Part shown: one piece after another, positions 1 through 6,779 of the stretch
Numbering within the stretch: the stretch's first letter is position 1
How the letters are laid out: every line of letters begins with the position of its first letter
Virus record (IMG/VR): IMGVR_UViG_2693429713_000022
Coordinates: 1-6,779 of that record
Reading direction: 5' to 3' (one strand)
Source of the DNA: a virus
Taxonomy: Duplodnaviria > Heunggongvirae > Uroviricota > Caudoviricetes
DNA: 6,779 bases
Translations under genes and position numbers: made by a program
Notes under the pieces: model-generated
Databases searched by the model: none
What the model saw: the letters and a program-made list of their open reading frames with translations, nothing else
What the model was told of the DNA's origin: nothing

Positions 1-12
1 GGTTTGGGAGAA
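1..12. other. Inner half of a candidate Din-family crossover site (site A); core and outer arm would lie just upstream of the window
   Basis: GGTTTGGGAGAA is the exact reverse complement of the 12-bp arm TTCTCCCAAACC found in sites B and C. Only half the site is visible, so this is provisional. Confidence 0.45.
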
Positions 13-453
13 GCGGCAAAACGAAATGTGGGCAACGGGGAAAACCAAATCCCTGATATGTCTTTCTGGACGGTTACTGGTGGCAATGGAAATTTTGTGA
101 TTCGTCAACCTGACGGGCTAATCATTCAGATGGTTACTGTAAGTATAAGCGGTCCAGTGGCGATGAATGGAATGACTGATAATGCTTATGCCATTACAGG
201 TTCTAATAAGTCTTATATTGCCACAGCCACATTGCCCTTTGTATTTCCTAATAAGGTGCTGGGCGTTATCCCTCTGGTATCAACAACAGCTTATGGTGGT
301 GTATCCAGTAATATTACAGGTTCATACGCGACGGCGGTTTGTTCTTTTGCCGCTGTCAGGGGGAATAATACGATTGTGTTCAAAGTCGACAAACCACTGA
401 ATGCAGCCTTTCCTTCAGATACCAGCGTCTCAGCGTTAATCATTGGACGGTAA
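1..453 (+). CDS. Tail-fibre protein, C-terminal receptor-binding cassette (partial; 5' part of the gene lies upstream of the window); left copy of the inverted repeat
   Basis: Open frame from position 1 (GLGEAAKRNVG...ALIIGR) ending at TAA 451-453, followed 2 nt later by a Tfa-family gene, the usual tail-fibre/chaperone pairing. The same 149 aa are encoded on the minus strand at 2512-2958. Gly/Ser/Thr/Asn-rich composition typical of fibre distal domains. No start codon in the window. Confidence 0.8.
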   Translation, partial: GLGEAAKRNVGNGENQIPDMSFWTVTGGNGNFVIRQPDGLIIQMVTVSISGPVAMNGMTDNAYAITGSNKSYIATATLPFVFPNKVLGVIPLVSTTAYGGVSSNITGSYATAVCSFAAVRGNNTIVFKVDKPLNAAFPSDTSVSALIIGR

Positions 454-455
454 GA

Positions 456-899
456 ATGAACTCAGTATTCTTTTCACCCGCAAGTAAAAGTTTTTATCTG
501 CAAGAATTGTTTCCAGAATATGAGGATGCGGGAACGCTTCCTGATGATGTTATTGAAATTACCAGAGAAACATATGAGCAATTTCTTGGGCTGCATCCAG
601 AAGGGAAAGAAATTGGCGCTGACAGTTCAGGACGGCCAATATGGATTAATTCCCCGCCGCCTTCAAAAGAGGATGAGATGCTGGCGGCTGAAATGAAAAA
701 GATATCTTTGGTTTCAGAAGTCAATACCTACATCAATACCCATCAGTGGCCTGGCAAAGCTGCTATTGGTCGTCTGAAAGGTTACGAGCTGGAACAATAT
801 AATTTATGGCTGGATTATCTGGACGCACTGGAACTGGTTGATACCTCCAGTGCTCCAGATATTGAATGGCCTACGCCTCCGGTAGTTCAGGCCAGATGA
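456..899 (+). CDS. Tail-fibre assembly protein (Tfa family), 147 aa
   Basis: ATG at 456, 2 nt after the fibre stop. C-terminal motif [26 protein letters not shown] resembles the conserved Tfa/Mu-U-type C-terminus and is shared in pattern with the convergent Tfa gene ([28 protein letters not shown]). Its first 54 codons lie inside IR-L. Confidence 0.8.
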   Translation: MNSVFFSPASKSFYLQELFPEYEDAGTLPDDVIEITRETYEQFLGLHPEGKEIGADSSGRPIWINSPPPSKEDEMLAAEMKKISLVSEVNTYINTHQWPGKAAIGRLKGYELEQYNLWLDYLDALELVDTSSAPDIEWPTPPVVQAR

Positions 900-1476
900 C
901 ATCCGGCGCGGTGCTGGTATCTGTTGCAGTCACCGCGTCAATGTAATCCAGCACAGCGTTAAGCCGGGTTGTTTCTGCCTGCGTCAGCTTCCGCCCGGCC
1001 TGCAATTTCAGCTGAATCAGACTAATGGAAGCCATAGCAGCATCAATCAGTGACTGGCGCCGTACTTCTGCCGCGTCTACTGCGGCGTTATGCTGTGCCT
1101 CAGTATCGGTCACCCATTTCTCACCATCCCATTTATCGTATGACGTTAACGGGGCGATAGTGGTTGTATTTTCAGGGTAATCACCCGGAACTGTGATTTC
1201 TTTTGATTCTCCTGTTTCGGTGCTATAGACGATTTCACCGCGATGGTCTGGCACATATTCCCATGAGTTAAAATCTGCAGAACGGCAAATTGCATAACCA
1301 GCTTTATATGAGCCAGGAGCATCTAAACAGGAACATGCCGGGATACCAACACCCACAGCAAGATATTCAGTTGATGTGGAAATATATTCCCGTGTTTCAC
1401 CATCATAATTATAAACGGTAATGTCTCCGGCCTTTGTGGCGATGAGTTCATTATTTAATACAGCTTTACTTATCAT
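871..1476 (-). CDS. Tail-fibre assembly protein (Tfa family), 201 aa, partner of the 253-aa fibre gene
   Basis: Start ATG (minus strand) at 1474-1476 overlaps the TGA stop of the upstream fibre gene as ATGA (1473-1476), suggesting translational coupling. Conserved Tfa C-terminal motif. Its 3' end overlaps the convergent Tfa gene by 29 bp (871-899). Confidence 0.8.
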
Positions 1477-2234
1477 GCAGCCCTCACAATATAATTAAAG
1501 GCGATGTTACGGGAGCGGGTTTCAGATGCTGTGCGAACTGAGCGAGATGCGTCGAATGTCCAGTTATAAGCGCCATAACCCTCAATAATTTCGGCTTCCT
1601 TTAGACCTGTAGATAATACTTGCCCATGTTGACTAAATGGCCCTGAACTAAGTACGTCTCTAAAAAGCTGGGTACGCCCAAAAGAACCAACAATATTCTG
1701 AATTGCATCATTCTGTGCAGATAATAAGTTACGACCAGAGTCAATCCCGCGCCCATCATCCCAGCCACGAATAAATTCACCGCGTAAATCTGGTAATTTT
1801 AATGTTGGGTAAGCCTTTGCCAGATTTGGGTACTTTTCAGAAGAAAATACTGCTCCGTTACATTTTAGCCACCCCGTTGGCGGAGTGGCGGAAGGCCACG
1901 GAACAGGCACACCAACGGGTAATGCCGAACCTTCTCCCAAACCAAGGTTTTCGAGAGCCGTTTTCACCGTGCCATCAGATTTGATATCGCCAAACGGATT
2001 CTTGCGGCTTAACAGCAGCGCACGAAGCGCGGTAAGCAGCTGGTCATGCCGCCCCTTCTCCAGGCTGGCACCGGATGCCTCCACCACGCTGCAGAGTTCT
2101 TCCTGCAACATGTCAAAGTAGTCATCATCCAGATCGGTGGCAGGTGTGCCGGTCTGGGGGTTACCACGGGTAAAACCGTTCTTACCCGCGCCGAACTTAT
2201 CCTTCTGCGCGGTTTTCGTGTCTATACGATGCAT
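1473..2234 (-). CDS. Small tail-fibre protein, 253 aa, with N-terminal fibre-attachment-type motif and phage tail-collar-like domain
   Basis: GGAG ribosome-binding site (plus-strand CTCC 2241-2244) 6 nt upstream of ATG 2232-2234. N-terminus [21 protein letters not shown]...[20 protein letters not shown] resembles conserved tail-fibre N-termini of the Mu S / P2 H type. The segment [12 protein letters not shown]...YPNLAKAYP...[17 protein letters not shown] (about 1746-1901) matches the tail-collar signature as I remember it. Crossover site B lies inside the gene at codons about 93-101. Confidence 0.8.
1932..1957. other. Candidate Din-family (gix/hix/cix/pix-type) 26-bp crossover site B
   Basis: TTCTCCCAAACC-AA-GGTTTTCGAGAG: two 12-bp imperfect inverted arms (9 of 12 positions symmetric) around a 2-bp AA core with the AAACC/GGTTT inner motif. 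It matches the hixL sequence I recall (TTCTTGAAAACCAAGGTTTTTGATAA) at about 20 of 26 positions. It sits at the constant/variable junction of the fibre gene, encoding ...ENLGLGE... on the minus strand. Confidence 0.65.
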
Positions 2235-2257
2235 GGATTACTCCGGATATTTAAAAA

Positions 2258-2509
2258 TTACGTAGGTATGCGAAGGGCAGAGTTTGTTAAGCACACACTC
2301 GACAACGGTGTCGCCCCAGATACGCAGTGCGGAATCACAGGGATCACGCCAATTTCTTTCCCTTCTGGATGCAGCCCAAGAAATTGCTCATATGTTTCTC
2401 TGGTAATTTCAATAACATCATCAGGAAGCGTTCCCGCATCCTCATATTCTGGAAACAATTCTTGCAGATAAAAACTTTTACTTGCGGGTGAAAAGAATAC
2501 TGAGTTCAT
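2258..2509 (-). pseudogene. Truncated Tfa remnant: 54 N-terminal codons from IR-R fused to 29 unrelated codons
   Basis: The first 54 aa are identical to the Tfa gene at 456-617. After the inverted-repeat boundary (2347/2346) the frame continues into unrelated sequence ([29 protein letters not shown]) and stops at 2258-2260, 83 aa total versus 147 aa for the intact copy. Confidence 0.55.
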
Positions 2510-2964
2510 TCTTACCGTCCAATGATTAACGCTGAGACGCTGGTATCTGAAGGAAAGGCTGCATTCAGTGGTTTGTCGACTTTGAACACAATCGTATTAT
2601 TCCCCCTGACAGCGGCAAAAGAACAAACCGCCGTCGCGTATGAACCTGTAATATTACTGGATACACCACCATAAGCTGTTGTTGATACCAGAGGGATAAC
2701 GCCCAGCACCTTATTAGGAAATACAAAGGGCAATGTGGCTGTGGCAATATAAGACTTATTAGAACCTGTAATGGCATAAGCATTATCAGTCATTCCATTC
2801 ATCGCCACTGGACCGCTTATACTTACAGTAACCATCTGAATGATTAGCCCGTCAGGTTGACGAATCACAAAATTTCCATTGCCACCAGTAACCGTCCAGA
2901 AAGACATATCAGGGATTTGGTTTTCCCCGTTGCCCACATTTCGTTTTGCCGCTTCTCCCAAACC
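2347..2964. repeat. Inverted repeat, right copy (IR-R), partner of 1-618
   Basis: See IR-L. The outer end at 2964 is set by the window start (position 1 pairs with 2964) and coincides with the end of the 12-bp arm of crossover site C, so the repeat may end at the recombination site. Confidence 0.9.
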
Positions 2965-3006
2965 AACGTTTATGAAAATGCAGAAATAACGAGCAAATGG
3001 CATCAT
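2512..3006 (-). CDS. Tail-fibre C-terminal cassette, pin-proximal copy; apparently lacks an N-terminal constant part in this orientation (silent or fragment cassette)
   Basis: Encodes the same 149 aa as 1-453 on the minus strand. The ORF extends only 14 codons beyond crossover site C to an ATG at 3004-3006 (MMPFARYFCIFINV...) with no fibre-like N-terminal domain. This resembles the short fibre fragment gene next to pin in e14, as I recall it. Confidence 0.6.
   Translation of the reverse strand: MMPFARYFCIFINVGLGEAAKRNVGNGENQIPDMSFWTVTGGNGNFVIRQPDGLIIQMVTVSISGPVAMNGMTDNAYAITGSNKSYIATATLPFVFPNKVLGVIPLVSTTAYGGVSSNITGSYATAVCSFAAVRGNNTIVFKVDKPLNAAFPSDTSVSALIIGR
2953..2978. other. Candidate Din-family crossover site C, next to the invertase gene
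   Basis: TTCTCCCAAACC-AA-CGTTTATGAAAA: left arm and AA core identical to site B, right arm more degenerate. It lies 55 bp upstream of the invertase start, the position where gix/cix-type sites sit relative to gin/cin. On the minus strand it encodes ...INVGLGE... in the same frame as site B. Confidence 0.6.
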
Positions 3007-3032
3007 TCCTGCTTTTGTCAGGGAGATCTACC

Positions 3033-3587
3033 ATGCTTATTGGCTATGTACGTGTGTCAACAAATGACCAGAACACAGATCTACAACGTAATGCGCTGAA
3101 CTGTGCAGGATGCGAGCTGATTTTTGAAGACAAGATAAGCGGTACAAAGTCCGAAAGGCCGGGACTGAAAAAACTGCTCAGGACATTATCGGCAGGCGAT
3201 ACGCTGGTGGTCTGGAAACTGGACCGACTGGGGCGCAGTATGCGGCATCTTGTCGTGCTGGTGGAGGAGTTGCGCGAACGAGGCATCAACTTTCGTAGTC
3301 TGACGGATTCAATTGATACCAGTACCCCAATGGGGCGCTTTTTCTTTCATGTGATGGGGGCCCTGGCTGAAATGGAACGAGAACTGATTGTTGAACGAAC
3401 AAAAGCTGGACTGGAAGCTGCTCGCGCACAGGGACGAATTGGTGGACGTCGTCCCAAACTTACACCAGAACAATGGGCACAAGCCGGACGATTAATTGCA
3501 TCAGGAGTTCCGCGCCAGAAAGTTGCGATTATCTATGATGTTGGCGTATCGACTTTGTATCAGAGGTTTCCGGCAGGAGATAAATAA
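3033..3587 (+). CDS. pin: Serine DNA invertase of the Pin/Gin/Cin/Hin (Din) family, 184 aa
   Basis: N-terminus MLIGYVRVSTNDQNTDLQRNAL is the hallmark Din-invertase start, with the catalytic serine at residue 9 (codon 3057-3059). The rest is near-collinear with Gin/Cin as I remember them (GDTLVVWKLDRLGRSM, GRFFFHVMGALAEMERELI, and a C-terminal HTH region GVPRQKVAIIYDVGVSTLYQRF). GGGAG ribosome-binding site at 3021-3025, 7 nt before the ATG. The track ORF starts at 2997, but 3033 is the supported start. Family assignment is confident; the pin symbol is by context (e14-like neighbours), not proven orthology. Confidence 0.93.
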   Translation: MLIGYVRVSTNDQNTDLQRNALNCAGCELIFEDKISGTKSERPGLKKLLRTLSAGDTLVVWKLDRLGRSMRHLVVLVEELRERGINFRSLTDSIDTSTPMGRFFFHVMGALAEMERELIVERTKAGLEAARAQGRIGGRRPKLTPEQWAQAGRLIASGVPRQKVAIIYDVGVSTLYQRFPAGDK

Positions 3588-3785
3588 AGACACAGCTCGT
3601 CGAATTCAAGAACGTGTGAGCCAATCTCATGATGATTCATTATTTTCACATAGAGTCAATGACAAAAAACGGCTGCAAGGTAAACCACAACGATGGCTTT
3701 GTTAATTGATAGCGGTTTTGGTACTAAATGATACAAATTAAAATGAATATCCTAGTGAATTACAACAATTTCAGGAGGAAATAGT

Positions 3786-3998
3786 ATGCCAAGAAAAACG
3801 CTAGAAAATTTGGTAAATGTTGCACGTCAGACTCAGGAAATAGCGGATAAGAGAAGCCGTTTTTTCGGGTATCTTGAACAGCATGGCTTGAAGAGGAATG
3901 AGGATAGTGCTCACCTTTTTGCTATGCATTTACGGTTGCAACACAATGAAAGAGATAATCTTGTCCATGAACTGATGTCCGGATTACATCATAAATAG
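3786..3998 (+). CDS. Hypothetical small protein, 70 aa, basic and His-rich; function unknown
   Basis: Strong AGGAGG ribosome-binding site at 3773-3778, 7 nt before ATG 3786. AT-rich. Convergent with the two-gene operon. I recognise no family. Confidence 0.5.
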   Translation: MPRKTLENLVNVARQTQEIADKRSRFFGYLEQHGLKRNEDSAHLFAMHLRLQHNERDNLVHELMSGLHHK

Positions 3999-4032
3999 TG
4001 CATCATTCGAGCAAGAATATTATAAGACAATA

Positions 4033-4055
4033 AACCAGCCAAAAACTGGCTGGTT
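4033..4055. terminator. Candidate bidirectional intrinsic terminator between convergent genes
   Basis: Hairpin AACCAGCC(A)-loop-(T)GGCTGGTT with an 8-9 bp stem, flanked by T-rich sequence on the minus-strand side (TATTGTCTTATAAT) and a TTTTT run 10 nt away on the plus-strand side. Lies between the 70-aa gene stop (3998) and the 114-aa gene stop (4083). U tracts are imperfect. Confidence 0.5.
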
Positions 4056-4082
4056 GAACGTTAACTTTTTGAATTTAATCAA

Positions 4083-4427
4083 TTAACTTTGGTGTATGTC
4101 TTGGTAAGTCTCATCCGTCAGAGCCAATTTCATGCAAATATCATCGTTAAGACTGACAATATCTTCGATCAGTTTATTGATCTCGAAATCGTTAAGTTTT
4201 GATACTGTTGCTTGAACTCGCCCCTCATCGCCAGTGGCATCAAACTTAGTCAGTTCCTTACATAATTCATCGAACCTGCTTTGTAAGGCATTTGGAATAT
4301 CATCGGCTGTTTTAAGATGCCCAAGGCTAAAAACATACGAATTAATCAAGCGTTCTTGAATACTTCCATGGCCCGCAAGAGTAAGTACTGCAGTATGAAA
4401 TTTTTCATGTGCATACTTTAAGGACAT
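4083..4427 (-). CDS. Hypothetical protein, 114 aa, mildly acidic; second gene of the cargo operon
   Basis: GGAGA ribosome-binding site (plus-strand TCTCC 4434-4438) 6 nt before ATG 4425-4427. Lies 51 bp downstream of the 343-aa gene on the same strand. AT-rich. No recognisable motif. Confidence 0.6.
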   Translation of the reverse strand: MSLKYAHEKFHTAVLTLAGHGSIQERLINSYVFSLGHLKTADDIPNALQSRFDELCKELTKFDATGDEGRVQATVSKLNDFEINKLIEDIVSLNDDICMKLALTDETYQDIHQS

Positions 4428-4478
4428 ATCTGGTCTCCGTGACTTATAACCTCAACCGACATAAATGGGGTTAAGTGA

Positions 4479-5510
4479 TTATTCTGAAACAATAGTGTTG
4501 AACTGACCTATAGAAACAGCACCCTTTTCAATTACCTCTAAGTAACTGATTTTAATATGAGAGTTGTTTGACAAAGCGTCAACAATAGCTGTCAACTCAT
4601 CTTGGGTGATAACATCAGCTGAAGCTTTGATTGTGAAGCATTCGTCATTAGAGACCCTAACAACGTTAATATTAATATCCTGATTTGTTGGCCCTGTTCT
4701 GGTTACACCTTTGATGGAAAATATATCAGTTCGTTCTTTACGTTCTCTATCTACAGATTGTCGGCTGTTGTAGGTATTTAGGTCTTGTCGTGTTAGTTTC
4801 TCATTTCCTAAAGTCACGGTTTCGACAGTAGGATCAGCAGCTAATTGCTTCACTAAAGCACTTTTACCTGCTTGTCCGTGACTAGTAACTTTATCGCTAA
4901 TCGCTGATTTCCCATAGATTTTATAATCTAATGTTGCTTCTATGGCTTTGTTTATGCCATCGGATGTGGTTTTTGCAATTTCAACCTGCCGATCAGTTGC
5001 ATGTCTTTCTGTTACGGCATTTTCTGAAATGTAGTGATAACCACATGTGCTGGCCGCGCCAACCATTGTGATTATAACAAGCATTTTCTGCCAGCCGTTC
5101 AGTCCAGACATAGTATCTCGCAAAAAATCAGTTACTGCGTTGATGATCTTGTCAGTGGTGCCTTCCGCATCACTAGAACCTTCGCTAATTTTAAAATTTA
5201 TATCAAGTCGTTGCTTGTCTTCATTAGTCAAGCGTTGAAGATTCTGCGATCCGTATCGTATGGTTGCAAACGCCCGCTGTATCTCCTCGTTGAGCATTGA
5301 CATACCAAACAACATTGCTGATGTAATTGATGAATGATACCGCTCTCCTTTTACATTTATGTCTAAGGATGGCCAGCCTGCAAACTTTACGTTAGGGAAA
5401 ATAAACTCTTTAGAATCAAGCCCCTCTCGGGCTTTCATTTCTTCCAGAAAGTTTAGAAAATCATCTTCACTACGGATCAGAAAATCAATCGAATCCACAG
5501 TAGCTTCCAT
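4479..5510 (-). CDS. Hypothetical protein, 343 aa, with a central hydrophobic (possible membrane) segment; first gene of the cargo operon
   Basis: Long ORF in an AT-rich region. AAGGA ribosome-binding site (plus-strand TCCTT 5518-5522) 7 nt before ATG 5508-5510. Hydrophobic stretch GWQKMLVIITMVGAASTCGYHYI at about residues 139-161 (roughly 5028-5096). No catalytic motif I can name. Confidence 0.75.
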   Translation of the reverse strand: MEATVDSIDFLIRSEDDFLNFLEEMKAREGLDSKEFIFPNVKFAGWPSLDINVKGERYHSSITSAMLFGMSMLNEEIQRAFATIRYGSQNLQRLTNEDKQRLDINFKISEGSSDAEGTTDKIINAVTDFLRDTMSGLNGWQKMLVIITMVGAASTCGYHYISENAVTERHATDRQVEIAKTTSDGINKAIEATLDYKIYGKSAISDKVTSHGQAGKSALVKQLAADPTVETVTLGNEKLTRQDLNTYNSRQSVDRERKERTDIFSIKGVTRTGPTNQDININVVRVSNDECFTIKASADVITQDELTAIVDALSNNSHIKISYLEVIEKGAVSIGQFNTIVSE

Positions 5511-5560
5511 ATGAATATCCTTATTAAATTCTCATTCGGTTACTGTTTATTGTTGACTGA

Positions 5561-5589
5561 TCAATAAAAAAGCCCGCAATTTGCGGGCT
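5561..5589 (-). terminator. Rho-independent terminator on the minus strand, downstream of ssrA and directly upstream of the cargo operon
   Basis: Minus strand reads GCCCGCAA-ATT-TTGCGGGC (stem from 5571-5589) followed by TTTTTTATTGA (5570-5561). Confidence 0.65.
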
Positions 5590-5719
5590 TCTTTCACACT
5601 TGAGAGCCGCGGCTCCTTTGCGTATCCTTTTTTGTCTCCTCACCGTCTGGTCGGTGTCCTGCTGAGACTGCTAACTTCCTGTTTTTGTTGGTGTTGTCCT
5701 TACACCGTCCAATCATGAT

Positions 5720-6082
5720 TGGTGGAGCTGGCGGGAGTTGAACCCGCGTCCGAAATTCCTACATCCTCGGTACTACATGCTTAGTCAGTCTTTACATTCG
5801 CTTGCCAGCTGCGGACGGACACGCCACTAACAAACTAGCCTGATTAAGTTTTAACGCTTCAACCCCAGGCAGGGCTTCCACGCGATCTCTTTTGGGTTTG
5901 ACCTCTCTTGATCCCCGTCCTAAGAGCGGAGGCTAGGGAGAGAGGGCTCTAAGCAGGTTATTAAGCTGCTAAAGCGTAGTTTTCGTCGTTTGCGACTATT
6001 TTTTGCGGCTTTTTACGAGGCCAACCGCCCCTCGGCATGCACCTTGGGTTTCGCAAATCCCGTCGAATCCAGAATCAGCCCC
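5720..6082 (-). ncRNA. ssrA: tmRNA (SsrA), 363 nt
   Basis: Reverse complement of 6059-6082 is GGGGCTGATTCTGGATTCGACGGG (tmRNA 5' end) and of 5720-5760 ends ...GGGTTCAACTCCCGCCAGCTCCACCA (tRNA-like 3' end with CCA). The tag reading frame GCAAACGACGAAAACTACGCTTTAGCAGCTTAA (ANDENYALAA-stop) is the reverse complement of 5961-5993. Matches the E. coli-type tmRNA as I remember it along its length. Confidence 0.95.
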
Positions 6083-6096
6083 AATGTGTAAAGGTA

Positions 6097-6102
6097 AGTA
6101 TA
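6097..6102 (-). promoter_or_regulatory. Possible -10 element (TATACT) of the ssrA promoter
   Basis: TATACT on the minus strand about 14 nt upstream of the mature tmRNA 5' end, consistent with a short processed leader. I found no convincing -35, so this is tentative. Confidence 0.3.
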
Positions 6103-6296
6103 CCAGATTTATGAGCGCCATGACCAGCCTCAATGGCGTTATCGTTAAAGATTTAGCACCCATGTAGCCTGATTTTTATTCGATTAAGCAATGGGATGGC
6201 AACATTTGTGTCGGATGTGATAGCCAATAAGATGTTGATTCGCGCCGCCGGAGAGGGAGGCGCGGTGAGGAACTGGTCAATAATTGGAGTGCAGGT

Positions 6297-6779
6297 TTAA
6301 CGGTGGGCGTTTTTCATGATACGTGCTTTATCCACCTGCCATTCGCGTTCTTTGATATCTGAACGTTTATCGTGCTGTTTTTTACCTTTGGCGACGCCGA
6401 TTTTCACTTTGCACCAGGCATTTTTCCAGTACAGGGAGAGCGCCACTACGGTATAGCCTTCTCGATTGACGCGACCGTACAATGAGTCCAGTTCGCGCTG
6501 GTTGAGAAGTAACTTGCGGGTACGGGTAGGATCGCACACCACATGCGTGGAGGCCACGGCCATTGGCGTGATGTTAGCGCCAAACAGAAATGCCTCTCCG
6601 TCACGCAGAAGGACGTAGCTGTCGCTGATATTGGCTTTTCCTGCGCGCAGGGATTTAACCTCCCAGCCTTGCAGGGCAAGTCCCGCTTCGAACTCTTCTT
6701 CGATAAAGTATTCGTGACGGGCGCGCTTGTTAAGCGCGATGGTCGCTGAACCAGGTTTATGTGCTTTTTTCTTCGTCAT
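6297..6779 (-). CDS. smpB: SsrA-binding protein SmpB, 160 aa
   Basis: Full-length [75 protein letters not shown]... with the start codon at the last three bases of the window (6777-6779). Directly upstream of ssrA on the same strand, the canonical smpB-ssrA arrangement. Confidence 0.95.

Follow-up and report, generated by a model that had tools for sequence, protein, structure and literature searches.

Does the tail-fibre locus analyzed here carry a DNA inversion system with more than two crossover sites, or is it a simple two-state switch? The window (the whole stretch of DNA that was analyzed, 6,779 nt) contains three matches to the arm of a Din-type crossover site: one at its left edge, one within a fibre gene, and one adjoining the invertase gene pin. 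A preliminary description took them as sites A, B, and C, and proposed that inversions between A and each of the two others would generate more than two states, as in Min of p15B or in shufflons. Our analysis indicates that the locus is probably a classical two-site P-segment/pin fibre switch, and that the third "site" is a duplicated inner arm and not part of an evolved multi-site system.

The three matches are exact, as described: the 12-mer TTCTCCCAAACC is found at 1-12 (-), 1932-1943 (+), and 2953-2964 (+). Two of them belong to complete sites. Site B consists of TTCTCCCAAACC, the dinucleotide AA, and GGTTTTCGAGAG, and its translation includes ENLGLGE; site C consists of TTCTCCCAAACC, AA, and CGTTTATGAAAA. 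Both have the form of Din sites, with imperfectly symmetric 12-bp arms flanking a 2-bp core, and their assignment to this family is borne out by the alignment to the pair of sites of the K-12 e14 element. A scan of the window for AAACCNNGGTTT recovered B and C as the only complete sites; its two other matches, at 4811 and 5971, have two mismatches each and are at the level expected by chance. The core and outer arm of site A are absent from the window.

1..12, minus strand: "site A", an inner half-site only (TTCTCCCAAACC), the same as the inner arm of site C
1932..1957, plus strand: site B, a complete pix site of 26 bp where Sc meets Sv, matching the stfP-side site of K-12 e14 at 26/26 positions
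2953..2978, plus strand: site C, a complete pix site of 26 bp adjoining pin, matching the pin-side site of K-12 e14 at 26/26 positions

The match at the left edge lies at the tip of a much longer repeat. Positions 1-618 and 2347-2964 form an inverted repeat of 618 nt that is 100% complementary. The partner copy terminates with the inner arm of site C, so the match at 1-12 does not count as an occurrence of its own, and the proposal of a third site there is not supported. The structure of the repeat becomes apparent upon comparison with the complete genome of strain 602687 (L002). The window from 1 to 2347 is the reverse complement of positions 6276-8622 of this locus, and the window from 2347 to 6779 corresponds to its positions 8005-12437, in both cases with 100% identity. 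The two blocks meet at a fold-back junction, hereafter J2, whose breakpoints are 1.73 kb apart in the reference and have 1 nt of homology in common. On the ymfQ side, the fragment between 2347 and 2238 matches positions 6276-6385 of L002 in reverse complement.

1..618, plus strand: left duplicate arm, with the Sv' cassette and 163 nt from the start of tfa'; it matches L002 8005-8622 in reverse complement
2347..2964, minus strand: right duplicate arm, the copy adjoining pin, in the same position as in the reference genomes
2346..2347, no strand: fold-back junction J2, where the ymfQ 3' end, in reverse complement, abuts the interior of tfa'

The three-site layout rests on this one singular illegitimate junction at 2346/2347. 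It also accounts for the orientation of the complete sites. Sites B and C are indeed direct in the window, as had been reported, and this is because of the fold-back; in L002 they are inverted, with the gene order ymfQ, Stf, Tfa, Tfa', Sv', pin.

The genes around the sites are those of a fibre switch. The earlier reading of the locus as an invertible tail-fibre switch, with one site at the constant/variable junction of the fibre gene and another adjoining pin, is in agreement with the following features.

1..453, plus strand: Sv', alternative C-terminal cassette of the fibre, with a gp53-like C-terminal domain; its frame is open to the window edge
456..899, plus strand: Tfa', tail-fibre assembly chaperone for Sv', 147 aa (Caudo_TAP, E=6e-27)
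871..1476, minus strand: TfaE-like tail-fibre assembly chaperone for Sv, 201 aa (Caudo_TAP, E=6e-32)
1473..2234, minus strand: Stf fibre gene, 253 aa, made of the constant part Sc (2234-1958) and the variable part Sv with its collar domain (1931-1473)
2238..2346, minus strand: last ~110 nt of ymfQ, a Mu gp48-like baseplate gene, cut at J2
2258..2509, minus strand: chimeric truncated Tfa' ORF, 83 aa, with 54 Tfa' residues followed by an antisense-ymfQ tail
2512..3003, minus strand: silent copy of Sv' with a short non-fibre leader (MPFARYFCIFINVGLGE...)
3033..3587, plus strand: pin, serine DNA invertase of the Din family, 184 aa; its catalytic serine lies in YVRVSTNDQ
5720..6082, minus strand: ssrA (tmRNA), a marker of where the prophage remnant is inserted in the chromosome

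Pin has the features of the small serine recombinases of the Din family: an N-terminal catalytic Resolvase domain (Pfam, E=1.5e-51) with the active-site serine, and a C-terminal helix-turn-helix (HTH_7). It matches the structure of Gin (3UJ3) over residues 1-181 with E=1e-93, and is identical to PinE of K-12 at 180 of 184 positions (98%). The residues described as contacting Fis and the enhancer in Din invertases, namely Q..RL in helix 1 of the DNA-binding domain and a set of basic residues (PMC3798978), appear to be conserved in Pin as QAGRL, K46, K47, and R50. In Din systems the Fis-dependent recombinational enhancer acts in cis and usually lies within the 5' part of the invertase gene; a scan of positions 2979-3300 with a degenerate Fis motif gave several weak pairs spaced by 46-50 bp, none of them decisive. 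The host element is an e14-like prophage remnant, with a Mu-type tail module, inserted beside ssrA. The three genes between pin and ssrA had no match in Pfam or PADLOC, and matched only a PHROG of unknown function.

None of the 23 related loci used for comparison has more than two half-sites: 21 have one on each strand, 1.8-1.95 kb apart, and L012 and L015 have one. The complete genome that is 100% identical to the window (strain 602687) has two inverted sites and an adjoining invertase gene, and the contigs carrying the 253-aa Stf all show the classical gene order (10/10). The three-site layout was found in no related element. In the nearest genomes an IS3 element has truncated the prophage remnant, leaving ymfQ and what comes after it. 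The counterpart of the silent Sv' copy is a 163-aa gene beside pin in all relatives.

Both states of the segment are found in nature. The gene order is classical in both L001 and L002, and the segment of one is reversed relative to that of the other. Their sites have kept the outer arms and swapped the inner flanks, as in a reciprocal exchange that falls exactly on the sites. The alternative fusions made in the flipped state are in frame: in strain CD45, Sv' is joined in frame to Sc (...ENLGLGEAAKRNVG...). Among complete genomes, the two states of the pin-side junction are almost equally frequent (742 vs 753).

These observations are consistent with the following scheme. In its normal layout, the locus reads ymfQ, Sc, site B, the segment Sv-tfaE-tfa'-Sv', site C, and pin, with B and C inverted. 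Dimers of Pin would bind both 26-bp sites and, together with an enhancer bound by Fis, on which the reaction presumably depends, assemble an invertasome. Cleavage at the central AA, rotation, and religation, as expected from the strand-exchange chemistry of the family, would then flip the 1.94-kb segment. The short constant head Sc, which ends in ...ENLGLGE encoded by the site itself, would thus be fused alternately to Sv or to Sv'. One state would produce a fibre with the collar domain and its chaperone TfaE, the other a fibre with the gp53-like domain and its chaperone Tfa'. The third half-site of the window is the pin-proximal inner arm repeated by the 618-nt duplicate, in a contig that halts at the crossover core.

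This switch is very close to the P segment and pinE of e14 in K-12. Both 26-bp sites are identical, the invertase differs at a few positions only, and the genes follow in the same order: ymfQ, stf with a short Sc head, tfa, tfa' (reverse), stf' (reverse), and pin. In e14, as here, the segment is found in both orientations in natural genomes (PMC12529663), and the e14 site sequences are the inverted repeats reported for the 1797-bp P segment that was inverted experimentally (PMC12529663). There are also differences. The present element lies beside ssrA, whereas e14 is at icd. Its segment is 1943 bp long, compared with 1797 bp in K-12, because the cassettes differ from those of K-12. The nucleotide identity to K-12 is 89-97%, and in parts only. 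Finally, unlike e14, this contig bears the fold-back duplication. The e14-type Pin switch is already well known, and only the three-site layout is peculiar to this contig. The biological weight of the locus is small. It is the textbook e14 P/pin fibre inversion, a system for which a role in phage defence has recently been reported as well (PMC12529663).

The window begins at an assembly break, since draft contigs routinely start exactly at the crossover core. The partial product that starts at base 1 of the window is on record in 1479 blocks, 1370 of which are on contigs shorter than 2 kb. In the 10 places shown, it is at the end of the contig in all of them, and each contig starts with TT followed by the half-site. 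Draft contigs that break exactly at Din crossover cores, together with fold-back joins, can thus mimic a three-site switch and mislead, so that counts of sites at the edge of a contig need to be checked in complete genomes.

The junction itself was searched for extensively. A 120-nt query spanning J2 had no match in 5426 complete genomes of E. coli, and exact DNA scans found none in GTDB genomes, JGI metagenomes, or IMG/VR. Exact protein look-ups gave no match for the 83-aa chimeric ORF or for its 38-aa partial form. A homology search for this ORF among 5.8 billion protein clusters gave no match covering more than 75% of it; the other truncated Tfa' proteins in this search have different tails. 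Two origins for J2 were considered and rejected. Neither parental sequence resembles a Din half-site, which speaks against a quasi-site used by Pin. A mis-join at a repeat boundary between two prophage copies was discarded as well: divergence among related cassettes sets in at 635-846 instead of 619, and neither at 618/619 nor at the ymfQ breakpoint do they show a repeat boundary that could account for a mis-join. Other copies of ymfQ have a SNP at the breakpoint base, probably a coincidence because SNPs occur there every 20-30 nt. J2 resembles the joins of tandem inversion duplications and fold-back chimeras, which are inverted, link points as close as the 1.7 kb seen here with almost no homology, and surround a unique middle with a long perfect inverted repeat. 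It differs from them in that a single junction is visible in this window. We lean slightly towards a mis-join or a sample artefact over a heritable rearrangement.

The most serious alternative is that the source strain truly carries a recent inverted duplication, for example by an asymmetric join of the tandem-inversion-duplication type, resulting in an accidental three-site arrangement. We regard this as rather unlikely, in spite of several elements in its favour. J2 has no k-mer overlap and probably needed real spanning reads: a k-mer graph assembler cannot make a 1-nt join that is unspanned, and the junction may therefore exist in some of the sequenced molecules. The breakpoints are just 1.73 kb apart and the join is inverted; close inverted joins are typical of template switching, and not of random chimeras. 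A short-read contig of such a structure would be expected to cross the unique middle and to stop at the outer end of the repeat, and this contig breaks exactly at the crossover core. Under this alternative, a complete site A would lie upstream, be it a duplicate of site C or a hybrid resulting from Pin exchange, and Pin could invert A x B (1.94 kb, the normal switch) as well as A x C (2.96 kb). Yet, draft assemblies in general break at this core, with no third site required, and the contig crosses B and C unbroken, with no sign of the heterogeneity of multiple isomers. The layout is a singleton, absent from the 5426 complete genomes, the three contig collections, and the 5.8 billion protein clusters. 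The two arms are 100% identical, which makes the event at best very recent, and A x C would make no new fibre because the duplicate adds no new cassette. It seems doubtful that the end of the P segment nearest pin has newly been duplicated in inverted orientation, placing three or more complete pix sites on one chromosome and letting Pin make extra isomers. If so, the locus would be a natural snapshot of a two-site Din switch starting towards a multi-site region like Min, even if a modest curiosity in itself, with an accidental extra site and no new fibre variant. The recurrence of the 38-mer GGAATCACAGGGATCACGCCAATTTCTTTCCCTTCTGG in unrelated isolates of E. coli would favour a heritable rearrangement.

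An evolved multi-site system, in which at least three sites shuffle several cassettes as in Min of p15B or in a shufflon, is very improbable. Six or seven complete sites are present in Min of p15B and in the R64 shufflon, along with several different cassettes. The likeness is superficial, in that one region holds more than two site matches and these lie in both orientations. It comes down to the pattern in this window, with one half-site inverted relative to two direct ones. In contrast with those systems, there are two complete sites and two distinct cassettes here (Sv and Sv'), since the third is a 100% identical duplicate of Sv'. With just two different fibre cassettes there are no extra coding states. 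The relatives have at most two sites, the layout is conserved nowhere, and in this arrangement a chaperone gene is truncated and ymfQ is cut short. The shufflon of R64 uses a tyrosine recombinase, Rci, and 19-bp sfx sites; the present locus has a serine invertase alone and 26-bp pix sites. Furthermore, wild-type Din invertases are limited to inversion between sites of the same molecule (PMC3798978).

Last, that the three matches are chance occurrences deserves practically no credence: the motif is short, which is all that speaks for it, and three exact copies were found where 0.61 matches are expected even when tolerating 2 mismatches, with B and C identical to the e14 sites over all 26 positions and the copy at 1-12 inside a perfect repeat of 618 nt.

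The two-site switch favoured here also resembles the G segment and gin of Mu, and the C segment and cin of P1. All have a Din-family serine invertase beside the segment, two opposed sets of fibre C-terminus and chaperone, and one site within the fibre gene. Mu and P1 differ in that the constant part of their fibre is much longer and in that they are active phages, not remnants. Their crossover sites are also different, namely gix and cix, as against the pix sites of the present locus.

The window is E. coli DNA adjoining ssrA and smpB, with the following features.

1-453, plus strand, and 2512-3003, minus strand: two copies of Sv', a gp53-like C-terminal fibre cassette
456-899, plus strand: Tfa', tail-fibre assembly chaperone
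871-1476, minus strand: TfaE-like tail-fibre assembly chaperone
1473-2234, minus strand: fibre protein of 253 aa with a collar domain
1932-1957: site B, complete 26-bp crossover site, two 12-bp arms with an AA core between them
2953-2978: site C, complete 26-bp crossover site, two 12-bp arms with an AA core between them
3033-3587, plus strand: pin, serine invertase (Resolvase and HTH_7; Gin structure, E=1e-93; 180 of 184 residues identical to K-12 PinE)
3786-3998, plus strand: gene of 70 aa, between pin and ssrA
4083-4427, minus strand: gene of 114 aa, between pin and ssrA
4479-5510, minus strand: gene of 343 aa, between pin and ssrA
5720-6082: ssrA (tmRNA)
6297-6779: smpB

The preliminary description called three Din-type crossover sites and proposed a multi-site inversion system. 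The site calls hold up: B and C match, at 26 of 26 positions each, the pair of sites of the P segment in K-12 e14 and are true pix sites. In e14, these are the inverted repeats reported to bound an experimentally inverted segment of 1797 bp (PMC12529663). All three arm matches are also present, as the 12-mer TTCTCCCAAACC occurs at 1-12 (minus), 1932-1943 (plus), and 2953-2964 (plus), for a chance expectation of only 0.61 matches with 2 mismatches permitted. However, the match at the left edge is an inner arm alone and duplicates that of site C. Positions 1-618 and 2347-2964 form an inverted repeat of 618 nt with 100% complementarity, whose second copy has the site C inner arm at its end. Since the arm at 1-12 is the tip of this repeat, it is not an independent occurrence. 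Scanning the window with the core-flanking pattern AAACCNNGGTTT revealed no complete site beyond B and C; it also gave two matches with 2 mismatches (4811 and 5971), no more than chance would produce.

Of 5426 complete E. coli genomes, a single one covers at least 80% of the window, and only piecewise. Positions 1-2347 are the reverse complement of 6276-8622 in the locus of strain 602687, and positions 2347-6779 correspond to 8005-12437 of the same locus, both with 100% identity. The window is thus a classical locus folded back on itself; in 602687 that locus has the order IS3, ymfQ, Stf (the constant part Sc plus the cassette Sv), TfaE, Tfa' (reverse), Sv' (reverse), and pinE, with two half-sites in inverted orientation. 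It is the fold-back that places B and C in the same direction in the window and gives the appearance of a third site. None of the 23 comparison loci has more than two half-sites, and where both are present one is on the minus and one on the plus strand; the classical order is found in all ten contigs encoding an identical Stf protein. Hence, a three-site, multi-state inversion system is unsupported, its layout arising from the fold-back.

Both orientations of the segment occur in nature, with exchange precisely at the sites. Strain CD45 has the same locus as 602687 with the segment flipped: the inner flanks are exchanged (TGCCGC vs CGAACC) and the outer arms have not moved. In the flipped state, Sc and Sv' are fused in frame (...ENLGLGEAAKRNVG...) and Sv is fused to a silent leader. 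The two states of the pin-side junction (2880-3030 in the window, 10969-11119 in CD45) are about equally frequent, in 742 and 753 complete E. coli genomes, respectively.

The locus has two pix sites, a PinE-type invertase, and two opposed sets of cassette and chaperone. From what is known of Din invertases and from PMC3798978, dimers of Pin bound to the inverted pair of sites would assemble with a Fis-bound enhancer and cut at the AA core, and subunit rotation followed by religation would leave the 1943-bp segment inverted. Wild-type enzymes perform only inversion, and only between sites within a single molecule, and their Fis/enhancer contacts have been described (PMC3798978); by our own reading against that work, Pin keeps the putative contacts QAGRL (helix 1 of the DNA-binding domain), K46, K47, and R50. 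Scanning 2979-3300 for a degenerate Fis motif yields several weak pairs, spaced 46-50 bp, with none decisive. The fibre proteins are unable to build a tail, because an IS3 element has truncated the remnant, leaving ymfQ and the genes after it. They may act in defence, as StfE2 does in K-12 (PMC12529663). The recombinase, the form of the sites, their inverted pairing in the reference layout, and the occurrence of both orientations all agree with the Din family. In contrast, every feature tested differs from multi-site systems: there are two complete sites and two distinct cassettes, and the layout is not conserved. A shufflon is ruled out, as the recombinase is a serine enzyme. What the window shows is an already known system, on a contig that folds back and stops at a crossover core.

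At the fold-back junction (2346/2347), nucleotide 163 of tfa' abuts the reverse complement of the final ~110 nt of ymfQ, which creates a chimeric ORF of 83 aa. In the reference, 1.73 kb separates the two parent points; they have 1 nt in common, and neither looks like a Din arm. The junction stands alone: it is absent from the 5426 complete genomes, GTDB representative genomes, JGI metagenomes, and IMG/VR, look-ups of the chimeric ORF and its partial form returned no record, and among 5.8 billion protein clusters the coverage of this ORF never exceeds 75%. We lean slightly toward an artefact, that is, a mis-joined or chimeric contig, even though a k-mer assembler requires spanning reads for such a join. 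A repeat boundary as the cause of a graph mis-join was found at neither breakpoint. Slightly less favoured is that the sequenced strain carries a genuine inverted duplication of very recent date; against this, the layout is seen nowhere else and adds no new cassette. A duplication that brings a complete third site is rather unlikely; if true, the resulting multi-site arrangement would have arisen by accident and be short-lived. Unrelated truncated or frameshifted public variants of Tfa' (P0002, P0009, P0010, P0011) break a few codons from ...HPEGKEIG, close to the window breakpoint (window ~600-620 being tfa' codons 47-54), and the tfa' stretch GGGAAAGAAA may be fragile or error-prone.

In the assembly collection, 1479 blocks record the product of 150 aa encoded from base 1 of the window; the longest contig with this product is shorter than 2 kb in 1370 of them, and its gene lies at the extreme contig end in all ten places shown. 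Ten draft contigs with the same partial gene (L013-L022) all open, within bases 1-14, with the core "TT" and the same half-site. Breaks at the crossover core are thus routine in draft assemblies, and we infer that the causes are the repetition of the cassette between prophages and the flipping of the segment within cultures. These contigs were drawn from P2-like, Mu-like, and e14-like prophages, with an identical Sv'/Tfa' cassette in all; the cassette is common to different prophage families. The sequence upstream of "site A", sought in the preliminary description, is unassembled in these ten contigs. On the right, the window stops exactly at the smpB start codon, so it was cut at a gene boundary. 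For its left end, the simplest explanation is a contig end plus 2 nt, which puts it in frame with the partial gene.

The 70-, 114-, and 343-aa genes accompany pin beside ssrA in many E. coli genomes. Searches of Pfam and PADLOC gave no match for them, and the sole match of the 343-aa protein is phrog_6191, of unknown function; the three genes may be cargo that the remnant carries, perhaps with a role in defence. At the other side of the island, close to ypjCB and ypjA, lies a recombinase pseudogene fragment (6001-6147 in CD45, 3570-3716 in 602687) with 84% identity to 147 nt of pin (window 3156-3302); it probably remains from a further copy of an invertase. In another locus, L009 (~14990-20760), the match to the window stops at window base 5722, the 3' end of ssrA, and is followed by a P4-like element (primase, AlpA), which suggests that the ssrA attachment site is occupied in tandem.

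Follow-up and report, generated by a model that had tools for sequence, protein, structure and literature searches.

Site-specific inversion systems such as Min of plasmid p15B and the shufflons combine one recombinase with more than two crossover sites and can adopt several isomers. They are conserved, and each of their invertible units carries a distinct 3' gene segment. The C segment of P1 is built on long inverted repeats, and in our measurement its arms were 636 nt long with 98% complementarity, were separated by 3,006 nt and were bounded on the outside by cixL and cixR. This agreed with the P1 geometry given in an earlier sequence-only reading of the DNA studied here, namely arms of about 0.6 kb with cix sites at their outer ends. 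The closest described system is the e14 P segment of E. coli K-12 (ymfQ-stfP-tfaP-tfaE-stfE-pinE), which has the same gene order as the parental form of our locus. This system, with its invertase PinE, is already well known. Inversion is carried out by PinE, PinQ and PinR, orientations are mixed within cultures, and the published e14 repeats are TTGGTTTGGGAGAAGG and CCTTCTCCCAAACCAA (PMC12529663).

The window, that is, the whole stretch of DNA analysed, is 6,779 nucleotides long. The locus is an IS3-truncated, e14-like prophage remnant beside ssrA and smpB. IS3 has cut the remnant down to ymfQ-stf-tfa-pin and three uncharacterised genes. We compared the window with two closed genomes, CD45 and 602687, and its features are as follows.

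1-618, plus strand: left arm, the first copy of segment 'a' (Sv1 and tfa codons 1-54), cut by the window/contig edge.
1-12: crossover site A, represented by its inner half-site GGTTTGGGAGAA (reverse complement of TTCTCCCAAACC); its 2-bp core falls just beyond the window edge, at 1-2 nt.
1-453, plus strand: Sv1, 150 codons for the variable C-terminus of the short tail fibre (gp53-like C-terminal domain; Pfam PF21882, slightly under the cut-off).
456-899, plus strand: tfa1, a complete tail-fibre assembly (chaperone) gene of 147 aa (Pfam Caudo_TAP, E=6e-27).
871-1476, minus strand: tfaE-like tail-fibre assembly gene of 200/201 aa (Pfam Caudo_TAP, E=6e-32), named tfaE in 602687.
1473-2234, minus strand: complete 253-aa fibre gene, its constant N-terminal part (2234 to about 1946) joined across site B to Sv2 (Pfam Collar domain).
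1932-1957: crossover site B, TTCTCCCAAACC AA GGTTTTCGAGAG, inverted relative to A and direct relative to C.
1944-2346, minus strand: left flank repeated in inverted orientation, comprising the core and 401 bp, 100% identical to the reverse complement of the 602687 locus at 6277-6679.
2346-2347: the only novel junction when the parent and window sequences are set side by side, between the antisense ymfQ 3' fragment and antisense tfa codon 54/55.
2347-2964, minus strand: right arm, the second copy of segment 'a', with a promoterless Sv1 (2512-2964) and tfa codons 1-54.
2953-2978: crossover site C, adjoining pin, TTCTCCCAAACC AA CGTTTATGAAAA, identical to the right-hand site of CD45 and 602687.
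3033-3587, plus strand: pin, serine invertase of 184 aa (Pfam Resolvase, E=2e-51; HTH_7, E=4e-13).
5720-6082, minus strand: ssrA (tmRNA), chromosomal context and island edge (ARAGORN; annotated in CD45 and 602687).
6297-6779, minus strand: smpB, whose start codon is the exact end of the window.

The sequence-only reading had noted an apparently perfect 618-bp inverted repeat that ends abruptly between tfa codons 54 and 55, and both points were borne out. The repeat is real in the given sequence, as an exact comparison of 1-618 with the reverse complement of 2347-2964 gave 0 mismatches. Identity stops 1 base into codon 55, and beyond the inner ends (619 onward against 2346 downward) matching falls to the random level. 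Each arm comprises the final 150 codons of the fibre gene with its stop codon (1-453 in the left arm), tfa codons 1-54 (456-617) and 1 base of codon 55. The length of 618 bp is a lower bound for the repeat, because the left arm reaches the window edge at base 1. The arms are separated by a spacer of 1,728 bp (619-2346) that contains the third crossover site, B, and, in antisense, the constant N-terminal part of the fibre gene with a fragment of ymfQ. The antisense stretch 1944-2346 consists of the stf constant part, separated by 3 nt from the terminal 109 nt of ymfQ (2238-2346); the ymfQ end corresponds to position 6385 of the 602687 locus.

Sv1 is read in a frame that lacks a start codon; in the usual arrangement, the crossover site is where it is joined to the constant part. 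In CD45, Sv1 forms the 3' end of a 247-aa CDS, and in both closed genomes tfa1 is annotated as "tail fiber assembly protein". A fibre product identical to that of the 253-aa gene was found after ymfQ, its normal position, in 10 distinct contexts. At the inner end of the right arm, an 83-aa ORF (2258-2509) consists of tfa codons 1-54 fused to 29 out-of-frame codons derived from ymfQ; an exact look-up of this product gave nothing on record. Pin is intact, with the resolvase catalytic domain and C-terminal HTH of a small serine recombinase. The 5' region of pin (about 3051-3122) aligned without gaps to the enhancer annotated at nt 19-90 of P1 cin, with most columns identical. This putative enhancer region is nearly identical in K-12 pinE, a similarity that lies within coding DNA. 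The three genes between pin and ssrA had no matches in Pfam, PADLOC or NCBIfam; their sole match was that of the 343-aa protein to PHROG 6191, a family of unknown function.

The natural half-site is present in all three crossover sites, and the window half-sites match the published e14 repeats. Sites B and C are 26 bp long and imperfectly symmetric with a 2-bp core, A is seen as a half-site only, and A is in inverted orientation to the other two. The position of site A at base 1 bears on how the sequence was assembled. The 150-aa product that begins at base 1 and is partial at this edge is on record in 1,479 blocks. All 10 of the contigs listed start at this site with TT followed directly by GGTTTGGGAGAAGCGG (also given as TT followed by GGTTTGGG). 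The left edge thus falls at a crossover core where many draft contigs stop, which indicates a short-read contig broken at an inversion-caused branch; base 1 is almost certainly 2 nt from the end of such a contig. Short-read assemblies routinely break exactly at the crossover core of invertible fibre segments (1,479 blocks). The warning that such repeats are assembly hazards was apt, as the contig apparently stops at site A. Long perfect inverted repeats at the contig edge of such loci should be compared with closed relatives before an architecture is called.

That comparison was made with CD45 and 602687, which carry the same DNA (99.9-100% identical to the window over the segment) in the form of an ordinary two-site switch whose repeats are 20 nt long; the orientation of the segment in CD45 is opposite to that in 602687. 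All 10 distinct contexts examined were likewise plain two-site loci. Among the relatives examined, the arm architecture is not conserved; all have 20-nt repeats only. The closest closed relative, 602687, has a single copy of the tfa part of the arm. At 100% identity, the window equals the reverse complement of the 602687 locus at 6277-8622 followed by positions 8004-12437 of the same locus.

We consider it about 60% probable that the repeat is a one-off, very recent duplication in an e14-type Pin tail-fibre switch that was remodelled by inversions. First, one recent tandem duplication of 1,021 bp would have spanned the left crossover site. The duplicated unit would comprise 401 bp (the ymfQ 3' end and the stf constant part), the 2-bp core, and the 618 bp of Sv1 and tfa codons 1-54. 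In addition, this duplication would have yielded a third crossover site and one illegitimate junction, at 2346/2347. Finally, ordinary Pin-family inversions, site 2 by site 3 and then site 1 by site 3, would have made the 618-bp inverted repeat out of part of the direct duplication. In the observed isomer, the model places CTCGAAAACCTT immediately left of base 1. This order of events and the place of the stf constant part left of base 1 are inferred. A simulation on the 602687 locus with one duplication and two inversions at the 2-bp cores reproduced all 6,779 bases exactly, and none of the 3 other simulated isomers contained the window. The second copy of the left flank in the spacer, with the stf constant part and the ymfQ 3' end, is the signature of a tandem duplication across the left site followed by inversions. 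The window has a single novel junction, its other joins lie at natural sites, its copies are identical, and it can be derived from a plain parent. The earlier suggestion of a recent duplication fits the 100% arm identity and the unique junction.

The junction 2346/2347 is an illegitimate join. It shows a microhomology of 1 bp (C), or of 3 bp (TCA) with a 1-nt loss, and no crossover motif. A 300-bp probe spanning it had no place covering at least 80% of its length in 5,426 complete E. coli genomes; in 602687 the probe, which is half ymfQ/stf-side and half tfa-side, matched only 2 places. The 40-, 30- and 22-mers across the junction (22-mer CACAGGGATCACGCCAATTTCT) had no match in GTDB genome, metagenome or viral contigs. 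Against the duplication model, the junction is a singleton, present in no other genome or contig searched, and a short-read assembler would have to resolve two 618-bp copies in one contig, which is possible but not routine.

Other origins of the junction were considered and rejected. Pin recombination at a pseudo-site does not explain it, as there is no CCAAACC-like motif (at most 1 mismatch) near 618 or 2346, and the parental sequences at the breakpoints likewise lack similarity to the site. IS3 did not mediate it, as the junction does not coincide with the IS3 end, which is about 470 bp away from the breakpoint. A natural mosaic boundary at tfa codon 54/55 is unsupported, as other contigs match the window through 726-845 nt. 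Inversion of the 602687 locus at 6277-8003 as the sole event would put the ymfQ 5' part, and not a second Sv1-tfa, left of 619.

The singleton status of the junction in every collection searched is also what an assembly or library artefact would predict. On that account, the cell carries an ordinary two-site locus, probably in mixed orientations, the join at 2346/2347 is a fold-back chimera, and the repeat is absent from the cell. A chimeric long read, an amplification chimera or a scaffolder mis-join could be the source. Formally the window is a fold-back, the reverse complement of the 602687 locus at 6277-8622 plus 8004 onward, and this geometry is typical of strand-displacement and template-switch chimeras. 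Moreover, the contig stops at a crossover site, the locus breaks assemblies very often, and cultures are mixed in orientation (PMC12529663). However, the junction is flanked on either side by otherwise unbranched sequence with at most 3 nt shared, so that a k-mer graph needs reads across it at assembling coverage. With no motif and no more than 1-3 bp of microhomology, no de Bruijn path creates this join unless reads span it. Single chimeric inserts are unique and normally pruned, the contig end exactly at the 2-bp core indicates a de Bruijn short-read and not a long-read assembly, and a nanopore template/complement fold-back would have no 1,728-bp spacer. We regard an artefact as less likely than the duplication, at something over one chance in five, and infer that the junction is present in the DNA of the cell.

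A real rearrangement other than a local tandem duplication could also have left this junction, and we regard this as less probable still. It might be a replication template-switch event (a fold-back or 'tandem inversion duplication'), or an inversion of 6277-8003 combined with a mis-phased left arm, in which 1-618 came from a second prophage with the same Sv1-tfa module. The inversion also joins the reverse complement of 6277 to 8004, the Sv1-tfa module is widespread in P2-like and Mu-like prophages, and some contigs match the window perfectly over 726-845 nt counted from the core. Nevertheless, each variant requires an additional, unobserved illegitimate junction that the duplication model can do without, and only one copy of the tfa part of the arm exists in the closest closed relative. 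Moreover, E. coli would not stably maintain a long perfect palindrome with the site at its centre.

Under the tandem duplication model, an accidental, not designed, three-site system interconverts between four isomers, of which the repeat is one. It had been predicted that an A by C inversion would present the same fibre C-terminus, and the computed isomer indeed presents the same Sv1. By computation, RecA-dependent inversion between the arms and Pin inversion at A and C give an identical sequence and hence the same isomer. In the A by C isomer, the chaperone gene is reduced to the truncated 83-aa fusion, which makes the two orientations functionally unequal. In isomers with the inverted repeat, homologous recombination between the arms would invert the intervening DNA and not delete the extra copy. 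If the duplication is real, the locus illustrates how an unstable direct duplication can become an inverted one through site-specific inversion. The copy sits in a decayed prophage remnant, and little biology depends on it. Other tail genes are missing from the locus, so the rearrangement is probably neutral.

Compared with the e14 P segment, the locus has a Pin 98% identical to PinE, a shared crossover motif and a nearly identical putative enhancer region. Both have a Mu gp48-like ymfQ upstream of a short fibre whose N-terminus is constant and whose C-terminus can be switched. They differ in that the window element lies at ssrA and is truncated by IS3, whereas K-12 e14 lies at icd. The variable modules of the window are unlike those of K-12, and it has an extra 1,021-bp copy, three sites and a 618-bp repeat in place of 16-20-nt repeats.

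With the P1 C segment, the likeness drawn in the sequence-only reading stood for the geometry but not for the architecture. The arms lie directly inside the sites in both, abutting A and C here and cixL and cixR in P1. Both invertases belong to one serine invertase family; the enhancer is annotated in the 5' end of cin, and a putative one lies in the aligned region of pin. However, the P1 arms cover only the proximal part of Sv and Sv'; the distal parts and U and U' differ, so that inversion changes host range. The window arms go beyond a shared proximal part to include all of the fibre tip through its stop codon, followed by 54 tfa codons. Two sites are present in P1, which carries its 98% identical arms as a constant feature; in the window there are three sites, and the 100% identical arms are unique to one sequence. 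An evolved long-arm or multi-site architecture, selected for fibre switching in the manner of the P1 C segment, Min or the shufflons, could draw on the 636-nt P1 arms with cix at their outer ends and on the three sites with natural half-sites in the window. This reading is effectively refuted. The arrangement is missing from the 5,426 complete E. coli genomes, and the relatives examined have only their 20-nt repeats. In addition, the arms hold the entire fibre tip, so that an A by C inversion leaves the fibre unchanged and truncates the chaperone. The B-C unit carries a promoterless flank fragment and no new fibre module. Finally, the 100% identity of the arms to each other and to the plain-locus relative indicates a very recent event.

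Three sites and four possible isomers also recall Min and the shufflons, in which each unit brings its own 3' segment; the B-C unit of the window, seen once, has nothing beyond a second Sv1, a shortened tfa and a piece of the flank in antisense. We tentatively propose, at slightly less than even odds, that the locus is a newborn three-site system, in which a duplication across one site makes a binary Pin switch a four-isomer one, with the duplicate copies inverted in two of the isomers. A real duplication would make the locus a small natural example of a two-site DNA switch gaining a third site. If the newborn-system proposal is true, the window captures an initial stage from which multi-site systems such as Min and the shufflons could develop.

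We compared bases 1-618 exactly with the reverse complement of 2347-2964 and found 0 mismatches, and matching fell to the random level past the inner ends of both arms. The perfect repeat and sharp inner boundaries claimed by the sequence-only reading were thus confirmed. Because the left arm extends to base 1, the length of 618 bp is a lower bound. In the arm, a 2-nt spacer separates the stop codon of the fibre gene from tfa. The features of the window are as follows.

1-12: inner half of crossover site A
1-453: fibre-gene 3' end in the arm (last 150 codons and stop), gp53-like C-terminal domain
456-617: start of the tail-fibre assembly gene (tfa, Caudo_TAP) in the arm, codons 1-54, plus one base of codon 55
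619-2346: spacer between the arms, with the rest of tfa1, tfaE, a fibre gene and a ymfQ fragment
within 619-2346, minus strand: tfaE
within 619-2346, minus strand: complete 253-aa fibre gene (constant part and Sv2), spanning site B
1932-1957: crossover site B
2238-2346, antisense: last 109 nt of ymfQ
2953-2978: crossover site C
3033-3587: pin, Resolvase and HTH_7 domains
3786-3998, plus strand: conserved hypothetical, 70 aa
4083-4427, minus strand: conserved hypothetical, 114 aa
4479-5510, minus strand: conserved hypothetical, 343 aa
5720-6082: ssrA, right of the switch
6297-6779: smpB, right of the switch; the window's last bases are exactly the smpB start codon

Sites A, B and C are built on a common half-site, TTCTCCCAAACC, with AA as the core, in agreement with the published e14 P-segment repeats (PMC12529663). 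The window Pin is 98% identical to K-12 PinE. The 5' region of pin aligned without gaps to the annotated P1 cin enhancer; this region is coding DNA and almost identical to that of K-12 pinE. Beside pin, the silent Sv1 copy (2512-3006, minus strand) reads past site C to an in-frame ATG, giving a 163/164-aa ORF across the site that closed-genome annotations label a hypothetical protein. This ORF is probably no independent gene but an artefact of a frame that happens to stay open.

BLAST and exact string tests showed that the window equals the reverse complement of 6277-8622 of the closed 602687 locus followed by 8004-12437 of the same locus, at 100% identity. The only join away from a natural site is 2346/2347, where the ymfQ 3' fragment meets tfa codon 54/55. 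Microhomology there amounts to 1 bp (C), or to 3 bp (TCA) if 1 nt was lost, and no crossover-site motif was found at the join. The spanning sequence had no place in 5,426 complete E. coli genomes, the junction had no match in GTDB genome, metagenome or viral contigs and was absent from all 22 loci compared, and no record of the 83-aa fusion ORF was found.

The closed loci of CD45 and 602687 share the order IS3, ymfQ, stf(constant)-site-[Sv, tfa, tfa, Sv]-site, pinE, three hypotheticals, ssrA and smpB, as does K-12 e14. The invertible segment faces opposite ways in the two loci, and in each a 20-nt inverted repeat, and no longer one, surrounds 1,917 nt. Each of ten further distinct contexts encoding the identical 253-aa fibre was likewise a plain two-site locus. 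Upstream of IS3, CD45 and 602687 also carry a 143-nt fragment 85% identical to mid-pin (window 3156-3296), within an annotated partial recombinase pseudogene (7992-8159 and 3561-3728, respectively). The fragment is what is left of a second invertase gene in the island.

We simulated the simplest history, starting from the 602687 locus. The locus would be flipped at the cores to the opposite orientation and would then undergo a 1,021-bp tandem duplication across the left site, the unit comprising the ymfQ'/stf constant part (401 bp), the 2-bp core, and Sv1 with tfa codons 1-54 (618 bp). Inversions between sites 2 and 3 and then sites 1 and 3 would follow. The product includes all 6,779 bp of the window exactly, and none of the three other isomers does; therefore, a single illegitimate event followed by ordinary inversions by Pin would suffice. 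The model predicts ...GGCACGGTGAAAACGGCTCTCGAAAACCTT to the left of base 1. Among the four simulated isomers, the 618-bp copies are inverted in two and direct in two. The product of Pin inversion between A and C is, base for base, that of homologous recombination between the arms, with the co-oriented order stf(Sv1), 83-aa truncated Tfa fusion, stf(Sv2), tfaE. The sequence-only reading expected an A x C inversion to present the same fibre C-terminus; the tip is indeed unchanged in this isomer, but the chaperone gene is truncated.

An edge-partial 150-aa product predicted from base 1 was recorded in 1,479 blocks; the longest contig was <2 kb in 1,370 of these. All ten contigs listed (loci L013-L022, bases 1-3) begin with TT followed by GGTTTGGGAGAAGCGG, at the 2-bp crossover core and 2 nt ahead of window base 1. 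These observations indicate that short-read and draft assemblies routinely end exactly at the core of the fibre module, which fits the published finding that cultures contain both segment orientations and that PinE, PinQ and PinR each invert the segment (PMC12529663). We infer that the window opens with the first complete codon of a short-read contig whose end lay at site A. The Sv1-tfa module also occurs in P2-like, Mu-like/e14-like and remnant prophages.

A contig end at the exact core argues for de Bruijn short-read assembly. Since the parents have at most 3 nt in common at 2346/2347 and the join lies in sequence unbranched on both sides, a k-mer graph needs spanning reads to make this join. 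Both points favour a real junction, and we give the duplication model a probability of about 0.6. A chimera or mis-join is unlikely. A real rearrangement of another kind would involve a second, unseen junction and is more doubtful still. The tfa part of the arm is single-copy in 602687, the closest closed relative, which speaks against mis-phasing from a second prophage. The system is an ordinary known one with a singleton duplication, an artefact being less likely.

The three genes between pin and ssrA (3786-5510) had no match in Pfam, PADLOC or NCBIfam; the sole match was of the 343-aa protein to PHROG 6191 (unknown function). The corresponding position downstream of pin is occupied in relatives by McrA/HNH (K-12 and L008), GmrSD (L003 and L020), or a GIY-YIG nuclease together with a DpnII/MboI-like gene (L016 and L020). 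This position is a variable, defence-type cargo slot, so the three genes may be uncharacterised anti-phage genes. Just downstream of ssrA, on the minus strand, 5566-5594 contains a GC-rich hairpin with a trailing run of T's (AAAAAAGCCCGCAA/TTGCGGGCTTCTTT), apparently the ssrA terminator. Similarity to strain PS1Thumoskin9 ends at 5753, within the ssrA 3' end, which suggests that the island boundary, an att-like duplication of that end, is located here.

What the sequence-only reading said of the P1 C segment is correct: its arms measured 636 nt, were 98% complementary and lay 3,006 nt from each other, cixL and cixR being outermost. The geometry is alike; the design is not homologous. The P1 arms encode only the proximal Sv/Sv' portion, so inversion alters the fibre tip, whereas the window arms carry the entire tip and are 100% identical, with a third crossover site between them, in an arrangement unique to this sequence. 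The earlier observation stands and its interpretation holds in part: the system belongs to the Pin/e14 P-segment family, with a one-off structural variant.

Follow-up and report, generated by a model that had tools for sequence, protein, structure and literature searches.

A Pin-type tail-fibre switch of the e14 family, with a possible duplicated third crossover site, in a prophage remnant beside ssrA

Introduction

DNA invertases make staggered cuts at the core of their crossover sites and exchange the strands by subunit rotation, in a reaction that depends on Fis and on an enhancer. In the Gin/Hin type, deletion between directly repeated sites is strongly disfavoured. The C segment of P1, which is inverted by Cin, is bounded by inverted repeats of about 0.6 kb with crossover sites at their outer ends, an arrangement that the 618-bp arms described below resemble, while the Min system of p15B has multiple sites. 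The P segment of e14 and its invertase Pin were reportedly described in 1985.

In K-12, the e14 P segment is 1,797 bp long and is inverted by PinE, PinQ and PinR, which use the repeat TTGGTTTGGGAGAAGG inside stfP and stfE (PMC12529663). The published inversion inside both coding regions makes chimeric genes (PMC12529663, PMC4272514), and stable orientation heterogeneity at e14 has been measured in K-12 cultures (PMC4272514); the reference list of that study includes Plasterk and van de Putte (1985) and Mehta et al. (2004). The e14/Pin system is still under study, as in the 2025 work on PinQ and StfE2, where StfE2, the K-12 leader plus gp53-like product, is reported to block phage T2 adsorption (PMC12529663). 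A more elaborate case is the P2-like module of EPEC E2348/69, with three repeats and four variants, in which three sites and one invertase allow nested inversions and give three different C-termini to one constant part (Goldberg et al. 2014, PMC4272514).

Here we describe a 6,779-bp stretch of tailed-phage DNA (the window) in which an initial annotation had noted paired junctions in tail-fibre genes. The mechanism is already known, being that of the e14 P segment with Pin, and the sole unusual feature is a putative duplicated third site. It is very probable that the two complete sites of the window, B and C, are the left- and right-type sites of an e14-type P segment acted on by Pin, the third site being best explained by a 1,021-bp duplication followed by inversions.

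Fibre cassettes, chaperones and invertase

The fibre region contains the following features:

1-453, plus strand: variable cassette SvA, a gp53-like fibre C-terminus (GLGEAAKRNVG...IIGR; Gp53-like_C match)
456-899, plus strand: tfaA, tail-fibre assembly chaperone for SvA (Caudo_TAP, 6.4e-27)
871-1476, minus strand: tfaB, tail-fibre assembly chaperone for SvB (Caudo_TAP, 6e-32)
1473-2234, minus strand: 253-aa fibre gene with Collar domain, constant part plus SvB
1473-1943, minus strand: variable cassette SvB, the collar-domain C-terminus (...RAA), currently joined to the constant part
1946-2234, minus strand: constant N-terminal part of the StfP/YcfK type (MHRID...TALEN plus L; 96 codons at the 5' end of the 253-aa gene), matching K-12 StfP
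2512-3006, minus strand: pin-proximal ORF of 164 aa, a 14-codon leader plus a second SvA copy, built like K-12 StfE2
2512-2964, minus strand: the second, identical SvA copy, within the 2512-3006 ORF
3033-3587, plus strand: pin, serine DNA invertase of the Gin/Hin/Cin/Pin group, 184 aa (Resolvase 1.5e-51 and HTH_7 3.6e-13)

The PHROG matches of the 253-aa protein split at about residue 100. The constant part is identical to K-12 StfP/YcfK at 102 of 105 residues (97%), with the identity stopping just past GLGE, and SvB carries the Collar domain (PF07484) at residues 108-155 (Pfam, 2.9e-15). SvA matches Gp53-like_C with an E-value of 3.6e-05 and 24.6 bits, slightly below the 24.9-bit cutoff. Only two different tips exist, as the cassettes at sites A and C are identical. 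The crossover site lies at the constant/variable boundary of the tail-fibre gene, each cassette has its own chaperone downstream, and the fusions are in frame. On the pin-proximal side, positions 2967-3006 of the minus strand supply a leader of 14 codons with its own ATG (MMPFARYFCIFINV), so that a parked cassette always forms a full ORF. The constant part sits between sites B and C on the minus strand and points away from pin, which is a non-canonical layout.

The block formed by SvB and tfaB (819-1955) is also found, at about 90% identity, in the side-tail-fibre genes of HK97 and HK106, with only stf and tfa annotated under the match. This match stops at 1955, within site B, so the crossover-site sequence is a module boundary there too.

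Pin itself has the build of a small serine recombinase, with an N-terminal resolvase catalytic domain, a C-terminal HTH and a gene lying beside the segment. The gene is intact, and 67 bp separate its ATG from the site C core. The protein is identical to K-12 PinE at 180 of 184 residues (98%), and the first 260 nt of the gene match K-12 pinE at 249 positions. A shufflon of the Rci type, with a tyrosine recombinase and 19-bp sfx repeats, was considered and ruled out, since a serine resolvase/invertase and 26-bp Din-type sites are present here. A Fis-dependent recombinational enhancer is expected in cis within the 5' part of an invertase gene; a motif scan of pin returned G-N13-C candidates common to pin, pinE, Mu gin and the pro483 invertase, a pattern too degenerate to assign the enhancer.

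The closest described relative is e14, in which the gene order is the same as here (ymfQ, fibre and tfa, then tfa, orphan tip and pin; in K-12 stfP/ycfK, tfaP, tfaE, stfE and pinE). Both 26-bp sites are base-identical between the two elements, which also share the Pin and constant-part identities of 98% and 97% given above, and the first 15 residues of the collar-type cassette SvB are the same as in K-12 stfE. The two differ in position, e14 being near icd and the window element near ssrA, and in their pin-distal cargo, which is mcrA in e14 and three ORFs of unknown function here. The gp53-like cassette also differs in allele (GLGEAAKRNVG here and GLGEGAKLNAA in e14), and the third site, the second SvA copy and the reversed constant part are found here only.

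The crossover sites and their reading frame

Three sites, of which one is partial, are found in the window (a slash marks the crossover point in protein sequences):

1-12, plus strand: site A, represented by the inner half-site GGTTTGGGAGAA alone, as its core and outer half-site precede position 1
1932-1957, minus strand: site B, pixL type (constant/variable junction), 26 bp, core 1944-1945, ENL/GLGE
2953-2978, minus strand: site C, pixR type (pin-proximal), 26 bp, core 2965-2966

Read on the minus strand from 1957 to 1932, site B parses as CTCTCGAAAACC TT GGTTTGGGAGAA, and site C, from 2978 to 2953, as TTTTCATAAACG TT GGTTTGGGAGAA, that is 12 + 2 + 12 bp in each case. Both therefore have the 26-bp Din-type architecture of imperfectly symmetric 12-bp half-sites around a 2-bp core. 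Translation of the minus strand from 1979 to 1914 gives ...TALENL/GLGE... at site B, and from 3006 to 2935 it gives MMPFARYFCIFINVGLGEAAKRNV at site C, which is MMPFARYFCIFINV/GLGEAAKRNV. The core TT forms nucleotides 2 and 3 of CTT (Leu; plus-strand positions 1944-1945) in site B and of GTT (Val; 2965-2966) in site C, and in both sites GGT TTG GGA GAA, or GLGE, directly follows the core codon. The proposals that B and C encode GLGE in one frame and that the 2-bp core occupies codon positions 2-3 just before it are thus borne out by the translations. The same holds for the plus-strand GLGEAAK frame proposed to run from position 1: positions 1-60 translate as GLGEAAKRNVGNGENQIPDM, which begins GLGEAAKRNV.

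The shared GLGE junction is no chance match. The 15-mer TTGGTTTGGGAGAAG, common to B and C, occurs twice in the window where 0.01 occurrences are expected, and none of 200 shuffles contained it at least twice. Site B is base-identical to positions 3779-3804 of the K-12 e14 sequence (...VQTALENL/GLGE in stfP/ycfK), and site C to positions 5606-5631 (...FFIFINV/GLGE in stfE). GLGE is therefore what the invariant inner half-site GGTTTGGGAGAA encodes when read in frame. Because this half-site, which lies within the invertible DNA, must match at both ends of the segment and is read as GLGE where each variable cassette begins, the junctions all look alike.

The G segment of phage Mu, where Gin chooses between S/U and S'/U', has the same 12 + 2 + 12 bp architecture in its gix sites and the same gene order, with the invertase beside the right-hand site. 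The suggested comparison with Mu S confirms that the frame is shared: in both S and S' the junction reads ATC CAA AAC CTC GGT TTA CAG GAA, and the core TC forms nucleotides 2 and 3 of a Leu codon. The Mu junction is thus IQNL/GLQE, and the shared pattern is a Leu codon followed by G-L-x-E. Mu differs from the window in its core (TC against TT), in other half-site details, in a much longer constant part and in being a functional phage.

P2-like elements carry the same tips on another fibre. The P2-like phage pro483 has the same inner half-site, the TT core, the right-hand site and related SvB/tfa cassettes at 87% DNA identity, but its constant part is of the P2 H type (...LLAYL/GLGE) and its outer left half-site is TTCTCGCATACC. 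In P2-like prophages (loci L004, L008, L010 and L012 at about 1916-1998, and L026 at 1807-1832), the same cassettes sit on an H-type fibre of 444-515 aa, where the left site is TTCTC(A/G)CATACC-TT-GGTTTGGGAGAA (...LL(T/A)YL/GLGE). The tips are thus common to Mu-like, e14-like and P2-like tails.

Orientation of the sites and the outcome of each exchange

Comparison of the repeats within the window shows that B and C are direct repeats spaced by 1,021 bp. Site A alone has the opposite orientation to these two, bases 1-13 being exactly the inverted complement of 1931-1943. The core of A precedes the window; the ten draft contigs with the same edge product, among the matches listed, show TT at the core before the inner half-site. 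Sites A and C form the outer ends of a perfect inverted repeat of 618 bp (arms 1-618 and 2347-2964, 100% complementary).

By analogy with the family, Pin would cut the core in a staggered fashion and rotate the strands, so that the DNA between two inverted sites would flip. The 96-codon constant part (MHRID...ENL) would then be joined either to the collar-domain tip with tfaB or to the gp53-like tip with tfaA, and the unused tip would be parked beside pin behind the 14-codon leader. In the window, the inversion partner of B is A, and the productive swap is A x B, which would convert the 253-aa gene into a 247-aa Const-SvA gene followed by tfaA. An A x C exchange alters no protein, because both sites end a 618-bp perfect inverted repeat.

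The initial annotation had predicted in-frame swapping of C-terminal domains by exchange at the 2-bp core, which can be read as an exchange between B and C. The principle holds, since the predicted Const-SvA fusion is the gene of strain CD45 and both orientations exist in nature, but the choice of partners does not. Their cores and inner half-sites are identical, as a swap between B and C would need; as direct repeats, however, B and C would upon exchange excise 1,021 bp together with the constant part and the second SvA copy, swapping no domain and leaving leader-SvB. The predicted deletion product (window 1-1950 joined to 2952-6779) is exactly the CD45 arrangement, contiguous. Such a deletion is also strongly disfavoured in Gin/Hin-type invertases, as known for the family, and we consider a swap of C-termini through recombination of B with C to be extremely unlikely. 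The constant N-terminus likewise does join variable tips at the core as had been proposed, but it is not confined to a hypothetical gene upstream, since the window itself carries that part as the opening 96 codons of its 253-aa gene.

Inversion at the same locus in other strains

In-frame swapping occurs in nature at this locus. Two strains, CD45 and 602687, both carry the same ssrA-linked remnant as the window, in opposite arrangements. In CD45 the order is ymfQ, Const-SvA (247 aa) and tfaA, then tfaB, leader-SvB and pin; in 602687 it is ymfQ, Const-SvB (253 aa) and tfaB, then tfaA, leader-SvA and pin. Over the 6,625 bp from ymfQ to smpB, the sole differences between the two are the inversion of 1,943 bp between the cores and one SNP. 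The recombinant junctions whose translation in silico had been proposed as a check agree with this: the 247-aa Const-SvA product assembled from window sequence is the same protein as that of the annotated CD45 gene. All four junction types are present in complete E. coli genomes. Probes of 80 nt, whose genome counts include related alleles, found Const-SvB in 554, Const-SvA in 783, leader-SvA in 952 and leader-SvB in 763 of 5,426 such genomes. This evidence for inversion comes from strains other than the source strain (CD45, 602687 and the complete genomes).

One could argue that GLGE is merely an inherited, conserved tail-fibre motif and that the sites are relics which no longer recombine here. 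The side-tail-fibre genes of HK97 and HK106 share the SvB block up to 1955, into the site sequence, and the element is decayed, being truncated by IS3 in its closest relatives. Against this, pin is intact at a distance of 67 bp, the sites have the same sequence as those experimentally inverted in K-12, and two near-identical remnants at the same locus differ by exactly a core-to-core inversion. We therefore hold the relic explanation to be very unlikely, and take the sites to be those of an e14-type switch.

The third site and a possible duplicated segment

What sets the window apart is its third site, which on the duplication model came with a duplicated constant part. Three features would mark the duplication:

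2238-2346, minus strand: ymfQ 3' fragment of 109 nt (Mu gp48-like baseplate gene), severed at the duplication junction, the ymfQ end lying 3 nt before the fibre ATG
2346-2347, no strand: novel junction with 1-3 nt of microhomology, at which tfaA codon 55 meets the ymfQ 3' fragment, marking the 1,021-bp duplication
2258-2509, minus strand: truncated tfaA' copy, 55 native codons and then read-through into the ymfQ fragment, an 83-aa chimeric ORF

Positions 1931-2347 of the window are the reverse complement of 11707-12123 of the CD45 locus (L001). The whole window consists of 602687 positions 7276-9622 in reverse complement (100% identity), joined to 602687 positions 9001-13437. A simulation that started from CD45 traces one path to this structure. 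The stretch 11708-12728 of L001 was duplicated in tandem (ymfQ 3' end, constant part, left site, SvA and the first 55 codons of tfaA), after which the right site was recombined with the inner left site and then with the outer left site. The duplication and the two inversions reproduce all 6,779 bases with one mismatch, position 4764, which is a synonymous difference from CD45 common to many loci. The length of the duplicated unit equals the spacing from B to C, 1,021 bp. Under this model ...GCTCTCGAAAACCTT, a second constant part in frame, should precede position 1.

Two other origins were rejected. Had a simple fold-back or inverted duplication placed another pin left of A, the perfect repeat would run past the site, yet it ends exactly at the core. 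Integration of a 1,021-bp circle as a separate explanation gives the same structure as the tandem duplication and needs an extra step.

The competing possibility is that the three-site layout is an assembly artefact. The contig would then be a wrong walk through repeats in which site A is B or C seen in the other orientation, and the true locus would have two sites in a population of mixed orientation, or the cassette would be repeated across several prophages. Several observations fit this. The index of the assembly collection lists the partial product GLGEAAK... in 1,479 blocks, mostly in contigs shorter than 2 kb, and all ten of the contigs listed have it at the contig edge, starting with TT GGTTTGGGAGAA. 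Those draft assemblies break exactly at the crossover point, given that the listed contigs begin at the core TT, and the window starts 2 nt past that point. The cassettes are common to P2-like, Mu-like and e14-like prophages. The 2346/2347 junction was not found in the 5,426 complete E. coli genomes, the GTDB species representatives or the JGI metagenome contigs, nor is the 83-aa chimeric ORF on record in the assembly collection. All ten of the contexts listed for the identical 253-aa fibre protein are canonical two-site ones. As none of these sets contained the junction and the window apparently starts at a contig edge, the assembler's path through the repeats could account for the order of the pieces, and even for the third site.

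The 2346/2347 join itself speaks against an artefact. It has only 1-3 nt of shared sequence, and neither site-specific inversion nor k-mer overlap can produce it, so that reads carrying the join must exist. A duplication in at least part of the sequenced population is hence the better reading, and one towards which we lean modestly. The join still leaves room for a wrong order of the repeat copies: the window form and the form with the duplication plus one inversion, which is the window with its A-C segment flipped, contain the same junctions. The layout as a whole, in which a 1,021-bp tandem duplication of the left site and constant part was then flipped by Pin, is accordingly plausible, though we stop slightly short of favouring it, and an artefact of assembly seems unlikely without being negligible.

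If the three-site layout is real, it would capture a two-site fibre switch on its way to becoming a multi-site module that resembles a shufflon. Two full fibre genes would be encoded at the locus, together with the pin-proximal ORF of leader and gp53-like cassette, built like StfE2, and the duplicated copies, now being inverted, could no longer be removed by homologous recombination. The locus is nevertheless distinct from a multi-site Din module with more than two C-termini for one constant part, as the cassettes at A and C are identical and the third site came with the duplicated constant part. The EPEC module offers three different C-termini, whereas two of the three cassettes in the window are identical and add no diversity.

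The genomic neighbourhood

Beyond pin, the window continues into the ssrA region with these features:

3786-3998, plus strand: ORF of 70 aa
4083-4427, minus strand: ORF of 114 aa
4479-5510, minus strand: ORF of 343 aa, phrog_6191 only (function unknown)
5720-6082, minus strand: ssrA (tmRNA gene)
6297-6779, minus strand: smpB

The three ORFs between pin and ssrA have no Pfam or PADLOC match. They are kept beside ssrA in many E. coli genomes, even in those without the fibre region and with a truncated pin. In the gap that separates the 343-aa ORF from the ssrA 3' end, at 5566-5592, a GC-rich hairpin with T's after it (aaaaaagcccgcaatttgcgggcttcttt) looks like a terminator at the boundary of the island and ssrA.

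In the closest complete genomes, a tail module of the Mu/e14 type is left beside ssrA, and some strains have the full prophage tail region. The nearest relatives hold a remnant that IS3 cuts off just upstream of ymfQ and that lacks most tail genes. Because the element is a prophage remnant beside ssrA without most tail genes in its nearest relatives, the switch probably serves no virion now, and probably no longer changes the host range of one. By analogy with the e14 StfE2, a host-level role is possible for the 164-aa ORF made of the leader and the gp53-like cassette.

Concluding remarks

A reading of the sequence by itself was able to find a real site-specific recombination switch. Since short-read assemblies break exactly at the 2-bp core, as in all ten of the draft contigs listed, contig edges are a cheap marker of invertible DNA, and edges that fall at the core could mark invertible or multi-copy cassettes. 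A single GLGE joint connects interchangeable tips to the unrelated constant parts of Mu-like and P2-like prophages, and side-fibre genes of the HK97 type share the collar block up to that same joint. The duplicated third site, if real, would illustrate one way in which inversion modules with multiple sites could come about.

Follow-up and report, generated by a model that had tools for sequence, protein, structure and literature searches.

How did the beginning of a tail fibre assembly (Tfa) gene come to be joined to the DNA that stands in front of a complete tail-fibre gene? The question is raised by the stretch of 6,779 nucleotides analysed here (the window), the minus strand of which carries 54 Tfa codons (2509-2348), 29 further codons and a TAA stop (2260-2258), with the GGAG (2244-2241) and the ATG (2234-2232) of a 253-aa fibre gene following 3' of that stop, exactly as laid out in the preliminary description of this DNA. 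That description had interpreted the arrangement as the scar of an illegitimate or site-specific recombination, in which codons unrelated to Tfa and about 1 kb of extra material had been acquired, possibly from the fibre module of another prophage. The analysis presented below leads us to a different reading, which we hold to be somewhat probable, namely that positions 2235-2346 and the truncated Tfa at 2347-2509 together form the joint of a 1,021-bp tandem duplication, later inverted by Pin, in an e14-type P region. Neither a tandem-duplication joint carried into inverted orientation by Pin nor the option of an artefact had been part of the earlier reading.

A cryptic e14-like island, adjoining the 3' end of ssrA (tmRNA; 5720..6082, minus strand), comes to its end in the window, with smpB (6297-6779) lying beyond ssrA. 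Its right edge coincides with the smpB start codon, and the window looks to have been trimmed to the gene boundaries of a draft contig. Going leftward from ssrA, one meets first three genes without annotation, then a pinE-type invertase and finally a tail-fibre region with two tfa genes, one complete 253-aa fibre gene and two copies of a cassette, Sv1. The serine DNA invertase (184 aa; 3033..3587, plus strand) matches Resolvase (1.5e-51) and HTH_7 (3.6e-13), and the identical protein carries the pinE annotation in relatives (WP_000904997.1). At the other end of the window, the first of two repeat copies, R1 (1..618, plus strand), forms the left arm of an inverted repeat: it begins with half of crossover site A, continues through Sv1, which is a variable cassette for the fibre C-terminus with its stop at 453, and extends 163 nt into Tfa1; the inner half of site A occupies positions 1-12 (GGTTTGGGAGAA), base 1 directly following the TT core of the site. 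Tfa1 (456..899, plus strand) is a complete 147-aa tail fibre assembly protein cognate to Sv1, and Tfa2 (871..1476, minus strand; 201 aa) is cognate to a second cassette, Sv2; both are Caudo_TAP proteins. In the complete fibre gene (1473..2234, minus strand), which has a Collar domain, the constant part Sc, with its e14 StfP-type start, is fused to Sv2 at crossover site B (1932..1957; TTCTCCCAAACC AA GGTTTTCGAGAG, core AA at 1944-1945). The right arm of the inverted repeat, R2 (2347..2964, minus strand), contains the first 163 nt of Tfa1, Sv1 and the inner half of crossover site C (2953..2978; TTCTCCCAAACC AA CGTTTATGAAAA, core at 2965-2966). Here a StfE-type, pin-proximal ORF of 164 aa (2512..3006, minus strand) is made up of a short pin-side start and Sv1, and gives a weak Gp53-like_C match just under the Pfam cut-off. 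Sites B and C are direct repeats at a spacing of 1,021 bp, and site A is inverted relative to both.

This is the organization of an e14-type P region: a serine invertase of the Hin/Gin/Cin/Pin family is encoded beside the segment, 26-bp crossover sites with the published motif stand in inverted orientation around the cassettes (A being a half-site), a constant fibre N-terminus lies outside, and two alternative C-terminal cassettes, each with its cognate tfa, lie inside. The 16-nt crossover motif of the e14 P segment, TTGGTTTGGGAGAAGG / CCTTCTCCCAAACCAA, is the same as that of the sites found here, and inversion of the e14 segment by PinE, PinQ and PinR has been documented experimentally (PMC12529663), with clonal cultures containing both orientations together (PMC4272514). 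The window locus shares with e14 of K-12 (ymfQ - stfP - tfaP / tfaE - stfE - pinE) its gene order, the StfP-type constant N-terminus and ymfQ/fibre boundary (99%), the pinE-type invertase and the two alternative C-terminal cassettes with a tfa of their own. It differs from e14 in lying at ssrA instead of icd, in the cassettes themselves (Sv1 and Sv2), in being an IS3-truncated remnant in its closest relatives and in having a third crossover site and a second copy of Sv1 and the first 54 Tfa codons, and by the model set out below also of Sc and the ymfQ 3' end, joined at a position that is not a crossover site.

To locate that joint, we compared the pieces on either side of it. Positions 1-618 and 2347-2964 form a perfect 618-nt inverted repeat (100% identity), which is far beyond chance, and the identity stops exactly at 2346|2347. 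Because 2347-2964 is a perfect inverted copy of 1-618, the first 54 residues of the 83-aa ORF that crosses the joint (2258..2509, minus strand) are identical to the N-terminus of Tfa1. Its remaining 29 codons, which had been called unrelated, are the 3' end of ymfQ translated in the +1 frame, that is, one base off. The ymfQ fragment (2238-2346, minus strand) comprises 1 nt, the last 35 codons and a TAA at 2240-2238, contains the GGAG of the fibre gene, and is followed by the normal 3-nt spacer between ymfQ and the fibre gene (2235-2237, minus strand). Alignment to e14 and other P-region sequences, as had been proposed, thus places the novel joint at 2346..2347, where nt 163 of Tfa1 meets the third base of ymfQ codon 155.

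The DNA on the fibre side of the joint is in its usual place. ymfQ is a Mu gp48-type baseplate gene that lies directly upstream of this fibre gene in e14 and in about 1,470 genomes, and window positions 2150-2345 correspond to the ymfQ/stfP (ycfK) boundary of e14, mostly at 96-100% identity across some 1,470 complete E. coli genomes, K-12 included. The proposed test of whether 2258-2346 is homologous to the upstream regions of fibre genes elsewhere thus has a positive outcome, except that the stretch is not merely upstream DNA, being the coding end of ymfQ with the fibre RBS inside it; as in e14, 2235-2346 runs directly into the fibre gene. The identical 253-aa fibre protein was examined in ten public contexts, in every one of which its gene is preceded by a complete ymfQ (190-194 aa); none has the Tfa stub there. 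The out-of-context element at the joint is hence the Tfa stub, while 2235-2346 keeps its normal fibre-gene context. As for the 83-aa ORF itself, there was no Pfam match, the Caudo_TAP score being lost together with about 60% of the domain, and PHROG 188 (Tfa) was matched by residues 1-54 only. No new promoter or terminator was found at the joint, promoter-like sites there being rarer than in shuffled sequences. The ORF appears to have arisen by accident, as a fusion whose tail is nonsense.

Both sides of the joint can be traced to a single known island. Window positions 1-2347 are the reverse complement of positions 6276-8622 of strain 602687 (NZ_CP189657), and window positions 2347-6779 equal positions 8005-12437 of the same strain, in each case with 0 mismatches; strain CD45 (NZ_CP182220) is 99.9-100% identical across the shared pieces. 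Since both flanks are 100% identical to a single 602687 island, no second prophage is needed as donor, and the suggestion that the fibre module of another prophage had taken part can be dropped. In 602687 and CD45 the island has the ordinary order for this ssrA site, with ymfQ, fibre and tfa followed by an opposite-strand tfa and fibre C-terminus and then by pinE; by contrast with the window, these islands have one copy each of the repeat units R and S, ymfQ and Tfa1 are intact across the breakpoints, and the joint is absent. Their 1,945-bp invertible segment lies in opposite orientations in the two strains, with the switch points at the site cores, and from this comparison, as well as from the breaks of draft contigs at the crossover site that are described below, a segment of this type appears to invert. 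Left of the window-homologous region, the islands of CD45 (7007-8816 of the fetched locus) and 602687 (4576-6385) are remnants: an IS3-family element has shortened ymfQ at its start, from 194 to 190 aa, a fragment of a ypjA/ehaD autotransporter is found on the far side of the IS, and the tail and baseplate genes that fuller relatives (L003-L006) have are missing.

We then searched for the joint elsewhere. The exact 83-aa product was not present in about 15 billion proteins, and a 40-mer covering the protein junction and tail had no homologue in 5.8 billion clusters. At the DNA level, none of 5,426 complete E. coli genomes aligned to a 301-bp query at a place that spans the joint, a joint-spanning 30-mer had 0 matches in GTDB species representatives, IMG/VR and JGI metagenomes, and the joint was missing from all 33 related loci that were fetched. 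In these relatives the repeat units and both wild-type breakpoint sequences are present once each. The same arrangement and an intact 83-aa product having thus been sought in related prophages and not found, the original interpretation of the joint as a rearrangement scar stands.

What kind of rearrangement could have produced it? In the mechanism that we propose, the segment would first have stood in the Sc-Sv1 orientation, as it does in CD45. An illegitimate, essentially homology-free event would next have doubled everything that lies between ymfQ codon 155 and Tfa1 codon 54, a unit composed of the ymfQ 3' end, Sc, a crossover site, Sv1 and the first 54 codons of Tfa1, and would have created in doing so a single new joint (Tfa1 codon 54 to ymfQ codon 155, out of frame) and a third crossover site. 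Two ordinary Pin inversions among the three sites would then have put one copy in inverted orientation, giving the isomer seen in the window, in which the Sc of the 253-aa fibre gene would be the duplicated second copy. We infer both the event in vivo and this order of steps; the fit of the model to the window can be stated base for base. Starting from 602687, we flipped the segment in silico to the Sc-Sv1 orientation, duplicated 1,021 bp in tandem (ymfQ nt 6277 to Tfa1 nt 163), and inverted the product first between sites 1 and 3 and then between sites 1 and 2. The resulting sequence holds all 6,779 bases of the window as an exact substring. The other pair of inversions gives the same isomer, and four isomers can be reached in all.

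Several features of the window argue for a duplication of this kind. Sites B and C enclose Sv1, Tfa1 codons 1-54, the joint, the ymfQ 3' end and Sc, a circularly permuted form of what in CD45 is one uninterrupted stretch; together with the direct orientation of the two sites, this permutation is the signature of a tandem duplication. When read in the Sc-Sv1 orientation, the joint runs head to tail, Tfa1 nt 163 and ymfQ nt 6277 having the same direction, and a duplicated unit of 1,021 bp accounts for the direct orientation of sites B and C and for their spacing of exactly this length. The extra material of about 1 kb that had been noticed between site B and pin is therefore present, the two sites (1932-1957 and 2953-2978) being separated by that distance, and it contains the ymfQ 3' end, the constant fibre part, a crossover site, Sv1 and the Tfa N-terminus; it is a second copy of the island's own DNA, so that the external origin once considered for it does not hold. 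That the breakpoints lie just 1,021 bp apart also counts for a duplication, as does the existence of natural P regions with extra crossover sites, which are described below. As in the window, spontaneous tandem and tandem-inversion duplications in enterobacteria join a downstream position to an upstream one about 1 kb off, with identical copies; the inverted copies are accounted for here by the resident invertase, as opposed to a snap-back mechanism. Counting against the model is the fact that the second copy of Sc and of the ymfQ 3' end that it requires falls outside the window, which ends at site A. The model predicts that Sc (...GCTCTCGAAAACCTT) and then a full ymfQ should lie immediately left of window base 1; this flank would be a repeat copy of window positions 1946-2346, which would explain why the sequence ends there, at a crossover site of the kind at which draft contigs routinely break.

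At the joint itself, the overlap between the two sides does not exceed 1 nt (G). We saw no direct or inverted match close to the breakpoints, and microhomology-mediated slippage or template switching is ruled out by the combination of at most 1 shared nt and no nearby matches. Of the two origins suggested in the preliminary description, the illegitimate one accords with so short an overlap. In one genome-wide survey, the junctions of those spontaneous Salmonella duplications that had been verified showed microhomology of at least 11 bp, whereas chimeras formed in vitro give 0 to few bp (PMC3411829). The window joint, with its at most 1 nt, thus lacks the microhomology typical of junctions formed in vivo, and this lowers our confidence in a tandem duplication, although homology-independent illegitimate recombination exists.

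The same measurement brings forward the strongest alternative, a rather unlikely one in our judgement, that the joint arose during library preparation or assembly, either as an in-vitro chimera (by polymerase template switch, amplification chimera or ligation) or as a wrong path through the repeat graph, the true genome having the ordinary 602687 layout. Besides showing the microhomology pattern of chimeras and not that of duplications verified in vivo, the joint is unique when compared with 5,426 complete genomes, about 15 billion proteins and three contig collections, both of its flanks are 100% identical to an existing normal island, and the window seems to lie at the end of a draft contig, interrupted where assemblies are known to break. 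With respect to the last point, the fibre product that is cut at the crossover core at the left end of the window (150 aa) was found in 1,479 blocks of public assemblies, in 1,370 of which the longest contig was shorter than 2 kb; among the matches listed, the cut product lay at the contig edge in ten of ten contigs (loci L024-L033), and none of these ten contigs with the cut 150-aa product had the window layout. In draft E. coli assemblies, contigs systematically break at Pin sites. The presence of the 618-nt repeat in unrelated prophage types, moreover, makes for tangled graphs.

Other points speak for reads that truly cross the joint, or for a real event. A k-mer mis-join requires shared sequence, of which there is none at the joint, so that reads containing the joint must exist, and rare chimeric reads are normally dropped by consensus assemblers. 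Partners in random ligation chimeras are independent of genomic distance (an argument drawn from PMC3411829) and would seldom lie 1 kb apart. In addition, the structure is exactly what would result from one common mutation and the locus's own recombinase. On balance, we leave the artefact an appreciable minority chance.

The repeat that complicates assembly also has a distribution of its own. The exact 618-nt unit of Sv1 and Tfa1 N-terminus occurs in other loci (L015, L018, L022, L026 and L033), in prophage backbones with a P2-like tail module (L026) or other baseplate types (L015, L022) no less than in e14-like islands. Since these backbones are quite different, identical receptor-binding cassettes are common to unrelated prophages. 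Parts of the window match a median of 3 places per genome.

Genuine rearrangements other than a tandem duplication followed by Pin inversion could have left the same joint, and we consider this group unlikely as a whole. A fold-back, or inverted duplication of the tandem-inversion-duplication type, in which the copy left of site A would run on into pin and ssrA, had been our first reading and was displaced by the direct orientation of sites B and C and their unit-length spacing; it is kept as a rival, as the window can be written as one fold-back of 602687 sequence and fits equally well in that form. It implies, however, either a large inverted duplication that includes smpB and ssrA or a dead-end palindrome, which would be expected to be unstable. 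A simple illegitimate inversion of 1,729 bp, from ymfQ codon 155 to Tfa1 codon 54, would have as its reciprocal joint ymfQ ...GACATGTGG | CTGACAGTTCAGG... Tfa1, with the contig then entering another, identical Tfa1/Sv1 copy of the genome. Identical R copies of the kind that it needs do exist in other prophage types, and the median of 3 window-matching places per genome is in keeping with such rearrangements generally, but two simultaneous homology-free breaks and a misassembly would be required. A deletion between two tandem copies of the island, as a third possibility, presupposes a tandem double island, and there is none among the relatives. All three are less parsimonious than one duplication followed by normal Pin flips.

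The site-specific origin raised in the preliminary description would have Pin act on secondary crossover sites in ymfQ and tfa. An apparently active invertase gene is present together with three true sites, and the related Cin invertase is known to use quasi-sites. Using a scoring matrix built from four half-sites, however, we obtained scores of 9-31 for 26-mers centred on the breakpoints, as compared with 76-78 for the true sites and a regional background of 24 +/- 7, and there is no AA/TT core common to both sides of the joint. As neither breakpoint resembles a crossover site, such an event is ruled out as far as these scores can tell, and we regard it as very improbable. Finally, the idea that the 83-aa ORF works as a short protein, such as a regulator or a chaperone fragment derived from Tfa, in an arrangement conserved in some prophages, is scarcely credible despite the retained Tfa start, its translational coupling (stop 2512-2514, start 2509) and the position of the ORF before an intact fibre gene, since the exact sequence does not occur in about 15 billion proteins, 5.8 billion clusters contain no homologue of the tail, which is out-of-frame ymfQ, about 60% of the Caudo_TAP domain is gone, and the joint is missing from all DNA collections and the 33 related loci, the 0 intact orthologues in the protein and DNA collections searched ruling out a conserved product.

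Returning to the tandem duplication and its consequences for the switch, the locus can be compared with systems in which one invertase serves more than two sites. The Min system of plasmid p15B is a multi-site invertase system of this kind. In the E. coli chromosome, we found P regions of e14 next to pin with 6-7 crossover sites in two related assemblies, L014 (GCA_019583665.1; 5150-10110) and L019 (GCA_019584205.1; 3480-8020). Each has two Sv/Tfa/Tfa/Sv cassette pairs with 94% mutual identity and 115-bp mini-segments flanked by sites, and the two assemblies show different arrangements; these are a natural multi-site, shufflon-like Pin system. Like p15B Min and these P regions, the window locus has more than two sites, one invertase and several isomers, four in its case. 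In the multi-site systems, however, every cassette is bounded by sites and the cassette pairs have diverged (94% in L014/L019), whereas the window has a joint inside two genes, and its extra site would stem, unlike theirs, from a recent and perfectly identical duplication. Under the duplication model the window isomer would hold two complete fibre genes together, Sc-Sv1 with Tfa1 and Sc-Sv2 with Tfa2; one of the four predicted isomers would have two identical Sc-Sv1 genes, and the other three would have both Sc-Sv1/Tfa1 and Sc-Sv2/Tfa2 complete.

The part of the island that separates pin from the ssrA end carries three genes (3786-3998, plus strand; 4083-4427, minus strand; 4479-5510, minus strand), for which there were no Pfam or PADLOC matches; the last, of 343 aa, matches only PHROG 6191 (function unknown; 6.8e-38). 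The relatives carry other cargo downstream of the cassette region, including a GmrSD-type enzyme (L004) and an HNH protein (L009), and a GIY-YIG (LEM-3-like) protein stands just after pin in L014, L019 and L021. The interval from pin to ssrA has the look of a variable slot for cargo or defence genes. A near-perfect 14-nt hairpin (5566-5594; AAAAAAGCCCGCAA / TTGCGGGCTTCTTT), located in the gap that separates the 343-aa gene from the 3' end of ssrA, is probably a bidirectional terminator at the island boundary.

Taken for what it is, the locus is a textbook invertible tail-fibre region and the odd stretch within it a mutation scar, not a new gene or element: the joint is a private rearrangement in a known system, with no sign of function. 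For genome scans, a 100%-identical inverted repeat that ends at a joint which is not a crossover site, at the edge of a draft contig, should first arouse suspicion of a rearrangement or of the assembly. That a real duplication has converted a two-site on/off switch into a three-site switch with two constant parts, and has perhaps broadened the set of protective fibres, is a conjecture that we consider improbable, and nothing here supports selection for a three-site switch. An Stf-type product, StfE2 of e14, has been reported to act in phage defence (PMC12529663); if the conjecture were true and if Stf-type products of cryptic P regions defend their hosts, more protective fibre proteins would be made simultaneously, and the inverted flip could hold the duplication in place, homologous recombination being unable to collapse inverted copies. 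More generally, one small duplication and a resident invertase can together mimic a puzzling inverted duplication with seemingly foreign DNA, and a third crossover site, and hence a more complex switch, can arise in a single step.

Follow-up and report, generated by a model that had tools for sequence, protein, structure and literature searches.

The 70-aa ORF at positions 3786-3998 (plus strand, ATG to TAG) of a 6,779-nt stretch of Escherichia coli DNA, here called the window, is best understood as a real protein-coding gene under purifying selection. Its product belongs to a small-protein family that is uncharacterised, unnamed and without a Pfam, PHROG or NCBIfam model. Comparison with related loci sets the gene apart from its convergent neighbours and places its homologues at the attachment-site end of prophages. 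We therefore consider it probable that this is an autonomous moron-type gene, whose small helical product would bind a macromolecule of the host or of the phage when produced from the prophage.

Location of the gene in the prophage

The window covers the right end of a complete ~37 kb lambdoid prophage of E. coli. The tail end is of the Mu/e14 type, with a gene of the ymfQ/gp48 family, stfP and tfaE, followed by an invertible tail-fibre segment with identical inverted copies. Ends of tail-fibre/tail-fibre-assembly genes recur in inverted orientation at 4-453 (plus strand) and 2512-3006 (minus strand), and a second pair of inverted copies lies at 456-~640 (plus) and 2258-2509 (minus), flanking ~2 kb. 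These copies constitute the invertible host-range segment served by the Pin-type serine invertase (3033-3587, plus strand; Pfam Resolvase, 1.5e-51; HTH_7, 3.6e-13; pinE in RefSeq). The integration site is ssrA (complete tmRNA gene at 5720-6082, minus strand; Rfam tmRNA, 295.8 bits; annotated in RefSeq), which marks the attachment junction and is followed by smpB, and the integrase, together with an excisionase gene overlapping its start, occupies the far end of the prophage. Other elements are stacked at ssrA as well: in EC1515 (L043, 1-9400) the prophage has beside it a further integrase accompanied by RloB/AAA ATPase genes, and an AlpA-bearing island of the CP4-57 type, another integrase is found in L002 (9935-12645), and a P4-like satellite in L006 (10439-16213).

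Three genes separate pin from ssrA. The 70-aa ORF starts 198 nt past the invertase gene, and two minus-strand genes converge on it, one of 114 aa (4083-4427) and one of 343 aa (4479-5510; phrog_6191, E 7e-38). An earlier, sequence-only reading of this DNA had called the 70-aa ORF with the same coordinates and the identical translation, and had likewise described the convergence across an intergenic hairpin. RefSeq lists the product as a hypothetical protein, WP_001137529.1; this accession is mentioned in no paper, and a keyword search of the literature returned nothing specific.

A family of three-helix small proteins in Enterobacterales

Near-identical copies of the gene are present in 46 of 5426 complete E. 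coli genomes and, being at least 99% identical throughout, are uninformative on selection. A word-indexed search of 5.8 billion proteins likewise yielded near-identical copies only. A phmmer search of 1.84 billion representatives, by contrast with the word search, retrieved five full-length small homologues (67-76 aa, E 2e-12 to 7e-5) that align end to end at 40-58% identity. Profile searching extended the set to 17 clusters, three of them near-identical and of the window's own type. Family members range from 67 to 76 aa and from 37 to 58% identity and all stem from Enterobacterales, with E. coli/Salmonella, Escherichia sp., Pantoea sesami, Scandinavium and Citrobacter braakii/freundii/europaeus/portucalensis as named sources. 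When the window protein (P0001) and a second member (P0039) were compared by tblastn with 50,697 sequenced phage genomes, no match emerged beyond one marginal hit. The family, known from prophages and their remnants, appears to be carried by temperate phages of Enterobacterales.

Two further candidates were inspected individually. A 152-aa hypothetical protein of the large, virulent phiWec179-group phages reached a tblastn E of 5e-3 and an hhalign probability of 51% over 37 columns only; in Escherichia phage phiWec179 itself (Phapecoctavirus; L029, 2477-2935), the marginal likeness sits at the N-terminus, with the motif R..F..FL...LERNE. A 1959-aa eukaryotic repeat protein (P0043, E 5e-5) was rejected as a repeat-inflated chance match, each repeat contributing ~0-5 bits through residues that are not conserved in the family.

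AlphaFold2 models built from 6 and from 16 sequences agree on the same three helices (residues ~4-33, 39-48 and 53-65; mean pLDDT 80.8 and 78.0, respectively). Conserved positions are mostly hydrophobic residues of the predicted core, joined by R14, Q15, R23, E39, H43 and R56, and family members share a basic N-terminus (MPRK, MRPK or MARSK). Neither a signal peptide nor a membrane segment was recognised on reading the 70-aa sequence. While homology searching did deliver small-protein homologues, as the sequence-only reading had proposed to look for, it brought no significant match to a fold or a named family: the 70-aa ORF and 6-16 family members had no significant match in Pfam, PHROGs, NCBIfam or PADLOC, and for the latter, 16 members gave no consistent match and two isolated weak ones (best E 0.01). 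The best hit of a PDB profile search, a P450 at E 0.14, was regarded as noise, and PHROG 1166 ('anti-sigma factor', E = 0.11) was discarded as a match to one of six members only. A resemblance to the N-terminal core-binding domain of tyrosine recombinases of the Cre/XerD/lambda integrase type was also rejected, as the scores were not significant (Foldseek E of at least 2.8; hhalign below 1% against two phage integrases) and the 70-aa protein has no catalytic domain. The same integrase comparisons, together with an hhalign value of 0.2% against the phage's own excisionase, led us to dismiss descent from an integrase or excisionase.

Most homologues reside at attachment junctions

The homologues occupy a precise genomic niche. 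Of about nine distinct contexts, seven have the gene immediately within the attachment junction of a complete or remnant prophage, and at least five have no other gene between it and attR. Preceding it are diverse tail genes along with common accessory genes such as umuDC, an SRAP-domain gene and dinI, and the carrier phages possess different tail modules (Mu-type baseplate, lambda J-type, tailspike). Attachment-type fragments are found within ~75-350 nt in seven of the roughly nine contexts.

On the upstream side, this fragment is a 47-55 nt piece of the 3' half of tRNA-Pro, located on the opposite strand, 74-93 nt from the ATG and equipped with its own terminator hairpin (L017, 5871-5925; L025-L028, 5876-5925; L037-L039, 6958-7012; L035, 5345-5399; L041, 6879-6926; L024, 2849-2895); in L018, the last 28 nt of ssrA take its place (263-290). 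The arrangement resembles an attachment core whose tRNA 5' half and host flank have given way to the ORF. Identity with tRNA-Pro was confirmed in all 5426 E. coli genomes by a match to the annotated tRNA-Pro together with the hairpin that follows it. At proL, the tRNA-Pro 3' half and terminator of 490 among 5426 complete E. coli genomes show 95-99% identity to the phage-type copy, compared with ~87% in the rest. This split is consistent with prophages that occupy proL and supply the 3' end of the tRNA, as in E. coli strain CX21. The proL prophage of CX21 displays the normal upstream junction, in the order tRNA-Pro, hairpin, dinI, invertase, tail fibres and J; the integrase of this prophage lies across the core from these genes, and a homologue of the ORF is absent.

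A second attachment-type fragment follows within 140-330 nt downstream, on the strand of the ORF. By reading, it would correspond to the 3' part of a leuZ-like tRNA-Leu with its terminator in L017 (~6346-6402), L035 (~5821-5877) and L040 (~7349-7405), and to the last ~165 nt of icd, an e14-type site, in L018 (728-898), L025 (6396-6563), L036 (6540-6707) and L037 (7613-7789, as in L039). The icd-type fragment encodes ...AKLLKCSEFGDAI..NM*. L036 and L037 retain the first 9-14 nt of the leuZ-type core in addition to the icd fragment, which suggests stacked relics of swapped integration modules. L037 and L039 are shared up to ~30 nt past the icd fragment and then continue into host DNA or the integrase of another prophage; the homologue is therefore the last gene before a functional attR. 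L024 and L041 possess the upstream tRNA-Pro fragment only, and in L041 a full-length SRAP-domain gene comes after the homologue, followed by host purB. L020 is devoid of t(m)RNA or icd fragments and only shows TGGGGGCGT repeats, four of them in direct orientation just after the P0041 homologue (6230-6300). Similar GGGGGC(A/G) repeats follow P0042 in L024 (~3420-3457), and the repeats at both loci may be putative arm-type binding sites of an integrase. The window represents a layout variant, with the ORF 1.7 kb from ssrA and without an upstream tRNA fragment. From these mosaics we infer that integration modules were repeatedly swapped at the phage end and left their old cores behind, with the small gene as a long-standing resident.

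Such closeness to attachment sites raises the question of whether the protein assists site-specific recombination as an accessory factor or regulates events at the att site, that is, a small basic DNA-binding protein affecting integration, excision or secondary integration. The near-constant distance to the tRNA-Pro or ssrA core, the position upstream of a leuZ-type or icd-type core and the properties of the protein (70 aa, computed pI 9.4, so that the earlier description as small and basic holds) all speak in its favour. There is also a precedent in TorI of the KplE1/CPS-53 prophage. This recombination directionality factor of 66 aa has its gene beside attR, at the integrase-distal end, where some directionality factors are found; the 70-aa protein resembles it in being small and basic and in the location of its gene at the prophage end near an attachment site. 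Nevertheless, we regard this explanation as unlikely. Proximity to att is equally expected of any cargo gene at a prophage end, and in the window, two genes intervene between the ORF and ssrA. The window phage already has its own excisionase, overlapping the integrase start (phrog_2917, E 7.7e-44), and the hhalign values against this protein and the two integrases stay below 1%. TorI and Xis proteins are winged-helix proteins, whereas the AlphaFold models predict an all-helical family, for which Pfam and PHROG gave no excisionase match of the Xis/AlpA/TorI type. Besides, the third helix, which would have to serve in recognition, appears to carry acidic and hydrophobic residues at its conserved positions. 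A related and slightly less probable version holds that the family is functionally tied to attachment sites as a stand-alone helical DNA-binding module kept at a fixed distance from the recombination core. If true, the module would tune integration or excision, or else protect the site or mark it for integration by further phages, and the tie would account for the stacked tRNA-Pro, ssrA, tRNA-Leu and icd relics that surround the gene in different phages.

The gene is independent of its convergent neighbours

The sequence-only reading had offered three options for the ORF, namely a regulator or an antitoxin-like partner of a convergent two-gene operon, or an independent moron. It is the last that the evidence favours. 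That the ORF regulates the 114-aa and 343-aa genes, or supplies them with an antitoxin or immunity function, would fit with the block of pin, 70-aa ORF, 114-aa gene and 343-aa gene being identical in ten of ten contexts of the E. coli/Salmonella type, including remnants mostly stripped of phage genes. However, this co-occurrence carries no weight because it derives from one nearly clonal DNA block (at least 99% identity). Elsewhere, the fetched homologue loci, which represent about nine distinct contexts not of the window's own type, contain no relative of either neighbour, and conversely, all five fetched loci with a relative of the 343-aa protein lack relatives of the 114-aa and 70-aa proteins. 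The supposed operon is thus not a conserved pair either, with relatives of the 343-aa gene occurring without the 114-aa gene.

A Mangrovibacter prophage (L012) is instructive in this respect, with the order ssrA, 343-aa gene (82% identity), 300-bp spacer and pin. Here, a hairpin and a tRNA-Pro-like fragment replace window positions 3575-4476, and blastn of window 3400-4600 against this locus recovered only the 3' ends of pin (3430-3574) and of the 343-aa gene (4477-4600). The hairpin and the diverged tRNA-Pro-like fragment lie at ~6060-6140 of L012, where the window has the 70-aa ORF and the 114-aa gene. That both genes are missing together could be taken to favour a partnership. Yet the same blastn query against L036 and L040 aligned 3718-3985 (plus strand) at 68% and detected no similarity beyond either end. 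This block, which would be the transferable cassette, comprises ~68 nt of upstream sequence, the Shine-Dalgarno sequence and nearly the whole ORF, and it stops before the hairpin and the 114-aa gene. The ORF hence shows presence and absence among close relatives with sharp homology boundaries, as is expected of a moron. In L004 (8694-9724), the 343-aa gene is split into pieces of 124 and 165 aa, with the 70-aa ORF and the 114-aa gene intact. The homologue in L040 is likewise followed by a 114-aa gene, but its product bears no relation to the 114-aa protein of the window, the equal length being coincidental.

The hairpin common to both sides (4033-4055) might also be read as a link. Its sequence is AACCAGCCA-AAAAC-TGGCTGGTT, with a stem of 9-10 bp, and a 90-nt region around it folds at -19.2 kcal/mol (z = -3.5 relative to shuffles). 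As the sequence-only reading had it, it does lie where the genes converge, between the two stop codons and 35 nt after that of the 70-aa ORF, but it is shared by position only: the T-rich tail is on the minus strand, so the pattern scan identifies a terminator for the 114-aa and 343-aa genes and not for the 70-aa ORF, to which the structure looks like a 3' hairpin at most. The stem (AACCAGCC/GGCTGGTT) is the same as that of the tRNA-Pro terminator copy beside the homologues, where the AACCAGCC...GGCTGGTT hairpins of L017, L035 and L037 match the annotated region downstream of tRNA-Pro in E. coli. The same-stem hairpin is located downstream of the ORF in the window and upstream of it in the homologues.

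Furthermore, the genes are convergent and not co-transcribed, the 114-aa and 343-aa proteins match no known defence model in PADLOC, and no toxin-antitoxin family was matched by the 70-aa ORF. Partnership with the convergent genes is accordingly very improbable. Since the comparative data separate the three genes, the 70-aa ORF is to be seen as an independent cassette, and the 70-aa, 114-aa and 343-aa genes are three separate pieces of cargo. As for the 343-aa protein, a hydrophobic stretch (WQKMLVIITMVGAASTCGY) occupies its centre, and its family is diverse, with identities from 83% to 29%; members occur throughout Enterobacterales, and Pseudoalteromonas and Pseudomonas have more remote ones. 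Its gene adjoins ssrA in E. coli and Mangrovibacter and lies ~2.5 kb from tmRNA-like matches in Pseudoalteromonas.

Evidence for translation and signals for expression

The window contains 51 ORFs of at least 40 aa, and a length of 70 codons alone is not beyond chance; what lifts this ORF above chance is its unique Shine-Dalgarno sequence and, above all, the conservation of the protein in other genomes. The AGGAGG motif that the sequence-only reading had pointed out (3773-3778, plus strand, 7 nt before the ATG) is the only one in the window on either strand, and AGGAGG-N7-ATG has a chance expectation of 0.04 (8/200 shuffles reach one match). Both the ATG and a Shine-Dalgarno sequence are kept in all eight representatives that were read, the latter being purine-rich and 4-8 nt before the ATG even though the flanking DNA has diverged.

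At the protein level, a 67-residue core aligns without gaps across 16 sequences, eight residues of which are invariant (A13, L30, A42, A46, R56, L59, V60 and L63). Over 15 pairwise comparisons, differences at the three codon positions amounted to 402, 362 and 644, the third being highest, and dN/dS was 0.13-0.28 where dS is unsaturated, although the evidence for selection rests on distant relatives whose dS is saturated. Of the reading frames, only that of the 70-aa ORF is open in all six members tested. Real translation, as claimed earlier from the ribosome-binding site, is therefore very likely in view of the conserved frame, start codon and Shine-Dalgarno sequence and the purifying selection. 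These observations leave little room for a spurious or decaying ORF whose conserved DNA would in fact represent attachment-arm sites or a regulatory RNA. One might invoke the attachment-site relics surrounding the gene in relatives, as well as rare truncated variants (P0003, 44 aa; P0061, 62 aa). Against this stand changes that favour the third codon position, a dN/dS far lower than 1 and an alignment that is gap-free at 37-58% amino acid identity versus ~45-65% DNA identity. Rfam contains no RNA family at the ORF or beside its homologues, its only hits elsewhere being tmRNA, cspA thermoregulators and RyhB. We thus give this possibility even less credence than a partnership with the neighbouring genes. 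Least credible of all is a histidine-rich, metal-binding peptide, for although the seven histidines in 70 residues noted previously were counted again and include a C-terminal HH, they do not characterise the family: H43 alone is conserved broadly, H33 and H61 are present in roughly half of the sequences, H48, H53, H68 and H69 are confined to the E. coli sequence P0001 and its 97% variant P0002, other members have ~1-4 histidines, and Cys/His motifs typical of metal sites are absent.

The region ahead of the ORF holds candidate -10 elements (3739-3753, plus strand). According to a hexamer scan, TAAAAT (3739-3744) pairs with TTGGTA (3718-3723) across a 15-nt spacer, and TATCCT (3748-3753) aligns with TATACT of L036 and L040. 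On unscored reading, all eight representatives appear to have a -10-like hexamer (TATAAT, TATACT, TAAAAT or TACAAT) 24-41 nt before the ATG, a weak one in the case of the window, where a stricter consensus scan called no plus-strand promoter upstream of the ORF. These elements may constitute a promoter of the gene's own, and the moron-type reading would have the gene expressed in the lysogen. Because genes for DinI, SRAP and UmuD-like proteins are frequent neighbours, we also looked for LexA boxes upstream of the homologues; the sole CTG-N10-CAG match was at -191 in L018.

Relation to known prophage cargo

According to Hendrix and colleagues, morons of lambdoid prophages are said to be autonomous promoter-gene-terminator units added between or beyond the core genes. 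Examples are bor and lom of lambda and small prophage proteins such as DicB. The 70-aa ORF resembles them in several ways: it is a compact cassette that some related phages carry and others lack, situated beyond the tail-fibre genes at the attachment-site end, furnished with its own Shine-Dalgarno sequence and a promoter-like element, and associated with varied tail types. It differs in that its family is unrelated, in sequence as in fold, to the product of any characterised moron, and in having a terminator on its own strand that departs from the canonical form.

A second parallel is e14 of E. coli K-12, in which the cargo slot between pinE and attR is filled by mcrA. The window prophage ends in a similar way, with a gene of the ymfQ/Mu gp48 family, stfP, tfaE, pinE, accessory genes and the attachment junction, and several homologues sit beside an icd 3' fragment, the e14-type attachment site. 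In contrast to e14, the slot content in the window is unrelated to McrA and the prophage is integrated at ssrA and not at icd. On present evidence, the gene does not amount to a new kind of system, small accessory genes at prophage ends being familiar.

Along the lines of the moron-type reading, a cassette of ~270 bp, made up of a -10-like promoter element, a strong Shine-Dalgarno sequence and the 70-aa ORF, would fill the cargo slot at the attachment-site end, in this prophage between the tail-fibre invertase and ssrA. Its product would be a soluble, mildly basic protein of three helices with a hydrophobic core and a few polar or basic positions. Going by size and predicted fold, it would most likely bind a partner, be it a host or phage protein or a nucleic acid, during expression from the prophage; it is probably neither an enzyme nor a component of the 114-aa and 343-aa genes.

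In summary, what had been an unannotated 'hypothetical protein' is now placed in a small-protein family that is defined by an alignment free of gaps, a confident model of three helices and a precise niche in the genome. The present analysis also corrects the picture of the locus, whose 70-aa, 114-aa and 343-aa genes are no longer to be read as one system. Small prophage proteins expressed in lysogens are often potent modulators of host physiology or phage infection, and a conserved 70-aa gene with a strong ribosome-binding site is for this reason a reasonable candidate for knockout and overexpression screens. Together with this, the attachment-site mosaics around its relatives provide a compact record of the swaps of integration modules among enteric phages.

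Follow-up and report, generated by a model that had tools for sequence, protein, structure and literature searches.

Between a pin-type serine invertase gene and the tmRNA gene ssrA of a tailed-phage record (Caudoviricetes; IMG/VR IMGVR_UViG_2693429713_000022, positions 1 to 6,779, hereafter the window) lie two adjacent genes, A and B, and the locus raises the question of what such a pair does for the phage or for the lysogen that carries it. A preliminary description of the DNA had proposed a separately acquired operon with a role in anti-phage defense, superinfection exclusion or toxin immunity. Here, we examine the structure of the locus, the origin of the slot that it fills, the family to which A belongs and the contexts in which relatives of A and B are found.

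Structure of the A-B unit

Genes A and B are both real, since A has hundreds of homologs and B shows a dN/dS of 0.15 against an 84%-identical homolog (24 synonymous and 17 non-synonymous differences); the dN/dS of A is 0.07, and both genes are under purifying selection. The reading frames and the sequence agree with the earlier account of two co-oriented genes of 343 and 114 amino acids, separated by 51 bp and each preceded by its own Shine-Dalgarno motif (Table 1), which in both cases stands 7 nt from the ATG (AAGGA for A, GGAG for B). The terminator and the hairpin that had been placed upstream and downstream of the pair are likewise borne out, both being more stable than shuffled sequences: the upstream terminator folds with a dG of -19.3 kcal/mol (z -4.7, 0 of 200 shuffles equally stable), and the hairpin with -15.2 on the minus and -16.2 on the plus strand (z -4.2 and -5.5, respectively). 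The upstream terminator is missing from the consensus scan list; the fold itself is unambiguous. Given its position between B and the convergent gene for a 70-residue protein, the downstream hairpin could end transcripts arriving from either side and is likely a bidirectional terminator. The A-B spacer contains no terminator-like structure, its fold being equal to that of its shuffles (z -0.07), and co-transcription of A and B is therefore likely. A promoter scan between the upstream terminator and A returned no sigma-70 promoter at 9 or more of 12 matches, and transcription of A in the window could come from read-through of ssrA or from a weak promoter.

The A-B unit has a GC content of 39.4% (GC3 0.34) against 46-53% in its flanks (pin 49.6%, ssrA 52.9%, smpB 51.6%, tail-fiber region 46.2%), as the preliminary description had noticed. 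The AT-rich block is, however, wider than was claimed, extending over 3588-5561 (38.4% GC) and taking in the 70-residue protein gene, which is the third gene of this cargo block. The 70-residue protein has no family match in Pfam, NCBIfam, PADLOC or PHROGs and only near-identical homologs. For pin, the annotated start is at 3033 and the mechanical ORF start at 2997, and the gene is annotated as pinE in identical genomes.

Table 1. Features of the A-B locus, in coordinates of the window
Feature	Nucleotides	Residues of A	Strand	Evidence or remark
pin-type serine invertase	3033-3587		+	Pfam Resolvase 1.8e-51 and HTH_7; adjoins the cargo slot
70-aa basic protein gene (pI 9.4)	3786-3998		+	ORF; strong Shine-Dalgarno AGGAGG; convergent with B
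GC-rich hairpin between B and 70-aa gene	4033-4055		both	Fold
Gene B	4083-4427		-	ORF, 114 aa
Breakpoint of 1.23-kb inversion	4187-4193			BLAST of contig L028 against the window, junction sequences
A-B spacer	4428-4478		-	51 bp; Shine-Dalgarno GGAG at 4435-4438
Gene A	4479-5510		-	ORF, 343 aa
C-terminal beta domain of A, OB fold	4491-4826	~229-340	-	
Helical hairpin of A		175-224	-	
Single hydrophobic helix of A	5028-5096	~139-161	-	
N-terminal alpha/beta domain of A	5106-5492	~7-135	-	
Gene A upstream region	5511-5561		-	Short; Shine-Dalgarno AAGGA at 5518-5522
Phage-derived DNA just 3' of ssrA, ending in terminator	5562-5719		-	Comparison with LLS and L028
Intrinsic terminator upstream of A	stem about 5566-5594, U-run to 5562		-	Fold and sequence
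ssrA (tmRNA)	5720-6082		-	ARAGORN; Rfam RF00023, 295.8 bits
att core, last ~38 nt of ssrA	about 5720-5757		-	Common to phage attP; alignment with L028

A variable cargo slot at an ssrA attachment site

The presence of ssrA and smpB in the window was confirmed, and an Rfam scan of the window returned the tmRNA alone. The segment that follows the 3' end of ssrA (5562-5719) is 89% identical to the DNA flanking attP of phage LLS and 100% identical in L028, a contig in attP form, whose identity to the window starts at ...TTTCGGA..CGGGTTCAACTCCCGCCAGCTCCACCA and continues onward. L028 carries, in order, int, two genes, the ssrA 3' fragment, the terminator, A, B, pin, tail-fiber genes and baseplate genes. 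Phage LLS has the order tail fiber, Fin invertase, cargo, attP(ssrA) and int, and both LLS and Ayreon hold unrelated genes in the equivalent slot. The parallel that had been drawn with e14, where mcrA stands by pin, proved apt: e14 is colinear with the window, running from ymfQ through tail-fiber and assembly genes to pinE, mcrA and the prophage end. In a lysogen, the terminator at the end of the phage-derived segment should stop the ssrA transcript.

The best explanation of these observations is that a temperate phage of the e14/LLS kind, of which mostly a remnant is left, integrated into the 3' end of the E. coli ssrA gene, and that the block 3588-5719 is its att-proximal cargo. The attP-form contig and the varied contents of the slot support the separate horizontal acquisition that had been suggested from base composition, with A-B as phage-borne cargo whose slot, flanked by the invertase and the attachment site, varies in content. 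The unit has the marks of a prophage moron or accessory cargo, namely, its location on phage DNA (L028), a slot whose contents differ in LLS, Ayreon and e14, a deviating base composition (39% GC against 46-50% in the tail-fiber and pin genes) and hairpins on both sides.

In L028, recombination between the invertase site at 2953-2971 and a quasi site within B (...CAAAACTTAACGATTT...) has inverted 1.23 kb. By BLAST, L028 positions 2998-4566 correspond to window positions 5755-4187, and L028 positions 4560-5788 to window positions 2965-4193. The inversion truncates B and fuses it to other sequence (fusion protein P0081) and leaves A intact.

The A family is large and has a conserved hydrophobic helix and an OB fold

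Clustered at 50% identity, the A family forms at least 840 clusters, nearly all with members of 310-380 residues, and is spread across Gammaproteobacteria (hosts include Yersinia, Photorhabdus, Pseudoalteromonas and Pseudomonas); a Leptospira phage encodes look-alikes at the level of the fold. One hydrophobic helix per protein is present in 111 of 112 family members; the median KD of this segment is 1.73, and that of A in the window is 1.41, which is only moderate. Small residues (G, A, S, T) are abundant in the segment, and the counts of K+R on its two flanks are nearly equal (2.3 versus 2.7), which leaves the positive-inside rule uninformative for orientation. The N-terminal domain is conserved more strongly than the rest of the protein, and it matched nothing in the fold searches, which recovered only the C-terminal domain. 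At the other end of A, the fold search identified a five-stranded β-barrel of the OB type, with structural neighbors that include metal- and glycan-binding proteins such as SilF and AB5 B subunits. OB folds are generic.

The preliminary description had recognized no known family in either protein, and database searches agreed with it. Pfam, NCBIfam and PADLOC gave no match for A, B or the 70-residue protein (PADLOC at E<=1, using PADLOC-DB v2.0.0, a 2023 release, so that the comparison covers defense systems up to then), and the PHROGs scan of A returned only phrog_6191, of unknown function, with no exclusion-annotated PHROG among the matches. When Pfam and PADLOC were applied to 112 diverse members of the A family, we obtained scattered single chance matches, with no family shared by more than one member and a best PADLOC E of 4e-4, which we rate as chance. 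PDB sequences searched with the A-family profiles A1 and A3 gave no meaningful match; weak similarities to the membrane anchors of MotB, Tom20 and PBP5 reflect transmembrane composition only. Literature searches by RefSeq protein accessions and PHROG identifier, together with topical literature, yielded no paper on the A family and no phenotype.

Homologs of A are found mostly behind the prophage repressor

In at least six lambdoid phages or prophages, counted as independent cases, a homolog of A immediately follows cI. The order cI-A-N is seen in Yersinia (L005/L006), in metagenomic loci (L013/14 and L015-17), in the isolated phage phi458 (A 46% identical) and in phages PhiR12_1 to _5 (26%), and in Photorhabdus (L030) the homolog stands behind an HTH repressor. 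Other homologs are att-proximal at tRNA-Pro (L008-10 and L031), lie between icd and int (L024/25 and L034) or are located beside tail-fiber genes, and in Mangrovibacter (L029) an 81%-identical homolog occupies the same ssrA slot as in the window, without B. In all, at least five kinds of slot are occupied; the locus search with the A1 alignment reached 10 species representatives. DinI-like genes adjoin A homologs in several loci, and A is kept in prophage remnants that have lost regulatory and lytic genes, as in strain CD45. We conclude that A is an autonomous moron, found mostly behind cI and otherwise by att sites and tail-fiber genes.

The slots taken by A homologs are presumably positions that are expressed in the lysogen. 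One homolog lies inside a late tail operon, and A in the window stands behind a strong terminator without a recognizable promoter. The region between cI and N is a mosaic hotspot that holds rexAB and bstA, which share the strong repressor promoter (PMC8585504). With A directly behind cI, in the position of rexAB and bstA, in six or more lambdoid cases, the contextual support for a role of A in defense or exclusion is stronger than the preliminary description could have known.

Comparison of A with known exclusion and defense systems

RexA/RexB of lambda, an abortive-infection system, stands at the very place that most A relatives occupy, directly downstream of cI and upstream of N and presumably transcribed with the repressor in lysogens, and like A it involves a membrane component. 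The resemblance does not extend to the proteins, which are dissimilar both in sequence and in profile: when the profile of 112 A-family members was aligned by hhalign with the lambda proteins, the probabilities were 0.4% for RexA and 0.2% for RexB, and we rejected A as a Rex homolog on these values. Rex consists of a soluble sensor and a protein with four transmembrane helices, whereas A is a single, apparently bitopic protein. Rex also fills the slot between cI and N with two genes and the A homologs with one, and in the window A is found at the attP side instead.

SieA of P22 and proteins of the HK97 gp15 type, to which we liken A, are prophage-encoded, single-gene, inner-membrane proteins that block DNA entry without enzymatic motifs. 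SieA is modeled as interfering with the periplasmic and membrane conduit for DNA delivery (PMC10883804). The PHROGs scan described above revealed no homology of A to either protein, and A is larger, with two sizeable soluble domains flanking its one predicted transmembrane helix.

BstA is soluble and carries a DNA-binding domain of the KilA-N type, and A differs from it in having a transmembrane helix and no such domain. Its relevance here is as a precedent for synteny as a signal of defense, being a stand-alone defense gene with a conserved place directly behind the prophage repressor in diverse Gram-negative bacteria (PMC8585504). BstA is reported to localize to sites of phage DNA replication (PMC8585504). 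SNIPE (PD-lambda-1) is a membrane-anchored single protein proposed to act at phage genome entry, as we suggest for A; it combines an N-terminal transmembrane helix with a cytoplasmic DUF4041 domain and a GIY-YIG (T5orf172) nuclease that cleaves DNA during injection, and its membrane localization can underlie discrimination of self from non-self (PMC13190303). We rejected A as a form of SNIPE, given that A and its 112 relatives contain no Pfam domain and that the helix of A is not N-terminal. The likeness to mcrA, which fills the same slot of the colinear module in e14, is positional only: mcrA encodes a soluble HNH-type restriction enzyme (Type IV) unrelated to A.

A possible role of A in superinfection exclusion

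We propose that A is a lysogen-expressed inner-membrane protein that blocks superinfecting phages at the envelope, with B as an accessory, a reading to which we give an even chance. A would be made in the lysogen and would sit in the inner membrane as a bitopic protein, its N-terminal domain in the cytoplasm and its OB domain in the periplasm, a topology that we infer. The periplasmic coil and OB module may then obstruct or bind the incoming genome-delivery apparatus, and A would exclude superinfecting phages as SieA or HK97 gp15 does. Several results count against this reading: A matches no PADLOC model, no Rex protein and no exclusion-annotated PHROG, the literature yielded no phenotype, the K+R balance gives no orientation, the helix of A is only moderately hydrophobic, the OB fold is generic and the N-terminal domain matched nothing, A in the window follows a strong terminator without a recognizable promoter, and one homolog belongs to a late tail operon.

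Another explanation is that A is an abortive-infection protein, in which infection would be sensed and oligomerization through the transmembrane helix would permeabilize or depolarize the membrane, so that the infected cell dies in a Rex-like fashion. Small residues in the transmembrane segment favor helix packing, the N-terminal domain is conserved as expected of an effector or an oligomerization module, and the slot is that of rexAB and bstA, both abortive-infection systems (PMC8585504). However, A has neither homology to RexA or RexB nor a match to any abortive-infection model of PADLOC, and one helix of moderate hydrophobicity offers little from which to build a pore; we consider this explanation unlikely.

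We think it quite unlikely that A is a lysogenic-conversion factor that serves the host in ways unrelated to phages (envelope homeostasis, stress tolerance, adhesion or virulence), as bor and lom of lambda do. Several features would suit such a factor: A is a predicted membrane protein whose OB domain probably faces the periplasm, its structural neighbors include SilF and the AB5 B subunits, DinI-like genes adjoin it in several loci, and morons at prophage ends often encode factors of this kind. The dominant context is nonetheless the immunity region right behind cI, in six independent cases, which is the classic place of exclusion and abortive-infection genes, and the occurrence of this phage-borne family in hosts of varied niches argues against a niche-specific host trait.

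The adjacency to cI also suggested that A might serve the phage life cycle, acting in the lysis-lysogeny switch or in induction by signaling from periplasm to cytoplasm. A bitopic plan with a conserved cytoplasmic domain resembles that of transmembrane signaling proteins, and RexA offers a precedent in that it is reported to bias the lambda switch independently of RexB (PMC11077077). However, A is kept in remnants such as that of CD45, where regulatory and lytic genes are gone, and it also occurs at a distance from the immunity region, next to att sites and tail-fiber genes. A portable, host-directed moron fits this distribution better than a switch component does, and we regard a life-cycle role as very improbable.

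Gene B is a lineage-specific accessory

B is acidic (pI 4.9) and predicted to be all-helical, without a hydrophobic segment, and its AF2 model (pLDDT 48) shows helices only and is too poor for a fold search. B is likely a small, acidic, helical cytoplasmic protein that is co-transcribed with A. A word-index search yielded only 6 clusters of B homologs, none of them below 84% identity across the part in common, against at least 840 clusters for A, where A was searched by exhaustive HMMER and B by the word-index search and tblastn. Against 50,697 phage records, tblastn with B gave no match. B was found only beside copies of A that are at least 97% identical, and by tblastn it is absent from every locus with an A homolog of 82% identity or less. 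The A-B-terminator block was found in a second context at 87% nucleotide identity.

Among complete E. coli genomes, all 46 that carry either gene carry both, and the 70-residue protein gene is present in the same 46. This co-occurrence has no independent weight because it concerns a single allele, at least 99% identical throughout. Outside its closest lineage, A occurs without B in every context, and the idea that the two form an obligate two-gene system finds no support on this point. B itself is confined to the closest lineage of A, the searches above having found no relatives elsewhere. In our reading, B is a lineage-specific accessory (a modulator, a specificity factor or an unrelated, hitch-hiking moron) and not a required partner.

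The same evidence bears on the proposal that A and B are a toxin-antitoxin or toxin-immunity pair, which had been among the candidate functions and which we now regard as highly improbable. The two genes are adjacent, co-oriented, tightly spaced and likely co-transcribed, one of them is small and acidic, and they occur together in all 46 genomes. However, that figure reflects the one allele, A stands alone in more than 12 independent contexts, including the Mangrovibacter ssrA slot at 81% identity, and L028 keeps A intact while B is truncated and fused. A type II toxin-antitoxin system was rejected, as the pair is not conserved across lineages and neither protein matches a toxin or antitoxin family in Pfam, NCBIfam, PHROGs or PADLOC. 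An obligate A-B toxin pair is thus largely refuted.

That A and B have lost their function and are decaying along with a dead prophage is scarcely credible: many of the 46 genomes retain only a short prophage remnant, the metagenomic copy L019 has frameshifts in both genes and no promoter is visible, but the ORFs are intact and at least 99% identical in the 46 genomes, which come from diverse hosts, purifying selection acts on both genes (dN/dS 0.07 for A and 0.15 for B) and the same genes accompany int and baseplate genes in the attP-form copy.

Significance

Genes located behind the prophage repressor or at prophage ends have repeatedly proved to encode exclusion or defense functions, as in the cases of rexAB, bstA, sieA and mcrA. 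The A family, which is large and has no entry in Pfam, NCBIfam or PADLOC, is found in just these positions in numerous temperate phages, both within Enterobacterales and outside it, and A is a good candidate for a new anti-phage protein. We also speculate, more tentatively than for the blocking of superinfecting phages as such, that the family may represent a new and widespread class of anti-phage systems that act at the envelope through a single protein, and an alternative occupant of the rexAB slot; the coil/OB module would detect or obstruct the delivery machinery, the cytoplasmic domain would execute exclusion and B would retune or gate A as a modulator particular to its lineage. As the isolated, culturable coliphages phi458 and PhiR12_1 to _5 carry A, the hypothesis is directly testable. 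Should A have no phage phenotype, it would be one more conserved prophage gene of unassigned role.

Few membrane exclusion proteins are understood, among them SieA, HK97 gp15, Imm/Sp and, more recently, SNIPE. If A does act by membrane exclusion without an enzymatic domain, it would be a mechanistically distinct, single-protein addition to this small class and would affect predictions of phage host range in lysogens of E. coli, Klebsiella, Enterobacter and Serratia.

Anatomy of the gene A-gene B unit

The window derives from an E. coli chromosome, and the stretch from 3600 to 5720 has a copy of at least 99% identity in 46 of 5,426 complete E. coli genomes, where gene A, gene B and the 70-aa gene are all annotated as hypothetical proteins (WP_021530618.1, WP_000054185.1 and WP_001137529.1). 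The preliminary description had delimited a compact AT-rich unit of two genes with a 51-bp spacer, a Shine-Dalgarno sequence each and a hairpin on either side, and all of these elements are present. Both genes are real: gene A has hundreds of homologues and gene B has a dN/dS of 0.15 against an 84%-identical homologue; the value for the C-terminus of gene A is 0.07. The GC content of the unit is 39.4% (GC3 0.34), compared with 49.6% for pin, 52.9% for ssrA, 51.6% for smpB and 46.2% for the tail-fibre region, and the AT-rich block extends beyond the pair to include the 70-aa gene. The spacer folds at chance level (z -0.07), so co-transcription of the two genes is plausible.

Features of the window around genes A and B
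Feature	Coordinates	Strand	Remarks
Invertible tail-fibre cassettes	1-2990
Perfect inverted repeat, 618 nt	1-618 and 2347-2964		100% identity; flanks a 1.7-kb segment
Crossover site, 19-20 nt	1932-1950 and 2953-2971		direct orientation; second copy TTCTCCCAAACCAACGTTT
pin-type serine invertase	3033-3587		Pfam Resolvase, 1.8e-51
AT-rich block	3588-5561
70-aa ORF	3786-3998	plus	convergent with gene B
Hairpin downstream of gene B	4033-4055	both	dG -15 to -16 kcal/mol
Gene B, 114-aa ORF	4083-4427	minus
Quasi-site within gene B	about 4187-4200		CAAAACTTAACGATTT
Shine-Dalgarno of gene B	4435-4438		GGAG, 7 nt 5' of ATG
Gene A, 343-aa ORF	4479-5510	minus	same strand as ssrA
Shine-Dalgarno of gene A	5518-5522		AAGGA, 7 nt 5' of ATG
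Hairpin upstream of gene A			dG -19.3 kcal/mol, z -4.7; then UUUUUUAUU
ssrA	5720-6082	minus
smpB	6297-6779	minus

A promoter scan from the terminator to gene A detected no sigma-70-like promoter. The terminator itself is strong and lies 52 bp 5' of the gene A start (window 5511-5594); ssrA, whose transcription is very high, runs into it in the lysogen, and weak read-through could tie the predicted expression of A and B to integration.

The attachment site and its variable slot

The 157 bp past the CCA end of ssrA (5563-5720, including the terminator) are 89% identical to the flank of the annotated attP of phage LLS, in which the tail fibre and invertible segment are followed by the Fin invertase, then by six small genes, an attP that is a piece of tmRNA, and int. 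An E. coli contig, L028, holds the window's own element in the attP configuration: xis-like genes, int and two further genes precede window-identical sequence, and this identity begins precisely with the final ~38 nt of ssrA, which places the left boundary of the element inside ssrA. Beyond the ssrA core the contig continues with the terminator, A, B and pin, then with tail fibres and a baseplate of the Mu/P2 type. Genes A and B are the first genes past attP, on the side away from int. Several of the 46 genomes keep a remnant only (ymfQ, tail-fibre genes, pinE, the 70-aa gene, B and A), with which e14 of K-12 is colinear, except that there pinE is followed by mcrA and then the prophage end. 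In LLS, phage Ayreon and e14 the slot holds unrelated genes, and genes A and B are absent from all three. The attP-form contig, the LLS and e14 layouts and the differing contents bear out the assignment of the pair to a cargo slot between the invertase and ssrA.

The tail-fibre side of the element is a multi-cassette invertible region whose arrangement varies among genomes with the locus. Each arm of the 618-nt repeat contains the C-terminal part of a tail fibre together with the beginning of a tail-fibre assembly gene, and the crossover site occurs twice (0 expected by chance). In L028 a 1.23-kb segment with pin and the 70-aa gene (4560-5788, corresponding to window 2965-4193) lies in the opposite orientation, with one breakpoint at the second crossover site and the other at the quasi-site within gene B; this looks like the action of Pin at a secondary site. 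The AT-rich cargo block has as its third gene the 70-aa ORF, which has a strong Shine-Dalgarno sequence. Its protein is basic (pI 9.4) and has no family match, and its homologues are near-identical only, one of them labelled Salmonella Derby.

Gene A belongs to a widespread family

The sole family match of gene A was phrog_6191 in PHROGs (function unknown; E 7e-38), with no match in Pfam, NCBIfam or PADLOC and no sequence relative in the PDB. A word-index search returned 76 clusters across Enterobacterales (36-82% identity excluding its own cluster), all annotated hypothetical, and in a profile search run exhaustively against 1.84 billion representatives, 840 clusters reached E<=1e-3 and 494 reached E<=1e-10. 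Among the species representatives are Mangrovibacter, Photorhabdus, Serratia, Citrobacter, Scandinavium, Pseudoalteromonas and Pseudomonas putida. Lengths are almost all 310-380 aa, no Pfam or PADLOC family was found in 112 diverse members, and the family is a single conserved architecture without fusions. Literature searches found no publications on the proteins of gene A or B, and for both the earlier impression of no known family holds. Two candidate identities of gene A were rejected: a RexA/RexB homologue, as the proteins are not homologous, and, on domain content, SNIPE/PD-lambda-1, a protein in which DUF4041 and a GIY-YIG nuclease accompany an N-terminal transmembrane helix (PMC13190303).

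An AlphaFold2 model built from 37 sequences (mean pLDDT 76.7) divides the protein into four parts. Residues ~7-135 form an N-terminal α/β domain and residues 139-153 a hydrophobic helix, after which comes a low-confidence linker; residues 175-224 make up a helical hairpin and residues 229-340 a β-rich C-terminal domain (pLDDT ~86-94 over 261-340). Conservation is highest in the N-terminal domain (motifs F-x-G-W-P, G55, L94, D103 and G111-S112), in which no enzyme-like constellation of His, Cys, Lys or Glu is conserved. In 111 of 112 members (15-46% identity) the most hydrophobic 19-mer falls at one shared alignment position, with a median Kyte-Doolittle value of 1.73 (at least 1.6 in 77 of the 112, and 1.41 in the window's protein), and a second such segment occurs in a single member. 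Given this one hydrophobic segment at a conserved position, the family is best described as putative bitopic membrane proteins. Charge counts flanking the helix decided no topology. The protein has an acidic N terminus and no signal peptide, and export of a 135-residue N-terminal domain would be unusual; we therefore infer an N-in/C-out topology, in which the coil and OB module would face the periplasm.

Genomic contexts of gene A homologues

Gene A lies directly 3' of a cI-like repressor and 5' of N in Yersinia (L005/L006), in metagenomic lambdoid contigs (L013/14, L015-17), in the isolated phage phi458 (46% identity) and in phages PhiR12_1 to _5 (26% identity), where it is annotated "T2SS GspM containing protein"; a Photorhabdus copy (L030) behind an HTH repressor is listed with these. 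In lambda, rexA-rexB hold the same position. Elsewhere gene A is the first gene past an att site: at ssrA in Mangrovibacter (81% identity), with tail-fibre genes directly after it and without B, pin or the 70-aa gene; at tRNA-Pro in Enterobacter and Serratia; and in the icd-int interval in Serratia and Scandinavium. It is also found between DinI and a pin-like invertase with tail fibres (Citrobacter, L032), adjoining tail fibres (Xenorhabdus, L026), within a tail operon ahead of the tape-measure gene (Klebsiella, L022/23) and adjoining interchangeable islands (Cronobacter, L002-4). By tblastn, gene B and the 70-aa gene are absent from all these loci.

Some neighbourhoods merit separate mention. 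In the Klebsiella loci (5001-6577) the homologue (36% identity) and a divergent 157-aa gene are inserted between the tail-tube/chaperone genes and the tape-measure gene of a siphovirus tail operon, an odd site for a moron. Distant homologues (~30% identity) lie beside a 679-aa NERD-domain protein in Pseudoalteromonas sp. P1-9 (L035, 3989-7773), with a tmRNA gene 2.4 kb away, and adjoining an HNH-endonuclease protein in Pseudomonas putida (L036, 3974-5887); both neighbourhoods look like defence islands. A mosaic prophage region (L001) with P2-like tail genes and e14/CPS-53-like regulatory genes holds, adjoining an integrase, a SecB-like chaperone gene and two small upstream genes (6463-7782; NZ_CP070071.1 119342-120661), which could be a toxin-antitoxin-chaperone (TAC) module.

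Gene B is restricted to one lineage

The gene B protein is acidic (pI 4.9), lacks a hydrophobic segment and is predicted to be all-helical; its structure model was unusable (pLDDT 48). Only six clusters were found, none below 84% identity over the part they share, with no tblastn match among 50,697 phage records. It occurs only beside gene A copies of at least 97% identity, in the 46 genomes and two contigs (L019 and L018). L018 begins inside gene A and carries its 3' part, B and the terminator at 87% DNA identity, followed by a YedK/SRAP-like gene in place of the 70-aa gene and pin. This block and the restriction of gene B indicate that A-B moves as a cassette inside one young lineage. Within it, gene B is evidently maintained by selection, judged by its dN/dS, and it lies outside the conserved design of the gene A family. 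In L028 gene A is intact and gene B is truncated and fused through the inversion, its product (P0081) acquiring a tail that is read in antisense from the region upstream of pin. A 2,637-bp record labelled plasmid in one complete-genome assembly (NZ_CP148395.1) carries gene B and the 70-aa gene; as the lone plasmid-borne place in the gene A search it most likely holds gene A too. The record is probably no replicon but an artefact of assembly, or else a fragment that was excised or misassembled.

Proposed role of gene A

The best-supported reading is that gene A is a portable prophage moron encoding a predicted inner-membrane protein made in lysogens, its predicted role being most probably superinfection exclusion or defence at the envelope. 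That it is expressed in the lysogen and aimed at other phages is suggested mainly by the cI-N synteny; this region is a mosaic hotspot with rexAB and bstA, and its genes presumably share the strongly transcribed repressor promoter (Owen et al., PMC8585504). We favour a mechanism in which gene A would obstruct genome entry of an incoming phage, given that the protein shows no enzymatic signature and probably has a binding module in the periplasm. This entry-block model is drawn by analogy with P22 SieA, whose proposed action is interference with the DNA-delivery conduit of the periplasm and membrane (PMC10883804). The main rival is a Rex-like abortive mechanism. A function in non-phage lysogenic conversion is possible, as is a role in the phage's own switch. 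An obligate toxin-immunity pair is essentially excluded by the gene A loci that lack gene B outside its one lineage.

Of the preliminary interpretation, variable-slot cargo without a known family and a plausible defence or exclusion role for A thus stand, and the conserved two-gene system and the toxin-immunity pair do not. Gene A is autonomous, widespread and unannotated, and makes a well-defined candidate, open to test and not a surprise: the protein family is new, and the role is the familiar one of prophage accessory genes in exclusion hotspots.

Follow-up and report, generated by a model that had tools for sequence, protein, structure and literature searches.

The window, by which we mean the whole 6,779-nt stretch of viral DNA that was analysed here, is very probably the ssrA-proximal (attL) end of a temperate phage of the ΦNP/LLS type, or of a remnant of such a phage, in which a cargo end that lies at ssrA is the normal outcome of integration. 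This assignment rests on the attL arm, on the phage genes that are contiguous with it and on the relatives of the window, because the window itself contains neither an integrase gene nor a second att site. A preliminary description of this DNA had pointed out that the polarity runs against the usual pattern, and in this it was right: integrase genes are often adjacent to the tRNA gene (PMC2704930), and among integrase-tRNA neighbours the arrangements in which the tRNA gene comes before the integrase dominate, with irregular orientations also having been noted (PMC2951348). However, the view that the polarity is anomalous did not hold, as it proved to be the regular geometry of a known phage group, being found in LLS, ΦNP, the EC1515 prophage, 18 of 19 loci that could be assessed and viral contigs. 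The “reversed” polarity is real but ordinary; the element is of a known kind and implies no new biology.

The host part of the window lies on its minus strand and consists of the core gene smpB (6297-6779; a 160-aa ORF that is named smpB in identical genomes and whose start codon coincides with the end of the window), a predicted sigma-70-like promoter that was found using a consensus scan (6097-6126, minus strand; TGGTCA and TATACT at a spacing of 18 with an extended -10 TG) and the intact tmRNA gene ssrA (5720-6082, minus strand), which is the attL-side target. ARAGORN recognised the latter with the tag ANDENYALAA, and it matched the Rfam tmRNA family RF00023 with 295.8 bits over model positions 1-374 of 374. 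Behind ssrA and on the same strand there is a phage-type 3' trailer that would form one attP arm and that was delimited by its alignment to LLS, ΦNP and EC1515 (5560-5718; “arm A”). It comprises four small hairpins followed by a rho-independent terminator with its stem at 5572-5588 and its T-run at 5566-5571 (hairpin and T-run together ~5566-5594); a simple terminator scan missed this minus-strand terminator, which folding shows. From there, the order is ORF343 (4479-5510) and ORF114 (4083-4427), which are both co-oriented with ssrA on the minus strand and immediately behind its terminator, then ORF70 (3786-3998, plus strand), a pin-type serine DNA invertase (3033-3587, plus strand; Resolvase domain at 1.5e-51 and HTH_7, pinE in the annotation of the relatives), the tail-fibre and assembly genes and the 3' end of ymfQ. 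The invertible tail-fibre region (1-3006, no single strand), which was assigned from the annotation of genomes that are 99.98-100% identical, includes tail-fibre C-terminal segments, two tail-fibre assembly genes, a constant N-terminal part and the last ~110 nt of ymfQ, with candidate invertase crossover sites at 1931-1950 and 2952-2971. Late genes for the tail fibre, its assembly and the baseplate protein YmfQ are contiguous with the attL arm of the window, and the polarity runs from the cargo to the tail fibre. The earlier reading of an intact smpB-ssrA pair that is followed by a terminator, cargo, an invertase and tail fibres was borne out by ARAGORN, Rfam, folding, Pfam and the annotation of the relatives. 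So was its observation that the window has no integrase and no second ssrA 3' end: there was no integrase among the ORFs of the window according to the ORF list and Pfam domains, and the last 25 nt of ssrA were found only once in the window when up to three mismatches were allowed.

The three cargo ORFs had no match in Pfam or PADLOC. ORF343 matched phrog_6191, a family of unknown function, at 6.8e-38, while ORF114, which is annotated as hypothetical, and ORF70, which is conserved in EC1515 and NWU_3, had no match in PHROGs. ORF343 and ORF114 are rare, occurring in 46 of the 5,426 complete E. coli genomes, with ORF343 always in a single copy.

The boundary of the element had been described as not visible, but it can be placed at a 32-nt identity block (5719-5750, minus strand; GACGCGGGTTCAACTCCCGCCAGCTCCACCAA) that is repeated perfectly at both ends of the EC1515 prophage and that holds the crossover region. 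This block spans the T stem-loop GCGGG-TTCAACT-CCCGC (~5731-5747) and the 3' acceptor strand with its CCA. The published 25-bp att site of ΦNP corresponds to positions 5720-5744, inside the block, and the 25-nt core of the block is also repeated in NWU_3; GGTTCAACTCCCGCCAGCTCCACCA is the repeat whose second copy beyond int would mark a full prophage. The 5' part of the ssrA gene in the window would be host DNA, while the part that is 3' of the crossover, somewhere in 5719-5750, would have come from the attP of the phage. Strand exchange may take place at the T-loop, where the stem GCGGG/CCCGC would give inverted core-type sites around a 7-nt loop; we favour this position because of the symmetry of the sequence and because of what a 2002 work by Williams on tRNA sublocations (NAR 30:866) is said to have reported.

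Two free temperate phages have this geometry. In both Escherichia phage LLS (PQ299149) and Citrobacter/Escherichia phage ΦNP (OR565852), attP lies beside int, and the direction of its ssrA-like segment is away from int, to the side of the cargo and the tail fibres. The premise of the preliminary description that attP is adjacent to int therefore holds, and the difference lies in the direction of the ssrA fragment of attP. The gene order of LLS is tail fibres, Fin invertase, cargo, the trailer with an ssrA 3' pseudogene (which corresponds to the minus strand of the window), gp31, int and xis; in its record, the matching stretch bears the annotation of attP and a tmRNA pseudogene, and the cargo side includes two tail-fibre genes that are opposed to each other. 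The record of ΦNP runs from a 25-bp ssrA end and the trailer through the cargo (ddi, hicAB and an acetyltransferase gene), the tail-fibre and other virion genes to xis, int and an ATPase gene. Window positions 5563-5758, which comprise the last 39 nt of ssrA and the trailer, are 90% identical to the attP flank of LLS and 87% identical to ΦNP. That ΦNP integrates into the terminal 25 bp of ssrA in E. coli K-12 has been verified by experiment (PMC6456863, PMC3072379), as has its 25-bp attP/attB (PMC6456863); the attP of LLS was deduced (PMC12315714). For the element in the window, integration and excision are presumed.

Both phages differ from the window in some respects. ΦNP, which is an ssrA-integrating temperate myovirus, shares with it the target, the type of trailer and the polarity from the core and trailer through the cargo to the tail fibre, but it differs in its cargo genes, has no annotated invertase and possesses an int, which the window does not. 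LLS, which is lambdoid, resembles the window in that its attP ssrA pseudogene and trailer point to the cargo, the Fin invertase and the inverted tail fibres, with int on the opposite side, whereas its cargo genes are different, its invertase is only ~74% identical at the DNA level and its tail proteins are lambda-like with side tail fibres (PMC12315714).

The phages of the ΦNP/LLS type are lambdoid phages, some of them with contractile tails, whose tyrosine integrase with an Arm-DNA-bind_2 N-terminal domain targets the 3' end of ssrA. The free phage is ordered as int, zero to two accessory genes, the ssrA 3' copy, a trailer of ~155 nt with its terminator, the cargo, the invertase and the tail fibres, and the ssrA-like segment in attP has the same direction as int and reads away from it. 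We propose that recombination in the common 25-32 nt would connect the body of the host ssrA with a 3' end that the phage supplies; this would bring the trailer, terminator, cargo, invertase and tail fibres to ssrA and leave int at the opposite end, some 30-40 kb off, beside the displaced host 3' fragment. Because the ssrA segment of attP reads away from int, a cargo and tail-fibre end at the intact ssrA would be the designed outcome with no rearrangement needed. The organisation of attP in this type can be likened to that in lambda, in which, according to textbook knowledge, int is transcribed towards the adjacent attP, beyond which accessory (b-region-like) DNA lies beside the tail-fibre genes. 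The integration site of lambda is between gal and bio, where there is no RNA gene and no gene restoration.

Prophages that have kept both of their ends have the expected arrangement. In E. coli EC1515, the prophage is full-length (~39 kb) and its ssrA-proximal 3.8 kb are 99.3% identical to window positions 2952-6779. The order there is smpB, ssrA, trailer, ORF343, ORF114, ORF70, pinE, tail fibres, ymfQ, baseplate, sheath, head, terminase, lysis, Q, regulators and int. Int is followed by two AbiL-like genes, after which the ssrA 3' end recurs as an exact second copy and is succeeded by a CP4-57-like island; between this distal repeat and the IntA-type integrase of the island there is only a different trailer (“arm B”). 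E. coli NWU_3 has both prophage ends and the ssrA repeat in the same layout as EC1515, and its annotation suggests an internal deletion. A distal tyrosine integrase is present in both of these genomes, which have the proximal end of the window; that of EC1515 has the Arm-DNA-bind_2 and Phage_integrase domains and is 86% identical to the Int of LLS and 92% to that of ΦNP. The int gene and the att repeat are located ~31 and 39 kb away in the relatives that keep both ends and explain the orientation. This is in essence the conventional arrangement outside the window that the preliminary description had named as speaking against its own reading.

The interval between int and the distal att contains variable accessory genes (locus L008, 8890-10841; L034, 17069-19781; L003, 6216-7031). 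It holds the AbiL-like pair in EC1515 (AbiLi at 4e-101 and AbiLii at 5e-29) and an AAA ATPase and a Dam-type methylase gene in NWU_3, and cargo is therefore present at both ends of the prophage.

The same geometry was found in a family-wide survey. Homologues of the Int that were 72-89% identical were present in 21 species of Enterobacterales. At 18 of the 19 assessable loci, int was followed on the same strand, at a distance of 60-1,500 nt, by an ssrA 3' fragment, and no intact tmRNA gene lay within 10 kb. The sole exception, in which an N-terminally truncated int lies 1.1 kb from an intact ssrA with an arm A-type trailer, is a collapsed remnant. Among 80 IMG/VR contigs with the trailer motif, 27 had an intact tmRNA gene directly upstream, i.e., they were prophage calls that included attL, while five had Int directly upstream in the attP state (int, core, trailer). 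Homologues of pin, tfa or ymfQ were found downstream of the trailer in 32 of these contigs; pin and ymfQ, where found, were on the strand opposite to ssrA, as they are in the window. Within E. coli, an Int of the ΦNP/LLS type is present in 396 of the 5,426 complete genomes. The geometry is regular for the Int/attP module, whatever virion module is attached to it. It was also observed that in most of the 19 species (L012-L032) the int-side fragment is followed by a CP4-57-type trailer and then usually by the start of an IntA-like gene, and tandem arrays of two types of ssrA-targeting elements are therefore the rule across Enterobacterales.

A comparison with two other elements separates the integration module from the rest of the phage. 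The late-end module of the cryptic K-12 prophage e14, which consists of ymfQ, the stf/tfa invertible segment, pinE and a terminal cargo gene, is like that of the window. Nevertheless, e14 targets icd via IntE, its int side (ymfD-ymfE-lit-intE) adjoins the restored icd and its pinE-mcrA end adjoins the displaced icdC. In MG1655, the full order is icd, ymfD, ymfE, lit, intE ... ymfQ, stfP, tfaP, tfaE, stfE', pinE, mcrA, icdC. The contrast that was drawn earlier between the window and e14, in which the pin/cargo end is far from the restored icd, was confirmed; the two have the tail-fibre module in common but not the integration module. The CP4-57/IntA (P4-like) islands, conversely, share the ssrA target with the window and often stand in tandem with a phage of the ΦNP/LLS type. 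Unlike the window, they have the conventional geometry, in which the ssrA 3' end is followed by arm B and at once by the integrase. This feature, an integrase with an Arm-DNA-bind_3 domain behind the trailer AAATTCTCCATCGG..., is absent from the window, which has the other trailer. IntA and the Int of LLS share only 17% identity (PMC12315714).

Among the three explanations that the preliminary description had offered, a differing integration geometry is the primary cause. The loss of the integrase part did occur in the nearest relatives, and a composite or tandem structure applies to the locus but not to the polarity.

If a conventional prophage with int at ssrA had lost its int-proximal part, the deletion would have brought internal or late genes to ssrA, and the nearest relatives do lend this some colour, as they are short remnants that lack an integrase and whose break is occupied by an IS3-family element. 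Strain 602687 (locus L001) matches the window at 99.98-100% identity, and CD45 (L002) does so at ~99.9%. In 602687, the IS3-family element (L001, 16573-17821) lies between a ypjA that is cut at nt 436 and a ymfQ that is cut at nt 22, and the baseplate genes through to int and the distal att copy are gone; no integrase and no second ssrA 3' copy were found in the 20 kb that flank the match on each side (a 44-kb locus). The annotated gene order of CD45 is the same as that of 602687, with no annotated integrase, and AR24.2b has decayed further, with a truncated pin joined to the tail fibre of another prophage. The nearest relatives are a remnant of ~6 kb that has no integrase or repeat because of an IS3-linked deletion of the int side, in which one IS3-family element replaced the int side, the att repeat and part of ypjA. 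However, this deletion is on the ymfQ side and not between ssrA and the cargo. Moreover, the two-ended prophages have the same ssrA-trailer-cargo junction with int at the far end, and the attP of free LLS already has the trailer-cargo order. We therefore regard such a loss as a very unlikely source of the polarity. The geometry of the ΦNP/LLS type accounts for it, and the window is consistent with being either only the proximal end of such a phage or a remnant.

It is just as improbable that the polarity arose from a tandem or composite array in which the genes next to ssrA came from an element other than the one that supplied the att site. The locus is certainly layered: K-12-type remnants (ypjA-pinH'-ypjBC) lie beyond the IS3 element, and in EC1515, NWU_3 and most of the other species a CP4-57-like IntA island forms a tandem with the phage. 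Yet in EC1515 and NWU_3 the unit beside ssrA has an att copy at each end and by itself already shows this polarity, the run from the trailer through the cargo and pin to the tail fibres is unbroken in the 46 genomes, and the polarity is seen in many viral contigs. The layering also extends to K-12. At the attR of CP4-57, a degenerate copy of the ssrA 3' end is followed by an arm A-type trailer (88-91% identical), which is flanked by ypjF and ypjA, and the pinH' pseudogene, which lies between ypjA and ypjB, shares 85-87% identity with window positions 3156-3296 and has the same orientation (L009, 9852-9992; L001, 15570-15710). These similarities suggest that the K-12 stretch trailer-ypjA-pinH'-ypjBC may be an older remnant of the same kind of phage with the same polarity.

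That the cargo might be ordinary chromosomal DNA downstream of ssrA with no mobile-element boundary is hardly credible: arm A-type trailers do occur directly after ssrA in prophage-free strains (L011, with ypjA only; L010, followed by glaH) and in about half of the complete E. coli genomes (ssrA is joined directly to one in 2,644 of 5,426), but ORF343 and ORF114 are confined to the 46 genomes and are contiguous with the pin, tail-fibre and ymfQ genes, while the trailer of the window, with one mismatch to that of EC1515 in the aligned stretch, travels with the prophage, at whose far end there is a different trailer. This alternative is contradicted for the cargo and everything beyond it and bears only on the ultimate origin of the trailer. 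The trailer alone is no proof of a recent phage origin, as it could be native sequence that was copied by phages or the scar of older integrations. Its ultimate origin leaves the explanation through ΦNP/LLS-type integration unaffected because the window-type trailer travels with the EC1515 prophage.

The geometry calls for caution in annotation. Finders and readers that expect a tRNA or tmRNA gene to be followed by an integrase will misjudge a common class of elements in which it is the accessory and tail-fibre genes that adjoin the intact gene, with int at the far end by the displaced fragment. In about half of the complete E. coli genomes, it is the arm A-type trailer that directly follows ssrA, and there is no integrase-type trailer at that place. 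A simple reading also becomes available for the K-12 region beyond CP4-57, which, with its displaced trailer, ypjA and pinH', has the look of an older remnant.

Arm A itself would serve as an attP arm and, in lysogens, as a replacement 3' trailer and terminator for ssrA. It is much better conserved among the phages than the int-side arm, and all of the contexts that were compared diverge just past its T-run. Its predicted fold has -50.9 kcal/mol with z = -3.7. The viral contigs (L035-L114) contained 58 distinct variants with compensatory changes; in a test that used a hand-specified trailer structure, hairpins 1 and 3 had 60 double-change cells compared to 24 +/- 4 after shuffling, and none of the 500 shuffles reached as high a value. 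The consensus that RNAalifold produced for 40 trailer variants was unconvincing. Additionally, arm A has seven GGA motifs in ~115 nt, some of them in hairpin loops, and GGAC/AGAC repeats with a spacing of ~10 nt. It could be protein-binding DNA, i.e., an attP arm, or a structured RNA. An Rfam search of positions 5400-5800 with permissive thresholds returned only the tmRNA and weak terminator-driven or leader-like matches, and arm A fell in no family. A match to PrrB/RsmZ in this interval was rejected (19 bits, E = 0.026, compared to a gathering score of 44). In the int-side arms, a search for shared motifs as arm-type Int sites showed that (G/A)TACG(C/T)-like motifs recur, for which we make no claim of Int sites.

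We consider it rather doubtful, if conceivable, that arm A is more than filler or a plain attP arm, i.e., a conserved structured element that has its own function. Such an element may be a 3'-processing or termination signal for the tmRNA precursor in lysogens. Other candidates are a GGA-rich RNA that binds protein and a lambda-sib-like element that would act on int transcripts, but only as long as the phage is unintegrated and int reads into the element. ORF343 and ORF114 may, speculatively, receive read-through from ssrA. If true, a function of arm A, or read-through from the very strong ssrA promoter into the cargo genes that have the same orientation, would explain in terms of selection why the ssrA fragment faces away from int.

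The tail-fibre part of the window has a peculiarity of its own. The window equals the reverse complement of 602687 (L001, 18276-20622) joined to L001, 20001-24437, which creates a perfect 618-nt inverted duplication (window 1-618 and 2347-2964) with the junction at 2344-2347. This junction leads from the inside of ymfQ to the inside of a tail-fibre assembly gene, is not at the invertase crossover sites and was found in none of the 5,426 complete E. coli genomes; the duplication probably reflects an artefact, either of assembly or from a chimera, or else a private rearrangement. We rejected misassembly as the cause of the polarity at ssrA, since the anomalous join lies at 2344-2347 and the 4.4 kb that adjoin ssrA are colinear with 602687 (99.98%).

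A second anomaly concerns the RefSeq record NZ_CP148395.1 of L154, which is described as a circular plasmid of 2,637 bp and which corresponds to window positions ~2967-5603, containing pinE and the three cargo ORFs only. Its ends are at an invertase crossover site and inside the palindrome of the trailer, and this “plasmid” is most likely an assembly artefact at repeats.
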